A stretch of 64,000 bases of DNA from positions 124,001-188,000 of the IMG/VR virus record IMGVR_UViG_3300027759_004177; one strand, written 5' to 3'. Positions 1 through 64,000 of the stretch are shown piece by piece. Below the pieces are notes generated by a model. It was not told the origin of the DNA, made no database searches, and worked only from the letters and a program-made list of their open reading frames with translations. The position numbers and the translations under genes are program-made. How positions within the stretch are numbered: position 1 is the stretch's first letter; every line of letters begins with the position of its first letter.

Positions 1-793
1 ATACTCTTTTTGTTTCTCTTATGACACTAGATCCACTGATGGCAGTTACGTTCAATAGGTATGTGGAACTATCAGCATCATATACTACTGTTCCACCAGT
101 GGCATTGACATTACTAAAATCACTGTGATCGTAGTATCTTGCTTTGCTGTCGAACAATGTGTATGGTTCGCTGACACGCAGTCTACCAAACGCATCAGTT
201 GATCCTGAGCCTAGGGTAAATGTACTGGTTCCTGTTAATGTAGCAGTTACATTGCCATCTACTGTAATACTGCCACCGCCATCAGCAATGTTTACATTAC
301 CGGTAACACCGGGCATTTGTGTAATGCTCACATTGCCAGTGATACCTGGCAGTTGACCAATGTTTACATTACCACTCACTCCTACGGTGCCTGTGATGGC
401 TGGTAGTGTTGTTATAGCAACTATGTTGCCCAAGATTGCAACGTTACCTGTGACGCTAACATTGCCTGTGATTGAGGGCAAGGTTGTTATACCAGTGATG
501 TTGCCCGTAACAGTAACATTAGCGTTGCCGGTTGTTACCCAAGGTGTTGTACCTTGATTGACAACCAACACATTGCCAACAAGATACACCGGTATACGTT
601 GTGCTTCGGTGTTGTTGACTCTAACAGCATCAAGTACATTGACATTACCACTTACTGTGATGTTGTCAGACCCAAGGGTCACACGTAGGTGTGGTTCACC
701 TGATGTATCATAGGTTAATGCTTTGTGAACATTTAATAGGTTAGGTTCATTGGGATGAACGTAGTTGGTGCTGTTAGGATTCTGTACGCCCAT
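1..793 (-). CDS. Virion structural protein, partial (runs off window start); G-N-V/I-T-rich repeats followed by DAFGRLRVSEPYTLFD motif
   Basis: Not in ORF track. ATG at 793 overlaps the TAA of the upstream gene (TAATG). Hand translation MGVQNPNSTNYVHPNEPNLL...TDAFGRLRVSEPYTLFDSK stays open to the window edge. Confidence 0.75.
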   Translation of the reverse strand, partial: MGVQNPNSTNYVHPNEPNLLNVHKALTYDTSGEPHLRVTLGSDNITVSGNVNVLDAVRVNNTEAQRIPVYLVGNVLVVNQGTTPWVTTGNANVTVTGNITGITTLPSITGNVSVTGNVAILGNIVAITTLPAITGTVGVSGNVNIGQLPGITGNVSITQMPGVTGNVNIADGGGSITVDGNVTATLTGTSTFTLGSGSTDAFGRLRVSEPYTLFDSKARYYDHSDFSNVNATGGTVVYDADSSTYLLNVTAISGSSVIRETKRV

Positions 794-1674
794 TACACTT
801 TGATACCAATAAAGATTTGACTTTGTCTACCTGCCGCCCAGGTGTTGCTGTTAGTGGATCCGTATCCAGTGTTGATTGCTGAACGTGTACCAGCATCTAG
901 GGCTGATGCATCGTATGTTACCAATACCACAATGCGGCCACTGGCCACACTGGTCAGTGCCGATGACAATGCTGTTAAATTGGCAGGACTAATGTATGTA
1001 TCATATTGAGTGGCTGCTGTGACAACATCACCATATGAATCTAACACTACCAAGTTGTGGCCACGGCCATATGGGTTTGGTGCATCACCTTGACGTAGTA
1101 CTTCAATGTCGTTGACCACTACTCTAGCAGGTTGAAAACTGGGAACATCATAGGTTGATGATTCTGCATAAATCTTGTTGCCACTCACATACTGTGTGGT
1201 TGATATTGCTGTGGTTGTGCCAAATGCTTCGTAGAATGTAAAAGCACTGACAGTAGAAATCCATGGACGACCCACGGTTAATCCGCTGGTGTTGGGATTG
1301 TTAACTATGGCATTGTTGTTGTATTGTGTTGGCAACGCAGAAAGATCATAAGTTGCTCTTGCTTCACCACTGGCAACTCGGTCCAGGGCGGCCAAATCCA
1401 GTTTGGCTTTTTGTTTGAGTTCTTTGGTGGCAAGACGACCAATTTTATTGTTTGTACGCAGTCTAGTTCCAGAGACGATACCAAGACTGGACAATGTTGC
1501 TGATCCACTGGCCACGGATCCATTTAATACTATATCATACCAGGTGCTGTCAAAACCACGTGCTGAATTAACGGCTGTTTTTAATTGGTTGATAGTTTGA
1601 GCATTGTCGATAGTGTAACTGTCGTACAAAGCTGTGTTTAATAAACTTTGAACTGTGATGGTGATGTTGGCCAT
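793..1674 (-). CDS. Protein with N-terminal ubiquitin-like domain and C-terminal ILEI/PANDER-like domain, probably virion-associated
   Basis: Residues 1-75 follow the ubiquitin pattern (TINQLK..V....GF, IVLNG, TLSSLGI..G..L). C-terminus GRGHNLVVLD...YDTY...GRIVVLVTYDAS matches ILEI. Confidence 0.65.
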   Translation of the reverse strand: MANITITVQSLLNTALYDSYTIDNAQTINQLKTAVNSARGFDSTWYDIVLNGSVASGSATLSSLGIVSGTRLRTNNKIGRLATKELKQKAKLDLAALDRVASGEARATYDLSALPTQYNNNAIVNNPNTSGLTVGRPWISTVSAFTFYEAFGTTTAISTTQYVSGNKIYAESSTYDVPSFQPARVVVNDIEVLRQGDAPNPYGRGHNLVVLDSYGDVVTAATQYDTYISPANLTALSSALTSVASGRIVVLVTYDASALDAGTRSAINTGYGSTNSNTWAAGRQSQIFIGIKV

Positions 1675-2042
1675 TAGCGGGCTCCTGCTTGGAATCCTGG
1701 ATACATGCTGGGAGCATTGGTACGAATGTCTGCGGGATTTTTACGACTGTGCATGTCATCACCACCTGGGAAAGCAGCACCAACGGGAGCGGTTACTTCG
1801 TTAGGCTCATTGGCATACTGTGTTTGTACACCGCAATCAGCTTCTGGCGCCTCTAATCCAGCCAACTGTTGGATCACTGCCAACAAGTCTGGTTCTGGTG
1901 ATTCTGGTTCCACGGCGATCTGCATCACAGGCTCATCTGGTGCAACAGCCAAGGCGGCAATGGCATCAGGAGCAGGTTGTGCAGGTGTATCTGTAGCATC
2001 TACTAGATCTAATACTCCGCGGATAATGTCTGTTATTCTCAT
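1674..2042 (-). CDS. Acidic hypothetical protein, likely head-associated
   Basis: 122-aa ORF coupled to neighbours; N-terminus MRITDII. Confidence 0.7.
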   Translation of the reverse strand: MRITDIIRGVLDLVDATDTPAQPAPDAIAALAVAPDEPVMQIAVEPESPEPDLLAVIQQLAGLEAPEADCGVQTQYANEPNEVTAPVGAAFPGGDDMHSRKNPADIRTNAPSMYPGFQAGAR

Positions 2043-2056
2043 ATTGTACTTATTGG

Positions 2057-4477
2057 TTAAAAGCCAGCGGCTTTGAGTCTTGCTGCCAATTGATCTAAAG
2101 CACCACCAACTGTGCTCACATTTGATGTCCAGTTTTGATAGTTGGCCATGGTGTAACTCACATTGGTCAATACTGTTAAACTACGTGCTGTGATGTTTCC
2201 TACGTTGGCATTGCCTGAAGTGTAGTTGAACTCAATAAACTTGTTGTCAAAGGTATCATCATTTTTGTAGATACCAAAGTGTGAATGTGGGCCTGTGCCG
2301 CGATTGTCTGTTCCGGTGCTGGCAGCGTCCCACCAAGCATAACCTAAAATAGTACTGCCACGCTGTGTGCCAGTGTTGTTTCTAAAGTCGATACTGATGT
2401 TGCCGGTGTTGTCTCCGGTACCAGGGCTACCATCACCAATGTGCAACCAGTATCCAGGATTGGTATTGTTGATACCGGTGTAGTCTTGTATGGCTATTTC
2501 GCCAGAACCGGCCGAGTTTAAGATAATGCCATTGCTTGCTCCACCTGCTGTACCAATTGTGGTGTCTGAGAATGTCAGGTTACCTGCTGTGGTAAATGAT
2601 GAGCTGTAGTTTGTACCATTGGCCCAGAATATTCCGCTGGATGTTATGATATTGCCTAGATTGGCCAGGCCGAACGCATCCACAGTACGGATGTTGCCCA
2701 CAATGGCTTGGTCGTAGATCAGGGCTGTGTTGGAAGCTATATTACCGGTTTCGGTTAGTGGTGTTTGTACGCTGGTTCCTGCCAAAATAAAAGTTGCGGA
2801 TTGTATATTACCACTAGTGAATAATTGTTTCCACTGCTTGCTGGCGCTACCAATACTGTACGTGTTATTAGTTACTGGAATCAAATTGCCCACAATGGCA
2901 CTCAAGTTGGCCACCGGAGCTATCAACACATTCGACGCTGTGATGTTGGCACGTAGGTTACCAATTTCCACGTTGGCGGCTGTGGTATTTGCTGTAGTAA
3001 TTAAGTTGAAGGACGTGATCGTGGCATTGGCAGCTGTGATGTTGGCACGTAGACTATTAATTTGTACGTTGGCCGCTGTGATGTTGGCACGTAGGCTACC
3101 AATCTCTACATTGGCCGAAGCTACATTGGCATTTACAACTGTTATTGCTGTGCTTTGTGTAGCAGCATTGGCAAACAAAGTAGTAATATTAGTAGTTGCT
3201 GTGCCAAGATTGGCATTGATAGTATCAATTTGTACAGCCTGTGTTACAGCGTTGGCTGTCCAGGCTGAGGTCACTGTGTCAACATAACTCTTCATGCCAG
3301 TGTTGGCTGTGATGATGGCCGCATTGGCAGCTGTAATGTTGGCACGTAGGTTATTTGTGTCTGTATATCCGGTGGCAATGTTAGTTGTGGCTGTACCCAG
3401 ATTAGCGTCTAAGGTAACTATTCTGGCATTGGCAGCAGTTACATTGGCATTGATTGCAACAACTGAAGGTAAATTGGCCTGCAAGCTGGCCACATTCGTT
3501 TGTAAACCGACGATGTTGGTAGTAGCTGTGCCAAGATTGGCATCGATGGTGTTGAGCTGACTGCCTTGTGCGACTGCGTTAGCAGACAACGCAATTAATT
3601 CAGCAACCTGAACTTGTGCATTGGCCTGCAAGGCTGCAATGGTCACTTGTTGTGCCACAGTATTGGCTGTCAGTGTACCAAGGGTGTCTGCTTGTGCAGC
3701 AGCATTTACTGTAAGTACCGCCAACGATAGGGATTGTGTAGCAGCGTTGGCAGTTAGAGTGTCTAAGGTTGCGGCTTGCGTGGCCGCATTGGCCAACAGG
3801 GAGGTAATATTTGTTGTGGCTGTGCCCAAGTTGGCATCCAGGGTAACTATTCTGGCATTGGCAGCAGTGACTCTATTGGTATTGGTTGAGATGTCAGTGC
3901 TTTGTGTGGCAGAATTGGCCAACAGAGTGGTAATATTTGTTGTGGCAGTACCTAGGTTAGCATTAATAGCTATGTTGGCCGATATCAAACTGGTCACGCT
4001 GGTATTGACACCGCCCAAGTTTGCTTCAATATTTTGTATGCGTAGATTAGCCGCAGTGACATTGGCATTGATTTGCGCCACATTGGCATTGACCGGTGCA
4101 AGTGTATTGCCAGAAACTATCAATGCATTGGCAATACTGGCAATATTACTGGATAAATTTGCACTGACCTGGGCATACACATTGGCAGTGATGTTACTGG
4201 TGGTTGTTGCGTACAAGGTATTGGCGTAAACATTGGCTGCAGTGGTTTGAGCAATAACGTTGGCCAAGCTGGCAGCGCCTAAAATATCATTTGTATACAG
4301 CGTGATGTTGCCTGTGCGTCCAGCCACAGTTCTTACTGGTGCATCAACGGTGATATTGGCATTACCTGCGGTAATATTAGCAAAATTTAAATTGATTATT
4401 TCAAATGCGTGTCTTAGCGTGTCACCCGTTAAATCGTTTGGAGCGGCACCTAAGTAGACGTTTGCAAAAGTACTCAT
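2057..4477 (-). CDS. Tail fibre/baseplate-attached fibre protein
   Basis: N-terminal LGAAPNDLTGDTLRHAFEIINLNF resembles the T4 gp9/gp10-type anchor; long A/N/T coiled repeats; late promoter upstream. Confidence 0.8.
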   Translation of the reverse strand: MSTFANVYLGAAPNDLTGDTLRHAFEIINLNFANITAGNANITVDAPVRTVAGRTGNITLYTNDILGAASLANVIAQTTAANVYANTLYATTTSNITANVYAQVSANLSSNIASIANALIVSGNTLAPVNANVAQINANVTAANLRIQNIEANLGGVNTSVTSLISANIAINANLGTATTNITTLLANSATQSTDISTNTNRVTAANARIVTLDANLGTATTNITSLLANAATQAATLDTLTANAATQSLSLAVLTVNAAAQADTLGTLTANTVAQQVTIAALQANAQVQVAELIALSANAVAQGSQLNTIDANLGTATTNIVGLQTNVASLQANLPSVVAINANVTAANARIVTLDANLGTATTNIATGYTDTNNLRANITAANAAIITANTGMKSYVDTVTSAWTANAVTQAVQIDTINANLGTATTNITTLFANAATQSTAITVVNANVASANVEIGSLRANITAANVQINSLRANITAANATITSFNLITTANTTAANVEIGNLRANITASNVLIAPVANLSAIVGNLIPVTNNTYSIGSASKQWKQLFTSGNIQSATFILAGTSVQTPLTETGNIASNTALIYDQAIVGNIRTVDAFGLANLGNIITSSGIFWANGTNYSSSFTTAGNLTFSDTTIGTAGGASNGIILNSAGSGEIAIQDYTGINNTNPGYWLHIGDGSPGTGDNTGNISIDFRNNTGTQRGSTILGYAWWDAASTGTDNRGTGPHSHFGIYKNDDTFDNKFIEFNYTSGNANVGNITARSLTVLTNVSYTMANYQNWTSNVSTVGGALDQLAARLKAAGF

Positions 4478-4508
4478 TGTTTTAACCCTATTATAGAGTA
4501 TTTATCGA

Positions 4509-5894
4509 TTAGTACGTTTGTTTCCACCCCGTTATGGTCTTGGTCCAGATAGCTTTGACGTTTGACCAGGTATTTGTGGCAGTTTTTACCTTGACATTGG
4601 CTACATAACCCCAGGTATCGGCGGCTGTTTTAACAGTTGTTCCGCCACTGGATACCATTTGATAAACTACATTACCGTATGGAACACCTACACCAGTTAC
4701 TGGATCCCAATTAGAACTTGCGGCGTATCCTGTAGTTAACAGGCTTGCATTATTTCCTGTTAAAATATCGTAGTACGCATTGAGATTTCCGTATAGTATA
4801 GGATGTATAGCATTAGGTATCGGACGTCGACTAGTTAAAGACGTATATCTAGCAAACATACCAGCCATAATAGGTGCGGCAGCACTTGTCCCAGACACAG
4901 ACTCAACTCTACCTATGTTATTTCCGCTATAAGTCATCCATACTCCGTAGGCGTTCATAGCTGCGGCAATATCTGGTACACCACGACCAATATCAGAACT
5001 TATAGTACCGCTAGTTAATGTAATATTTGGCCCATAAGAAGAATTAGAAGCAAAATATTTTCTATAGGTTAATCCATTTTGCCAAGTTGGTACTGCAATC
5101 ATTGAACTTATACCACCCGAACCACCAAAACCCGGTGTATTACCAATTTGACTATTATTATAAACTGTTTCGTTTGAACGTAACGTATTACCAGAAAATA
5201 CCGATAAATTGGTGCCTCCCACTGCTATCACATTGTGATTAGTTGATGGATAGTCTACTGTTACAATATTTCCAGTTAGTGTGGCAGAACTACCATAATC
5301 TCCAGCAGCTATAAAAACTGTAATTCCCTTAGCAGAAGCATTTGACAACGGTACTGCTAAAAAATCTCCGCAGTAATAATTTGGATATACGTTACTGTAA
5401 ATTTCTCCAAGGCCCCAACTAATGGTAATGATATCACAATCTTCATCCACTGCTCGTTGTATAGCATTACCAAAACTACTAGTTCTATTGGTAATGTTTG
5501 CTAACGTAACATTAGAACTATATGTAATGGAATTGTTATTGCCTTTATACAATACAATATTAGCTTTTGGGACCATACTAGCAACACATACTAAATCTAA
5601 CATATTTTCTACATCGTTGCTAACGCCATTATAACTATTAGTAGCACCATCAACACCAACAAATGTTACAGTGGGTGCCGTTAAACTTATATTTGCTAAT
5701 GATTTACTAAGATCACTTTGACTAAACCCGCCGTCTAGACTAATAATACCAACTTTAACATTGGCTCCGGTGTTAATAGGAATATTGTATGCTGTTGCTA
5801 CCTTAGGTCCAGTAAGTAAGGAACCCTCGCTAATGCTACTAGCGTGTGGTAATGCTTCAACTGAAGTTATATACGAGGATACGTTAGCTATCAT
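4509..5894 (-). CDS. S53 (sedolisin/kumamolisin-like) serine peptidase with virion-type C-terminal tail
   Basis: ENMLD (Glu/Asp), AAGDYG oxyanion Asp, RGVPDIAA, SGTSAAAP catalytic Ser, WDPVTGVG calcium-site motif. Confidence 0.9.
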   Translation of the reverse strand: MIANVSSYITSVEALPHASSISEGSLLTGPKVATAYNIPINTGANVKVGIISLDGGFSQSDLSKSLANISLTAPTVTFVGVDGATNSYNGVSNDVENMLDLVCVASMVPKANIVLYKGNNNSITYSSNVTLANITNRTSSFGNAIQRAVDEDCDIITISWGLGEIYSNVYPNYYCGDFLAVPLSNASAKGITVFIAAGDYGSSATLTGNIVTVDYPSTNHNVIAVGGTNLSVFSGNTLRSNETVYNNSQIGNTPGFGGSGGISSMIAVPTWQNGLTYRKYFASNSSYGPNITLTSGTISSDIGRGVPDIAAAMNAYGVWMTYSGNNIGRVESVSGTSAAAPIMAGMFARYTSLTSRRPIPNAIHPILYGNLNAYYDILTGNNASLLTTGYAASSNWDPVTGVGVPYGNVVYQMVSSGGTTVKTAADTWGYVANVKVKTATNTWSNVKAIWTKTITGWKQTY

Positions 5895-5897
5895 GTC

Positions 5898-8153
5898 TTA
5901 AAATGTCTGATACCAAATATCGCCAATGTTACCTTGTGTGATTGAGGGTGCGTAACTGTTGACGTAAACATTACGAGCCACGTTGGATGTCATAGCAACA
6001 TTACCACGACTGTATACCAATCCAGTTGCGGTCAAACTGCTAGCATACAAGTTTCCGTTGTAACTGTTCAAATAACCAAACACATTAGCATTGCCAAAAC
6101 TGCCTGCGCCAAATGCGAGATTGGCGTAGGTTTGATATGCACCCAAGTTGGCCGTAATTGCATTAATGCTTGTTTGCTGTGTTGCTGAGTTGGCATTGGC
6201 AAAAGTTTGATATGCCGCCAGTCCAGTTGTAATAGTACCAATACTGGTACTCTGACTCACAGCATTGGCATTGGCAAAAGTTTGATATGCACCCAGGTTA
6301 GCATTAATAGATGCTAACGAAGCATTGACCACAGTTTGATGTAAACCCAAGTTGGCATTGATTGTGTTGATACTGGTTGTTTGTGTGGCAGCATTGGCAT
6401 TGGCCGCAGTCAGGTACCCAGTCCAGGTTGGGTTAGTTGGTAGATACGCGGCCACGTTGGCATTGCTGTAAGTGGCACCAGCAAATGCTACATTGGCGTA
6501 ATTGTAGAACGCACCAACATTGGCTGACAGCGTTGCAGAAGCTGTGTTGGCATAGGTCTGATAAGCACCAATGTTGGCGTTAACAGCAACAATTTGTGCA
6601 TATTGAGTTGCGGCATTGCTGAACAATGTGGTTACACTTGTTGCCAGGCCAGACACATTGGCATTGGCAAATGTCTGATACGCACTGATATTGGCGTTGT
6701 TGGTAGATACCAAACTTGCAATTACAAGGTTGGCAGCTGTGATGTTGGCACGTAAGGCATTGGTTTCTGTTAAGCCAGTGGCAATGTTTGTGGTAGCAGT
6801 ACCAAGGTTGGCATCTAGGTATCGTATGTTACCGTGCTGGGTGGCAGCATTGGCAGTCAAGTTGGCCAAGGTTGATGCTTGAACTCCAGCATTGCTCAAC
6901 AACAATCCATTGACTGTAGTAGCAATTGATCCAAGATTGGCATCAATGGTGTTGATACTGGTTGCTTGTGTTGCGGCATTGGCCGTCAAGTTGGCCAAGG
7001 TTGAACCTTGTGTGGCTGCATTACTTAATAGCGTAGAAATATTAGCGGCAAAGCCACCAACGTTGGCATCCAAGCTGGTCACACGAGCATTGGCCGCAAT
7101 CATATTGGCCTGTAAACTAGAAATGTTTATGGTAGCAGTTCCAAGATTGGCCTTGGTAGTTACGTTGTCAGCACTCAATGGATTCAGTATATTAGATACC
7201 AGTGTACCAATGTTGGCGTCGATGAATACAATGCGAGCATTGGCTGCTGTTACATTGGCATTGATTGTGTTGATGCTGGTGTGTTGAGTAGCAGAGTTGG
7301 CATTGGCATAAATTTGATATGCACCCAGGTTGGCTTGTATGCTACCAATAGCAGAGTTAGCATAGGTTTGATACACACCCAAGTTGGCGTTAATTGTGTT
7401 AAGGACATTTGCTTGTGAAGCCGCATTGGCATTGGCTGTGGTCAAATAACCAGTCCAAGTTGGGTTGGTAGGCAAGTACGCAGCCACCGTGGCGTTGCCA
7501 TAAGTTCCGCCGCTGAATGTGGCATTGGCATAGGTCTGGAACGCACCCAAGTTGGCCGTAATGGTATTGGAGTAAGTTTGGAACGCACCCAGGTTAGAAT
7601 TGATAGCATTGACTTGTACCGCTTGTGTTACAGCATTGCTGGACAATGTGGACACGTTTGAAGTCAGCGTTGTGATGTTGGCATTGATTGGAGCCAACAA
7701 GTTTCCAGAGTTAAGAGAAGCTGTGACAGTTTCTACCACGTTGGCAGCCAAATTGGCAGTCACTCTGGCATCAACATAGGTTTTCATGGCCAAGTTGGCA
7801 GTAACAATAGCGGCATTGGTTGCTGTTAATCTAGCATTGAGTACGGAATTGGTTGGGAAATTTGCTTGAAGATAAACGTTGGAAGCGACGCCCGGTATGT
7901 CGCTGAGACTTAGTATAAGGTTCCCGCCAGTTAACGTTTTTGGTTGTCCATTGACCATGGTGATGGTTCTGGGCAACACCGTGGTACCATTGTTGATATC
8001 GTATAAAGCAGCATTAATTTGTGCCACTAGGGTTTTACTACCAGTACCTAGATTGTATGCAGGAGTAACTCCCAATAGTTGCCACAACCTTGCATTGGTC
8101 ATTGCTGTGGATGGTGATGGTACTGTGCCTAGTGATATGTTTGCTATGGTCAT
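5898..8153 (-). CDS. Tail fibre-like repeat protein
   Basis: Repeats NANLGAYQTYAN and ANVAAYLPTNPTWTGYLT; C-terminal APS..GNIGDIWYQ typical of phage fibres. Confidence 0.8.
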   Translation of the reverse strand: MTIANISLGTVPSPSTAMTNARLWQLLGVTPAYNLGTGSKTLVAQINAALYDINNGTTVLPRTITMVNGQPKTLTGGNLILSLSDIPGVASNVYLQANFPTNSVLNARLTATNAAIVTANLAMKTYVDARVTANLAANVVETVTASLNSGNLLAPINANITTLTSNVSTLSSNAVTQAVQVNAINSNLGAFQTYSNTITANLGAFQTYANATFSGGTYGNATVAAYLPTNPTWTGYLTTANANAASQANVLNTINANLGVYQTYANSAIGSIQANLGAYQIYANANSATQHTSINTINANVTAANARIVFIDANIGTLVSNILNPLSADNVTTKANLGTATINISSLQANMIAANARVTSLDANVGGFAANISTLLSNAATQGSTLANLTANAATQATSINTIDANLGSIATTVNGLLLSNAGVQASTLANLTANAATQHGNIRYLDANLGTATTNIATGLTETNALRANITAANLVIASLVSTNNANISAYQTFANANVSGLATSVTTLFSNAATQYAQIVAVNANIGAYQTYANTASATLSANVGAFYNYANVAFAGATYSNANVAAYLPTNPTWTGYLTAANANAATQTTSINTINANLGLHQTVVNASLASINANLGAYQTFANANAVSQSTSIGTITTGLAAYQTFANANSATQQTSINAITANLGAYQTYANLAFGAGSFGNANVFGYLNSYNGNLYASSLTATGLVYSRGNVAMTSNVARNVYVNSYAPSITQGNIGDIWYQTF

Positions 8154-8185
8154 TGCTTTAACCTTGTTATTTGTGTATTTATGGT

Positions 8186-8216
8186 AAAAAGCAGAAAGCC
8201 CGCACTTGGCGGGCTT
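8186..8216 (-). terminator. Rho-independent terminator after the UV endonuclease gene
   Basis: Stem aagcccgc/gcgggctt followed by a T-rich tract on the minus strand. Confidence 0.75.
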
Positions 8217-8235
8217 GGTGTAAGTGGTATAGTAT

Positions 8236-9267
8236 TTACATGCCTAGCTGTTTTGCACGTTCATAAACCTGAGCACTGGCTAGATTTTTGCCTTTTGATT
8301 CGCATTGTATGTCAAAATCTTCCCAAAATGTCAATGCCCAGTCTGTGGTTGCTTGATTCCAGTAAAAGTCTGAGTGAGCTCGCATCTTTTGTTTCTTGTA
8401 GCCCGACTCTAACAGCACAGCATGGTCCGGCGCAGAATCCACAGGATGGTCCACCAGCACATCTTCTCTGCTGACACTATAATGCATGGCTGGACGTACA
8501 CCACGCCACGAATCAATTATGCCCTTAACTCTATCATCGGTGGGTTGTATATATTCACCTGTACGTATCCAGTGGTGGTGTATGTCAAGAACCAATGCAC
8601 AGTCTTGGGCAAGTTCAAGGCTGCTGTCGACTCCCCAGGCATTTTCGTCGTTTTCGATTGTAATACAGTTTCTTGCTTCGGGAGATAACCGTCTGAGGGC
8701 ATCTCGAATACCGGCTGGACCGCGTTTACCCGAGATGTGGACATTGATCTTGAAGTCTTGAAACGTCCGACCGTATCCCATCCATCTGACCATATCTGCA
8801 TGATATTCAAACTCCTGTATTGATCTTTCTACAATGCCGGGATTCTCACTTGCCAGCACACAAAACTGTCCTGGATGAAACGATAAACGCACATCTAGTC
8901 TACGTGCTGTTTCACCAATGGGTGCAAAGATGCGTTCTAAATGGTCCTGTATTGATCTATCTTGCCACCAGTCAATCCAATCTTTTTCAGTGTAGCCTTG
9001 TAGCATTTCACTACCCAGTCGCACCATGCGTCGTTCTGGTGGTAGTGTGGCCACACGCTCGATCAGTTTTACAGCCGCAACAGCGTTGTGATTCATGATG
9101 TCCCACTGACGCTGTTCCGCTTCAAGTGGATGCTCACGCAACCAACGCATGGTGGTGCTACGTCCATTGAGATCGCGATCTACAGCATTGACTTTCATAC
9201 CGCCACATTCGCTGGGGTCATTGAGCCATTTGCAACAGAAACCAATACGCTTGAGTTTAGTGGACAA
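8236..9267 (-). CDS. uvsE: UV-damage endonuclease (UvdE/UvsE)
   Basis: RIGFCC, RLSFHPGQF, HISG, IEND, LDIHHH, HYS and HSD motifs. Start moved to TTG at 9267 after a GAGGAG RBS. Confidence 0.92.
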   Translation of the reverse strand: MSTKLKRIGFCCKWLNDPSECGGMKVNAVDRDLNGRSTTMRWLREHPLEAEQRQWDIMNHNAVAAVKLIERVATLPPERRMVRLGSEMLQGYTEKDWIDWWQDRSIQDHLERIFAPIGETARRLDVRLSFHPGQFCVLASENPGIVERSIQEFEYHADMVRWMGYGRTFQDFKINVHISGKRGPAGIRDALRRLSPEARNCITIENDENAWGVDSSLELAQDCALVLDIHHHWIRTGEYIQPTDDRVKGIIDSWRGVRPAMHYSVSREDVLVDHPVDSAPDHAVLLESGYKKQKMRAHSDFYWNQATTDWALTFWEDFDIQCESKGKNLASAQVYERAKQLGM

Positions 9268-9544
9268 GATACTCCTCAAATTCCCAGTATACACTACCAC
9301 GCTTTTCTGCGTCAATGATTGCCTGCTCAAAACCTGCGTCTGCAGCGTCCAGGCAACGAAGATCAATGGCCGCATCAAGCACTTGTAATATGGCCACGCC
9401 AACTTCGTGATTGTCAGTGCCTATCAAGTTTTCACCGATATCAATCAGGCTGTCTAACACGCTGTCTAATTCGTCCATGGTCAAGTCTTCTAACCGAACA
9501 CGATTTTCTAAAAAATCTTTGATAAGTTTTTCTGGGTTTTTCAT
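9257..9544 (-). CDS. Hypothetical acidic protein
   Basis: ORF in coupled minus-strand operon. Confidence 0.7.
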   Translation of the reverse strand: MKNPEKLIKDFLENRVRLEDLTMDELDSVLDSLIDIGENLIGTDNHEVGVAILQVLDAAIDLRCLDAADAGFEQAIIDAEKRGSVYWEFEEYLVH

Positions 9545-9717
9545 TTCATCTCCATGATGCGTTTGATCACTTCCTGAGCATCTTTGTATTTACTTGTTTC
9601 CACAGCCTGCTCCAGATAGTCAAACTGCTGTTTGTGGAGATGGTTTATAAAATCTTGTATCTGATCACGGCTAATAGTGTAGCGTATCTGGTACAAGGGA
9701 TTGTCAGGTTTTTCCAT
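9541..9717 (-). CDS. Hypothetical protein (start MEKPDN)
   Basis: ATG directly after the upstream stop; ATGA overlap downstream. Confidence 0.6.
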   Translation of the reverse strand: MEKPDNPLYQIRYTISRDQIQDFINHLHKQQFDYLEQAVETSKYKDAQEVIKRIMEMK

Positions 9718-9718
9718 T

Positions 9719-9955
9719 TTATTTGTCCGTGTTGTATGGTCCAATGCCCATTTGTTTTTGATACTCTTCCTTGAGGATTTTTTTGCCGTCAATCATCATC
9801 ATACGTTTACCGGTGTCCTCGTCTGTAAATTCCAATATCCAATCACCTTCGATATCACCCGGGCACATGTATTTTTGGCAGTTGTAGACACCCACAGCAA
9901 AATGTATTACAAAATACGCCATGCCAAGAACAAACCAAAAACGCCAATGGTACAT
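9719..9955 (-). CDS. Small membrane-anchored hypothetical protein
   Basis: N-terminal hydrophobic helix; operon packing. Confidence 0.65.
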   Translation of the reverse strand: MYHWRFWFVLGMAYFVIHFAVGVYNCQKYMCPGDIEGDWILEFTDEDTGKRMMMIDGKKILKEEYQKQMGIGPYNTDK

Positions 9956-9957
9956 GA

Positions 9958-10167
9958 TTAACCTTGAACAAATACTTCTACAGTTTGAACATGACCAACA
10001 AATTGTTCAAACGTCATGGTATCGTACGGGCTGTGACAGTAAAACGCTTCGGGCATTTTAACTCGCTGGCCATTTTTATAGCACTCGTGGAATGTTTTGA
10101 TGTTGTCTGGTTCCACATCATCCCAGGGACGATATTCATAACCCAAATAATTATAGATGCTATTCAT
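9958..10167 (-). CDS. Hypothetical protein
   Basis: Operon packing. Confidence 0.65.
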   Translation of the reverse strand: MNSIYNYLGYEYRPWDDVEPDNIKTFHECYKNGQRVKMPEAFYCHSPYDTMTFEQFVGHVQTVEVFVQG

Positions 10168-10413
10168 TTAATAATCTCCAAAATAAACATTAAAGGCACG
10201 AGCATTGTGTTTGAGGGTACTGCGATTTCTTCGGTGTGGGCCACGATACACTATGCGAAAACGATATCCCAACTGACGTAATCCACGTCGAACTGTTTCT
10301 AACTGACTGATCGGAATCATACGCATTTCAGGATTTGCTTGCACAGTCATATACACATCATTAAAGCCGGCAATGAACGATTGTGTACGAAGTTCTTGTG
10401 GAACGTATGGCAT
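10168..10413 (-). CDS. Basic hypothetical protein
   Basis: Operon packing. Confidence 0.65.
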   Translation of the reverse strand: MPYVPQELRTQSFIAGFNDVYMTVQANPEMRMIPISQLETVRRGLRQLGYRFRIVYRGPHRRNRSTLKHNARAFNVYFGDY

Positions 10414-10414
10414 C

Positions 10415-10843
10415 TTAGTTGGCCTCGTAAGCGGCTTTGAGTTTTTTCATAAACTCAGCACGGATCTTGGCCGCTTGTTTGGGAGTGTACGGAGCATCAT
10501 CTTCACCAACTGATGTAGAGCCAATAACAAGACGTGGCTTGGTAACTTTGACGGTGCGTGGCTTGGCCGGCTTCTTGGGTTTTGCAAACGGATTTTCATC
10601 CTTGATCAAGCCAGTAAGCAGGCCTGTGGCTTCAGGCGTATTGAACTTGGGGTAAGAAATTGCCAAGTTGGTAAGAACATACTTGGCGGCGTCATTTTTA
10701 GTCATTGGGGTTGGCAATATTGCCATACTGATGTCTGTGTCACCTAACTTGGCCAACTGTTGGGCACGACTAATGTCGTTGGCAGTACGGAATTTTAACG
10801 CACCGTCGACACGGCTAAAACCTGCGAATTGAACTGTACTCAT
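10415..10843 (-). CDS. Basic early protein (possible nucleic-acid binder)
   Basis: AAGGAGC RBS; sigma70 promoter at 10873-10901; Lys/Pro-rich linker. Confidence 0.75.
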   Translation of the reverse strand: MSTVQFAGFSRVDGALKFRTANDISRAQQLAKLGDTDISMAILPTPMTKNDAAKYVLTNLAISYPKFNTPEATGLLTGLIKDENPFAKPKKPAKPRTVKVTKPRLVIGSTSVGEDDAPYTPKQAAKIRAEFMKKLKAAYEAN

Positions 10844-10872
10844 ATCTGCTCCTTATTAGTTACTATACAAGT

Positions 10873-10901
10873 ATTATACTATTTTGGGAATTATTGGTCT
10901 A
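10873..10901 (-). promoter_or_regulatory. sigma70-type early promoter
   Basis: TAGACC-N17-TATAAT; spacer nearly identical to the promoter at 43363-43391. Confidence 0.75.
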
Positions 10902-11037
10902 CCATTTTTTGAGGGTGTTTTTGACTGCGTTTATAGCGGGTTTTGAGCTCCACACGCTGGGGGCGAAACGGGGTGTCGCGAAAAAACAACACATTGTGAA
11001 TGCGTGTTCGGCGTGGGATTTGTTGCTGATTCTTCAT
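10891..11037 (-). CDS. 48-aa ArfA-like basic protein (not in ORF track)
   Basis: MKNQQQIPRRTRIHNVLFFRDTPFRPQRVELKTRYKRSQKHPQKMVDQ; own promoter at 11047-11075. Confidence 0.65.
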   Translation of the reverse strand: MKNQQQIPRRTRIHNVLFFRDTPFRPQRVELKTRYKRSQKHPQKMVDQ

Positions 11038-11046
11038 AATATAGTA

Positions 11047-11075
11047 ATTATACAATATTACGAATTTTAGGTCAA
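11047..11075 (-). promoter_or_regulatory. sigma70-type early promoter
   Basis: TTGACC-N17-TATAAT. Confidence 0.85.
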
Positions 11076-11291
11076 CTAGTGCAGGGTATTGGTCAGTTGG
11101 TCCGGATCTGTGTAGCCCAGTATTGCAAATATCTTGGCTAGTTTTTCTGGAACTTCAAACGGCATATTATCAGGTAGAAATACACTTTTTAATTCGCCAT
11201 TGGGTCCAAGTATAATACCATAGTCATCGTCTTCGATTTCTGTGTCATATAAACCATCTTCGATTGCTAATTCTTCTGATAACTTAGTCAT
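11076..11291 (-). CDS. Acidic hypothetical protein
   Basis: ATGA-coupled ORF. Confidence 0.7.
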   Translation of the reverse strand: MTKLSEELAIEDGLYDTEIEDDDYGIILGPNGELKSVFLPDNMPFEVPEKLAKIFAILGYTDPDQLTNTLH

Positions 11292-11899
11292 GATAGCTCC
11301 AGTTTGTATCTACTAATATACTTATTCACTTGTTTTTCTAATTTTAACATAACTTTACGATCTCGCCTAAAGTATCGGTTATACATGCGATACACTTTTG
11401 TCAAGACCATGTGCTGTTTATAAACTACCATTTCACTGGCCACATTAAAAGCATGAGCCTGTATTTCATCTTCACATCCTAGATAGTCCTGCATGGTTTC
11501 GTTGTATCTAGAATTTAGTCGATCTCTATAACCACGACCGTGACGGTATCCACGCCGACGGCAATAATATTGATGCAAGTATTCGTGAGTCAAGATGTCT
11601 GCCAAATGGAAACTCATTGCCGCCCAGTCGTAGTTTTTAAAACCAATTTTACGACAGCGTGGACTAAAGTTTAAGGTGATATAAACACAAGGTTCGTTTT
11701 GTTCATCTTCGTGCGGTCGATATTCGCCAAGAATGGTAAAGTTCTTGCGTGTCAAGTCCGGATCTCGTACACAGGCGAATCGCAACTGTGGGTCACGGAA
11801 CTGCATACGGATCAGGTGTGTGAATTGCTCGGGCGTAAAAGTCCGGCCACTGTGTCTTGTGGCCAGAGACTCCAAACGCTCAAGAGCTAGAAAAAACAT
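11288..11899 (-). CDS. HEXXH zinc-metallopeptidase-like protein
   Basis: ILTHEYLHQY plus downstream DEIQAHA. Confidence 0.65.
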   Translation of the reverse strand: MFFLALERLESLATRHSGRTFTPEQFTHLIRMQFRDPQLRFACVRDPDLTRKNFTILGEYRPHEDEQNEPCVYITLNFSPRCRKIGFKNYDWAAMSFHLADILTHEYLHQYYCRRRGYRHGRGYRDRLNSRYNETMQDYLGCEDEIQAHAFNVASEMVVYKQHMVLTKVYRMYNRYFRRDRKVMLKLEKQVNKYISRYKLELS

Positions 11900-12214
11900 T
11901 TATTTAAATAAGATCAAGGCCATTATGACTGCTTGTAGTATAAATCCAGCACCAATGGTGATGATGTTGAACATGTCTTTGAGAATGATAGCACGTCCAA
12001 ATAACAGTACCAGGCCGGCCCACATGAACAACACTATGTCGATAGGCGGAGTACGATCACTCAACCCAGTCAGTAGTGCTAACAAGGTTGGAATGGTAGC
12101 ACAATGTATTACTATGGGTGCCAACCATCCTAGGGTGTCGGCACTGAGCTGACCAAAATGATTGCTAAAAAATTTACTTATAACAGGTTTGAAATTGTTG
12201 ATATCGAATTTCAT
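11900..12214 (-). CDS. Small three-TM membrane protein (PQ-loop/SemiSWEET-like)
   Basis: Three hydrophobic helices; LGWLA...IPT. Confidence 0.55.
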   Translation of the reverse strand: MKFDINNFKPVISKFFSNHFGQLSADTLGWLAPIVIHCATIPTLLALLTGLSDRTPPIDIVLFMWAGLVLLFGRAIILKDMFNIITIGAGFILQAVIMALILFK

Positions 12215-12792
12215 CGGTTTTCCCTATAAAAAATGTGACGACCAATTTTGGCCACTTGTGGTTTGCCCCAGCGTGGGTTTACATAGTCAGCATGATAATA
12301 CATGGCTTCCTTCATGCTGGGCAAACGGAAGTTTTCCAGTAGAACTTTTTTGGCCACTTCTTCACTTTCTTTGTAGTGTGCCGCATAAATGGGTTTGACT
12401 CGGCTGACACCATCACAGGTCCAACTGAACTGGCAAACGATTTTTTCATAGATTACATTTTTTTGATAAACCACACCGCACACATCACGTCCAAAGCGAC
12501 CGTCTTCCACACGGTTCATAGTAACTTGTGCTACTGCCACTTTGCCTTCAAACGGTTCTGTTGCGGCTTCGTAATAAATGTTTTTGGTCAAGCATTCCAA
12601 TTGTTTGGTCCGCTCTGTGACACTCACAAATCCCTGACGATAAACTTCGTTGTCGACTTTGAGAGTTTGTAATTTGGTATTGGTAACTACAACAACCACA
12701 GCAACCAAAACCATAAAGCAAATTAAACGCATTGATGTTTTTACTAGTTGAACAGCATCAAGGTGTTTAATCTTATCCAAAATTGCGATCAT
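12211..12792 (-). CDS. Cell wall hydrolase SleB/Hydrolase_2 with N-terminal TM anchor
   Basis: CLTKNIYYEA, GKVAVAQVTMNRV, VVYQ, CQFSW, YYHADYVNPRW, IGRHIFY. Confidence 0.9.
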   Translation of the reverse strand: MIAILDKIKHLDAVQLVKTSMRLICFMVLVAVVVVVTNTKLQTLKVDNEVYRQGFVSVTERTKQLECLTKNIYYEAATEPFEGKVAVAQVTMNRVEDGRFGRDVCGVVYQKNVIYEKIVCQFSWTCDGVSRVKPIYAAHYKESEEVAKKVLLENFRLPSMKEAMYYHADYVNPRWGKPQVAKIGRHIFYRENR

Positions 12793-12848
12793 ATAATTCC
12801 TCCTTTTTTGGACTTCGTAGTTCTATTTAAGTATCGAAAACAATAGTA

Positions 12849-12877
12849 ATAATACTATATAAGTGACGCAAAGTCAA
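12849..12877 (-). promoter_or_regulatory. sigma70-type promoter
   Basis: TTGACT-N17-TATTAT. Confidence 0.6.
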
Positions 12878-12916
12878 GGTAAGTATTGCCCAATGGCGAA
12901 AAACGCAGTTAAAACC

Positions 12917-14923
12917 CTACTTATTCTGGGATAAGTATGTAGTTAATGACACGTTTTGAGCCTGACTTTGGTAGATTTTGAGTCTGGGATCAGGATTGTT
13001 GTAGATATTTACACCTACCCCATTTAGGGCACGAGTGTTGAGAGTTTCGGCGACCGCGGCCCGAATTGAGTCTCCGGCCGCATCATTGGTTATAATATTG
13101 GCAAAAAACTGGTATCCTTCAACTTGTGTTTTGTCGCTGGCTGTTTGACCAATATTTTCAGCAAAACCCAAAAGACCCAATGTGGTACCCGATGTGAATA
13201 CTACTCCGGCACGATTCAAGTTGGCCACTTCGACAGCAACACGATCCAACATTGTGTACCACCCGGTGTTACAAACGGATGTGGCATCGGCCAATGTACC
13301 GGTAGTTGGTAATGAACTCAGTGCAGAGTTTACTGTTGTAACATTTGAAGTTATGATAGAAAACGGCAACAACAAAAGTGGATTGGGTGGCGTTCCATCC
13401 CCGGCACCTTCACTGCTTTCAGGAATTTCTGACGCCAAATATGCATTGTAAGCATTGCTGTAATCAATGATGGCCCGGTCGAGACTGGCCAAGGATGTGG
13501 TAATGCCTGCCTGGTTAGCCAATGTGTTATAGTTAGAATTTATAACATAGAATTTATTGGTGTAAGGATCACCGGCACAGGCACCAAGATAATCAACCAT
13601 TACAGGATTGCCCAGGGCTCCTGATCCGGTACCAAATGCATTGGTCAATGTGGTGACAGTACTGCCGTACAATATATTAGATGCAGAATTGGCTGTCAAA
13701 TACGATAAAGTTGGAGTTTCTAAAGTTAGCAAAAATCTGCTCATTTCTGCCCAAGACCTAAATCTGGCCTGTCCAAGTTTTTTTCCAAGGTACTGACCAA
13801 GCTCTGTGAATGTGTATATTCCCAAGGCATTTAGTGCTGAGTATAAGTTGGCTGGCACTACCTTGTTAAGATCGAGATAATCTGCTAGAGTTAACAATTG
13901 ACTGGCGTTGCCAGTACTGGTTGTTATTCCAGTTGCTGTAACTGCAGCGGCCAAATTGCCGCCGGTAACAGTTTTATAAATGTTCAGTACCACAGTAGGA
14001 CTATTGCCAGTGACAGCTTCTGTTATTGTTGTTTCTTTGAGTGTTGGAAATTCTATTTCGCCCACAAACGAAGAAACAGTGGTCATTACTTCTTCTTGTA
14101 TGGTGGTGGTTTTGACCGCTGGAACATCGGGCAGGTTGGTGATATCCAGGCCCACATTGGTCAATTGATCTGCCAGGGCATTCAGATAACCTAGATTTTG
14201 ATTTAATATGTTTTGACCAAACACATAAGGATCACCGATTTGTGTAATGTTGTTGATATCATACATGGTTCCCCAATTGGCCACGACATTGGCTAATAAA
14301 ACAGCATTGGTGCCAATACCATTGGTAACTAAATCTGTTGGACCAGCAAATCCCACTCCTGTTTGGGCATAGGTTGTATTTCTCAACATCGACATAGAAC
14401 TTACTGTATCAAAAACCTGTTGGGCATAACCTTGACTACGCTGATATATGTTGGCAAATCCCGAATAGCCCGAATCAAAAGGCAATTGGGCCTGTTTTTT
14501 AACAATGCCGCTAACACCAGTGAGTGTACAGTTTTTGATCACGTTACCATTAAATGATGCGCCAAATACATTTCCCGTGGTGGTATAAATTTTTCCAAGA
14601 TGTGATATAAAGCTGCCGGTTGCAATCACGGTATTGGCAGTCCAGGCAGTGATCGACGCACTACTGGTAGGAGTTACATTGCCTGGATATAGGTCTAATA
14701 AAAAATGACCAGACGTTATGGTACTGCCGATGGTATTTAATTGAGAGACAATGTTGGCAGTTTGACTGGGTGAAATACCCGAGTTGATGTAACAGTTGGC
14801 AAATGACGCTAAAGCCGAGTTGGTTTGATAGGCGGAGATATTGGCTAGTAGTGCCGGACTAGCACCAAGGCCTTGGCTGTTGATGATACTGCTGGTGGCA
14901 TTTAACGCAATGGCTGTGGCCAT
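12917..14923 (-). CDS. Virion structural protein (baseplate/tail region)
   Basis: 668-aa T/N/A/G-rich ORF directly downstream of PAAR. Confidence 0.65.
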   Translation of the reverse strand: MATAIALNATSSIINSQGLGASPALLANISAYQTNSALASFANCYINSGISPSQTANIVSQLNTIGSTITSGHFLLDLYPGNVTPTSSASITAWTANTVIATGSFISHLGKIYTTTGNVFGASFNGNVIKNCTLTGVSGIVKKQAQLPFDSGYSGFANIYQRSQGYAQQVFDTVSSMSMLRNTTYAQTGVGFAGPTDLVTNGIGTNAVLLANVVANWGTMYDINNITQIGDPYVFGQNILNQNLGYLNALADQLTNVGLDITNLPDVPAVKTTTIQEEVMTTVSSFVGEIEFPTLKETTITEAVTGNSPTVVLNIYKTVTGGNLAAAVTATGITTSTGNASQLLTLADYLDLNKVVPANLYSALNALGIYTFTELGQYLGKKLGQARFRSWAEMSRFLLTLETPTLSYLTANSASNILYGSTVTTLTNAFGTGSGALGNPVMVDYLGACAGDPYTNKFYVINSNYNTLANQAGITTSLASLDRAIIDYSNAYNAYLASEIPESSEGAGDGTPPNPLLLLPFSIITSNVTTVNSALSSLPTTGTLADATSVCNTGWYTMLDRVAVEVANLNRAGVVFTSGTTLGLLGFAENIGQTASDKTQVEGYQFFANIITNDAAGDSIRAAVAETLNTRALNGVGVNIYNNPDPRLKIYQSQAQNVSLTTYLSQNK

Positions 14924-14924
14924 G

Positions 14925-15254
14925 TCATGGACCTACATATACGTTGGGAATACCTTCGGTGACAAAATGTTGTCCACAAGTGCAAGGTGCACCTAACATG
15001 GCAACTGGTCGCCATTCTACTAGAATGTTGGGAATACCCTGTGCTATCACTGCAGCGGCACAGACTGGATTAAATCCAGGTGCTTTGGGATTGTAAGGAT
15101 TGCCGTGTATAGTAATCAAAGATCCCACATAAGCCGTTGGCAAGCCAGCTGTACCAACTCTTACAGTCTGGGCTCCAAGTGCTATAACTCCCGGGGGTGG
15201 TGGAAATCCATTGACACTTGCAGGGATTCCACAGCTGGCTATTGGTACTGGCAT
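14925..15254 (-). CDS. PAAR-like spike-tip protein
   Basis: GAQTVRVG..GLPTAYVGS..HG, GIPNILV..RPVA..G..CTCG.H. Confidence 0.8.
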   Translation of the reverse strand: MPVPIASCGIPASVNGFPPPPGVIALGAQTVRVGTAGLPTAYVGSLITIHGNPYNPKAPGFNPVCAAAVIAQGIPNILVEWRPVAMLGAPCTCGQHFVTEGIPNVYVGP

Positions 15255-15566
15255 TTAAGTTATGATCCCACCTTTGGTAACTGGCTGAATACCTGTGGTA
15301 GTTTGGATATAGTGTGCTTCTAACTTATCTACTACCGGACTATGCATGATTACATGAGTTTTGTTCAGCGTTATATTAGTATTTATATCCGCAGAAAACA
15401 GGCTTTGCATGAGTCCCAGACCCTGTGGGCTAGGCACCACTGTGCAGGGTCGACTTACTACAAATGCTGAGTCAGTTTCTTCTACCAATTTGGCAATGGT
15501 TTCGTCACCATTGACCAGCTTGAAACACACGATACTGCCGGCATTGTAACCTTTTTGAATTAACAT
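15255..15566 (-). CDS. Conserved phage hypothetical protein (Sm-like)
   Basis: FKLVNGDETIAKL pattern; YIQTTTGI C-terminus. Confidence 0.65.
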   Translation of the reverse strand: MLIQKGYNAGSIVCFKLVNGDETIAKLVEETDSAFVVSRPCTVVPSPQGLGLMQSLFSADINTNITLNKTHVIMHSPVVDKLEAHYIQTTTGIQPVTKGGIIT

Positions 15567-15568
15567 TT

Positions 15569-15817
15569 TTATCCTTTGAGTTGTTGAAAAAACTCGTTGT
15601 CTTGTTTGCTTAGTCCTTGATATCCACCTTCTACTAACAGTTCGCCATCTCTATAAATCTGTGGTACTGTTCTGTGCCCTTGTCCAACAATAAAATTTCG
15701 TGCATCTTCATCTTCGTCAATGCGTATTTCTGTATAGTCAATGCCTTTTAGTTTCAACAGGGCCTTGGCCTTGTCGCAGAACGGGCAATGTGTTTTTGAA
15801 TAAACTGTTATCATCAT
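15569..15817 (-). CDS. Glutaredoxin
   Basis: CPFC, RTVPQI and GGY motifs; next to RNR. Confidence 0.93.
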   Translation of the reverse strand: MMITVYSKTHCPFCDKAKALLKLKGIDYTEIRIDEDEDARNFIVGQGHRTVPQIYRDGELLVEGGYQGLSKQDNEFFQQLKG

Positions 15818-15830
15818 TTTTATTATCCTC

Positions 15831-16544
15831 TTATAGTATTTTATCGTTTTTTAGCTGGGCAATAAATTTATCAATCCAATACTTGTAACCTTCACTGTTG
15901 GGGTGGAATCCGTCGTCACTGAGTAAATCAAGTCGAGCACAAGTTTCAAACATGCCCAACTGATCTTCCAATATCCAGTTGGTAAAATCAATTTGATCAA
16001 TTAATGTTTGTAAACTGGAAAATCTTTGAGTACCGTATTCACAGGTGTGTTGAGTCATTGTATTGGGGTCAGCAACAAACTGATTTAACATACAGGTATG
16101 ATATGCAGGTATACCAAGGCTTTTTAGATAACCCTGTGTTTTTACAATTTCTAATATGCTGTTGTAGTATAACTGTTCGTGATCCACAAAGGTATGATAA
16201 TTCTTAAACAACATGTTGGCAAAACTATGATCAAGATGATCCCATCCACCTGCTCCGCCGGTACAAACATAATACTTGTCAAATAGAAATTTTTGTTGAG
16301 CCCAGTTTTTAAATAATTCTTTATTGTCGGTACTTATGCACACATCATATCTTGACAGGCCGGTCCAAGACACGTAAACAACATCAAACTTTTCCCGAGC
16401 AGTGGCCATGACAACAGAGTCGGCAATGTACTTGTTGCCAACCCCAGACTGAGCCAAGTTAACAACCACAGGATCTGGTATGTGTTTTTTAATTAGGGGA
16501 GTTAAATCTTCAGCAAAACTACATCCACTAACCAAAACCTTCAC
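15831..16544 (-). CDS. SGNH-hydrolase-like protein
   Basis: GCSF block I, NLAQSGVGN block II, DGFHP block V. Confidence 0.75.
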   Translation of the reverse strand: MKVLVSGCSFAEDLTPLIKKHIPDPVVVNLAQSGVGNKYIADSVVMATAREKFDVVYVSWTGLSRYDVCISTDNKELFKNWAQQKFLFDKYYVCTGGAGGWDHLDHSFANMLFKNYHTFVDHEQLYYNSILEIVKTQGYLKSLGIPAYHTCMLNQFVADPNTMTQHTCEYGTQRFSSLQTLIDQIDFTNWILEDQLGMFETCARLDLLSDDGFHPNSEGYKYWIDKFIAQLKNDKIL

Positions 16545-17668
16545 AGGCTAAATCCTTTAAAGGTATTTTGGTCTACGTCTTGTTTTGTGCCACCAATCAC
16601 ATAAGTGGTAATTTCTGTTTCTTGTGGAGCAACCTGTACATCTGATCCGGCAATCCATTTCATAGTCCACGGCAGGGGATTACTTGCACCTGGCTTCATA
16701 CCACAATCCAGACCCACTGCGGTCATACGTTTACAGGTCAACCAATCAATGTACTGCGCCAACAACACTTCATTGAGTCCAATCATACTTCCGTCTTTAA
16801 ACAAGTACTTGGCCCAGGCTTTTTCTTGTGCGGCTGCTGCCAAGAACATTTGCTCACACTCGGCCTTGGTTTCCACTTTGAGTAAAGCATAGTCAGGATC
16901 ATCTGTAGGCAATAATTTAAGAAGTGTTTGTGTACTACCCAAATGAATATTTTCATCGCGAGCGATAAGTTTGATAATCTTGGCATTGCCTTCCATTTTC
17001 TTAAGTTCAGCAAAGGCCCATGAGCAAGCAAAACTAACATAAAAACGAATTCCTTCTAGGGCATTTACGCTGTTAAGACACAACCATAATTTCTTTTTAA
17101 GTTGATAAGGATCAACTACAATTTGTTTTCCATTGACTGTATGAGTGCCGTAGCCTAACATACGGAACCAACCGCTGGCTTCAATTAGGTCATCGTAATA
17201 TTTGCTGATGTCTGTGGCACAGGCAACAATTTCATCTAACTCCATCAGCTCATCAAAGATCACGCTGGGATCACTGTACACGTTACGAATGATGTGTGTA
17301 TAGCTACGTGAATGAATAGTTTCGTTAAATGCCCAAGTCTCAATCCAGGTCTCTAGCTCGGGGATGGTGGCGAGAGGAAGGAATGCCAAATTAGGACTGC
17401 GTCCTTGCACAGAATCCAACAGGATCTGACGCTTTAGGTTTGATGTAAAGATATGCTTTTCAAAGTCTGTTAGATCTTTAAAGTCTTTTGCATCGTGCAT
17501 GACATCAATCTCTTCTGGACGCCAAAAGAATCCCAACTGTTTATCTGTGAGTTTGTCAAACTGTCGATACTTGAGTACATCATAACGCTGTACAGCCGGT
17601 GTGCCATTGGTATCAAGAAAAGCCAATGATTTGGTATGATCTGTTTTTTTAATATTGAATACTGACAT
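16541..17668 (-). CDS. nrdB: Ribonucleotide reductase class Ia beta subunit
   Basis: FFWRPEE, LDSVQGR, ETIHSRSY (radical Tyr), LEGIRFYVSF, RDENIH, VAPQETEI..Y. Confidence 0.97.
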   Translation of the reverse strand: MSVFNIKKTDHTKSLAFLDTNGTPAVQRYDVLKYRQFDKLTDKQLGFFWRPEEIDVMHDAKDFKDLTDFEKHIFTSNLKRQILLDSVQGRSPNLAFLPLATIPELETWIETWAFNETIHSRSYTHIIRNVYSDPSVIFDELMELDEIVACATDISKYYDDLIEASGWFRMLGYGTHTVNGKQIVVDPYQLKKKLWLCLNSVNALEGIRFYVSFACSWAFAELKKMEGNAKIIKLIARDENIHLGSTQTLLKLLPTDDPDYALLKVETKAECEQMFLAAAAQEKAWAKYLFKDGSMIGLNEVLLAQYIDWLTCKRMTAVGLDCGMKPGASNPLPWTMKWIAGSDVQVAPQETEITTYVIGGTKQDVDQNTFKGFSL

Positions 17669-18375
17669 TATACTTCCTTTATTTTATCTTTTAATACTGA
17701 AACTATTCTTTGAGCAATTTTTTCTCTGCCCTGTAGATTTGGATGATCGTTACATGGACGAATATATTTTTCGACTGCTGGTCTTCCAGAGTTTAACCAA
17801 TTATACAGGTTAGCTACTAAATTTTTAGATTCCGGAGCATACCACTCCGGGTCAAATTCTGACTGTACCACACACGTTTCTTTAGGGAGTACCCACACAT
17901 GATGCGGAATGCTATTCCACAGTGAATATTGTTTATCGATTCTATTAGAATATGAAGTTTCAAATGTGCTAATAAACCAGGGTTGTATTTTGTGTTGCAT
18001 ACAATAACTGTACAATGTAAAACAGGTTGATGCAGAGATCCAAGAATCTTGATACTCATTGATACTTTTTTTATTAACATCTGATGATAAATGTATCATT
18101 GTATTATTGTCGTCGTAATAAAATCTACGAGCTGAAGACGTCAATGAAAAAATAGCATGGTCTCCTGCACCAGCACCGCTTTCTGTTAGCAACGGTATCA
18201 TGCTCGGTTGGCTAGATCCTGGAATACTGAAGTTTTTGTATGGCACATTTAATAACTCGCTGACCATTGCAGGATAGCTAGCCAAAGGCTCACTGGGCAC
18301 AATATTATTTTTTTGATACCAGGATTCTAGTTCGCCGACCTCGGCTGACCAACTATCTCCAAAAAAATATAACAT
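17668..18375 (-). CDS. SGNH-hydrolase-like protein
   Basis: GDSW, NFSIPGSS, DHPN. Confidence 0.72.
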   Translation of the reverse strand: MLYFFGDSWSAEVGELESWYQKNNIVPSEPLASYPAMVSELLNVPYKNFSIPGSSQPSMIPLLTESGAGAGDHAIFSLTSSARRFYYDDNNTMIHLSSDVNKKSINEYQDSWISASTCFTLYSYCMQHKIQPWFISTFETSYSNRIDKQYSLWNSIPHHVWVLPKETCVVQSEFDPEWYAPESKNLVANLYNWLNSGRPAVEKYIRPCNDHPNLQGREKIAQRIVSVLKDKIKEV

Positions 18376-18387
18376 GTACAGTAACCC

Positions 18388-20682
18388 TTAAATTACGCAA
18401 CTATCACAGTCGGCATCGTCGCTGTTAGTGCCTTCGGGCAATGCAGCTAACTTGTCAACGTCAATTTCGCCTTGTCCATCATTGGTATTAAAATAATACA
18501 ACTGTTTGGTGCCATATTTGTAGCACATGATCAAATGTTGTAGCATTTCACTCATTGGAATCTTTTCATCTGCATAAAAGCGAGGATTGTAACTGGTATT
18601 GACACTGATACCCTGATCAATGTACTTTTGCAGTACAGCACAAAGTTTCAAATATCCTTCTGGGCTACGTTGATCCCATAGCAATTCGTATTTGTTTTTT
18701 AGGCGACGATACTCGGGCACAACTTGTTTGAGTACGCCATCTTTGCTTTGTTTGATACTTACATAACTGCGTGGGGGCTCAATGCCATTGGTAGCATTGC
18801 TGATTTGTGCCGATGTTTCTGCCGGCATCAGTGCCATTAGGGTAGCATTACGCTGACCAGTGGCTTTGATTTGTTCACGTAGTTTTGCCCAAGGCATACG
18901 TTCTTGGTGCGGTACCAATTCATCAATCTCTGCTTTACGTGTGTCAATGGGAAGAATACCTCTAGCAGATTTTAAATCGTGTGTTCGTGTGCAGGCACCT
19001 TGTTCAGCGGCGAGATCAGCTGAGGCTTTTAAAAGATAGTAACTCCAGGCCTCAGCGTACTCGTCTACTAGTGTTAGTGCTTGTGGATCTGAATAACTTA
19101 CATCGTTCTTTGCCAAGAAATAAGCAAAGTTGATAATACCTACTCCAAGCGGACGAAACTCTTCGGTAGCTATCTCTGCAGCTTTGACAGGATAATTCTG
19201 ATAGCTCAATAGTGCATCTAATCCACGTACAGCCAGTTCACAAGGCTTCTGGAAGTCATGTGGGCTTTTTACATTGCCCCAATTGATTGCACTCAAGGTA
19301 CATAGTGCAATCCTACCATCCTCGTCGTTGACATCCTTAAGTGGAACTGTTGGTAAATCAATTTCACAACAAAGGTTTGACATCTTAACGGGTGCTACTC
19401 TCTCATCGAATGGACTGTGCGTGTTGGCATGGTCCACGTTTTGCAAATAGATACGACCGGTATCTTTGCGTTCCTGCATAAAACGGGCAAACAAATCTGC
19501 GGCTTTGAACGTTTTTTTACGTAGTTTGGTATTGCGTTCAGCCCTTTCGTACAGCTCTTTGAAACGGTCCTGATCTGCAAAGAAAGCTTCGTACATTTCA
19601 GGTACGTCGTGGGGGCTAAAACAGGTAATATCGCCACCTTGAATCAGTCTTTCGTACATTAATTTGTTGAATTGAACACCATAATCCATGTGACGTACAC
19701 GATTATCCTCTGTGCCCTTGTTGTTCTTCAATACAATAAGGTCTTCAATTTCATAATGCCACAATGGATAGTACAGAGTGGCTGCACCATTACGCACACC
19801 ACCCTGGCTACAACTGCGTGTGGCACTTTGGAATAGTTTGTAGAATGGAACTACACCTGTGTGGTATGCATCACCCGATCGAATGGGACTACCCAGGGCA
19901 CGGATGCGGCCTGCACCGATGCCGATGCCTGCTTTCTGTGAGACATACTTAACAATACTGCTAGTAGTAGCATTAATACTATCAAGACTGTCATCTGTTT
20001 CAATGAGTACACAGCTCGAAAATTGTTTTTGTGGAGTACGTACCCCAGCCATAACAGGGGTAGGAAGGCTGATATCGCCAAGGCTAATTGCATCATAATA
20101 ATCCTTTACCCAACGTAGCCTTGTTTCTCGAGGATACGACTGGAATAGTGTGGCCGCAATAAGCATATAGGCCATTTGTGGTGTTTCAAAAATTTCTCGG
20201 GTTACACGGTTTTGTACCAGATACTTGCCACGGAACTGTTCCATAGCAACATAGGTAAAATTTTCATCACGTTCATGATGAATGTAGTTGTTTAGGGTCG
20301 TCCACTCATCTTCAGTGTAGGCTTCTAATAGGCCACGATCATAAAATCCTGTCGCCACGTTGCGTGTGACCTGTGTGTACAAGGACCATGGCGTATAGTC
20401 GTTATAAATTTGCTTGCGTAGATGATAGTTGATCAAACGACCAGCTACATATTGATAGTTCGGAGTTTCTTCTGAAATCAAATCAGCAGCACTTTTGATC
20501 AAGGTTTCTTGAATATCTGCTGTTTTAATACCGTTGTAAAACTGTATGTGACTTTTTATTTCTACTTCGCTGGCACTAACACCTGTGATGCCTTCGGTTG
20601 CCCAGAATACTACTTTGTGTAACTTTTCTAAATCGAGGTCTTCCATGTGACCTTCTCTTTTTGTTACTTGAATTGTTGTCAT
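18388..20682 (-). CDS. nrdA: Ribonucleotide reductase class Ia alpha subunit with ATP cone
   Basis: VTKREG, PTPVMAG, QFSSC, SQGGVR.G, SNLCCEI, C-terminal CDSC; no intron or intein seen. Confidence 0.97.
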   Translation of the reverse strand: MTTIQVTKREGHMEDLDLEKLHKVVFWATEGITGVSASEVEIKSHIQFYNGIKTADIQETLIKSAADLISEETPNYQYVAGRLINYHLRKQIYNDYTPWSLYTQVTRNVATGFYDRGLLEAYTEDEWTTLNNYIHHERDENFTYVAMEQFRGKYLVQNRVTREIFETPQMAYMLIAATLFQSYPRETRLRWVKDYYDAISLGDISLPTPVMAGVRTPQKQFSSCVLIETDDSLDSINATTSSIVKYVSQKAGIGIGAGRIRALGSPIRSGDAYHTGVVPFYKLFQSATRSCSQGGVRNGAATLYYPLWHYEIEDLIVLKNNKGTEDNRVRHMDYGVQFNKLMYERLIQGGDITCFSPHDVPEMYEAFFADQDRFKELYERAERNTKLRKKTFKAADLFARFMQERKDTGRIYLQNVDHANTHSPFDERVAPVKMSNLCCEIDLPTVPLKDVNDEDGRIALCTLSAINWGNVKSPHDFQKPCELAVRGLDALLSYQNYPVKAAEIATEEFRPLGVGIINFAYFLAKNDVSYSDPQALTLVDEYAEAWSYYLLKASADLAAEQGACTRTHDLKSARGILPIDTRKAEIDELVPHQERMPWAKLREQIKATGQRNATLMALMPAETSAQISNATNGIEPPRSYVSIKQSKDGVLKQVVPEYRRLKNKYELLWDQRSPEGYLKLCAVLQKYIDQGISVNTSYNPRFYADEKIPMSEMLQHLIMCYKYGTKQLYYFNTNDGQGEIDVDKLAALPEGTNSDDADCDSCVI

Positions 20683-20691
20683 TGATGCCTC

Positions 20692-21141
20692 TTAGTAAGA
20701 TTCTAATTGTAATTCTTTTTCATTGTACTGCCGTTTAATTTTTAACGTTTTATCAACTTGTTTGATATTTACTACCTCTCCGTCAATCATATTAAGGATA
20801 TATTTTCCCTGATCAAAACAAGCTAAATTATACTCATATCCTGTTTTGGGATCATAGTATAATCTAAACTCAATGTCGGTTTGCATTCTATGACCAGTTA
20901 ATGCTATAGTATAGACTATTCCCAAACATTTTGCAACATCGCAATAGACATTTTCCAAAATTAATGTCCACGGATCGGGCCAAGTGGTTGGTTGATCGAA
21001 ATCCAGGTTGTAAGGGACAAAAGGTGCTCCAGCCCAAAACTCTGCAGTTTGGGCAAGTGCTTGATCCAATGGTAAAGACTCTATAGTCGCTCGAAAGTCA
21101 CGCCAAGATCTCATCCGATCTTCAGCTTTAAGTTGAAACAT
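20692..21141 (-). CDS. Hypothetical protein, transglutaminase-like (BTLCP-like) resemblance
   Basis: WPDPWTLI..NVYCDVAK..GIVYTI resembles W.TP.E...GDCEDYA...Y.TL. Confidence 0.45.
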   Translation of the reverse strand: MFQLKAEDRMRSWRDFRATIESLPLDQALAQTAEFWAGAPFVPYNLDFDQPTTWPDPWTLILENVYCDVAKCLGIVYTIALTGHRMQTDIEFRLYYDPKTGYEYNLACFDQGKYILNMIDGEVVNIKQVDKTLKIKRQYNEKELQLESY

Positions 21142-21144
21142 TGT

Positions 21145-22275
21145 TTATATAAATTGTTTAATATTGTATTTTAAAGTGGATGTTGATCCAACGGTACAGG
21201 TCATTACACCGCCAAGATTGGCCCAGATGTTTGCACCAATGCTGACAGCAGGTTCACTGAACTCATCATCAAACGAACATACACCGCCACTGCGATTATA
21301 TTTGATTGTACCAATTCTGTAATTTGTGCCGCTGGTGATTTCGTAATCAATTCGACCAGCACCATTGGCTAGTGTTGTAACGGCATTAGTTCCAGCAGAC
21401 ATTGGCACACGTACGGTGTCAAAATAATTGCTGCGTGTTATTACTCCACTAACTGCATCAGCAACGTTAATAGCACCAGTAGTGGCACCACGAAGAGTAC
21501 TACTTGAAACTTCAATGTTTGAAGAAGAACCTGTGACACTTACATTATATGTGCCACCAACAAAGCCTACGCCGTCAAATGTCACGTTGGTTGCACTTAC
21601 TAACAATGCAGCTGGCACACTAGTGGATGTTGTGACCAATCCCAAATCACGAATTGTAATATTACCCGGTAAGGTAGCTCCTACACCGTATGTTCCCCCG
21701 GTGATTTGAAACAAACTGTCACAAGTTTGTATGACTCCAACGTTGCTGGTAATGATGCTGTTGTTTTTTCCGTCACCAACTAAAGTACAGTTTGGTGGTA
21801 TCACCAGATTGCTGGTAATTCTGTAGTTACCGGCCGGGAATCGAATTGTTCTGCGAATGGAATTGTATGTGGTACTTAACGAACTGATGTAAACTTGTCT
21901 AATGGCTCGATCAATGGCTGCTGTGTCGTTGGTAGTTCCGTCGCCCTTGGCTCCAAAGTCTCTAACACTTATAGTTTCGTCTAGGACATTCTGTAAAGTT
22001 CTAACAACTGGAGTTAATGCCGATGCACCGGTGACACTGGTATAACCAGCTTCTGTTCCTTTGAATGTGTAACTGGAAATTAATCCAATAAAATCAGTGT
22101 ACTCGGTGAGAATTTCTGTTACACCTTCGGTAGGAGCTCCTTCTTCTAAGGTACCATTGCCGATGTATAATCTGCGTTCGTCAAGGCTCCAACCCAGTTC
22201 GGCACTGGCCAAATTGGGTAGGTCTTGTTGTAAGCCTCTGCGATGCTGAATTCTGCTGATTTGAACAATTGCCAT
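21145..22275 (-). CDS. Virion protein with pectate-lyase-like beta-helix
   Basis: N-terminal RIQHRRG...LASAELGW...RLYIG; SVRDFGAKGDG..NDTAAI..AI; FPAGNY. Confidence 0.8.
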   Translation of the reverse strand: MAIVQISRIQHRRGLQQDLPNLASAELGWSLDERRLYIGNGTLEEGAPTEGVTEILTEYTDFIGLISSYTFKGTEAGYTSVTGASALTPVVRTLQNVLDETISVRDFGAKGDGTTNDTAAIDRAIRQVYISSLSTTYNSIRRTIRFPAGNYRITSNLVIPPNCTLVGDGKNNSIITSNVGVIQTCDSLFQITGGTYGVGATLPGNITIRDLGLVTTSTSVPAALLVSATNVTFDGVGFVGGTYNVSVTGSSSNIEVSSSTLRGATTGAINVADAVSGVITRSNYFDTVRVPMSAGTNAVTTLANGAGRIDYEITSGTNYRIGTIKYNRSGGVCSFDDEFSEPAVSIGANIWANLGGVMTCTVGSTSTLKYNIKQFI

Positions 22276-22302
22276 TTACATTAATCCTGAAATATAATGT
22301 AT

Positions 22303-23013
22303 TTAGTTTGCGAGATAATACTGCTCGACTCGTTTGTTCCATTCCACACAGTAGTGATCAAATTCTGCGCCTTCCAGCACAAATTCCTGATAAACAGGGG
22401 TGTCAAACACGCCGGGTTCTAGCTCTTTTGGTTGCTGACACATAAGTATTACACCTTTTTTGATGTCGGTTCCATACATGTTATTGTGGGCTTGTGCGTA
22501 GGCCGCCAATTGTACAAAATAATCGCCAATGTATTCACGCTTTTTGAGTTTGTTGGTTTGTTTGTAATCCATGATGGCAGGTGCATCGTTGTGTACACCC
22601 ACGCTGTCTGTGGTGCCGGCATATAACCCACTATAATACACAGGCACTTCGACTCCCCACACTTCGTTGACTTGAGCGAAGCCTTCAAGAATAACTTGTG
22701 CAGCCATGAACCATGAAGGCTGTGCAAACGGATTACCGGGCAGTTCTTTCATTTCACCAGTTTTAACATAGTGCTCTAAGTAGCTGTGCATACGTGTTCC
22801 GCGATTGGCAGCTTCTGTGGTGATCTGTTGAGCACGTTGTTCGCCTACTGCCCGTTTCCAATTGGCCAAGGCCGCTTTGCTTTCTGCAGATTTGGTCTTG
22901 TCTAGGATTGTAGTGACACTGGGTACTTTGCTACCGTCAGGCAAACAGTAATGTCGCTTGCCGTTGATTGTTTCTCTATCACATGGTGTGTAATTGTATT
23001 TTTCTATCAGCAT
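22303..23013 (-). CDS. PD-(D/E)XK exonuclease
   Basis: PSVTTIL, RGTRMH, E...YAGTTD, DYKQ, QLAAY. Confidence 0.88.
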   Translation of the reverse strand: MLIEKYNYTPCDRETINGKRHYCLPDGSKVPSVTTILDKTKSAESKAALANWKRAVGEQRAQQITTEAANRGTRMHSYLEHYVKTGEMKELPGNPFAQPSWFMAAQVILEGFAQVNEVWGVEVPVYYSGLYAGTTDSVGVHNDAPAIMDYKQTNKLKKREYIGDYFVQLAAYAQAHNNMYGTDIKKGVILMCQQPKELEPGVFDTPVYQEFVLEGAEFDHYCVEWNKRVEQYYLAN

Positions 23014-23339
23014 TATATTCTAAATGATTCGCCGCAACCGCAACGATCCTTTTCTGCGGTATTACGGAATTCAAATCCTTCGTTGAGTCCTTGTCGTACA
23101 TAGTCTACTTCTAAATCTTTAAAATAAGGCAAATCTTTTTCAGATATATAAACACAAAATGTTTCAAATAATTTAGTGTATCCCGGGTCTAAGTCGGTGA
23201 CTTTATCTAAATATTCCAGTGTGTAGGCCAAGCCGCTGCAACCTGTGGTACGCACACCTATGCGTATGCCTCGCCCTTGTCCACGACGCTTTAAATTTTC
23301 TTGTATTTTTTGTTGTGCAGATTCAGTTACTGCTATCAT
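23013..23339 (-). CDS. iscA: Fe-S cluster A-type carrier
   Basis: TTGCSG, GLNEGFEF.N, CGCGESF. Confidence 0.93.
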   Translation of the reverse strand: MIAVTESAQQKIQENLKRRGQGRGIRIGVRTTGCSGLAYTLEYLDKVTDLDPGYTKLFETFCVYISEKDLPYFKDLEVDYVRQGLNEGFEFRNTAEKDRCGCGESFRI

Positions 23340-23715
23340 CTGGATGTTTTTTCTTATAATCTTCTATAGCCGCTTTGATTGCATCTTCGGCCAAGATCGA
23401 ACAGTGGATCTTGACCGGCGGTAACGCGAGTTCTTCTGCAATCTGAGTATTTTTAATTTCCATTGCGGCATCAAGCGTTTTGCCTTTGACCCATTCCGTA
23501 ACAAGACTTGAACTGGCAATCGCAGATCCACATCCGTACGTTTTGAACTTAGCGTCTTGAATAATCCCATTTTCAACCCTTATTTGAAGTTTCATCACAT
23601 CGCCGCAGGCTGGAGCACCCACCATGCCAGTACCCACATTGACGTCACCGGCATCCATCTTGCCTACATTGCGTGGATTTTCATAATGATCAATTACTTT
23701 GTCTGAATATGCCAT
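23323..23715 (-). CDS. iscU: Fe-S cluster scaffold
   Basis: YSDKVIDHYENPRNVG, APACGD, GCGSAIAS, LPPVKIHCS. Confidence 0.96.
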   Translation of the reverse strand: MAYSDKVIDHYENPRNVGKMDAGDVNVGTGMVGAPACGDVMKLQIRVENGIIQDAKFKTYGCGSAIASSSLVTEWVKGKTLDAAMEIKNTQIAEELALPPVKIHCSILAEDAIKAAIEDYKKKHPDDSSN

Positions 23716-23733
23716 AGATACACTCCTTACGCT

Positions 23734-23762
23734 ATTTTAACGTATTTAATTGGGTTTGTCAA
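23734..23762 (-). promoter_or_regulatory. sigma70-type promoter for iscU-iscA-exonuclease
   Basis: TTGACA-N17-TAAAAT. Confidence 0.75.
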
Positions 23763-23765
23763 ATA

Positions 23766-24191
23766 TTATTTCTTAGCGGCTCGTTTGGCCATACTGCTAA
23801 CTACCTTGGCCGGATTGCCGGGTGCGGCTACTTCAGCACCAAGTGGGTCAGAGTTGTCAAGTTCAGATTCCGGTGGAGCCAAGTACACATACTTGACAGC
23901 ACTATGGTCATCATCTTTGATGTCTTTGATTAAGGCCTTGACAGAATCATTATGCTGGTATGCTGCATCTAACGCTGCAAAATTAAATGCTTCGTTGCCA
24001 GGAATGTTTCTTACTTGATTGATGATTGTGTCAACTTTGACACGTGGGGTTACTGCGTTGCTTTGTTCGGCTTCATTGCGTAGCCATTCTAAGGCAGTGA
24101 TCAAAGCAGAGTCACCACGTGTCTCTGCTTCATCTTCAATTACTTCGTCTACTAGTTCTATAGACTCTAGGATGATATCCCGAATACGCAT
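23766..24191 (-). CDS. Hypothetical protein, likely head-associated
   Basis: N-terminus MRIRDIILE; TAATG coupling. Confidence 0.7.
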   Translation of the reverse strand: MRIRDIILESIELVDEVIEDEAETRGDSALITALEWLRNEAEQSNAVTPRVKVDTIINQVRNIPGNEAFNFAALDAAYQHNDSVKALIKDIKDDDHSAVKYVYLAPPESELDNSDPLGAEVAAPGNPAKVVSSMAKRAAKK

Positions 24192-24895
24192 TAACGACGC
24201 TCGCGGCCTAGTTCTTCTTCTCCGCCAACTGCTGCATCTGTGGCATCAAAACCGTCAGCTTCAGGAGCGGCACCTAGGTCAGCATCTAGATCACTGTCCA
24301 TACCACCTTCAGGGGGAACGGCACCAGCAAGACCTTGATCAGCACCCAGGCCCATGTCCATTGGAGCAGCAACTTGCTCACCACTGAGTTGACGAACTGC
24401 TGTGTCTGAACTCTCACGTGCTGTGCTCAATGCTTGATACAGGTCTGCCAACATTGGGCTGATACCTGTTTTGAATGTTTCAGCTTGCTCACTGCCAATT
24501 TGATCACGGATTGTGTCAATCAGGGCAGGTACTTGTTCGTTTTGAATCTTAGAGATTTTCTCTAACATGTCTTGTACAGAGTCAACAATGTCTTTGGCGG
24601 CTAGAACAGCTTCGCTACGACCTAGTTCACTTTCAAACAAGCCTTGTTCAGAATTCATCCACTTGTCCAGTCCTTCTTTGACCAGCATAAGTTCCATATA
24701 CTTAGAATTCTTTTCAGCGGTGTGTGCGCCAAATGATTTTTTAATTTGTGTGATGTTTTCACCAAGAGCTTTTGCTAAACGCTGTGCTTTAGCATAAGTT
24801 AAATTGTCATAATCAACTGAAAAACCAAAGCGGCTTTCCATGACTTTGTTAATCTTTTGTGGTGTTACTTCGGTTCGCATTTCAGAAAGTCTCAT
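24191..24895 (-). CDS. Hypothetical acidic helical protein (prohead-core-like)
   Basis: MRLSEM start, helical core, acidic low-complexity tail. Confidence 0.65.
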   Translation of the reverse strand: MRLSEMRTEVTPQKINKVMESRFGFSVDYDNLTYAKAQRLAKALGENITQIKKSFGAHTAEKNSKYMELMLVKEGLDKWMNSEQGLFESELGRSEAVLAAKDIVDSVQDMLEKISKIQNEQVPALIDTIRDQIGSEQAETFKTGISPMLADLYQALSTARESSDTAVRQLSGEQVAAPMDMGLGADQGLAGAVPPEGGMDSDLDADLGAAPEADGFDATDAAVGGEEELGRERR

Positions 24896-24901
24896 GATGT
24901 A

Positions 24902-25432
24902 TTATTCCCATATCTTGTAGTATTTAGCCGTCTTGTGCATTTTTAATATTTTGTCCCGGGCAAGAGTTAGCCTGTTTTCTGCCACTTCTAACCTGGGCAA
25001 TCTAGTATCAACTGTTACATAATCCCTACGTTGCCTGGCTTTTTCTATAGTATTACGCAAGGCCAACATGTCTGTATAATTTTTATTTATTTCTCTGTCC
25101 CAGAACAACAATTCATCTGCTTGATAATACTTGTTCTTGATAGTGTAAATCGTGTACAAGATTGCTGATATTTTGCTTTCAAATCTGTGTACAAATTCCC
25201 TGTTGTGATCCAGCACATCGCAGGTTCGATTGGGATTTACATTCAGGTGATACAGGCCTATGCGATACCCGTTGTTAACCGGGATACAAACAGGAGTTTT
25301 TTCTTCCGCATGTATTTTGCCCAGCTCACGCTCAGTCCACTGCTTGATATAGTCAGTGGCGGCATTGGTTAATTTGCGTATTTCGTGATTTGGAGGTCTA
25401 ACGGATTTTTTTCGTGTATGTGATTTGGCCAT
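24902..25432 (-). CDS. Hypothetical protein
   Basis: ORF in operon. Confidence 0.7.
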   Translation of the reverse strand: MAKSHTRKKSVRPPNHEIRKLTNAATDYIKQWTERELGKIHAEEKTPVCIPVNNGYRIGLYHLNVNPNRTCDVLDHNREFVHRFESKISAILYTIYTIKNKYYQADELLFWDREINKNYTDMLALRNTIEKARQRRDYVTVDTRLPRLEVAENRLTLARDKILKMHKTAKYYKIWE

Positions 25433-25607
25433 TTTCTTGACGGCGCAACAGGATGTCCTGTGTCGTTAATTGATTAGCAATTTCTTGCTCACGCTCATTC
25501 AGCGTGTTCTTGTTTATTTTAGATTCGTGTTGGAATCTGCCTAGCAAATCGGCTTGTTCGTTAGTAATGCCAATTTGTATGTTATTCAGTAATTCTACAA
25601 TTTTCAT
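25398..25607 (-). CDS. Hypothetical protein
   Basis: ORF in operon; MKIVELL start. Confidence 0.7.
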   Translation of the reverse strand: MKIVELLNNIQIGITNEQADLLGRFQHESKINKNTLNEREQEIANQLTTQDILLRRQENGQITYTKKIR

Positions 25608-25864
25608 TTGAGTATTAGATGTACAATCAATCCAAGCAGGGCTGTGAGTATTATACCAAACACACTGACACCAATGGTAATGATAGTTTTATTGCCTTCG
25701 CCACCTACTCGACCCAAGCTGTCTTTGATGTCCACAATATGGCTTTCTAGTTTGTCCATACGGTGATCTAAATTTTCTAATTTAAATTCCAAGTTAGAGT
25801 ACCTTTCCGCACAAATTTCTACGTGTGCCTCAAGACTCTTCTTTTCAATTTCAGTGGTGGCCAT
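25604..25864 (-). CDS. Coiled-coil protein with C-terminal TM helix
   Basis: HVEICAERY, heptad repeat, hydrophobic C-terminus. Confidence 0.7.
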   Translation of the reverse strand: MATTEIEKKSLEAHVEICAERYSNLEFKLENLDHRMDKLESHIVDIKDSLGRVGGEGNKTIITIGVSVFGIILTALLGLIVHLILK

Positions 25865-25900
25865 CTATACTTCTCGCTTTCAGGTAGCGACGCTTTTTCT

Positions 25901-25941
25901 TGAGCCTGTATGTGCCTTAATCGTGAGCCTTAATGGTGCCG
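25901..25941 (-). repeat. Four GGC(A/T)C motifs in the 5' leader of a late operon
   Basis: Plus strand tgagcct, tgtgcct, tgagcct, ggtgccg at 25901, 25911, 25924, 25935. Confidence 0.6.
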
Positions 25942-25956
25942 TAGCATCTAGTATAT

Positions 25957-26391
25957 TTATTCGATTGTAACTTGTTTAATGTATATATTTTTAATGGTGC
26001 CATAGGGATAAAAGATGGGCAACATAAAACGGGCAGTTTCTTCTAGGCCAGTGACAATGGGCACTTGTTCAATATCTTGCAACAATCCTGCCAGGGGTGT
26101 TCCAGCAAGATCGTATACTCCTTCTCGTTCCACAGTCCAACTCCAGGTCCATATTTTTTGAGTGCCAGTGTAGAAGTCACCAAATTCAGCAACACCGATG
26201 TCTTCAAGGGTTGAAGTTATGGGTTCTTGTATGTTCTGCGGCTGTGTACGCAGGCCAATGCATTGTAGTAGTGTTTCCCAGTTGCGTTGTTGATTGCGTT
26301 CTGCGTTGTCAAGATCCTGGCTACGAATGACACCAGTGGCAGTGATATCTACTAGAGTGAATCCTTGGAAGAAATATAAGTTTGATGACAT
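25957..26391 (-). CDS. Conserved phage hypothetical protein
   Basis: TLVDITATG, RNQQRNWETLLQCIGLR; late promoter at 26400-26406 implies the start at 26391. Confidence 0.7.
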   Translation of the reverse strand: MSSNLYFFQGFTLVDITATGVIRSQDLDNAERNQQRNWETLLQCIGLRTQPQNIQEPITSTLEDIGVAEFGDFYTGTQKIWTWSWTVEREGVYDLAGTPLAGLLQDIEQVPIVTGLEETARFMLPIFYPYGTIKNIYIKQVTIE

Positions 26392-26411
26392 GATAAACAT
26401 ATTTATCGGCC

Positions 26412-26444
26412 ACAAAAAAAGCACTGATTAAAGTGCTTTTTTGT
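26412..26444 (-). terminator. Rho-independent terminator (possibly bidirectional)
   Basis: aaaaaagcact-gatta-aagtgctttttt. Confidence 0.85.
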
Positions 26445-26460
26445 TTGTAGTTGTAAACTA

Positions 26461-26877
26461 TTAGGCTAGTTTGAAACCACCGGAACTAGTTACAGTAACT
26501 TGAGCTGCACCACCGTAAACGTTGCCTGCACCACCAATGTTGCCACTGGCTTGTAGGATTGTTTGTAGTTCAGTTGCACTCATAGCACTACGCTCAGCTA
26601 GGATACTAACTTGTTGTGCGCCACTTGTACCAGCATCAACTTGATACATAACTGGTTGAGCATTACTACTCAATGTACGGATAATTGTTTCTACTGCACC
26701 ACCTGTGCCTAGCTCTGCAGCTAAGTTTGCTGTACCAGCAATGAATGAAACTTTGAAACATGTAACTGGTGCATTCAAACCAGTGTTGATGATAGCTGCG
26801 TTTGCGTTTAGTGTACCATAAGTACCAACGTTACGAACTTGTTGTGCATCACCTGCACGACGTGTAAAAATTGCCAT
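26461..26877 (-). CDS. Small probable structural protein, paralog 1
   Basis: Late promoter, AAGGAG RBS and terminator; paralog of 26981-27403. Confidence 0.8.
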   Translation of the reverse strand: MAIFTRRAGDAQQVRNVGTYGTLNANAAIINTGLNAPVTCFKVSFIAGTANLAAELGTGGAVETIIRTLSSNAQPVMYQVDAGTSGAQQVSILAERSAMSATELQTILQASGNIGGAGNVYGGAAQVTVTSSGGFKLA

Positions 26878-26931
26878 TTTAAATCTCCTTAATATATTTG
26901 CGTGTTACGCATAATAATATTTATGCCGGCC

Positions 26932-26963
26932 ACAAAAAAAGCGTAACTGGTACGCTTTTTTGT
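26932..26963 (-). terminator. Rho-independent terminator (possibly bidirectional)
   Basis: aaaaaagcgta-actgg-tacgctttttt. Confidence 0.85.
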
Positions 26964-26980
26964 TTATAGTTGTCGAACTA

Positions 26981-27403
26981 TTAGGCTAGCTTGATACCGC
27001 CAGTACTTGTAACAACTGCTGTAGAGGCAGTAACTGTACTGAATGCACCGATGTTAGAACCTAGAGCACGGATTGCGTTTTGCAATGATGTGTCATCTAC
27101 CCAGCTTGAACGCTCAACAATAACGCTCAACTGTGATTGAGCAGCTGCGTCAACTTGGTAAGCAACAACTGTTGCATTGGCAGAAATTGTGTTGAGGATT
27201 GCTTCAACAGCACCTGCTGTACCATTTGTACCACGACCTAGTTCAGCGGCCAAGTTACTTGTTACACCTAGTGTACCAATTTTGTAAGCTGCGATTGGAC
27301 TATTTAGACCAACGTTGATGATTGCAGCATTAGCTTGAATGCTTTGTGCGCCAACGTTTTTAACTGCTTCTGTCGTACCTTTGAATCTTGTTTGGATTGC
27401 CAT
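26981..27403 (-). CDS. Small probable structural protein, paralog 2
   Basis: Shares ANAAIIN.GLN.P, NLAAELG, GAVE, YQVDA, ERS and GG.KLA with paralog 1. Confidence 0.8.
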   Translation of the reverse strand: MAIQTRFKGTTEAVKNVGAQSIQANAAIINVGLNSPIAAYKIGTLGVTSNLAAELGRGTNGTAGAVEAILNTISANATVVAYQVDAAAQSQLSVIVERSSWVDDTSLQNAIRALGSNIGAFSTVTASTAVVTSTGGIKLA

Positions 27404-27444
27404 TTTTAAATCTCCTTAATTTATTTGCGAATCACGCATACTTT

Positions 27445-27452
27445 TATTTATA
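27445..27452 (-). promoter_or_regulatory. T4-late-like promoter TATAAATA (representative of a family)
   Basis: ATAAATA also lies upstream of genes at 4499, 8176, 25954, 26400, 26918, 30284, 35716, 61365 (minus) and 53115, 63406 (plus). Confidence 0.8.
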
Positions 27453-27462
27453 CAAGTTGATG

Positions 27463-28539
27463 TTATTTGTTGAAATGACTTTGCCTAAACCCCGTGCTGA
27501 CCAGCTTATAAGGGCCTTGTGTGGGACTATTAAATACAAACCCTTCCCCTCCAGCGCCGCCTGGGGTAGACATAGCTATATTTTTAACCTGCTGTGTAAA
27601 TACTCGATCTAGGTAGTCTTTTAGTTGATAAATGCTGTTATAAATCATTTTAAGAGCGTTCCAGCCCTTGATATTTCTATATAAAATACCGCCTTGATTA
27701 TCGCCTATTAGTTTTTTATAGTTAGCAGGATCGTTTTGTTTTAGCCACTCGTCCACTGATAGATCAGTCTGGCGTGTTATTTTTTGATTGAAATACTGTT
27801 CTAGTTTTGCTCTAGCAGATTTGGTGCCCAGTTGATTTAAAAAAGTATCTACTAGATTTCCGTATTGACTGAGAATTGTTTCTGCATTTTTGTACAGTTG
27901 CGTGAGCTGTCTATTATAGGTGCCTAGTCCAAATTGATTGTCTATATTTGGCCCCAACAAGGCCACGTTGCCAGAGCCTTCCAGTCCTTCGCCGTTCCAG
28001 GGTCGTTCATTCATGCTGTGTACAAATATCACTGCATTTTTACCTGCCAGTGCCTGACCTGCTTTGCTGTTGGCCGGTATCGCATATTGTGCTGTGGGCC
28101 CACTTAAAACATAATTTCCTTTTACGGGATTGGACAAAGTAAAATAGTCGCCTTTAAAAGTCACTGGCTGAGAGCCAACACTTTGTTCTAAGCTAGTCCA
28201 TATGATTTCAAGTTTTTTATATAAATCTGGACGTTGGGTTCCAGACTTTTTATTTGTATCGTATGCAATCCAGTCTTGTACACTATGAGCCAATATGCCT
28301 TTTGGATACATGTACTTGTCTGAACAAAAGAACTGTCCTCGAGCGTCGCGGCCAAAGAATAGTGCTACTTCGCCGTCCCACTTGATTGTTATCTGTTCGG
28401 GATTGGTGATAATTTCTTTGAGAGTGTCAACTGCTCGTTTGGCTTCGGCACTACTGGTAAAGATAGCATTTTCAGGATGGGGTATTCTGGGATTGTCCGC
28501 AGTACCTTCAAATAAGAAATCAACAAAATCCAATCTCAT
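27463..28539 (-). CDS. ATP-dependent ligase-like nucleotidyltransferase (KxDG)
   Basis: TIKWDG motif I, FKGD, GEGFV, YKLVS; start at ATGA overlap 28539. Confidence 0.65.
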   Translation of the reverse strand: MRLDFVDFLFEGTADNPRIPHPENAIFTSSAEAKRAVDTLKEIITNPEQITIKWDGEVALFFGRDARGQFFCSDKYMYPKGILAHSVQDWIAYDTNKKSGTQRPDLYKKLEIIWTSLEQSVGSQPVTFKGDYFTLSNPVKGNYVLSGPTAQYAIPANSKAGQALAGKNAVIFVHSMNERPWNGEGLEGSGNVALLGPNIDNQFGLGTYNRQLTQLYKNAETILSQYGNLVDTFLNQLGTKSARAKLEQYFNQKITRQTDLSVDEWLKQNDPANYKKLIGDNQGGILYRNIKGWNALKMIYNSIYQLKDYLDRVFTQQVKNIAMSTPGGAGGEGFVFNSPTQGPYKLVSTGFRQSHFNK

Positions 28540-29309
28540 AGGTTGTGTCCCATAGTTCTGAACCAAGCAGCACTTCCTGGAGTGATATCTTCTGGTAATG
28601 TCAGCATGCCTTTGGCCACAGCTTGGTGTGCCTGTGCCAATTTACCTTCACGGTCTGGATCACTTTTTAGTGCGGCCATGACTGTGGCTACAGAGTCTAG
28701 ATCTGCGGCTCGAGCACCAGGGTTCAACAATATTTTTGCGATTTCGTTACGGTCACGGCTGACCATGGTGCTGTCAGCATCACGATTATTGAGCGTACCG
28801 GCAAAGGCATCCACCTTCATGTTCTTAAAGTTGGCAATGCTGTTCAACAAAATATACAGGTGTGCGGCTTTGAATTTGGGGTCAGCATACATGCCACGTG
28901 GGCCGTGCTGATGCCAAGCAGCCACACGCTTGGCGTCGGCTATGATCATGAGATCTACCTGTGCATGACGCTGTTTTCCATCTTGAGCCGAGTAAGGAAC
29001 ATCCACATGTACGTTACGACCTTTGACTGCTGTTTTGAATCCTTTGGCCTGCAAGTATTGTGCCAGGGCCTGCTTGGCACCTGTGGCATTGTCTGATCCA
29101 AAGTTTTTTACAGCAGCACGCTCATCGATAAAAAGATCAATGTCACCACTTTCAACCTTGTAACCAGCAGAACCTATGTCGGCTATAATTTTGTTTTGCA
29201 AAGCGGAAGGTAATTCTAATTTGACTGTGTTGATCACTGTGGCAACATCTTCTTTGGCCACAGCTGACGTGTTGTCGAATACTTTTCCGCCTTCATATAG
29301 ATACATCAT
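28536..29309 (-). CDS. Pol-beta superfamily nucleotidyltransferase
   Basis: GSAG...SGDIDL and downstream QVDLM. Confidence 0.7.
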   Translation of the reverse strand: MMYLYEGGKVFDNTSAVAKEDVATVINTVKLELPSALQNKIIADIGSAGYKVESGDIDLFIDERAAVKNFGSDNATGAKQALAQYLQAKGFKTAVKGRNVHVDVPYSAQDGKQRHAQVDLMIIADAKRVAAWHQHGPRGMYADPKFKAAHLYILLNSIANFKNMKVDAFAGTLNNRDADSTMVSRDRNEIAKILLNPGARAADLDSVATVMAALKSDPDREGKLAQAHQAVAKGMLTLPEDITPGSAAWFRTMGHNL

Positions 29310-30025
29310 GCACCCGTCTGTCTTGGTTGTTGTGTAGTTCTGTTGTAATACACCTGTTGAGTACTTGAATGCTGTTCTAATTTTCTAATAGATTCTGGAT
29401 CAGTCACAACTTCCCCGGCGTCATTTACCCAACGATTGTTATCTTCGTCCTTGGTCCATATTTCGCCTTGTTTGTCCTTGACCGTGATTGGTTGCACATT
29501 GCCCTTGAGTGCAGTTACAGGTTTAGCCGGTGTTGGTTTTACCGCGGCTATGTATTGATTCAGTGATTGAGTCAACGGTTCCGGTATGGGTTTTCCGCCG
29601 GGATAACTTGTCCAAGCGCCGGTAGTGGGATTCAACACGTACTCATTTTTTTTATAAAATACTTTCAAAGGAGGACCTTCGTCGCTGATACTAAATTGTT
29701 GCAGGTGTGGAGATAAAGCAGGTTTGTTGTTTTGGTTAATGTCTGCTGCTTGACGTGCATCTTGTGTGGAAAAAACATTAGAAAGAATACTGCTGATATA
29801 TGCTGTTACAGATTTAGGGTCAACTGATTGAGGTAATGCAGGTGTAAATAATTGCTTTCCACTTTTATCTTTGGCCAAGTCCATTCCAAACTGTTGTAAT
29901 CCCTGTGGAGTTTTATTTTGCTGGGGGAGTTGATTCCATTCATCCGTCCAAGTTTTTGTTGCTCGTTGGACTCGTTGATCAACAGTTTCTGCCTCCGTCA
30001 ATTGAATCACATCTTTAATCTTCAC
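29306..30025 (-). CDS. Hypothetical Q/P/T-rich protein, likely head-internal
   Basis: MKIKDVIQLTE start; operon. Confidence 0.65.
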   Translation of the reverse strand: MKIKDVIQLTEAETVDQRVQRATKTWTDEWNQLPQQNKTPQGLQQFGMDLAKDKSGKQLFTPALPQSVDPKSVTAYISSILSNVFSTQDARQAADINQNNKPALSPHLQQFSISDEGPPLKVFYKKNEYVLNPTTGAWTSYPGGKPIPEPLTQSLNQYIAAVKPTPAKPVTALKGNVQPITVKDKQGEIWTKDEDNNRWVNDAGEVVTDPESIRKLEQHSSTQQVYYNRTTQQPRQTGA

Positions 30026-30263
30026 GTTTTATTTTCCTAACACCGCGTTTGAATTTGTCTGGCTCTTGAGTGCGAATACTGTTAATCAGTCTACGTTCCA
30101 ACTCAGCAGCTGCTTCGGGTTCGTAGTTTTCACGTATGTAATTGATCAAGTTTATAGCACCGGCGATCACATTAGAGGCACGACTTTCCACAAGATTCTC
30201 ACGATCTTTGTGTACTAACATGGTGTCTAGTTCGTCAAGTATGCTACGTGCTCGCTTTTGCAA
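30015..30263 (-). CDS. Conserved phage hypothetical protein
   Basis: RSILDEL..., RLINSIRT; late promoter at 30284. Confidence 0.7.
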   Translation of the reverse strand: MQKRARSILDELDTMLVHKDRENLVESRASNVIAGAINLINYIRENYEPEAAAELERRLINSIRTQEPDKFKRGVRKIKRED

Positions 30264-30296
30264 GATATGCTCCAGTAATGTAGTATTTATGCGGGG

Positions 30297-31721
30297 TTAT
30301 TCAGACTTGCTTTTGAGTCCAGCAATCATTTGCTTTAATTTATTGCTTTCTACGCTGGAGCCCGGCGGTGGGGCAGTATCTTTTTCTAGGTTCCATCCTT
30401 CTTTGACCACTGGATTAAGTGTGGTTGTGGGTTTGAGTTGATTTAAGATATTGGCCGCGGGTCTAAATTGACCCCCTGAACTTTCCTGTCCTTCTTCTCC
30501 GGGATCAGTGATACGCATGGTTTCGATGTTGTACTCCAAGTCGATCTTCATACCAACACCTGTACTACTGCGACTCTTCATACACTGGATTTGATAGCGT
30601 CCACGTTCTTTCATGGCTCTGCTTGTAAAGATACCAAACACGTTGTCGGCTGTGTTGATCTTTGAAATACCACCAGCAATATGACTGTGGTCAAACTCAA
30701 TTTCTTCTACCGCACTACGATTCAACTGCGAAGCTGTCACAAACAACACATTGAGTTCTTGCGATAAATTACGCAGTTCTTCTGCCACATATTTGTCTTT
30801 GATAAACTGATCATTGGGATTGACTTTGACACTCACAGGCATTACCAAGTCCAAGTAGTCGACCATCACAAAGTCTACCTTGTTATTAGTTTGTATTTGA
30901 TACTCTTTGATAAAGCTACGGATGTCATTTACGTTGCTCTGTGCCGGCAAGGCCTTAATACGATACTTGCCAGACTTCTTGCCCACCATCTTGACTTTGA
31001 GTTCTGTGGTTTCAATGTCCTTGCGTATGTCTTTAGTGCCTGTGCTGGTCAACATGGCGTCTGTTCTTAGGGCTACAAGTTCTTCACTCAGTTCTAAACT
31101 CACATACACACCACTCAGTCCTTGTTGTAACCAACTCAGTGCTATGTTCATCATGACCAAACTCTTGCCTGAACCTGAACCACCAGCAAAGATATTGAGT
31201 TCTCCACGACTCATGCCGCCGTACAAGATCTTGTCCATGGTGGGCCAACCTGTGCTCACTTGTCCGCCACTATTATAGTATTTGTCAATACGTGCTTTGG
31301 GATCAGCAAAATAATCTGTACCCAAGTCTTTGGTCAGGCCAATTTGTACCGCGTCTTTGATCAGTTTTTCCACAGGATCGTAATCGCCTTCTTCCAACAG
31401 GTCAGCGGCTTTGAGAATAGCACGGCTAAGTTCTTCCTTGCGACTAAATCCTTCAAACTCCTGCATAAACCATTCTTGATGTCCATCAATGGCTGTGGGA
31501 ATGGGTCTAAGTTCTACGCCAGTCACTGCTTGGATCTGTTCGTATGTGGGAAGTGTTTTATATTCAGCCGAGTGCGTGGCAATAAACTTGGCCACATCAC
31601 GCAGACTGCGATCAAAATTTTCTGGATTGTAAATGTTTTGCACCCGCACATAACTCTGTGCGTCCTGCATCATTAGTTCTAAAAATAATTTTTGTATTTC
31701 GGGTGTGTAATCAGTGGCCAT
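30297..31721 (-). CDS. Replicative DnaB/gp41-like helicase
   Basis: GGSGSGKS Walker A, VDYLD Walker B, TASQLNR, KSRS. Confidence 0.93.
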   Translation of the reverse strand: MATDYTPEIQKLFLELMMQDAQSYVRVQNIYNPENFDRSLRDVAKFIATHSAEYKTLPTYEQIQAVTGVELRPIPTAIDGHQEWFMQEFEGFSRKEELSRAILKAADLLEEGDYDPVEKLIKDAVQIGLTKDLGTDYFADPKARIDKYYNSGGQVSTGWPTMDKILYGGMSRGELNIFAGGSGSGKSLVMMNIALSWLQQGLSGVYVSLELSEELVALRTDAMLTSTGTKDIRKDIETTELKVKMVGKKSGKYRIKALPAQSNVNDIRSFIKEYQIQTNNKVDFVMVDYLDLVMPVSVKVNPNDQFIKDKYVAEELRNLSQELNVLFVTASQLNRSAVEEIEFDHSHIAGGISKINTADNVFGIFTSRAMKERGRYQIQCMKSRSSTGVGMKIDLEYNIETMRITDPGEEGQESSGGQFRPAANILNQLKPTTTLNPVVKEGWNLEKDTAPPPGSSVESNKLKQMIAGLKSKSE

Positions 31722-31723
31722 AG

Positions 31724-32758
31724 TTAATTATATATTTTCTTTCGACGTAGTTCAATTTTTAATCGGTTCGATTGTCTAGCTTCTAATATTGTTTTGATCA
31801 CAAACAATTTACCAAATGCCGCTACTGCACTGGCAACGTCTTTGTGCGTTTCTTGCCATACAGGAAAACTCACTGTCCATCCGTATTCTATTGCTGTGTC
31901 TACTAGTCGAGCACCGGCTCGATCAGCATCGGGTACCACAATGACTTCTCTGCCTAGGCTGTCAATAATGTCTGCTTGTGTCTCATGACATTCGTTACCT
32001 AAGATAGCAACTCCATCTATGGCCATGGCATCAAACGGTCCTTCTACCACAACAACAAATTTGGCATCCTTTGGTTGCCGATCCACGTTGAACACATAGT
32101 TGGGTTCGTGGCTGTTGTGATACTTGGGCTTGACACCTTCATCAAATGTTCTAGCTGTGTAGCCAATGATTTGATTGTGCCAAGTAAACGGCACAATCAC
32201 ACGACGATTTAGATTGTATTGTGTTTCTGGAGTCCAATAAAATTCATACCGGCTTAAATCTATCTTGCGTGTGGCCGAGTACAGTACAGCATTGTGAAAT
32301 TCTTTGGGTACATCTCTATCATTATTTAAGGTATAAAAATTACTTAATGCGTGAAATGATTGTGCTTCTTCAGGTAAGGGACGAGCTTTGAACTTGATTT
32401 CTTCTTGCTCTGCTACTTCTATCAATGTTTCCGGAGCTACCAGTTCACGTATGCGGATAGCATCAATGACCAGTCGCTTAATTGTGCCTTCGTCTGCACC
32501 CAACCAGTTCAGTAGTTTGCGAAACTTGTAGGTCAAATGACGACCGGGAACATAACTGGCTTTGAAGTTGCAATTAAAACAGTGATAGCTGACGCCACCA
32601 TCAGCGTTCATTACTAGTCCGCCACGACCACGTGTATCCGCCGTTTCGCCATTGTGTGAGCAACAAACACCGTTGAAACTGATCCAACCCGACGTGGCGT
32701 TGGTTTTACGTTTATGCGGTAATATTTGGACAACTGCGTCGCGAATAGAGTTCAACAT
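31724..32758 (-). CDS. DNA primase (zinc finger + TOPRIM)
   Basis: YHCFNC, VEGPFDA, PDAD, KD; adjacent to helicase. Confidence 0.88.
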   Translation of the reverse strand: MLNSIRDAVVQILPHKRKTNATSGWISFNGVCCSHNGETADTRGRGGLVMNADGGVSYHCFNCNFKASYVPGRHLTYKFRKLLNWLGADEGTIKRLVIDAIRIRELVAPETLIEVAEQEEIKFKARPLPEEAQSFHALSNFYTLNNDRDVPKEFHNAVLYSATRKIDLSRYEFYWTPETQYNLNRRVIVPFTWHNQIIGYTARTFDEGVKPKYHNSHEPNYVFNVDRQPKDAKFVVVVEGPFDAMAIDGVAILGNECHETQADIIDSLGREVIVVPDADRAGARLVDTAIEYGWTVSFPVWQETHKDVASAVAAFGKLFVIKTILEARQSNRLKIELRRKKIYN

Positions 32759-32765
32759 TCCTACT

Positions 32766-32794
32766 AGTATAACAGAATTTTTGGATTAGGTCAA
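32766..32794 (-). promoter_or_regulatory. sigma70-type promoter for primase-helicase
   Basis: TTGACC-N17-TATACT, 7 nt before the ATG. Confidence 0.8.
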
Positions 32795-32847
32795 CGGATC
32801 GATAACCAAATCTTAGAATGGTTTGGTAGCACTCTGTGTCCATAATG

Positions 32848-33594
32848 TTAATATCCAAACCTTGTTTTGTATGCGGCATGCTGTGCCTGTATCTCTGCCA
32901 AGGTCAATGCACCGTCCCAGACCTTGACCAGGCCCACATCGGCTGTTACAACTTCTGTATTTTGGACGGAACTGACATATCTACCAAACAATCTTAGGCC
33001 GTTAAATCCACTGACACCAGCTCTAGTTCCGTGAGTACCGGTAGGCGCAGTACTGCCGGCCGCATAGGCATTTGTGGTAGTAGTGCCGTTGGATGTCATC
33101 CAAGCAAATCTCCAAGCACCTGTTTGAGCTGTGCTACTACTGCCTAAAAATGACCCGTTGTAGAAAATATCTTGTACTCCACCGGCATTACCCCACAGGC
33201 CCATTAACCAGTCTGGACTGGCTGTGTTGGCATTTAACAATCTACCTGCTGTGCCTGACTGTGATCGGTAAACCATCATTACTGTATAGGCCTGTGAAGA
33301 GGATGAATAATTTGGACCAAACCTCAACATATCTGTGTCGTTGTTAGTGGTCTTGCGGAATATGCCACCAGCAGTTGATGCCCACGCCATACTGCCATTG
33401 GTATTGCTTGTGGTTATAGCAAAAGCCCCAGTGCCCGCTATGGTACTGCCGTTCGCAGGCATGGCCGCGTAGTTGGCCGCATCTAGATCTAACACCAAGC
33501 TGGCTGAGGTTGTTGGGCCGGCAGAAACTGCCACTGGTTTTTTATAAACTCTTTGTGATGGTTGATGTATTGAACTAAATCGACCTAATTTCAT
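32848..33594 (-). CDS. Concanavalin A/LamG-like virion protein
   Basis: LVLDLDAAN start, ADVGLVKVWDGALT..EI...KTRFG end. Confidence 0.75.
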   Translation of the reverse strand: MKLGRFSSIHQPSQRVYKKPVAVSAGPTTSASLVLDLDAANYAAMPANGSTIAGTGAFAITTSNTNGSMAWASTAGGIFRKTTNNDTDMLRFGPNYSSSSQAYTVMMVYRSQSGTAGRLLNANTASPDWLMGLWGNAGGVQDIFYNGSFLGSSSTAQTGAWRFAWMTSNGTTTTNAYAAGSTAPTGTHGTRAGVSGFNGLRLFGRYVSSVQNTEVVTADVGLVKVWDGALTLAEIQAQHAAYKTRFGY

Positions 33595-33597
33595 AGG

Positions 33598-35184
33598 TTA
33601 TCCATAGTTACTGATTTGGCCCAACACCCGATAAGCGGCGCCACCTAGGTGTATCAAGCTAAAGCTCATGATGTCTGTATTACTTGCTGTACCTACGCCA
33701 GCAACAGCTCCAACCCATCGAACAGTTTGGTTAACACCATTGACTTGTACGTTGGCCACACGATAAGCAGTGGCACCTTGGTCAACAATGATAGTAGCAC
33801 CAGAGACTGTGCTTGCAATAGCGTTGACATTGGTAAAGTTTGCTGTCACGTTGGCAGTTAAGGCAGCATAGAATGTGGTACCAAGATTAAAGTTGCAAGT
33901 CAAGTTACCACCACTATTACTAATGTTACCATAGGTTTCATAGTAGGCACTTTGTTGTACCACATTGCCAGTGACAGTTAGGTTAGCAGTAGTCACACCT
34001 GTTGTCAGGTATGAGGCCACGTTGGTGTTGCTGTAGGTTCCTACTGTGCTCAAGATGTTTACACCATTGGCAAAGTTAAATTGACTGGCATTGATGTTGC
34101 CTGCTGTGACATTACCTGTTATATAGGCGCCACGGTTGGCAACTAAATTGCCAGATGCACTGATGTTGCCTTCGTTGACCGCATTTCCAGCTGTGGAAAT
34201 TGAGCTAAATCCAGATATACTTGGTGCCGGACTAGCACCGGTTGTGATGATTCCACCAAAAGACATTATTAGATATTCGGCTCGTACATTACCTGAGTAT
34301 ATGGGCAGGTAAGCAGCCACGTTGGCATTGGCATAGGTGCCAGCCACTGTGCTCAAGATGTTTACACCATTGGCAAAGTTGTATTGTGTGGCATTGATGT
34401 TACCCACGCTAATATTACCAGCAAGGTAACCTGCCACGTTGGCGTTGGCATACACTTGTGTTTGTAATGTGGCAATACTTGTTGCCTGAGTGGCCGCATT
34501 GGCCACAGTACTGAAGGTTAGGTTACCATAAGTTTGATAAGCACCCAGGTTAGCATTTACGGTGTTGATACTGGTTGCTTGTGTGGCTGCATTGGACAAC
34601 AATGTTGTAATGTCTGCGGCTTGACTGGTTGCATTAGCTACTGTACTAAAAGTTAAGTTACCATAATTCTGATATGCCCCCAAATTGGCCGTAATTGAGT
34701 TTATACTTGTGGCTTGTGTTGCGGCATTGCTATTAGCAAAAGTTTGATACGCACCAATGTTGGCACTGGAAATATTTTGACTGGCCAAATATCCAATCAC
34801 ATTGGCATTGGCATAACTGCTGGTGCCATAGTTCAAGTTGGCATAGGTATAGAAACTGCCAATGTTGGCCGTGATGGCATTGATGCTGGTGGCCTGTGTA
34901 GCTGCATTGGTATGCAATGTGCCAATATTGGCACCAATGTAGGCCTCAACATTGGCATTGCCGTAACTGCTGGTACCAAATGTGGCATTAGCATAGGTTC
35001 CTAGAGCCTGTAATTGTACATTGGTTGCCAAGGTGCTCATACCACCTGCGGTTACGCCATCCTGTACACGTACAGTACGCAATCCAGTGTCCACAACCAA
35101 TTCACCCAATGGGCCCACATAGGTATTTGCCGCGGTAGTATTACCACGCTTCATTAAAATCTGTGATATATTGATACGTGCCAT
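33598..35184 (-). CDS. Tail fibre protein with Mtd-like N-terminal domain
   Basis: KRGNT....YVGPLGELVVDT....RVQDGVTAGG; shares repeats with the other fibre genes. Confidence 0.8.
   Translation of the reverse strand: MARINISQILMKRGNTTAANTYVGPLGELVVDTGLRTVRVQDGVTAGGMSTLATNVQLQALGTYANATFGTSSYGNANVEAYIGANIGTLHTNAATQATSINAITANIGSFYTYANLNYGTSSYANANVIGYLASQNISSANIGAYQTFANSNAATQATSINSITANLGAYQNYGNLTFSTVANATSQAADITTLLSNAATQATSINTVNANLGAYQTYGNLTFSTVANAATQATSIATLQTQVYANANVAGYLAGNISVGNINATQYNFANGVNILSTVAGTYANANVAAYLPIYSGNVRAEYLIMSFGGIITTGASPAPSISGFSSISTAGNAVNEGNISASGNLVANRGAYITGNVTAGNINASQFNFANGVNILSTVGTYSNTNVASYLTTGVTTANLTVTGNVVQQSAYYETYGNISNSGGNLTCNFNLGTTFYAALTANVTANFTNVNAIASTVSGATIIVDQGATAYRVANVQVNGVNQTVRWVGAVAGVGTASNTDIMSFSLIHLGGAAYRVLGQISNYG
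34043..34380. repeat. Internal direct repeat in fibre gene (35-bp exact core, 34043-34077 and 34346-34380)
   Basis: actgtgctcaagatgtttacaccattggcaaagtt occurs twice. Confidence 0.9.
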
Positions 35185-35185
35185 C

Positions 35186-35695
35186 TTAGATCGAACCGCC
35201 GTCTAGGGTGTAAGTGTCTGATTCTGCAGGCGGCGTTGAGTTGGCATAATAAGCCGGTAACACTTCTAAATCTAGTGGAACTCCGTAATTGTCGTCGATA
35301 TATACCGGACGTGTCACGTCTGTGCTGGTAACTGTGGTACTAAACGCCAGCTTGTAAAAACGCTGTTCTAGGCCGTTAATAGTGTTGGCATCAAATGTAA
35401 ATGTACCTTGTCCTAACTGAATATTTCCGCCCACATTGGCGCCAAACAACACAGGATAGCTTTTGACAGTCAACTGATTGGTTGGATCTTGTATACTTGC
35501 AGTAACACTACTGCCAGTCAAATCAACTTTTTTCTGGTCTTGATTTCGTATGATAACTTGGATAGGATTGTCTACACCTTGGTAGACTTTGATTGGGCGG
35601 CTGTACACTTGGCGGTTCCTTGTTGTAAATATTGCGGGGTCAAAAACCTGCACCTCGGCAAGATTTGGATATAAATATGCTTTGACAGTAATCAT
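35186..35695 (-). CDS. Virion protein (BppU/Ig-like)
   Basis: KVYQGVDNPI...NQDQKKVDLTG; late promoter upstream. Confidence 0.65.
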   Translation of the reverse strand: MITVKAYLYPNLAEVQVFDPAIFTTRNRQVYSRPIKVYQGVDNPIQVIIRNQDQKKVDLTGSSVTASIQDPTNQLTVKSYPVLFGANVGGNIQLGQGTFTFDANTINGLEQRFYKLAFSTTVTSTDVTRPVYIDDNYGVPLDLEVLPAYYANSTPPAESDTYTLDGGSI

Positions 35696-35730
35696 TTATT
35701 TGCTCGTCTTTAACATATTTATCGGACAAC

Positions 35731-36105
35731 GTGGAAGAACACTACAAGCAACTGCTCGCACAATACCCATACCTAAGCCATATCACCTATGGCGGTAATG
35801 ACTACATTGGCATCATACAAAATTCAGACGAAGTTATAACTACACTTTATGACTTTGGCCTGCTCAAGGACACTGAAGTCAAGAAAACCTTCTTGAGTTT
35901 GGGAGAAACATGGTGGTGGGAAAGCAATAGGCTCATGCCCATCAATGTGTTTTTAAAGCAGGATTGGAGTGTATTCCGAGTGTGTCTACGTACCATGAAC
36001 AGCAAGGACGTAGAAATTAAAATGGGCCCTTATGTGAGCCTGAAAGAAATGGCCACTAAACGTAGCAAACGCAAATCAATAACCCTAGTTCGTAAGGTTA
36101 GTTAA
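35731..36105 (+). CDS. Conserved phage hypothetical protein
   Basis: GTG start, YIGIIQN, WWWESNR.MPIN.FL. Confidence 0.75.
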   Translation: MEEHYKQLLAQYPYLSHITYGGNDYIGIIQNSDEVITTLYDFGLLKDTEVKKTFLSLGETWWWESNRLMPINVFLKQDWSVFRVCLRTMNSKDVEIKMGPYVSLKEMATKRSKRKSITLVRKVS

Positions 36106-36666
36106 CAAGTTCATATTGACCACAACTAGATGACTGTATGCACAACTGTGGCTCTTTTTAAATGCATACTGTCCATCATCTGTTTGATCCCAGATAGTTT
36201 CTGCAACTTCTCGCCAAGTTTTTCCAATTAGATGACGCTTGGCTGGACGGATTATGGCCATAAACATCATTAGCCTGGGTATGCTATTAACTGCTTCGGG
36301 CATTTGAATCAGGGTCTTATAGTGATTGCCGATGTGTATTAATTTTCCGCAAAATTCAGGATCATACAATCGATCCCATTCGGGTTCTTGAGCCATCAAT
36401 TCTTGTAAATGTGCTTCGTTCTTTATCTGTGTATATAATGATACATTTAAAAAGTCTAGTTTTGTATAGCCACGTGCTTCAGCTGACTCATAATCAATGC
36501 TGGCACGACCTGTAAACGGATCTGCAGGAATATCTGTTACATACACACCTGTATTGTGTGCTACCCAATCACCGTCTCTGTTGATACTGGCAGGGGTGTG
36601 CTTTAACAAACTTAATGCTTGAGTGCGATCCGCAAAGTCAATGTCAATGTCTGACTTAAACTTCAT
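36085..36666 (-). CDS. Minimal DNA polymerase III alpha (family C) catalytic core
   Basis: SDIDIDF, HNTGVY, GYTKLDFL and FKKSHSCAY correspond to DnaE PDxDxDF, HAGGV, GLVKFDFL and FNKSHxAAY. Confidence 0.85.
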   Translation of the reverse strand: MKFKSDIDIDFADRTQALSLLKHTPASINRDGDWVAHNTGVYVTDIPADPFTGRASIDYESAEARGYTKLDFLNVSLYTQIKNEAHLQELMAQEPEWDRLYDPEFCGKLIHIGNHYKTLIQMPEAVNSIPRLMMFMAIIRPAKRHLIGKTWREVAETIWDQTDDGQYAFKKSHSCAYSHLVVVNMNLLTNLTN

Positions 36667-37343
36667 AGTCCGGCCTTTGCTAATATGTCACTGACCCATT
36701 CAGTATCTGCCAAGTAATCTTTAAATTTGCGTTGCCAGTGGTCGGGGTCTATCCACGGAAGTATGATCGCCACTTGTTCTGGACCCAGTTGATCCAGGAA
36801 GTCGACACCCGATGCACAATTATACACAATCCAAGGGCTAACACGACCGGTAGCAATATGATGTACCACACGATTGCTGTTACCATACCGAAAATAATCG
36901 CTAAAACCGTTTTTAAGGTCAGGATGATCGTCGGCATAATTTTGCATTTCATTTAAAGCCCTTTCAAGTGCATCTTGTGTTGCTTCTCTACGCAAGTAAT
37001 CGTGCAAGTATTCAACATAAAAATCGTCTTTGAGCCAGTGGTCAATCTTCTTGTTGTTCTTCAACAGCCACTCTAAGAAGGCCGGTGGATTGATGCCACG
37101 TATGCCCACCATGTGCCTGCCCCACTTGACAAACGCATTGTAATACGGACTCTTAACAAAGTCATCATAGCTTTTTAACTTGGCAGATCCTTGTGTTATT
37201 TCATAAAAACGCAAGTAAGCCCTGAGTCCCAGTTGCACACCAGTTTCTTTTTCTTGTTGCCAGCGTCGTTTGGGTTCGCAAAGATGCACAGCCAGGGTTG
37301 ATTCCTTGCTAAAATCCTTTTCACAATAACGACACTTATACAT
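36663..37343 (-). CDS. C2H2/C2HC zinc-finger protein
   Basis: YKCRYCEKDF..ESTLAVHLC. Confidence 0.75.
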   Translation of the reverse strand: MYKCRYCEKDFSKESTLAVHLCEPKRRWQQEKETGVQLGLRAYLRFYEITQGSAKLKSYDDFVKSPYYNAFVKWGRHMVGIRGINPPAFLEWLLKNNKKIDHWLKDDFYVEYLHDYLRREATQDALERALNEMQNYADDHPDLKNGFSDYFRYGNSNRVVHHIATGRVSPWIVYNCASGVDFLDQLGPEQVAIILPWIDPDHWQRKFKDYLADTEWVSDILAKAGL

Positions 37344-37989
37344 TTTTTATACAATCCACCAGATACCGAACTAGTATTATAACATCTTCGCTGTAGTGAT
37401 GTCTAGCGTTGGCGGGTAAATCTAGATCTTTTTCAAAAGGTTTGCAACCATTTTGTTCTAGATATTCATTGCCAATAAACGAAAATGGAACAAATCCTGT
37501 TCCCAGATCTATGTTTTGATGGTGGCGCTCGCAAGTGTTAAAAATACAAAAGCCTATACCTTTGTTTTTTAAGTAACCCGAAAACATACGCAGATCCAAA
37601 TACAATTGATTTAAATACTGCATGCCAATGTCGTAACGATAACGATCCAGTATGTAATCACCAATCATTTTGTGTTCCACTGTGCTGTCAAAGTCATTGA
37701 CATCGCAAAAAGTGGCCTGCATGCCCTGGCGATTATAACTGACCCAATGTCCTTCTCTGGGTTTAGGTATGGTCAGAAACGGACTTTCTTGACGATCATA
37801 AAAGGTCAGGCCCAAGACAACAAAATCCACTGGATTTGTTTCTATGTAGTCCACAGTGGTGCGTATGATACGTCTATTACTGCTACCAGCTTTGGCTATG
37901 TTTACAGCTGAGCCGCCAAGTAGTTGACCAAACTGATTTTGATAGTGATAGCTGTCCATAAAACTACAGCCATTGATCAAAATGTTCAT
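37336..37989 (-). CDS. SGNH-hydrolase-like protein
   Basis: GCSF, NIAKAGSSN, C-terminal His. Confidence 0.7.
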   Translation of the reverse strand: MNILINGCSFMDSYHYQNQFGQLLGGSAVNIAKAGSSNRRIIRTTVDYIETNPVDFVVLGLTFYDRQESPFLTIPKPREGHWVSYNRQGMQATFCDVNDFDSTVEHKMIGDYILDRYRYDIGMQYLNQLYLDLRMFSGYLKNKGIGFCIFNTCERHHQNIDLGTGFVPFSFIGNEYLEQNGCKPFEKDLDLPANARHHYSEDVIILVRYLVDCIKNV

Positions 37990-38456
37990 AGCTCTTTCTT
38001 GATATCTTTGTCTGCCCAGCCCATGCCTTTGGCGTAGGCTTTAAGATCATCTTTGTCGTTGAGTTCACTCATTAGCTTGAGATCATCTTCTTTCAAATGC
38101 GGATACAGTTCACGCAAAAACTTGATACTCTTGTTGTCGTTTGTTTTCTTTTTTGGGGCAATCCATTGATGATACTGATTGCCCATGCCTGGACTTACAG
38201 TTGTGGCCAGCAACCATTGTAGTTTTTTGTGTTGTGCGGTGTTTACATCAAAGAAATGTTTGTTAAGACGCTCGTTACAACTCATCAAGTAGTAGGCCTG
38301 CAAGTCTGGGTTACCTGTCACAGTTGCGCCATAACGAATCATCAAGAACGGCGAAAACTTTTTCTTTTCTTCGTCAGTCAAACTGTCGTAGAAGTTCCTG
38401 TCCTTGCGATCAAATGCAGACATTTCACTTCGAATGCTTAACTTATCTTCACTCAT
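37986..38456 (-). CDS. Clamp-loader small subunit-like (T4 gp62-like)
   Basis: FSPFLMIRY, NERLN, KLQWLL, WI.PKKK. Confidence 0.6.
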   Translation of the reverse strand: MSEDKLSIRSEMSAFDRKDRNFYDSLTDEEKKKFSPFLMIRYGATVTGNPDLQAYYLMSCNERLNKHFFDVNTAQHKKLQWLLATTVSPGMGNQYHQWIAPKKKTNDNKSIKFLRELYPHLKEDDLKLMSELNDKDDLKAYAKGMGWADKDIKKEL

Positions 38457-38733
38457 CTTGGGCTTTTTGATTGTTGCGACGTTCTTGGATGGTTAACTTT
38501 TCTTCGCCTTTGGTACGTTTGTTGTGTCTTGGATTACCGCATAGGGTACAATGTGCTTGTCCGCAATCCATTGCATGATGTTTGGCTAACCTATGCGGTT
38601 GTGCTTCGTCAATACGTTTTGAAGCTTCGCCAAAATTCTTGTGTGCTTTGATAATGTTAAGTTGCTTTTTAATTGCAGTCCACGCACGATGCATACGATC
38701 GCCGTGTTTGATTTTATCTTCTTCTTTGCTCAT
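38449..38733 (-). CDS. Basic Cys/His protein
   Basis: HAMDCG..HCTLCGNPR; AAGGAG RBS. Confidence 0.7.
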   Translation of the reverse strand: MSKEEDKIKHGDRMHRAWTAIKKQLNIIKAHKNFGEASKRIDEAQPHRLAKHHAMDCGQAHCTLCGNPRHNKRTKGEEKLTIQERRNNQKAQDE

Positions 38734-38742
38734 ACTGTCTCC

Positions 38743-39018
38743 TTAAACTGGATGCCACCCAGGCGGATCTTCGCCTCTTTGTAATTCATATATAACTATA
38801 ACACGTTCTATAGCTTCTTGTAAAGCAGGATTTGTTTTGGCCGCATGATGTATCTGATCCCATAAAGTAACACGCTGGGCTCTTGCATCTTTCTCTAACC
38901 TATCATAAGTCCAACCAATGGCTATTCTATCACCAGGATGGGCACCCGATTCTCTAGCGTAAGTTACACCATCTGCATGTTCGTAAATGTATGTGGCACC
39001 TGGTTTGAGTCGGCCCAT
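38743..39018 (-). CDS. Hypothetical protein
   Basis: GATYIYE..DGVTYARE; NPALQEA. Confidence 0.7.
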   Translation of the reverse strand: MGRLKPGATYIYEHADGVTYARESGAHPGDRIAIGWTYDRLEKDARAQRVTLWDQIHHAAKTNPALQEAIERVIVIYELQRGEDPPGWHPV

Positions 39019-39019
39019 G

Positions 39020-39520
39020 TTACCATACTTTTCCGTAATCGACTACTTCACTTTGGCGGCTGATATCTTTGATAAAGAAAGCACACATGGGCTTTGGGCC
39101 TTCAGTCAAGGGAATAGCCAATAGTTGTCCAGGTTTGAGTTTGGGAAAATACCATTTGACGTCTTGATAAATGTCCACGATCTCTACAGGATGGAACTCG
39201 GGCATGTAACTGGTCAGGGGATTGAATGTAAACACGTTGAATCCGCGATCATTGATGCTGGTCAATGGTACAACTTCCAGGTCGCCAAAGTCGGGTTCGC
39301 CTATTAGGATTTGCCAATCCACCGGCATGCGAATAGTGTTGTTGCCGATGCGTAGTACTAGTGCAGGACTGTTAAACGATTCCAAAAAAATCAAAGGTAT
39401 ATAAAAGTAATCGGGATCTTTGGGATCACTGTTGTCCAGTACACAAAATCGTACTTCGTCTATCTCGTCTGGAATTGAATCCATTGAGTAACTGGTGTTG
39501 TCTAGGGTTAGTATTCTCAT
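39020..39520 (-). CDS. Conserved hypothetical protein, Hint-fold-like
   Basis: Start MRILTL at ATGA overlap with uvsW; all-beta pattern. Confidence 0.65.
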   Translation of the reverse strand: MRILTLDNTSYSMDSIPDEIDEVRFCVLDNSDPKDPDYFYIPLIFLESFNSPALVLRIGNNTIRMPVDWQILIGEPDFGDLEVVPLTSINDRGFNVFTFNPLTSYMPEFHPVEIVDIYQDVKWYFPKLKPGQLLAIPLTEGPKPMCAFFIKDISRQSEVVDYGKVW

Positions 39521-40974
39521 TGCCAATCGGCCTTCTCTAATGTAAATGGGTAGTTGGCTTCCTTGTAAAAAGCCTTGCGTCGTGTCAGGTGTCGCTTGGC
39601 AAATTTGCAAGTGCTGGTTATGTCCCAGATTTGGACGTGATCTTTGTCTTCCGCCTTGCGGATGCCACGACCGATCGACTGGATGACGCGAACAAAAGAC
39701 TTACCGGGCTCAATAAGCACAAGATTAAATATCCTAGGGATATTAATGCCCACAGCAGCAACACCATAGGTAGCCACAATAATCTTATCACTGCTAATCG
39801 CAACTTCATCATATTCATCTTTCCTGTCTTTGGCTTTGGTGGCCCCCGACACAAATACTGCACGATCGCCTAGTCGTTCCACCAGTAATTTACCAGTGGC
39901 AATGCGATCTACTAGAACTAGCGTATTGCCGGTGCCGTTTACCCGAGTGACTAAATCAGCGATATAATCCAATCTCTCGGATGTTTCTACTAGATATTTT
40001 AATTCTGTTTGATAATTTGTATACTCCACATGATCAACCAACTGTACTATATTTACATGACAGTTTGCAAGATGACCAGCTTCTTGAAGTTCACTTGCAC
40101 TGAGCTTGCCCACCACATTACCTAGGCTACAGAAAATACTGACCGCGGCATAGTCTTCCTTGGGTATAGTGCCGGTCAGTCCCCAGCGGATGGGCACATG
40201 ACTGAACACACCTGTAAGCAAGGTCTTCAATGCATCGGCCTTGGCCATGTGTACTTCGTCAACCATGATACATACCACATCTTCAATGAAGTCGCCGATG
40301 GTACATTCGGCTTCGTGATTCCGTGTGTTCTTTAATAAGATATTTAGACTTTGCCAAGTGCAAATGGTATGTGTCCGGCCAAATTCTTTACGGTCGCCAA
40401 AATACACACCCACATCTAGTCCTAGATTCCGATAATCATCTTCGGTCTGTGTGACCAAGCTCTTGTTAGGAACAATAATGATGCTACGTCCATAGGGCTC
40501 TATGCTCTTACTTAGGGCCGCAGTCATGATAGTTTTACCTGCTCCGGTGGCAATTTCTTGTATGCTTTGTGGATTGGTTAAAAAGTTATTCAAGATTTCT
40601 ACTTGATAGTCACGCAACATAATGGGTTCACCGGCTCTAGGGTGTCCCGCAGGCCATGCTGTGCCGGCAAAGGTATCTTCTGCAATTTGATCAAATGCAA
40701 ATGAAGTTGAATATTCTCTAGTGTCTTCTACTTCAATATCGTAGCCTTGCTCTTCCAAGTAAGGCAAAATTTCTGGCAATAGATTAATATAAGTGCTACC
40801 GCCCAGCTGAAAAAACGCAACCTTGCCATCCCAGCGGCCAAGACGAACACTGGGTTGATACCTTGCCCCGGGAATTTCATATTTGAATTTATTAACGAGA
40901 TTTTTACGTGTGGTCAAATCCAGTCCTTCTATTTTGACATTGACTTCATCACGTATAATTAGTTTAGCTTGCAA
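39517..40974 (-). CDS. uvsW: UvsW-like SF2 helicase
   Basis: LRDYQ, ATGAGKT, DEVH, GLTGT, QSIGRGIR. Confidence 0.92.
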   Translation of the reverse strand: MQAKLIIRDEVNVKIEGLDLTTRKNLVNKFKYEIPGARYQPSVRLGRWDGKVAFFQLGGSTYINLLPEILPYLEEQGYDIEVEDTREYSTSFAFDQIAEDTFAGTAWPAGHPRAGEPIMLRDYQVEILNNFLTNPQSIQEIATGAGKTIMTAALSKSIEPYGRSIIIVPNKSLVTQTEDDYRNLGLDVGVYFGDRKEFGRTHTICTWQSLNILLKNTRNHEAECTIGDFIEDVVCIMVDEVHMAKADALKTLLTGVFSHVPIRWGLTGTIPKEDYAAVSIFCSLGNVVGKLSASELQEAGHLANCHVNIVQLVDHVEYTNYQTELKYLVETSERLDYIADLVTRVNGTGNTLVLVDRIATGKLLVERLGDRAVFVSGATKAKDRKDEYDEVAISSDKIIVATYGVAAVGINIPRIFNLVLIEPGKSFVRVIQSIGRGIRKAEDKDHVQIWDITSTCKFAKRHLTRRKAFYKEANYPFTLEKADWQ

Positions 40975-42149
40975 ACTTCTGGTCCTTTAGTGTTTTTATT
41001 ATACACATCTTTAGTGAAGTACACAACCTTTTCGGCGGCCTGTATCCACATCTGTCTGTCGCCACCATACAGCATACCAGCACCGCTGACCATGAGTGGA
41101 ATACGTTCAACTGGTTGTTTGGGTATTTTACTGGTATAGACGATTTTGGTATTGCTGTCAATGATATTGTTTGCACTCTTGTTGGTAAAATTAACTATTT
41201 GGTCAGGAAAGAACTTTGTGAATTCCGCTAACAGTCTACCACTCAGGTCAGGTTCATACACAAATATAGGAAATCTACAGGTAAGTTCTGCATAATCAAT
41301 CAAGTCTTTGATCAAGTTACCAGAAGTACCGGTATCCACTTTGAGCTGACGGTTAGCACACAGACTCCAAAATCTGGTATTAAAGTTTCTAATTACATCT
41401 GTTTCTATGTCTTTGTGTACCGAATATCCCAGCACAGGAGCATGGTCGCACAAGGTAAGAATGTTGCTTAACGCAAATCCACCCAAGGAATCGGTCACAT
41501 AATCTATCAAACTTGCTTCGGCATTGGCCACAGTTAGTCCTTGATTGGCATACTGCAATTCAATCTTGAAGTCTGTTTGTTCTGTTGCCAATACCAATTT
41601 CATCAGATCTTTGACGCTGACGTCAATGTTAAAATTGTGTTGTTGGGCAAATGCATGAATCCAGTTCAAATTCCATTCAGTCAGTGCGGCTTCGTGTATT
41701 CTAGTGTCTCGATTGTATTTAAACGACCCTTTGCTTTCTTTGGTGGCTGTTCTTACTGTGTCTATCAATTCTGGATCGTAAGGAAATTTAAGTTTGATTG
41801 TGTCGGTTTCAACCCAGACTCGAGTACTGCGGTCAATTTCTCTGATGGGCAATCGGTATTGAGGTGTGCGGACCGGCTCTACATCAATGCCAAGTTTAAA
41901 TAATTGTCGTTCGTATTTTAGCACCAAATCCGCGGCCAACCGGGCCTGCTTGTCAGTGTAGCCCTTGTTTTGTCCCAGTGTCTGTTCAGCCAAGCTGGGT
42001 ACAATTTTCATATCGTATCTGGCCAGGCTAATCGGACTTTCGCTCACTGTGAAAATACTGTAGTTGCTTTTACCGTCGGGCTTGCGATAACCGGCAATGA
42101 TTTCAATGTAGTCTTCCACGTGAGGATGTTTAAATAATGTCAGTGCCAT
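40959..42149 (-). CDS. Hypothetical protein (start MALTLF)
   Basis: TTGATT-N17-TACAAT promoter (42156-42184) 6 nt upstream; HARP-like LKFPYD..LID segment. Confidence 0.7.
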   Translation of the reverse strand: MALTLFKHPHVEDYIEIIAGYRKPDGKSNYSIFTVSESPISLARYDMKIVPSLAEQTLGQNKGYTDKQARLAADLVLKYERQLFKLGIDVEPVRTPQYRLPIREIDRSTRVWVETDTIKLKFPYDPELIDTVRTATKESKGSFKYNRDTRIHEAALTEWNLNWIHAFAQQHNFNIDVSVKDLMKLVLATEQTDFKIELQYANQGLTVANAEASLIDYVTDSLGGFALSNILTLCDHAPVLGYSVHKDIETDVIRNFNTRFWSLCANRQLKVDTGTSGNLIKDLIDYAELTCRFPIFVYEPDLSGRLLAEFTKFFPDQIVNFTNKSANNIIDSNTKIVYTSKIPKQPVERIPLMVSGAGMLYGGDRQMWIQAAEKVVYFTKDVYNKNTKGPEVCKLN

Positions 42150-42185
42150 GTTGCTATTGTAACATATATTTACAGCAAAATCAAA

Positions 42186-42219
42186 TAAAAAAATCCCCGA
42201 GCGATTAAACCCGGGGATT
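42186..42219 (-). terminator. Rho-independent terminator of the AAA+ ATPase transcript
   Basis: aatccccggg...ctcggggatt plus T-run. Confidence 0.85.
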
Positions 42220-42225
42220 GTCAAA

Positions 42226-42277
42226 CCATAACTCAGGAGCTAAAAAGAGTCATGGGCCACAGTCTAGGTGACTGTGG
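42226..42277 (-). ncRNA. Structured 3'-UTR element with anti-Shine-Dalgarno loop
   Basis: Hairpins ccacagtc/gactgtgg and ccatgactc/gagttatgg, the latter with loop UUUUUAGCUCCU. Confidence 0.55.
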
Positions 42278-42284
42278 AAACCGT

Positions 42285-43331
42285 TTATGCTGCGGCCTTC
42301 ATACAAGTTACTTCGGCCATGGCCTTCCATTTGAGTGGGAAACTCTTACGCAAGTCTGCAATCTTGATAGCCATACGCAGGCTCATTTCGCGGAACTTGT
42401 TCTTGTTGGACTCAAGGAACTCAATGATTTCATCTTGTTCACATTGAGCAAAATCGTACTCTGCAAACAACTCACCATCTTTGGCAATCTGCTTGATACG
42501 GAGTACCTTGTCACGCATGGTGTCAAGAGTCAAGTCAAGATAGTGACAACGACTTTGTAATGCATCCAAGTGATCACGCAACTTCTGGCTTTTCATTTGA
42601 TCAAACTTGAGGTTGGTGATAAACACCACAGAGCCATTGAAGTTGAAGCTGTCTGGAATGCCTTCGCGACGCAACAAACTGCTATCACTCAACCACGAAA
42701 TCTTACGCTTCTTACCCGAGTCCAAGGCGCCTTTGAGCAGGTTCAAGGCCACGTCATCCAGCAAGATACTGTCACAGTCATCAAACACCAACATACAGTT
42801 GGCATCTGAATACTTGTAGAGTGTACTGTACAAACCTAGGGCAGTGGCTGAACCTTTGACAACTTCGGCACGGAGACGCTTGCCTGAGATCTGATCAAAC
42901 AAACAGGCCTTTTCAACGATGCGTTCTACACCAAACGATTTACCAACGCCCGGAGGACCTGATACGATCATGGCACGGATCTCGCCATTGGTGGCGGCCG
43001 TGGTCATTTCATCCAATATTTCAAAACGCTGACGGATACGCTCAATCACTTGTTCGTCACTTTCGGCTGCTGTTTCAAGTGCAATGGCTTCAGCCACAGG
43101 AGTGTTACCAGCTTCAACAAAATCTGCTTCTGTTACAAAATCGTAGTCACTCATGCCATCAACCTTGACACGGATTTCTTCTGGAAAGCCAGGAAACCGG
43201 CCACCATTTTTGACAGTGACATAGCCACCTTTGGCTGTATTTTTATATTGTTCTACCAATTGGAATACCTGACCGCTCACATCTGTTGTGCGATATGCGC
43301 CAGATTTAATGCGAATAAATGATACTGACAT
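42285..43331 (-). CDS. AAA+/P-loop ATPase (early)
   Basis: GPPGVGKS, VFDDCD, FITN, ALQSRC; AAGGAGCTAA RBS; start MSVSF. Confidence 0.85.
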   Translation of the reverse strand: MSVSFIRIKSGAYRTTDVSGQVFQLVEQYKNTAKGGYVTVKNGGRFPGFPEEIRVKVDGMSDYDFVTEADFVEAGNTPVAEAIALETAAESDEQVIERIRQRFEILDEMTTAATNGEIRAMIVSGPPGVGKSFGVERIVEKACLFDQISGKRLRAEVVKGSATALGLYSTLYKYSDANCMLVFDDCDSILLDDVALNLLKGALDSGKKRKISWLSDSSLLRREGIPDSFNFNGSVVFITNLKFDQMKSQKLRDHLDALQSRCHYLDLTLDTMRDKVLRIKQIAKDGELFAEYDFAQCEQDEIIEFLESNKNKFREMSLRMAIKIADLRKSFPLKWKAMAEVTCMKAAA

Positions 43332-43362
43332 ACTTAGCTCCTTCTTTATTAACAATACAACT

Positions 43363-43391
43363 ATTATACATTAATGGGAATTATTGGTCAA
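43363..43391 (-). promoter_or_regulatory. sigma70-type early promoter
   Basis: TTGACC-N17-TATAAT. Confidence 0.88.
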
Positions 43392-43579
43392 CTGTTTACA
43401 GTAGCATAAGGGCTGTATTGTTCCGTGTTGTCTTTATGCAACACTATATTTGTACGGTTAGTGACCACTAACTTAGCCTCAGAATATTCCGTTTCCATAC
43501 AGTTGATCCAATCAATGTATTCTGATTCAAAAGGAAATGCCTGTTCGTATTCGTTGATAATCATGTCTTTGAGTTTCAT
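43388..43579 (-). CDS. Hypothetical protein
   Basis: ATGA-coupled ORF. Confidence 0.6.
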   Translation of the reverse strand: MKLKDMIINEYEQAFPFESEYIDWINCMETEYSEAKLVVTNRTNIVLHKDNTEQYSPYATVNS

Positions 43580-43797
43580 AATAGTTTTATTGTTAATCCA
43601 ATTGAGTAAATCATTAATAATCCAAGATTAACTGTGATCATTGCACGGTCACGAATCAATATGGCCCATATTAAAAATATGAAACTGCCTGCATTTAATA
43701 CAATGGCCGAATATGGATATATTCCCAAACTGGCCAATACTGCACCCGATAATGTCACTGCGGTGGCAGTCCATTTTATTATATTAACGGTGTTCAT
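43576..43797 (-). CDS. Small three-TM membrane protein
   Basis: IKW.AT, IYPY, hydrophobic helices. Confidence 0.7.
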   Translation of the reverse strand: MNTVNIIKWTATAVTLSGAVLASLGIYPYSAIVLNAGSFIFLIWAILIRDRAMITVNLGLLMIYSIGLTIKLL

Positions 43798-44261
43798 TAA
43801 TTAAAATATTGAAAGTACGTTTTTTCTGCTTCGATACGTCTTTTTTCAATTTGTTGAATTAATAATAGACTTGAATACAACTGAGTATTATCCACTCCAT
43901 GCTCTTTGTATCCTTCCATTAACATTTCTAAATATCCATCGCTGGGATATTCGTCGGGTAAATCTCCGGTCATATAATATGTCATACATTCCACTGATTT
44001 ACCATTATGTAATACACGAACCGTCTTCTTTAGATAATATGCAGGATAACCCTCTAGGGCATCTAATGCCAGTTCGCAATCAGCAGTAATTTCCCATAAT
44101 ACTCCCTGAGTAACAAACTCAGGATCAGTAATTATGTCCGCATGACGTGCAAAACGGAATTCATGTCCCATTAATGTGGCTCGGCCCAAACTCTGAGCTT
44201 TGGGGCAACGACTAGCCATTTGGGAGGTGTTGGTATTCATACCATATGCGAAATATTTCAT
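43797..44261 (-). CDS. Gamma-glutamylcyclotransferase (AIG2-like)
   Basis: YFAYGMN, M..RCP, GVLWEI, LDALEGYP..Y, PS..YL. Confidence 0.88.
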   Translation of the reverse strand: MKYFAYGMNTNTSQMASRCPKAQSLGRATLMGHEFRFARHADIITDPEFVTQGVLWEITADCELALDALEGYPAYYLKKTVRVLHNGKSVECMTYYMTGDLPDEYPSDGYLEMLMEGYKEHGVDNTQLYSSLLLIQQIEKRRIEAEKTYFQYFN

Positions 44262-44267
44262 AATACA

Positions 44268-44296
44268 ATTATATATTAAAAGGATTTATTGGTCAA
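44268..44296 (-). promoter_or_regulatory. sigma70-type promoter giving a near-leaderless mRNA
   Basis: TTGACC-N17-TATAAT, 6 nt before the ATG. Confidence 0.85.
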
Positions 44297-44297
44297 C

Positions 44298-44320
44298 AAA
44301 AAACCCGCTGTAGCGGGTTT
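44298..44320 (-). terminator. Terminator after groEL
   Basis: aaacccgc-taca-gcgggtttttt. Confidence 0.85.
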
Positions 44321-44339
44321 GATGTTAGTACACACTAAC

Positions 44340-45962
<1,623 letters not shown>

Positions 45963-46262
45963 TTATTCTCCTTGAATAACAGCGAGGATATCTTCCTCTT
46001 TTAAAATTAATAGTTCTTCTCCGTCGACTTTGACAGTCTGTCCAGAAAATTTACCAAATAAGACTCGATCTTCGACAGCGACACCAAGTGCAGAAATCTC
46101 ACCTGTGGTTGCATTGCGTTTACCTGGTCCAACAGCAAGTACTCGTCCTTGATCGGCTTTCTCTGTGGCTGCATCAGGAATAAAGATGCCGCCCTTGGTT
46201 ACAGTTTCACTGTCAACACGGCGAACTACGACCCTATCAGATAGCGGTTTTAGATTCATCAT
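45963..46262 (-). CDS. groES: Co-chaperonin GroES
   Basis: [23 protein letters not shown]; AAGGAG RBS; promoter TTGACA-N17-TACAAT at 46300-46328. Confidence 0.96.
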
Positions 46263-46353
46263 AATCTCCTTTAAATGAAATGATATAAAATAGTTTTTTA
46301 TTGTACTACAAGATTGTGGCATTGTCAACAACTACCACAAATTTATTTATACT

Positions 46354-47115
46354 TCAAAAATACTGGGCATTGGCTCTTGGGAAGAAACATTCGTTATTTT
46401 GTAGTGGTTTAATTTTGATAGTTTCTAGTACAGTTTGCTTGCCCAGGCCCATGGCCAGGCTGTAAACAAAGTTTTGGTTGGCCATAATTAGGTTAGCACC
46501 AGCCACAATGTTGGCCAGTTCTAAAAAGTTATTGACTGGATGATATGGGATGGCAACTCCGGTTACCTGTACAAAATCCGCATGCTCTTCTTTGGTTCCT
46601 ACAAAAATACCCAGCCGATCTAACACACCATCTTCGGCCATTTTTTTCCATGTAGCATCAGCGGCAGGGTCACGATAACGGAATGTACGGCTTACTACCA
46701 TGGGTTTGGTTGTGACTGGATCTGCTTCTAGCCAAGGAGTATCATAATCTGCCAGGGTAAATGGCAAACCAAATGCTATGTGATATGCTTGTACATAGTT
46801 ACCTTCAAACCCACGGAACAAGGTACCACGGAACCGATCTAGGTCCACCGCAGGTTCAGCATCGCCTTGGCGCCAGGTACCCACTGATTCGATATAACTC
46901 TGACGCTTGAGCAGGGGCTTTAACCATTCAAAGTCTTGTTCGGTAAAGCGACCCTTGTGTGCAGGATCTACTTCGTCGGGTCTATATCCATATTGGCTTA
47001 CGCAATTTTCAATGTTGTTTAAGGCAACTAAAAATTGCCCCGATTCCATTTTTTTTACCACGCTTAGGCTGTAGATAAGGTCGCCTAGTGTACCTGAATG
47101 TCTGTATGTTTTCAT
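46354..47115 (-). CDS. GT9-like glycosyltransferase
   Basis: SGTLGDLIY, FVG..EE, LELA..VAGA..I.ANQ. Confidence 0.65.
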   Translation of the reverse strand: MKTYRHSGTLGDLIYSLSVVKKMESGQFLVALNNIENCVSQYGYRPDEVDPAHKGRFTEQDFEWLKPLLKRQSYIESVGTWRQGDAEPAVDLDRFRGTLFRGFEGNYVQAYHIAFGLPFTLADYDTPWLEADPVTTKPMVVSRTFRYRDPAADATWKKMAEDGVLDRLGIFVGTKEEHADFVQVTGVAIPYHPVNNFLELANIVAGANLIMANQNFVYSLAMGLGKQTVLETIKIKPLQNNECFFPRANAQYF

Positions 47116-48002
47116 AATTGTCCTAAAATAGCTGTAGCAATTTTTTCTGTGTCAAAGTTGTTGTTACAAGGTGTCTCACCTTTTTTACATACTAATTGGC
47201 GTACAGGACGGGCCTGGTCCCGATTACACCCGCGACAATCTTCCATGGTTGTAATGGCTGTAGAATTATAGGCAGGTTCAAAACGTCGGTATGGCATAAT
47301 ACATTCAGGATCCAAGTGTGTCAGCAAAGCGACAATATGAGTGCTACTTGCGGCAGCACATTGAAATGGCCCTGAATCTATGCCAACAAAACATTGTGCA
47401 TGATCGCACAGATATTTCATTTGTTGACTATTGTATTTTGCACGGAGATCAACAAACAGCGGATGATCAATGTAGTGATCTGTCGCCCCACCTACGCATA
47501 CCACTTTGAAATCTGTGCGGGATTCAAACAATTGAGCATATACATCAAGCCATATATCCAAGGTAATGTTTTTGGCAGTCCAATGCCAGTTACGCATGTG
47601 AACCACAATGAACCGGTCTCCTATGTCTGTCAAGTCTGCGTCTACCGCTTGTTTATCTTCATCAGTGGGAAATAACTCTACCGCCATGTTTTTAGTTGTG
47701 TCCGCAAACACACGATAAAAGTAATTTTTTACATAGTGTTCTGTGGGATTGAGCTCGTAGGCATCATCAAGGTTGTAGTACAAGTCCCATCGACCTTTGA
47801 CATCAGGAACTTGATCAACTGGGAACACATTGCGAACGTGCGGATTGTTGCGGTAAGGTTCTGCAAAGTCTGTGGCTATGTCAATGTTGGCATCGGCGCC
47901 ATATCGACGTTTGAGTTCACGTACAACGCCTGTGGTCATGATGACATCGCCAATGGCGGCACGTCTCTGTACTAGGATGTTTATTGGTTTTTCAATCTTC
48001 AC
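47112..48002 (-). CDS. GT9 (heptosyltransferase-like) glycosyltransferase
   Basis: AIGDVIM, NNPHV, FVGIDSGP, C..C...C C-terminus. Confidence 0.85.
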   Translation of the reverse strand: MKIEKPINILVQRRAAIGDVIMTTGVVRELKRRYGADANIDIATDFAEPYRNNPHVRNVFPVDQVPDVKGRWDLYYNLDDAYELNPTEHYVKNYFYRVFADTTKNMAVELFPTDEDKQAVDADLTDIGDRFIVVHMRNWHWTAKNITLDIWLDVYAQLFESRTDFKVVCVGGATDHYIDHPLFVDLRAKYNSQQMKYLCDHAQCFVGIDSGPFQCAAASSTHIVALLTHLDPECIMPYRRFEPAYNSTAITTMEDCRGCNRDQARPVRQLVCKKGETPCNNNFDTEKIATAILGQL

Positions 48003-48363
48003 TGGTATGGTCTTGTTTGATTTCTCGAACAGGGTCGTTGAGCTTGTCTGCTATTGAATTTTTGTATTGCACTCTATAATTGTTTAGGTCTCTTATGTCT
48101 AATGCACGTTTCCCAATTTCTGCTAGATCAGCACCGTCAATACGACATTTTTTAAAATCATCTTCCATGGCCCAAATACGTCGATGTATATCTTCTAATG
48201 CCGATAGCTCTGCTTGTATCAACTGTACATCCAATTTGGCTATTTGTGCAGAGTAGAAATCCAATTCAGCTGTGTTGGAGCCACGGGTTTTGTCGTATTT
48301 TACACGAGCTATGGTATATCTGTCAACCAGCTCGATCACAGGAAAACTAAACTCAGTCGTCAT
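47992..48363 (-). CDS. Helical hypothetical protein of glycan loci
   Basis: ELVDRYTI, IW.MED, LNNYR..K..I. Confidence 0.65.
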   Translation of the reverse strand: MTTEFSFPVIELVDRYTIARVKYDKTRGSNTAELDFYSAQIAKLDVQLIQAELSALEDIHRRIWAMEDDFKKCRIDGADLAEIGKRALDIRDLNNYRVQYKNSIADKLNDPVREIKQDHTSED

Positions 48364-49576
48364 TGAAATCGGTTTTTAATTTGGGAAAGTAACGCATAAA
48401 TCCGTCGCCGGGCTGATTTCGTATTGCCTTGATCTTGTTTGTAATCTCTGTGTAAAAATTCCAGGCCAACGGAACAAATATGACTTTTTTATCTGCAGGC
48501 ATCTGTTGAATGTAGTCACTGCTGACCACAGGTATTTCTGTGCCCGGGCAGTACAATCCTTGTTTGAGAGGATTATCATCTATCACAACATCAAGATCAA
48601 TGCCCGACGCATTGATCAAAGTCATGCCCTTGGCCGCAGCCCCATAGCCTATTACTGTATAACCAAATCCGCGATACTCATCAATTTGATCTTTTAATCG
48701 TGTTAATAAATCTTTTACATTGGTAGACCAGGTGTGATATGTGTCTGGTTGATGTAGTCGTGTTTCTGTAGCCAATATGTTTTTTACTCTGTGCTCGTTG
48801 CGTGGTTGCTTGGCCAGCACAAAAATATAACTTGTACCGTGTATAGGAGTCTTGACCACATCTATTAGATACATGCCGGCACGTTCAGCCAACTGCTTCA
48901 TTGATTCAGCATTGTAATAACTGATATGTTCGTGATAGATTGTGTCAAATTCTCCGTTTACAACCATGTCGGCTTGACTTGTACTGATAAAAAGTCTGCC
49001 ATCGGGTCGCAAATATTCTGCAGCCAACTTTAAATAACTCAAGGGATCAGGAATATGACTAAAAGCATTTTGACTGGTAATTGCATCAAAACTGTCCTGC
49101 CCCAACTGTTTAGCTGTTTCTGCGTTCCAGAATCCACACACCACTGAGTGGTTGGCACTGGATATAGGATACAAGTTTTCTGCAGGATCTATGCCCCAGG
49201 TTTGAAACTGTGCCTGACGGAATGCGTCAAGTTGACTGCCATCGTTACAGCCAATGTCTAGGACTGTGGTAGGCCAATAGCTAAATTGCTCACGCACAAA
49301 CCAAGCATACCAAGCACTATACTTTCTCAGTGTGGCACTAGTACCTGACACATACAGATAGTGTTTGTAGATCAACTCAGGGTTTACTGCATGAGTCAAT
49401 TGTAGGTGATCGCAAGACTCACAGCGATTGATACTTAATGGATAGCGTGATTCATGTATGGTGGTACGGATTTCTCTAAAAGCGTTGGCCAGTGGTTGCG
49501 GCTCAAAATTCAAAGTGGGTGTCAGCACATGGTGACCACATGCTAGACATTCTGTTATAGGCTTAAATTTTTCCAT
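48353..49576 (-). CDS. NDP-hexose C-methyltransferase
   Basis: CLAC..PLAN..C..C zinc domain, DIGCNDG, FDTIYHEH, HG, GYGAAAKG, LAWNF. Confidence 0.9.
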   Translation of the reverse strand: MEKFKPITECLACGHHVLTPTLNFEPQPLANAFREIRTTIHESRYPLSINRCESCDHLQLTHAVNPELIYKHYLYVSGTSATLRKYSAWYAWFVREQFSYWPTTVLDIGCNDGSQLDAFRQAQFQTWGIDPAENLYPISSANHSVVCGFWNAETAKQLGQDSFDAITSQNAFSHIPDPLSYLKLAAEYLRPDGRLFISTSQADMVVNGEFDTIYHEHISYYNAESMKQLAERAGMYLIDVVKTPIHGTSYIFVLAKQPRNEHRVKNILATETRLHQPDTYHTWSTNVKDLLTRLKDQIDEYRGFGYTVIGYGAAAKGMTLINASGIDLDVVIDDNPLKQGLYCPGTEIPVVSSDYIQQMPADKKVIFVPLAWNFYTEITNKIKAIRNQPGDGFMRYFPKLKTDFNDD

Positions 49577-50301
49577 TAGTTTTTAATTGCTGTACCGTTG
49601 GGTGCAATACAACCTTCTACGCCCAGGTTTTGTATTTCGTGTACATGCGGTTGTGGCAAAAATTTATACAACACATGCTCAATATCTACATATCCGCCTG
49701 CGGCTACACGTTGAGCAAAGAACACAAAACTGTCTTGATAAATCTGTATAGTTTCATCAAGCCTGGCAACGGGCCACGACCATAAACGTGCCATGTACTG
49801 TAGCGGAACTGTGGTTACTTCTATGGGAAATTGACTTTTATACTTAGGACCAATGATAAACTTGTCTGCTATGTCAGTTTGCTCATAGGTCTCTGGATCA
49901 AACATGTCATTCAATACGTAACGTCCAGACATTTTGTGTATACGATCAACACCTGCAAATTGACCAGAATCTTTTAGCATGGTCAATGCACGACTAAAAC
50001 ACATGATTTCTGTGCCATTTTTGACCACGTCCCAGTTGTCGCTGTCGTACATGTCTTGTACGTCTGGGTCTGTACTAAAATTAATCACTGTGTCACAGGA
50101 TTTTGCCAACGCTATTAGTTGTTCTTCGGTTACTGGAGTGCCACAGCATTCCATGATAAAGATCTTGGCTGTGGGTATTTTGTTCTTGATACTGGTGATT
50201 GTATCGATAGTTTGTTGCAATCGTTCTGCAGGAGAGAACACACCAAACTTACTATTAACAGCACTTGTTACTACAAATGCATGTTTTATTTGCTGAGCCA
50301 T
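49576..50301 (-). CDS. Putative glycosyltransferase-like protein
   Basis: VTSAV, ERLQQT..TI.SI, KMSGRY, DIEH. Confidence 0.55.
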   Translation of the reverse strand: MAQQIKHAFVVTSAVNSKFGVFSPAERLQQTIDTITSIKNKIPTAKIFIMECCGTPVTEEQLIALAKSCDTVINFSTDPDVQDMYDSDNWDVVKNGTEIMCFSRALTMLKDSGQFAGVDRIHKMSGRYVLNDMFDPETYEQTDIADKFIIGPKYKSQFPIEVTTVPLQYMARLWSWPVARLDETIQIYQDSFVFFAQRVAAGGYVDIEHVLYKFLPQPHVHEIQNLGVEGCIAPNGTAIKN

Positions 50302-51326
50302 CTGTTATTCTCCAAAGTCCATTTAGTCATTTCTGCGATGCGTTCACTTAGTTTAATCTTTGGCTCCCATCCTAGCTCTTTTAACAGGCCGCCATCTAAC
50401 GCATAGCGTAGGTCATGTCCAGGTCTGCTTCCGTGGAAGTCGACCATTTCATAGTTTAATTCTCGGCCTTGTGCAGCCGCCACCATCCGGGCCAAGGTCA
50501 AGTTATCAATTTCTTCTGTGCCTACCAGGTTAAACTTGGGGCAATGAGCCCAACCATAGTCGCCTGTGTGTTTATAGTCTGCTGGCAACGTTTCAAGAAT
50601 AAACATCAGGCCTTCGGCCACATCCTTGGCATGGATATACATGCGTGTGCCAGCTTCTGTACAATCTTCGTTGGCATGGATATACACTTTTTCGCCATCC
50701 CTGGCACGTTGGATGCACATGGGAATGAACTTCTCTGGATGTTGGCGTTCACCAAACACGTTCATGGTGTGGGTTACCACGATAGGCATCTTGTAGGTGT
50801 TTTCATAAGCCACACAAAACTCTTCTGCGGCCGCTTTGCTAGCAGAGTAAGGGTTTGTTGAGTTATAACGATCATATTCTCGATAGCTGACTCCCGGAGG
50901 AGCAACACCAAAGATTTCGTCTGTGGAGAAATAAACAAAACGTTCCAGATTAGGCAGGTGCTTGCGAGCATAGTCCAACAAATGTACTGTACCAACCACG
51001 TTGTCTTGCACAAACTCCATGGGATACTGGATACTGCGATCCACGTGCGATCCTGCGGCCAGGTGTAGCACAATATCAATCGGCCCAATATCCTTGACAA
51101 TCATTTCGTTAAGTTCGGCTTTGAGATCGTGGAATACAATGCGTAGTCGCTTGCTTACTTTCGCAGGATCATGATCCTGTAACATATCGTGTAGTCTGTT
51201 TAAATTGCCTGAAATATCCAGGCGATCCAGACATACGATCCGCCAGTCGGTGTCGTTTAAAATTTTATCAATTACATGATGTGCGATGAATCCAGCACCG
51301 CCGGTGATTAATACTGTCTTTGACAT
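50286..51326 (-). CDS. NDP-sugar 4,6-dehydratase (RmlB-like)
   Basis: TGGAGFI, AAGSHVDRS, STDE, PYSASKA, RPGHDLRY; promoter TTGACA-N17-TATAAT at 51349-51377. Confidence 0.92.
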   Translation of the reverse strand: MSKTVLITGGAGFIAHHVIDKILNDTDWRIVCLDRLDISGNLNRLHDMLQDHDPAKVSKRLRIVFHDLKAELNEMIVKDIGPIDIVLHLAAGSHVDRSIQYPMEFVQDNVVGTVHLLDYARKHLPNLERFVYFSTDEIFGVAPPGVSYREYDRYNSTNPYSASKAAAEEFCVAYENTYKMPIVVTHTMNVFGERQHPEKFIPMCIQRARDGEKVYIHANEDCTEAGTRMYIHAKDVAEGLMFILETLPADYKHTGDYGWAHCPKFNLVGTEEIDNLTLARMVAAAQGRELNYEMVDFHGSRPGHDLRYALDGGLLKELGWEPKIKLSERIAEMTKWTLENNRWLSK

Positions 51327-51373
51327 GTTGTTCCTAATTGAATTTTATATTATATACTAGTTGAAATGCAATG

Positions 51374-52231
51374 TCAAGCACGACAAGCATCTGTACAGCT
51401 CTTACACAGGCTTTCATCTGTGTAATAGGGTAAAGCATTTAATTCCAATAACCGTGTCATGGCCGGATTGGTTGGTAAATCCGCATAATCCTGTTCGAGC
51501 AAATTGCCCATAACATGTTTTTTATCATAGTCCATACAGCACAGCAGTACTTCGCCGTTTGGTAGCAACACTCCCTGATTGTACAGATCGGTTTTGCTAC
51601 ATTTGACGGGATAGTTGTGTTTGGGACTGAACGCAATTGGTTGCTCTTTGACCGACTCTGTATCCAAGGTACCAGCACGATCGTGTGCAGCAATTGACCA
51701 TGAGTGACTAACACCGACCCCGGGAAGATTTTGGATTGCGGGATGAACTCCGTGATCGCTCATGGTCATGGCTTCGTAGTGTATGCCAGCGGCCTGTACC
51801 ACAGCAGTTACACCAGCAAATGCATAGTTCCATTCTTCACTGGGTTTCCAACCTTTCATGTTGCCTTGATCGTCGGGGAAATGTATTTTGACAATGTCAA
51901 TTTGCTTGGCATAGTTAAACAACAGTTCGCCCATGCGGTGCACAGTTGCTTCGTCCCAGTTGTACAATGTGGTAAAAATTGCTGCTCTAAATCCCCGTTG
52001 CATGGCATATTCAAACATGTCAGTGCAATCGGGATTGACCCAAGGTTCTGCCTGTCCCGAAAAGTCCAGTCGCACATGAGTGGGTATTTTGTCTACTATG
52101 GTTTTAAAGTCTGCCAGCGTCATGTATTTTACATCATCGCCGTAGGCATCTCGTAAACTGTCCTGCGGACAGTAGTTGCACATCAATGGGCAACCAATCA
52201 TTGTGGTAATTTCTAAGGTGTATGCGTTCAT
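51374..52231 (-). CDS. Radical SAM protein with C-terminal SPASM/twitch domain
   Basis: CPLMCNYC; C...CCMD...CKSC. Confidence 0.88.
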   Translation of the reverse strand: MNAYTLEITTMIGCPLMCNYCPQDSLRDAYGDDVKYMTLADFKTIVDKIPTHVRLDFSGQAEPWVNPDCTDMFEYAMQRGFRAAIFTTLYNWDEATVHRMGELLFNYAKQIDIVKIHFPDDQGNMKGWKPSEEWNYAFAGVTAVVQAAGIHYEAMTMSDHGVHPAIQNLPGVGVSHSWSIAAHDRAGTLDTESVKEQPIAFSPKHNYPVKCSKTDLYNQGVLLPNGEVLLCCMDYDKKHVMGNLLEQDYADLPTNPAMTRLLELNALPYYTDESLCKSCTDACRA

Positions 52232-53097
52232 CTGATTGTGTATGGAAACTCTGGTAATAGGGCTCTGGCCTGTGCAACTGGATTATTCAAAATGTACTGT
52301 TGATATTTATTCTGATTGTCGCACAGGTATTTTGGAAAGTAGTTGTCCAACTCTACAATTTCATAACTGTCGTCGCTGTCTTGTTTCCAACTGGTGCGTT
52401 TGGCGATGCTGGCTTCGGGGTCTATTTGTGCCAAAAATTCTGGTGTGTTTACTTCCTGATGGCTAAAACTCTGGGCTTTGTCTATCAAATAGTCTCTATC
52501 GCCCAGATAACCAAAATGCCATCCTGCGTGTTCTACCACTTCACATCCGTTGTTGGCAAACTGATATTCACTGCCAAAAAAACTAAAACGCATGTCTCTT
52601 AGGCTGTTGGCTGTGATATCTTTGAGCACACGGCATCTAGCAGCCATGCCCCAAATGTTATATCTATCGGGACTCAGCTTCATATAATTAAATTTAAAAT
52701 TAAATATGGGCATACGCATAGCAAATATGGTCTGATCACTACGACGCATATAATCAACAGCCTGTGTTCGCGGTATTTCATCAACATCCGAAATGATAAT
52801 GATATCGTTGTCATCGGCCTTGGTTAACCCGCGAACAATGGCATTACGCTGATGATGTTCGTTGTCCCAGGGATTGGCACTGGCCGGCATATCGGTCACT
52901 TGTACATAGATCACTTTGTCCAAATAGGGCTTAAAGCGGTCTGTATGATCGTACAAGTTGAATGGTTTGGCTCGATTTGTAAAGGTTTGGTTAGATTCAA
53001 CAATGACAAAGTGGTCTACTTTGTCGTATAATTCACTTAAACGCAGTTCCAGTAGGTCAAGCTCATTGTAAAATGTAAAGCAATCATATATTTTCAT
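52228..53097 (-). CDS. GT17 (MGAT3-like beta-1,4-GlcNAc transferase) glycosyltransferase
   Basis: IYDCFTFYNELDLL..R, VES..TF, E..QR, SDVDEIP, GWHF.Y. Confidence 0.88.
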   Translation of the reverse strand: MKIYDCFTFYNELDLLELRLSELYDKVDHFVIVESNQTFTNRAKPFNLYDHTDRFKPYLDKVIYVQVTDMPASANPWDNEHHQRNAIVRGLTKADDNDIIIISDVDEIPRTQAVDYMRRSDQTIFAMRMPIFNFKFNYMKLSPDRYNIWGMAARCRVLKDITANSLRDMRFSFFGSEYQFANNGCEVVEHAGWHFGYLGDRDYLIDKAQSFSHQEVNTPEFLAQIDPEASIAKRTSWKQDSDDSYEIVELDNYFPKYLCDNQNKYQQYILNNPVAQARALLPEFPYTIR

Positions 53098-53148
53098 AGC
53101 TGTATTTAAGCATAATAAATACCTTACTGTCAAATTTTCAAGGATCAT

Positions 53149-53790
53149 ATGTACGCTGTCGCAAGTATCAACACACTAGACTATCAAGATTTAGCCGATT
53201 TAACTGATGCACCCAAACAGGAATACTGTGATCTACACGGATACGAATTCCATGTACTCAAGGAAACACGGTACAGTCCTATTATGGGCTTTAACAAAAT
53301 CCACTATGTATTAGACATTTTTAAACAACGCCCTGATATCGAGTGGTTGTTGTTTAGTGAATGCGATGCCATGATTACCAACATGACTATCCGAATGGAA
53401 GATCGGATTGATAACGATTATCATTTTATTGTACCCGTAGATAGATTAAACATCAACTCAGGCAACTTCTTGGCTCGTAACAGTGAAGAAGGTCGTGCTT
53501 ACTTACAAATGATTGTGGACTTGGAAGAAAGCTACCAGGATGTAGAGTGGGCCGAACAACAGGTTATCATTGACACAGTATCAGACCTGTCTGCTATTGT
53601 TAAAATTGTTCCACAGCGTTACATGAACAGCTATGAACCGCAGATTTATGATTACTGCGATGCACGTTTTGATATCATGGGTAACTCAGGCGCTTGGGAA
53701 CCCGGAGATTGGATTGTACACTGGCCTGGAACATATAAGCCAGCTCGCATTGCTCGTGCCACAGAACTGACCAAACAAATTGTTAGATGA
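53149..53790 (+). CDS. GT34-like (GMA12/MNN10) glycosyltransferase
   Basis: K..YC..HGY, W....CDAMITN, INSGNFL.RN, EQ, MNSY, GDWIVHWPG. Confidence 0.8.
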   Translation: MYAVASINTLDYQDLADLTDAPKQEYCDLHGYEFHVLKETRYSPIMGFNKIHYVLDIFKQRPDIEWLLFSECDAMITNMTIRMEDRIDNDYHFIVPVDRLNINSGNFLARNSEEGRAYLQMIVDLEESYQDVEWAEQQVIIDTVSDLSAIVKIVPQRYMNSYEPQIYDYCDARFDIMGNSGAWEPGDWIVHWPGTYKPARIARATELTKQIVR

Positions 53791-54602
53791 TGGAACACAT
53801 TTTTAAACTGCCGCCTATCAGGCAAGCCTACAGCAACGATTATACACAGTATGGTCGTCCGGGTGTGATTGGTTATTGGTTTGAAATGGATCATCCCTAT
53901 GAAGGGCATAGAGATTTTAGTCAAACCCTAGATATCTACCTAAATGACTACAACTGGAGTAAAATACTCAAATCTGGCACCACCATAGTAGACATTGGTG
54001 CACACAGTGGAGATACTGCTGTACCCATGATGGCCATGAGTGGCTATTGTGTACTGACTGTAGAATGTAATCCTACCATATATCCTTGGTTGGAGTTTGC
54101 CTGCAACATGAATCGCCATCTGGGCAAGTTTGTGGTTGCCAGTGAAGCTGTGACCACAGAAGATGACGTCACAGTAACATTCAGTGATCACAACAACGGT
54201 ATGTGTAACGGAGGCCTAGTAAATCATAACTGGGGCATCGGCGCTGGATCAGGTTCTATTGATGTGCCGGGTATCCGGTTAGAAACCCTGTGTCGTAGAT
54301 ATTTAAATGCGGAAGAAATTGCCCGCATTGATCTTATCAAGGTTGACACCGAGGGTCATGATTTTGTAATATTAGACAGTAGCCGTGAGTTTATTGACAG
54401 CTTACGTCCAAAGTTGTTTGTAGAGTGGTTTAGTGGCTTTGGCACAGAAGAAGTCCGGCGTATGTTTGATATTGTTGCCAGCATGGACTATGTTCCGTTA
54501 TATCCAAAAACATTCGAGACAGCTGATCCAGCTCGACCCAGCGAAGATTTGTTGTTGATACACAGTACAAAATTACAAGAGTTTTTACAAGAAGTACGAT
54601 AA
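53787..54602 (+). CDS. FkbM-family methyltransferase
   Basis: VDIGAHSG, IKVDTEGHD, P.LFVE. Confidence 0.88.
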   Translation: MMEHIFKLPPIRQAYSNDYTQYGRPGVIGYWFEMDHPYEGHRDFSQTLDIYLNDYNWSKILKSGTTIVDIGAHSGDTAVPMMAMSGYCVLTVECNPTIYPWLEFACNMNRHLGKFVVASEAVTTEDDVTVTFSDHNNGMCNGGLVNHNWGIGAGSGSIDVPGIRLETLCRRYLNAEEIARIDLIKVDTEGHDFVILDSSREFIDSLRPKLFVEWFSGFGTEEVRRMFDIVASMDYVPLYPKTFETADPARPSEDLLLIHSTKLQEFLQEVR

Positions 54603-55438
54603 TGAAAATTTTAATCACCGGCACCACAGGATTTTTAGGACGCAGCCTGGCCGACTATTTTGGTACCACTCACGAGGTCATTGAACACACCAGAACCAGT
54701 GTTAGACTCAGTGGAGCCATTTACATACACAAACCCGACCTAATCATTCATTGTGCTGGCGAAATATACAAGGCCGACGTCATGTACAATACCAATGTTG
54801 GCATGGTCAACGAAATACTGGAAAGTGTGCGTGAATACTGTCCTGGTTGCCGAGTTATACAGATAGGTAGCAGCGCCGAATATGGCCCAATGAATCGTGC
54901 TACATCAGAAACAGATCCAATCAATCCAGTGGACGTGTACCAAGCCACCAAAGGTGCAGCCACCCTGTTGTGTCAGGCCTATGCCCGACAGTACGGGCTT
55001 AAAACCATGGTGGCCCGCATATACTCAGGTTATGGCATACACGAAAGACCACACAGGTTATTTCCCACACTATATCGTGCGTTTTTCAATGATGAGCCAA
55101 TGACCTTGTATCAAGGCTATCACGACTTTATCTACATTGAAGACTTTGTACGTGCCATAGATCAAGTCAAAGATTTTGTTTGGGAACCAGGTGAAATCAT
55201 AAACTTTGGCTCCGGTCGACAGCACAGCAATTTTGAAGTACTAGAAGCCTGGGAACGAGTTACTGGACGTACAGCACCAGTAGAAAAACGTGATCAACTC
55301 AGTAAGGCTTACGAAAGTACAGTATGGGTATGTGACAACACCAAATTACGCCTGCGATGTGGAGTCCAACTACAATATGACTTGGACGCAGGCATACAAG
55401 ATTTTATAAAGAAAATGCAAAATGTTAAAACAAATTAA
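54602..55438 (+). CDS. NAD-dependent epimerase/reductase
   Basis: TGTTGFLG, GSSAEYG, YQATK, DFIYIED. Confidence 0.9.
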   Translation: MKILITGTTGFLGRSLADYFGTTHEVIEHTRTSVRLSGAIYIHKPDLIIHCAGEIYKADVMYNTNVGMVNEILESVREYCPGCRVIQIGSSAEYGPMNRATSETDPINPVDVYQATKGAATLLCQAYARQYGLKTMVARIYSGYGIHERPHRLFPTLYRAFFNDEPMTLYQGYHDFIYIEDFVRAIDQVKDFVWEPGEIINFGSGRQHSNFEVLEAWERVTGRTAPVEKRDQLSKAYESTVWVCDNTKLRLRCGVQLQYDLDAGIQDFIKKMQNVKTN

Positions 55439-56132
55439 AACAACAAAAGATAGAATTCACAATATTGAAACCGACGATGCAGAAATTGTTGATTGGTTTG
55501 ATCGTCCAGACGTGACCATGACTGACTGCATTCTAGATCAGCTCAACAATGAACGTCTATACGATCCGGTACTGGCCAACAAAGAAAATTTAATCATGCT
55601 CGATGTTGGGGCAAACATAGGACTGTTTAGTTTGTATGCTCAGGACAGCGCCAAACAGATCATTTGCCTAGAGCCAACTCCTAACACACTTGGCATTTTA
55701 GAAAAACTCACTGCCGGCATTGACTGTATTAAAATAGCACCTGTTGCTCTCAGTGACAGCGACGGGGAAATTACATTTTACATCAATGAAAACCCCACAA
55801 TCAATTCCGTGGTCAACCAAGCGGGTACAGAAGTTCGAGTACAAGCTCGCACCATTGAAACTGTGTTACGAGAGCAGGCTCTTGACTGGGTGGACTTTGT
55901 CAAATGCGACATCGAAGGCTCAGAAATGTTGGCCATTACCGAAGCTACCTTAGACCCAGTCAAGGACAAGATTGGTAGTTGGTACATTGAAGTGCATCAA
56001 ACCAATGGCAACACTGGTGCTCCGTGGCCCGGCAACTTGGAAGATAACAGACAGCAACTACTTGCTGTTTTACGCAACGCTGGCTATTCAGCAGAACCAA
56101 TTATCCACGATCAAATATTTGCATGGAAATGA
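55422..56132 (+). CDS. FkbM-family methyltransferase
   Basis: LDVGANIG, EP, VKCDIEGSE, EVH. Confidence 0.88.
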   Translation: MLKQIKTTKDRIHNIETDDAEIVDWFDRPDVTMTDCILDQLNNERLYDPVLANKENLIMLDVGANIGLFSLYAQDSAKQIICLEPTPNTLGILEKLTAGIDCIKIAPVALSDSDGEITFYINENPTINSVVNQAGTEVRVQARTIETVLREQALDWVDFVKCDIEGSEMLAITEATLDPVKDKIGSWYIEVHQTNGNTGAPWPGNLEDNRQQLLAVLRNAGYSAEPIIHDQIFAWK

Positions 56133-56743
56133 CACCTTTACAACGCAGAGTAGTTGATATCACATATCAGGAACGACTAAGTCATCTTAGTTCAACATTG
56201 AGTGCTTTGCCTATCATTGAAGAAATTTATGCTGAACGCCAAGCGGATGAAGTATTCATCTTGAGCAACGGTCATGCAGGCTTGGCTCTGTATGTCGTGC
56301 TAGAAAAGTATTACGGTGTGGATCCTGTTGAGATGTTACATAAACATGGTATACACCCAGGCAAGGACTTGGCAAATCATTTGTATTGCTCTACTGGTAG
56401 TTTGGGCTCAGGATTGCCTATTGCTGTGGGGCATGCATTGGCCACTCCCAACAAAAGAGTTTATTGCATGATTTCAGACGGTGAATGTGCTGAAGGTAGC
56501 ATATGGGAAAGTCTGCGTTTTATCAATGAACATCCGGTTGATAATTTAGAAGTGTATGTGAATGTCAACGGACTAGGTGCTTACGATGCAATCAACTCTG
56601 CATACTTGATCAAACGGTTGCAATGTTTTTTACCACGTATTCGCATTAAACAAAGTGATCCATTAAGCTGGTCATTTGCCCAAGATTTGCTGACACACTA
56701 CTATGTATTAAATGAAGAAAATTATCAGGAGATTGTTCGATGA
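56129..56743 (+). CDS. Transketolase-like N-terminal (TPP-binding) subunit
   Basis: SH...LS, LSNGHA, STGSLG.GL, SDGECAEGSIWE...N. Confidence 0.9.
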   Translation: MTPLQRRVVDITYQERLSHLSSTLSALPIIEEIYAERQADEVFILSNGHAGLALYVVLEKYYGVDPVEMLHKHGIHPGKDLANHLYCSTGSLGSGLPIAVGHALATPNKRVYCMISDGECAEGSIWESLRFINEHPVDNLEVYVNVNGLGAYDAINSAYLIKRLQCFLPRIRIKQSDPLSWSFAQDLLTHYYVLNEENYQEIVR

Positions 56744-57222
56744 GAAAAGAATGTGCTCAACTACTCCTGGAAGAAATGAGTGTGAACGATCGTATTCGTG
56801 TGGTCACTGCTGACCTAGGGTTTGGCATCTTAGATCATATTCGCAATGCCTATCCAGATCGATTTTACAATGTGGGTGCTGCCGAGCAACTAATGATTGG
56901 TGTGGCTGTGGGCATGGCCGAAAATGGATTAATTCCTGTGTGTTATTCAATGAGCAGTTTCTTATTGTATCGCCCATTTGAATTCCTGCGTAATTATGTT
57001 GACTACGAAGGCGTTAATGTCAAACTGTTGGGATCAGGTCGCAACAAAGATTACAGTCATGATGGCATTAGCCATTGGGCACACGATGATGAAAAAGTGT
57101 TACAGGCATTGCCAAACATTGAAATATACAAGCCGGGTAGCCTGGAAGAACTTGATGTGAATTTTGATCAATGGATCAACAGCACCAAACCTGGCTACTT
57201 AAATTTAACGAGAAAAATATGA
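56740..57222 (+). CDS. Transketolase-like pyrimidine-binding subunit (short)
   Basis: TADLG, FYNVGAAEQ, R.FE, GISH. Confidence 0.88.
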   Translation: MRKECAQLLLEEMSVNDRIRVVTADLGFGILDHIRNAYPDRFYNVGAAEQLMIGVAVGMAENGLIPVCYSMSSFLLYRPFEFLRNYVDYEGVNVKLLGSGRNKDYSHDGISHWAHDDEKVLQALPNIEIYKPGSLEELDVNFDQWINSTKPGYLNLTRKI

Positions 57223-57815
57223 GTCAAGAACTTATAGATGCACAAAAACTCACTGATGTACTGAGCAGTCACGTGTACTCCCCTATCATTGCATATCTTG
57301 AAAAAAGCAAGGGTAACTATTTAGAAATTGGTGTGTTTAACGGAGTGGGCCTACATACTGTAGCGACCGCGTATCCTAAAAAATTATGCGAAGCAGTTGA
57401 TCCTTTTATTGAGGATGGATACACTACCCGATCATCGGGGTGTAATACTGGTGCTGTTATGGATGCACAAAGAAATTCGACCATGGCATTTGTAAAAGAA
57501 TGTAAAAATGTTAATCTTAACATCATGACCAGTCACGAATATTTTAAACAATTAACACCAGTAAAGATTGCCAAATTAAACATTGGTGCTGTGCTGATTG
57601 ACGGAAATCATCACTACGAGTTTGTGGTTAATGATTATCAGTTGGCCATGACTGTGATTGATCGTAAAGAAGGATTGGTTGTGTTTGATGACATCCAAGT
57701 CGATGGTGTCAGGCAGGCACTCAATGAATTTACAATTGAATACGCAGATAGAATTGAAAAAACTGAATCCATAGCAGATGTAGCTACTGCTGTTTTTATT
57801 AAAGAGGCCTTATGA
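57219..57815 (+). CDS. Class I SAM methyltransferase (Methyltransf_24-like)
   Basis: LEIGVFNG, VDPF, IDGNHHY, VFDD. Confidence 0.85.
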   Translation: MSQELIDAQKLTDVLSSHVYSPIIAYLEKSKGNYLEIGVFNGVGLHTVATAYPKKLCEAVDPFIEDGYTTRSSGCNTGAVMDAQRNSTMAFVKECKNVNLNIMTSHEYFKQLTPVKIAKLNIGAVLIDGNHHYEFVVNDYQLAMTVIDRKEGLVVFDDIQVDGVRQALNEFTIEYADRIEKTESIADVATAVFIKEAL

Positions 57816-58756
57816 AACGTGTAGTATATGTAACCGGGTGTTTGGGCTTGATTGGTAGTCATGTGACTCGTGCTTGTCTTGACAAAGGATGGCATGTGCG
57901 TGGGGTGGATAGTGTGACCTATGCGGCCACTGCCAACATAGATGAGTTCTTTGCTTACGAAAACTTCATGTTTGAAGAATCAGACATCAATGATATCGAA
58001 CGTCTTTATAACTGCGACTATATCATTAATACAGCCGCAGAAACACACGTGGACAACTCAATCCTTTCCAGTGATGTTTTCCTAAAAAGCAACATCAATG
58101 GTGTACACCATTTGCTAGAACTCATCAAAGAAGCCAAACACAAGCCAACTCTGCTACACTTTAGCACAGACGAAGTTTACGGCGATTTAGTTGACGGTTT
58201 CCATGCAGAAACAGACCTGTTGAAGCCAAGTAACCCTTATAGTGCCACCAAGGCAGCCGCAGATCAATTGATACTAGCTTGGGCACGTACATTCAATGTG
58301 CCTTATGTGATTGTGCGTCCAACCAACAACTATGGTATTGGACAATACATTGAGAAGTTTATTCCCACCAGTATCAAAGCACTGAGCCTGGGTCGTCCTA
58401 TTCCCTTACACGATGCTGGTTTACCCAAGCGTACCTGGCTACACGCAAGTGACACAGCCGAAGCCATTATTACTCTAATAGAAGCTGGTGTGCAAAACGA
58501 TATCTTTAATATTTCGGGCAACTACGAAGAACAAAACATTGTGGTTGCTAAAAAGATCATTGACATGTACTACTTGGGTGGATGTAAAGGATTGTATGAT
58601 GAGCATCTCGATACAGGTATCAAGCGTCAAGGACAGGATGTGCGTTATGCAATTGATGACGCCAAAATAAAAGCCCTGGGTTGGATGCCCCGGGCCAATT
58701 TTGATACAGAACTACGAGCAATAGTGGATCACTACGCTAAAAACTTCGTCTGGTAA
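57812..58756 (+). CDS. NDP-sugar 4,6-dehydratase (second RmlB-like)
   Basis: TGCLGLIG, AAETHVDNS, STDEVYG, PYSATKA, R.GQDVRY. Confidence 0.9.
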   Translation: MKRVVYVTGCLGLIGSHVTRACLDKGWHVRGVDSVTYAATANIDEFFAYENFMFEESDINDIERLYNCDYIINTAAETHVDNSILSSDVFLKSNINGVHHLLELIKEAKHKPTLLHFSTDEVYGDLVDGFHAETDLLKPSNPYSATKAAADQLILAWARTFNVPYVIVRPTNNYGIGQYIEKFIPTSIKALSLGRPIPLHDAGLPKRTWLHASDTAEAIITLIEAGVQNDIFNISGNYEEQNIVVAKKIIDMYYLGGCKGLYDEHLDTGIKRQGQDVRYAIDDAKIKALGWMPRANFDTELRAIVDHYAKNFVW

Positions 58757-58918
58757 TTACTCTGCTTCATTGGAACTAACACGTTCACCAAGATACTGTT
58801 TGACAACACGAACCAATTTGCGTTCAGTATCATAAACAAACTCTTTGGCTTCTTCTTCGGTATTGACTACCAAAATAAAACCATTTGCCGCACGGCGAAT
58901 TTCAAGTGATTCAAACAT
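58757..58918 (-). CDS. 53-aa hypothetical protein (not in ORF track)
   Basis: MFESLEIRRAANGFILVVNTEEEAKEFVY...; GGAG RBS; promoter TTGACC-N17-TATACT at 58950-58978. Confidence 0.7.
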   Translation of the reverse strand: MFESLEIRRAANGFILVVNTEEEAKEFVYDTERKLVRVVKQYLGERVSSNEAE

Positions 58919-58987
58919 ATACTACTCCAATAAGGGTTGACTAGTAGCTAGTATAGCACGGTTGCCATTAAAGGTCAATGCCTTTGG

Positions 58988-59164
58988 TTATCTGCCGCGA
59001 CCGGCGGATTTTTTGGCTGGTTTGTTTGTGCTGACTTGACCGCCGTGTTTGGCGGCTTGTACATGTGCTGTTTTGGTTCCGGGCACTCGTGGATTGGCTG
59101 CTACAGCCTTGGCGGCGTTGGCCATGTTGATAAAAGGATTTTTGGATTTTTTAGTGTCTGTCAT
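58988..59164 (-). CDS. 58-aa basic low-complexity protein (not in ORF track)
   Basis: MTDTKKSKNPFINMANAAK...KPAKKSAGRGR; starts 2 nt after the upstream stop. Confidence 0.6.
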   Translation of the reverse strand: MTDTKKSKNPFINMANAAKAVAANPRVPGTKTAHVQAAKHGGQVSTNKPAKKSAGRGR

Positions 59165-59166
59165 AA

Positions 59167-59655
59167 TTAGAAAGTGTATTTAAAATTCATTCCGGTATAA
59201 GTTGCTTTGTCGTAAGTTCCTTGTTGCCATAAAAATGTGCTTATACAAGCACTAAATTTGGTTTCATCAAATCTTCTGCATACTTGTCCGAATACCATTG
59301 CTTTGGTTTCGTGGTTCCATCTAGATGTTTGATACCCGGTTGAAATCTGTGGTGTCAAGTGTATACTCCAGTTGTTTTTTGACCATACATCAAATGTGGA
59401 CACAAGACTTTTAGCAGTTCTTCCCATACTGTTATTGTTTACTTTGACTCCGATGGCAATGACATCTGTAAAATAATATCCAACACCAACACCAAAATTC
59501 ATGTTGTCTCCACCAAAGGAAGCACGAGTGGTCTCTTTTTCCCAGTGGTACCCAGGACCAATTGCTTGAATATACATATCGCCCTTGTTGCCGGCTGATG
59601 CCAAATTGGAAATTGTTAGAGCACTCAAAAACAGCAAAAAATAAATTTTTTTCAT
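59167..59655 (-). CDS. Secreted beta-barrel outer-membrane-protein-like (PagP-like)
   Basis: Signal peptide MKKIYFLLF..ASA, amphipathic strands, terminal F (FKYTF); promoter at 59686-59714. Confidence 0.65.
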   Translation of the reverse strand: MKKIYFLLFLSALTISNLASAGNKGDMYIQAIGPGYHWEKETTRASFGGDNMNFGVGVGYYFTDVIAIGVKVNNNSMGRTAKSLVSTFDVWSKNNWSIHLTPQISTGYQTSRWNHETKAMVFGQVCRRFDETKFSACISTFLWQQGTYDKATYTGMNFKYTF

Positions 59656-59718
59656 TTTATATCTCAATTAGTTTATCGAGTTTAAATTATATATTAAAAT
59701 TTATTATAGGTCAACCTA

Positions 59719-59792
59719 TGGTGCCCCTTGACAGAATCGAACTGCCAATTGATGATTACAAATCAACTGTTATACCATTTAACTAAAGGGGC
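59719..59792 (-). tRNA. tRNA-Thr(UGU)
   Basis: GCCCCTT acceptor stem, loop TTTGTAA, GTTCGATTC T-loop, encoded CCA. Confidence 0.93.
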
Positions 59793-59817
59793 CGTATAAA
59801 ACTGTATTTTACTTGTT

Positions 59818-60345
59818 TTAGTTGGCTTTGTCAATGAGATCGGTTAAAACAGCGTTACCCGATACTTTTCTGTATCTGTGCGATTGACTTTTAAGTATCT
59901 CCAATGGAGCACTTTCTTTAAAAGGGTTGTGCCAAATACGTTCTGGTTCACCGTTGTTAATAATAATCACATATTGCCAGTATCTGGCCAAATCAAATGT
60001 TTCTTTTTTGTACTTATAATGTTCTGCCAATGCTTGCACAAATGCCATGTCTCTGTCAGGTAGCCCTATTAAGGTTGGTGCTCTCTTTTCAATGTGCGGC
60101 CCTATTAACCAATCCGTTGAGTCAACTACATAAATTTTGTCAATGCCTAATTCTTTAAACTGAGCGTAGTTACTTGTAAAACTGTCTAGTTGTAACCCTG
60201 AACACATTGTACGAAAATTTGTTAAAGAAAAAACAATCACACGGAGATTGGCAAACAGATCATCATAATCAAATGTTGCTATCTGATTATGATGAAATGT
60301 TTTAAATGTTAGTTGTTTAAGTGTTTGTTGAAACAGTGAGTTCAC
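59818..60345 (-). CDS. Degenerate peroxiredoxin (Prx5/redoxin-like)
   Basis: DDLF...RVIVFSL...CS..QL, GIDKIYVV, LPD....F, Y..IINNG. Confidence 0.7.
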   Translation of the reverse strand: MNSLFQQTLKQLTFKTFHHNQIATFDYDDLFANLRVIVFSLTNFRTMCSGLQLDSFTSNYAQFKELGIDKIYVVDSTDWLIGPHIEKRAPTLIGLPDRDMAFVQALAEHYKYKKETFDLARYWQYVIIINNGEPERIWHNPFKESAPLEILKSQSHRYRKVSGNAVLTDLIDKAN

Positions 60346-60348
60346 AAA

Positions 60349-61335
60349 TTATGCTTTGATAATTCCGTCGATTAGGCCTGGATAGAAGAAGTCGCGATAC
60401 TTGTCGTATAGCGGAGCAACAGCTTGTTTGAATTTATCTGTATCTTCTTTGTTTAGTTCTGTGTAAGTTACGCCAATGTCGCTGTGATCTTTTTTAGCAG
60501 CAAACGCTTCAGCTTCCTCAACTGACCACTTGCGTTCTAGGCGACTAGCGTATTTGCATGCTTCGCTAAACTTGGCTTGTTCATCTTCGCTTAATGTAGC
60601 TAAGAATTTGTTGCCAATAATAATACTAGTCAAGAACAAATTGTGTTTGGTGTTGACCATGTACCTCTTGCTTGTATTCTTGAACTGTGCTAGGTACCGT
60701 GGAATAGTTGTTTCGAGAGCATCGGCACCAATGCCTTCTTGTTTGAAAAAGTCTGGGTCAAGATATAGATCTCGCATTGAAAAAACTTGCGGAATAGCAC
60801 CAATGGCTTCGCAAGTGTCAACAGTTACAGGATTATTTGTTGTGGCGAACCCAATACCGCTTAGACTATCTAAATCGCTGATTGGTTTTTCGCTAACGAT
60901 ACAGCGGAATCCACCTGAATATGTAAACTCCATACCTATAGCTGGACTTTTGTCTTTTAGGCCGTCTAACATCTTACGACCAATTGGGCCTTCTAGTACA
61001 CGTTTTGCATGATCGTGATCTTGGAAAATAAACGGCATTTCCAATGCCAAAAACTCCGGGCTATGCCAACGAGCTAAATCAACAACATGCATTTGACTCA
61101 TTTGAATATCGCCGGAGTCAATTAACATCATTGGGTCAGCTTTAAAAGATAATGATGAATCTCTCATTTTTTTGTCAGGATATTTGTTGCTGTATTCTTT
61201 TAAAGTAAAAATTTCTACTTCAAATTTGCCGTCGGTTAATTCGGCAATTTTTTCTTTAAATGCTTCGGCTGTGCGTAGGAACAAATTTATAGGTTCGTGT
61301 GCGATTAACCAGGTGATTTTTTTCTTTTGATTCAT
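60349..61335 (-). CDS. TRAP transporter DctP-like solute-binding protein lacking a signal peptide
   Basis: F...I.ELTDGKFEVEIF, GDIQM, LEMPFIF.D.DHA..VLEGPIG, GFR. Confidence 0.82.
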   Translation of the reverse strand: MNQKKKITWLIAHEPINLFLRTAEAFKEKIAELTDGKFEVEIFTLKEYSNKYPDKKMRDSSLSFKADPMMLIDSGDIQMSQMHVVDLARWHSPEFLALEMPFIFQDHDHAKRVLEGPIGRKMLDGLKDKSPAIGMEFTYSGGFRCIVSEKPISDLDSLSGIGFATTNNPVTVDTCEAIGAIPQVFSMRDLYLDPDFFKQEGIGADALETTIPRYLAQFKNTSKRYMVNTKHNLFLTSIIIGNKFLATLSEDEQAKFSEACKYASRLERKWSVEEAEAFAAKKDHSDIGVTYTELNKEDTDKFKQAVAPLYDKYRDFFYPGLIDGIIKA

Positions 61336-61388
61336 GGGATTCTCCAATAGGATTTTGTATTATATATTTATACTTGCGCCTAGGATTC

Positions 61389-61639
61389 AATAAGTTTGGG
61401 CACATTAAAATCTGCTTTTCGACTGTGGACCACAATGCCAACGGGTCGCTATCCCGCATTAAATGGCTTGCTCTCCCGAGCATTTTTCATGGAATCTCGA
61501 TCGCTGTTGCTGTTTTAAAATTGCTTGTACCCTCGGGAGTACCCGATTTAACATGTCATGCCACGGGGCCAATACTACATACTGCAACAGGACTACCACA
61601 AGTATCAGATGGTCGCCACACCATGTGCCCAAACTTATT
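61389..61639 (-). ncRNA. Candidate ~250-nt structured ncRNA closed by a 17-bp terminal stem
   Basis: Perfect inverted repeat aataagtttgggcacat (61389-61405) / atgtgcccaaacttatt (61623-61639); own promoter; internal helices. Confidence 0.65.
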
Positions 61640-61651
61640 AACTCGTATACT

Positions 61652-61680
61652 AGTATACACTATATGTCTATGTTATGCAA
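61652..61680 (-). promoter_or_regulatory. sigma70-type promoter for the candidate ncRNA
   Basis: TTGCAT-N17-TATACT. Confidence 0.7.
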
Positions 61681-62056
61681 CCCAGCCCTGTCCGGAAATT
61701 GCATGGAACCAGGGATAAAATGAGCTGGGGATATCAAACTGCCATGTACCTTCCTGATCAATCCATGCTGTTGGTGGCTGTGCCAAATGTTGATATCGTG
61801 GTAATACTTCTGTACCGTTTACTGTTAGCGATTTGATTTCAACTGCACCGCCACGAGGTTCAATTACACGACACTTTAAATGCACAGAAGATAGCAAATC
61901 AAATGTGTGTATTGTATCTGTTTCGGCAATTAAATGTCCATTGAGACGCATACGATAATGTATGTTGCCGTGGGCAACTATGACCAATCGTACTTGCAAT
62001 TGATCCGGGGTTTTAATATCCAATACGTCGGAGAAAGTGTTTATATCTTGGTGCAT
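61673..62056 (-). CDS. Hypothetical protein associated with the radical SAM gene
   Basis: Overlaps the rSAM end; W.F.I..SFYPW.H..SGQGW. Confidence 0.65.
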   Translation of the reverse strand: MHQDINTFSDVLDIKTPDQLQVRLVIVAHGNIHYRMRLNGHLIAETDTIHTFDLLSSVHLKCRVIEPRGGAVEIKSLTVNGTEVLPRYQHLAQPPTAWIDQEGTWQFDIPSSFYPWFHAISGQGWVA

Positions 62057-63308
62057 AATCTAGTATCGTGTTGTTCCTGATTGTTTCAAAACTTTTTAAG
62101 AAACTGACTAATTCTTTCAGTGATTCCTCTGCATCTGCAGGCGGGGTGTATGTTTTAACAAACTCCAGGTACTCAGTGGCCAACTGTGCAATAATCTCGT
62201 GACTTAAATCACTTCTGCGAGTATTCACTTGCGGAGTATACGATCCTAATCGATCAACCACAGCCTGTAACTTTGCAACGGTTTCTTGTCTGATATCGTC
62301 TGGCATCAGTTCCATACGCAAACAACGTGGTTGGTGCAATATGTTACAGCTCTCGGCGATAATGTTGTGTTCGATCATGAACTCAAAAACTTGGTCCAGT
62401 TCGCTGATAGTAAACAAGTTAGGAGTGATACGTAGTTCTAGTTTTAATCCGGGATTACGATCACGCAAGGCCACAAACTTGAGAATGTTTGCCAAGATCT
62501 GATCAGTAGGTCCTGGATAACGCACATAATCGTTTAATGACGTAACTGACTCTATACTGATACCTAGATGAAACTCTTGGAATCTAGGTATCAATTGTTC
62601 TATACGTTCATCGTATATTGTGCCGTTGGTAGTTGTGCCAACTATTAGATCTTGTCCATCCAAGTGCTCGCAAATGTCGTAGAAGGCTTGATTATATAAT
62701 GTTTCTCCACCCAGGAAGTGTATGTAACGTATGTATGGAAACGATTTTAACTCTGCAACAAAGCGATTGACTGTTGCTGAATCTTCAGTCCAAGACTGAT
62801 ACGGCTTGGGTTCAGCAAATAATCGACTATCCAGCTTGTTTAATTTTTTATAGTCTGCAACAAGACGTGAGCTTGCTGTGGGGTCGCACATGATACAGGC
62901 ACTATTACAAGTATTACCTAGGTCTATTTGTAAATCTGTTGGAAAATGTGGGCTGGCACCCGCATGACTGTTGCTGTATTCAAATACAGGCAAGTGTGGG
63001 CTAGAACGAAAGGTTAATGGAAACTCTGCAAGACCAATAGCACTTTTGTTTAGTTGTCTAACACGACCCGAAAGTTTTCCAAACTGATCTTGGTAGTAAC
63101 AAGGCTCACACTCTTTGGGTTTGTTGCCGGCTAATAGTTGTTGACGCAGGTCTCTCATGGGCCCACTGTTGTAAAAATCCATCAGCGAAGTTGTGCGTAT
63201 GTTGAAGGCGGTAGCACCGTTTTTGCTCCAGCGACACACATCATAACTACCATCGTAAGTTAATCTAATGTGGAACCAGGGACTTGAACAGAATGAGTCT
63301 TTTAACAT
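62013..63308 (-). CDS. Radical SAM protein with N-terminal twitch/SPASM domain
   Basis: FCSSPW..C...CEPC, then CNSACIMC, GGET, TTNGT, YVRYP. Confidence 0.88.
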   Translation of the reverse strand: MLKDSFCSSPWFHIRLTYDGSYDVCRWSKNGATAFNIRTTSLMDFYNSGPMRDLRQQLLAGNKPKECEPCYYQDQFGKLSGRVRQLNKSAIGLAEFPLTFRSSPHLPVFEYSNSHAGASPHFPTDLQIDLGNTCNSACIMCDPTASSRLVADYKKLNKLDSRLFAEPKPYQSWTEDSATVNRFVAELKSFPYIRYIHFLGGETLYNQAFYDICEHLDGQDLIVGTTTNGTIYDERIEQLIPRFQEFHLGISIESVTSLNDYVRYPGPTDQILANILKFVALRDRNPGLKLELRITPNLFTISELDQVFEFMIEHNIIAESCNILHQPRCLRMELMPDDIRQETVAKLQAVVDRLGSYTPQVNTRRSDLSHEIIAQLATEYLEFVKTYTPPADAEESLKELVSFLKSFETIRNNTILDYAPRYKHFLRRIGY

Positions 63309-63315
63309 AATTATA

Positions 63316-63405
63316 TGGCGGAGAGTGTGAGATTCGAACTCACGATAGTGTTGCCACTATGCCGGTTTAGTAGACCGGTGCCTTCAGCCGCTCGGCCAAC
63401 TCTCC
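63316..63405 (-). tRNA. tRNA-Ser with ACU anticodon
   Basis: GGAGAG acceptor stem, long variable arm, G73, encoded CCA; stem CCGGT/ACCGG with loop CTACTAA. Confidence 0.9.
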
Positions 63406-63432
63406 ATAAATACTTTTTTATAAAGGCAAAAC

Positions 63433-63708
63433 ATGAAAAAATTAATATTTCTATTGGCAACATTCTTTTGTGTTTCTGCCATGGCTTTTACTACTCAAAA
63501 ACCTGTTGACTGTTTTGGAACACCTGAAGTTACCAAAATGCTACGAGAAGAATTCAACGAAGTCATCATATTTGACAGTATCAACAACCTGACCGGCAAA
63601 AGCAGAATTTCTTTGTTTGTAAATTCTAAAACTGGAACATGGACCTTGGTTGAATACGACAACGACAATGCCTGCATTTTAGGTGCTGGTCAAAGTCGTT
63701 CCACCTGA
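63433..63708 (+). CDS. Small secreted protein
   Basis: Signal peptide; KPVDC...N..TGTWT.VE.....CILGAG; ATAAATA and AAGG upstream. Confidence 0.75.
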   Translation: MKKLIFLLATFFCVSAMAFTTQKPVDCFGTPEVTKMLREEFNEVIIFDSINNLTGKSRISLFVNSKTGTWTLVEYDNDNACILGAGQSRST

Positions 63709-64000
63709 CTGACTTCCACGCCCGACTTAGTTAAAAAATCAACGCCGGTGGTATCTCTGTAGGCTGTGCCAAACCACACCCGAGCTATACCACTTTGATA
63801 TATCAGTTTGGCACAGTCTAAGCAAGGGCTGTGAGTAACAAATAGATCAGCACCATGCCCAGACTCATTGCTACGTGCCAGTTTTGCAATAGCATTTGTT
63901 TCAGCATGGAGAACTTCTGGTTTGGTTTTAAGTTCATGATGTCCATCCTCTCTAAGTTCTATTATTTCTTCGCAGTCATTGTCCCAACCGGCGGGCATGC
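63690..64000 (-). CDS. dCMP deaminase (5' part outside window)
   Basis: HAETNAI and SPCLDCAK zinc motifs. Confidence 0.92.
   Translation of the reverse strand, partial: MPAGWDNDCEEIIELREDGHHELKTKPEVLHAETNAIAKLARSNESGHGADLFVTHSPCLDCAKLIYQSGIARVWFGTAYRDTTGVDFLTKSGVEVSQVERL

Follow-up and report, generated by a model that had tools for sequence, protein, structure and literature searches.

A phage-encoded serine tRNA with an ACU anticodon: structure, distribution, and proposed decoding role

Results

Locus and genome context

The stretch of DNA analyzed here (the window, 64,000 nucleotides) covers positions 124001–188000 of a 356,865-bp IMG/VR record with 42.7% G+C, the source of which is a freshwater jumbo phage. 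The tRNA-Ser(ACU) gene lies on the minus strand at 63316–63405, flanked on the same strand by a radical SAM protein gene downstream and a dCMP deaminase gene upstream. The radical SAM protein (62013–63308, 431 amino acids) has an N-terminal twitch domain and matches NCBIfam NF033640 with 231.7 bits as well as the Pfam families Radical_SAM and SPASM. Distant homologues of this protein are about as frequent near Ser(ACU) genes (4 of 93 loci) as near Ser(GCU) genes (3 of 109 loci), which gives no specific association between the tRNA and this neighbor. The dCMP deaminase (146 amino acids) occupies 63690–64000 and runs on to 64130, past the window end. In PDB, it matches deoxycytidylate deaminase 4p9c best (E 1e-36), whereas TadA chains match only at about 1e-5, and it scores 34 bits against the TadA model NF008113, which has a cut-off of 150. 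Since this is the sole deaminase-fold gene in the genome, a phage-encoded TadA beside the tRNA is rejected. Between the tRNA and the deaminase gene, the opposite (plus) strand carries a 91-amino-acid open reading frame (63433–63708) that matches no Pfam family and whose N terminus resembles a signal peptide (MKKLIFLLATFFCVSAMA). A promoter and terminator scan gave nothing on the tRNA strand.

The phage genome contains 12 tRNA genes, 11 called by ARAGORN and a tRNA-Tyr found by Rfam. The tRNA-Ser(ACU) is the only tRNA-Ser among them, and all 11 ARAGORN-called tRNAs end in CCA. The other tRNA in the window, tRNA-Thr(UGU) (59719–59792, minus strand; ARAGORN, and Rfam with 65.3 bits), reads ACA, the commonest Thr codon of the phage. 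Two further RNA-like features lie outside the window. One is a tRNA-like gene with an encoded CCA (G000:C1:195463-195538, minus strand, also at L013:4705-4780), in which a 6-nt loop, UUACCG, closes a 5-bp stem; ARAGORN is undecided between Val and Gly ('ac'), and the Rfam score is 41.2 bits. The other is an ARAGORN call of a permuted tmRNA-like gene (G000:C1:71983-72379, minus strand) with the tag peptide ANDEQFALAA; a different tmRNA-like call is found in viral contig L016.

Host-like genes for a beta-barrel-like outer-membrane protein, a redoxin-like protein, and a DctP-type TRAP solute-binding protein (Pfam 1.4e-36) surround tRNA-Thr(UGU) on the minus strand (59167–61347). The DctP-like gene gives no support to a Polynucleobacter host, its best match in three Polynucleobacter genomes having 26% identity, and Polynucleobacter as the host is only a lead. 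Outside the window, a 317-amino-acid secreted protein (G000:C1:190105-191058, minus strand) looks by eye like a Bug/TctC-type tripartite tricarboxylate-binding protein. Bug/TctC-type genes are typical of Burkholderiales, and this protein may hint at the host.

Structure and identity elements

The gene encodes a 90-nt class II tRNA. ARAGORN assigns the minus strand of 63316–63405 to tRNA-Ser(act), and Rfam RF00005 matches 63319–63405 over the full length of the model (56.4 bits, E 1.6e-10). The 3′ CCA is encoded at 63316–63318 and is preceded by the discriminator G73 at 63319. Folding of the minus strand gives a cloverleaf whose variable arm is long (−34.7 kcal/mol, z −3.15). The first half of the RNA reads GGAGAGU-U-G-GCC...GGC-A-CCGGU-CUACUAA-ACCGG-C, and the second half reads AUAGUG-GCAA-CACUAU-C-GUGAG-UUCGAAU-CUCAC-ACUCUCC-G-CCA. 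The stems are a 7-bp acceptor stem, a 3-bp D stem, a 5-bp anticodon stem, and a 5-bp T stem, and the variable arm AUAGUG-GCAA-CACUAU consists of a 6-bp stem and a 4-nt loop.

In the anticodon arm, CCGGU-CUACUAA-ACCGG, positions 34–36 are ACU, encoded as AGT on the plus strand at 63369–63371, where A34 corresponds to the plus-strand T at 63371. The sequence-only reading of a tRNA-Ser with the loop CU-ACU-AA thus agrees with ARAGORN, Rfam, the cloverleaf, and the sequence itself. Because the loop has 7 nt with U33, the anticodon can only be A34-C35-U36; this register excludes a suppressor anticodon (CUA, UCA, or UUA), which is also contradicted by the normal decoding of AGA and AGT in NrdA.

The bacterial serine identity set tabulated in PMC9976931 is complete, with G73, G1-C72, G2-C71, R4-Y69, C11-G24, and G30-C40. 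The versions in phages Hallingskeid and 7t3 have A73 where the window gene has G73. By its structure and identity elements, the window feature is a bacterial-type class II tRNA-Ser. These elements also suggest that SerRS would charge it with serine.

Independent occurrences of the anticodon

The sequence-only reading had named reads showing GCU as the sign of an assembly error at 63371; contigs from other studies that cover this base (L013, X1, and X5) all carry ACU and none carries GCU. Over 14,239 bp, the record is 100% identical to IMG/VR contig L013, which comes from another metagenome, and the stretch is present in 20 public runs from nine studies, mostly labeled as freshwater metagenomes. 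A 13.4-kb Logan contig of run X1 spans the region with 15 differences, none of which falls at 63369–63371. Six of them convert the T stem from GUGAG/CUCAC to CAGGG/CCCUG in a compensatory manner (63327/28/30 with 63340/42/43), and three fall in the variable arm of the tRNA. The X1 strain co-occurs at about 99% identity, and its T-stem and variable-arm changes (63327–63355) give the version seen in viral contig L021. The contig of run X5 covers the anticodon unchanged. Evidence from RNA runs consists of assembled Logan contigs, with a single shallow RNA-library contig over the anticodon: this contig, X19 (63365–63515, depth 2), is unchanged at 63371, and it extends past the mature 5′ end and may represent DNA or a precursor.

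Distribution of tRNA-Ser(ACU)

The sequence-only reading had named a singleton as a refuting outcome; instead, ACU is carried by more than 100 IMG/VR contigs and by several lineages of cultured phages. The exact 17-nt anticodon arm with ACU is found in 14 IMG/VR contigs, and all 14 are tRNA-Ser(act) genes; the same arm with GCU is found in two. A looser pattern, which combines the loop CTACTAA, class II spacing, and the T arm GGTTCGAATCC, matches at least about 120 contigs. Among the 116 new loci listed, 93 were validated as Ser(act), so that at least 93 more are added, with at least 68 unique sequences and at least about 38 distinct, internally complementary anticodon stems. The false matches to this pattern mostly overlap tRNA-Glu genes. 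In an unbiased scan with either purine at position 34, the first 80 matches listed in database order contained 9 validated ACU genes versus 63 GCU genes. Thus, ACU accounts for roughly one in eight of the AGY-reading Ser tRNAs in the sampled viral contigs, a ratio that refers to tRNAs with the searched T arm and to a sample, not a census. Ser(ACU) and Ser(GCU) occur together in one viral contig (L014), and most ACU phages are without Ser(GCU) nearby.

BLAST searches of cultured phage genomes followed by ARAGORN identified Ser(act) in Xanthomonas phage XaC1, Erwinia phage Hallingskeid, Salmonella phage 7t3, Ralstonia phage RP13, and Rhizobium phage RHph_TM2_3B, the GenBank record of which is already annotated "tRNA-Ser(act)". 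Judging from identical BLAST scores, phages SE_PL, Munch, fENko-Kae01, and PHA46 probably share the gene of Hallingskeid and 7t3, and four sibling phages probably share that of the Rhizobium phage. Annotated genes in the cultured carriers include RNA ligase and polynucleotide kinase/phosphatase in 7t3 (L070, 111612–114425) and RNA ligase and tRNA nucleotidyltransferase in XaC1 (L069). A tRNA-His guanylyltransferase is also annotated among these two carriers.

In species-representative bacterial genomes, a 20-nt arm is found in 11 contigs, all 11 of them with tRNA-Ser(act); seven are titled Polynucleobacter, and the remaining four are metagenome-assembled genomes of uncultured betaproteobacteria or Burkholderiaceae. 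In Polynucleobacter sp. 71A-WALBACH, the ACU gene is an extra gene beside a complete Ser set (CGA, UGA, GCU, and GGA). Genes beside the Polynucleobacter copies include those for a tyrosine integrase in L037 (locus 3195–4658), an HNH endonuclease in L047, and a P63C phage-domain protein in L040. In the integrase-adjacent copy of L037, the acceptor stem is mismatched and chimeric, as is expected at an integration site. Extra tRNA-Ser(ACU) loci of Polynucleobacter also include L038, L042, L043, and L045, and strain JS-Safj-400b-B2 has four ACU copies, three of which lie beside tRNA-Gly(CCC), two of these together with tRNA-Thr(CGU). The Polynucleobacter loci resemble a mobile tRNA cassette or a hot spot for integration.

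Conservation and origin of the family

The family alignment comprises 21 distinct sequences, drawn from the window and from viral contigs, cultured phage genomes, and bacterial genomes. Standard pairs fill 98.7% of the 544 stem cells versus 76.6% in shuffled alignments, and changes on both sides are seen in 22 of 26 pairs, including covariation of all six variable-arm pairs. None of 500 shuffles reached any of the observed pairing measures, and pairing falls to 28–47% when the 3′ partners are slid along. All 21 sequences have the identical loop C32-U33-A34-C35-U36-A37-A38, including those of the five BLAST-found lineages, for which the search did not demand it. These observations establish that the tRNA-Ser(ACU) gene is real and under selection.

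With the anticodon masked, the ACU bodies share at best 0.66–0.89 identity with UGA-type Ser tRNAs (0.74–0.89 without L019) and 0.62–0.73 with GCU-type Ser tRNAs. The nearest cultured relative of the window gene is Ser(UGA) of Xanthomonas phage LucasX, at 85.6%. The closeness to the UGA type marks the ACU genes as a separate lineage in which the anticodon was re-specified. Consequently, the anticodon variant of the sequence-only reading is not a local point variant of tRNA-Ser(GCU) (0.74–0.89 versus 0.62–0.73), and a G-to-A point mutant of the host tRNA-Ser(GCU) is rejected, given the UGA-like body and the 2 GCU versus 14 ACU contigs that share the anticodon stem. The window tRNA-Ser(ACU) is a member of a large, old tRNA family of phages and mobile elements.

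Codon usage and genetic code

Codons were counted in a crude call of 363 open reading frames covering 91% of the phage genome. The Ser codon used most often is AGT, at 22.8 per 1000 and 36% of Ser, and with AGC (24%) the AGY codons amount to 60% of Ser. AGA and AGG represent 20% (9.0 per 1000) and 3% of Arg codons, respectively. The other phage tRNAs likewise match favored A- or U-ending codons, such as Thr UGU for ACA (40% of Thr). The ratio AGT/(AGT+AGC) is 0.61–0.86 in the window phage, viral contigs L014–L023, and the cultured phages (35–45% G+C), except for the prophage-like L020 (0.44), and 55 further ACU loci have a median of 0.70 (IQR 0.64–0.76).

Tuning of the tRNA to AGU-rich phage genes had been proposed. 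The abundance of AGT in this phage fits the proposal, but phages with Ser(GCU) are just as AGU-rich once G+C is matched: the median AGT fraction is 0.681 at ACU loci and 0.674 at GCU loci (p 0.38). AGA is not avoided at ACU loci either (12.7 versus 14.5 per 1000 at GCU loci, p 0.79). Codon usage is therefore rejected as a discriminator between A34 and G34, and codon demand alone leaves the choice of A34 over G34 unexplained.

The claim that AGA still encodes Arg in this phage is borne out by NrdA, in which the AGA-encoded R9 (in the motif VTKR), R345, and R428 align with Arg residues of PDB 7mdi_A. The AGT codons of NrdA align with conserved Ser residues. The Arg positions of AGA in NrdA indicate that the phage uses the standard code.

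Restriction of A34 to serine

For Phe, Tyr, His, Asn, Asp, and Cys, G34 is listed among the determinants of aminoacylation in bacteria, whereas serine identity "is independent of the anticodon" (PMC9976931). In tRNAs for those six amino acids at about 210 viral loci, 314 genes have G34 versus 6 doubtful calls with A34. The six calls look unreliable, since two of them are 96 and 102 nt long and a CCA end is present in one of the six. These ARAGORN calls, which may be false, are Asp(ATC) three times and Tyr(ATA), Cys(ACA), and Phe(AAA) once each (L139:5257-5332, L140:7020-7095, L099:13008-13081, L107:1462-1534, L155, and L194); L139 and L140 have an identical Asp(ATC) sequence. Single phages show the same restriction: phage 7t3 carries Ser(UGA) and Ser(ACU) but G34 in its Asn, Asp, and Tyr tRNAs, and phage XaC1 carries Ser(ACU) but G34 in its Asn and Phe tRNAs. 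Among the NNY split-box families, serine would thus be the only one whose charging does not suffer from A34, and A34, which the core tRNA sets of cells are without, would be tolerated only there because SerRS ignores the anticodon.

Discussion

Decoding by tRNA-Ser(ACU)

The best explanation, with a probability of roughly 55% in our estimate, is that the gene encodes a functional phage tRNA-Ser that supplements the host pool and reads AGU through a Watson-Crick A34:U pair. SerRS would charge this tRNA through its long variable arm, G73, and acceptor stem, with the anticodon not being read. On the ribosome, A34 would pair with the U of AGU in Watson-Crick geometry, replacing the G:U wobble of the host tRNA-Ser(GCU), and A37, which follows U36, is expected to carry t6A. 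Since TadA requires G36 and the loop CUACUAA has U36, A34 itself most probably remains unmodified for the most part. In that case, the tRNA would read AGU specifically and leave AGC to the host tRNA-Ser(GCU). The phage only adds to a complete host set, so that such a single-codon specialist would be affordable. Against such specificity, unmodified A34 is known to read beyond U in some contexts, such as Mycoplasma tRNA-Thr(AGU) and Salmonella proL mutants.

Experiments in Escherichia coli systems favor this decoding. In an E. coli lysate, tRNA-Pyl with an ACU anticodon read AGU more efficiently than the GCU variant (PMC6158751), and tRNAs with unmodified A34 discriminate U over C in E. coli (PMC5137457). 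Loop variants of a foreign tRNA that escape TadA kept A34 and read CAU with strong discrimination against CAC (PMC5137457).

If the host TadA converted A34 to inosine, the ICU anticodon would read AGU and AGC and, weakly, AGA, placing Ser at some Arg codons. The argument of the sequence-only reading that the motif preference of TadA disfavors this loop is upheld by the literature: TadA needs U33-A34-C35-G36, with G36 reportedly strictly preferred through base-specific contacts (PMC10586758), and the editing motif across 64 gammaproteobacteria is YUACGAA in a stem-loop, in which single changes abolish or nearly abolish editing (PMC12255301). The loop CUACUAA deviates from this motif at U36 only, so that it retains six of the seven positions, on a 5-bp stem. 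Under TadA overexpression, however, about 29% of the edited sites are one base off TACG (PMC12255301), and about half of a foreign AUG-anticodon tRNA is converted to I34 by E. coli TadA (PMC5137457). A broader reader would also be useful, given that most ACU phages are without a nearby Ser(GCU). On the other hand, a tRNA that misreads AGA sits poorly with the lack of AGA avoidance in ACU phages, and the coexistence of Ser(ACU) and Ser(GCU) in L014 suggests distinct roles for the two. The unchanged base at 63371 in the X19 contig, which may derive from DNA or a precursor, is at most a weak argument against inosine. On balance, we regard inosine at position 34 as unlikely.

Alternative explanations for A34

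Since codon usage does not tell A34 phages from G34 ones, some other selective factor is required, and evasion of a defense would provide one. A34 may have been selected mainly for resistance to an anticodon nuclease of the host or of a competitor, or to another tRNA-targeting defense, that recognizes tRNA-Ser(GCU), so that AGY decoding would survive the destruction of the host tRNA. Altered anticodon loops have been proposed to protect phage tRNAs from anticodon nucleases, and VapC is known to target UCN-type Ser tRNAs (PMC10264068). The relatives 7t3 and XaC1 carry annotated tRNA-repair genes, and the loop differs from that of Polynucleobacter tRNA-Ser(GCU) at position 34 only. However, no nuclease specific for tRNA-Ser(GCU) was identified in this analysis or in the cited literature. 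A search of the window phage with Pfam families found neither an Rnl1-type ligase nor a CCA-adding enzyme, though the Rnl1 model matched no control genome either. Moreover, the whole tRNA body differs from the GCU type, so that any resistance need not lie in A34. Evasion as the main cause of A34 is, in our judgment, rather improbable.

We give a similarly low weight to a wider reading, in which these genes form a large unrecognized tRNA class that breaks the A34 rule and in which an undescribed modification of A34, its retention for reasons other than codon supply, such as immunity to a defense against tRNA-Ser(GCU), or a tolerated or regulated misreading of Arg AGA as Ser in infected cells would be possible. 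The suspicion that ACU is an assembly or sequencing error, or that the gene is a decaying tRNA-Ser(GCU) pseudogene, was fair at first because A34 in the AGY box is described as universally missing (PMC8007984), but it is refuted by the identical base in contigs of other studies, by the ACU genes in more than 100 further contigs and in cultured phage and bacterial genomes, by the strong covariation, and by a body that is not GCU-like.

Relation to known tRNAs

The family resembles bacterial tRNA-Ser(GCU) in its class II structure, long variable arm, G73, loop C32-U33-N-C35-U36-A37-A38, and codon box. It differs in A34, the CCGGU/ACCGG anticodon stem, a shorter variable arm, and the UGA-like body, and the tRNA-Ser(GCU) that Polynucleobacter sp. 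71A-WALBACH has in addition to its ACU gene is likewise distinct from it. With tRNA-Arg(ACG), the window tRNA shares the encoded A34 within U33-A34-C35, A37-A38, a 7-nt loop, and a 5-bp stem, whereas it has U36 in place of G36. The boxes that the two tRNAs serve also differ: tRNA-Arg(ACG) belongs to a four-codon box, in which I34 is harmless, whereas ACU belongs to a split box, in which I34 would also read an Arg codon.

The engineered ACU orthogonal tRNAs of Cui et al. (2018, PMC6158751) similarly read AGU by full Watson-Crick pairing, but they are synthetic tRNA-Pyl and tRNA-Tyr scaffolds in a lysate, whereas the window tRNA is a natural, conserved Ser tRNA. Those authors called ACU non-native and removed AGA and AGG from the template as a precaution (PMC6158751). 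A tRNA-Ser(ACU) on a horizontally acquired element is also present in tRNA arrays described for Acidithiobacillus (Tran et al. 2016, PMC4758250); the gene is noted there only as an insertion/deletion difference of two arrays, its anticodon passing without remark, and the likeness drawn here is one of description. This passing remark is the sole prokaryotic mention of tRNA-Ser(ACU) that we found in the open-access literature, and we found no open-access paper linking phages to it. The nuclease-evading phage tRNAs of van den Berg et al. (2023, PMC10264068) resemble the window tRNA in an anticodon loop that differs from that of the host; the changes in those cases lie outside the anticodon, whereas here the wobble base itself is changed.

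Implications

ANN anticodons in split boxes, except for Ile, have been described as universally missing, and phage tRNAs have likewise been described as free of the "prohibited" genes (PMC8007984). The tRNA-Ser(ACU) is of a known kind, a phage-borne supplementary tRNA, in a form that the literature treats as non-existent. A conserved and diverse family, found also in cultured phages that infect laboratory hosts, contradicts the universal absence of A34 from split boxes in the case of serine. If its reading is indeed specific for AGU, the tRNA would offer a natural AGU-specific decoder to genetic-code engineers. The family also provides a natural system in which to ask why a wobble A is excluded from two-codon boxes, with misreading, editing by TadA, and synthetase identity as candidate causes. 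With A34 confined to serine, synthetase identity is likely to be a major constraint among these.
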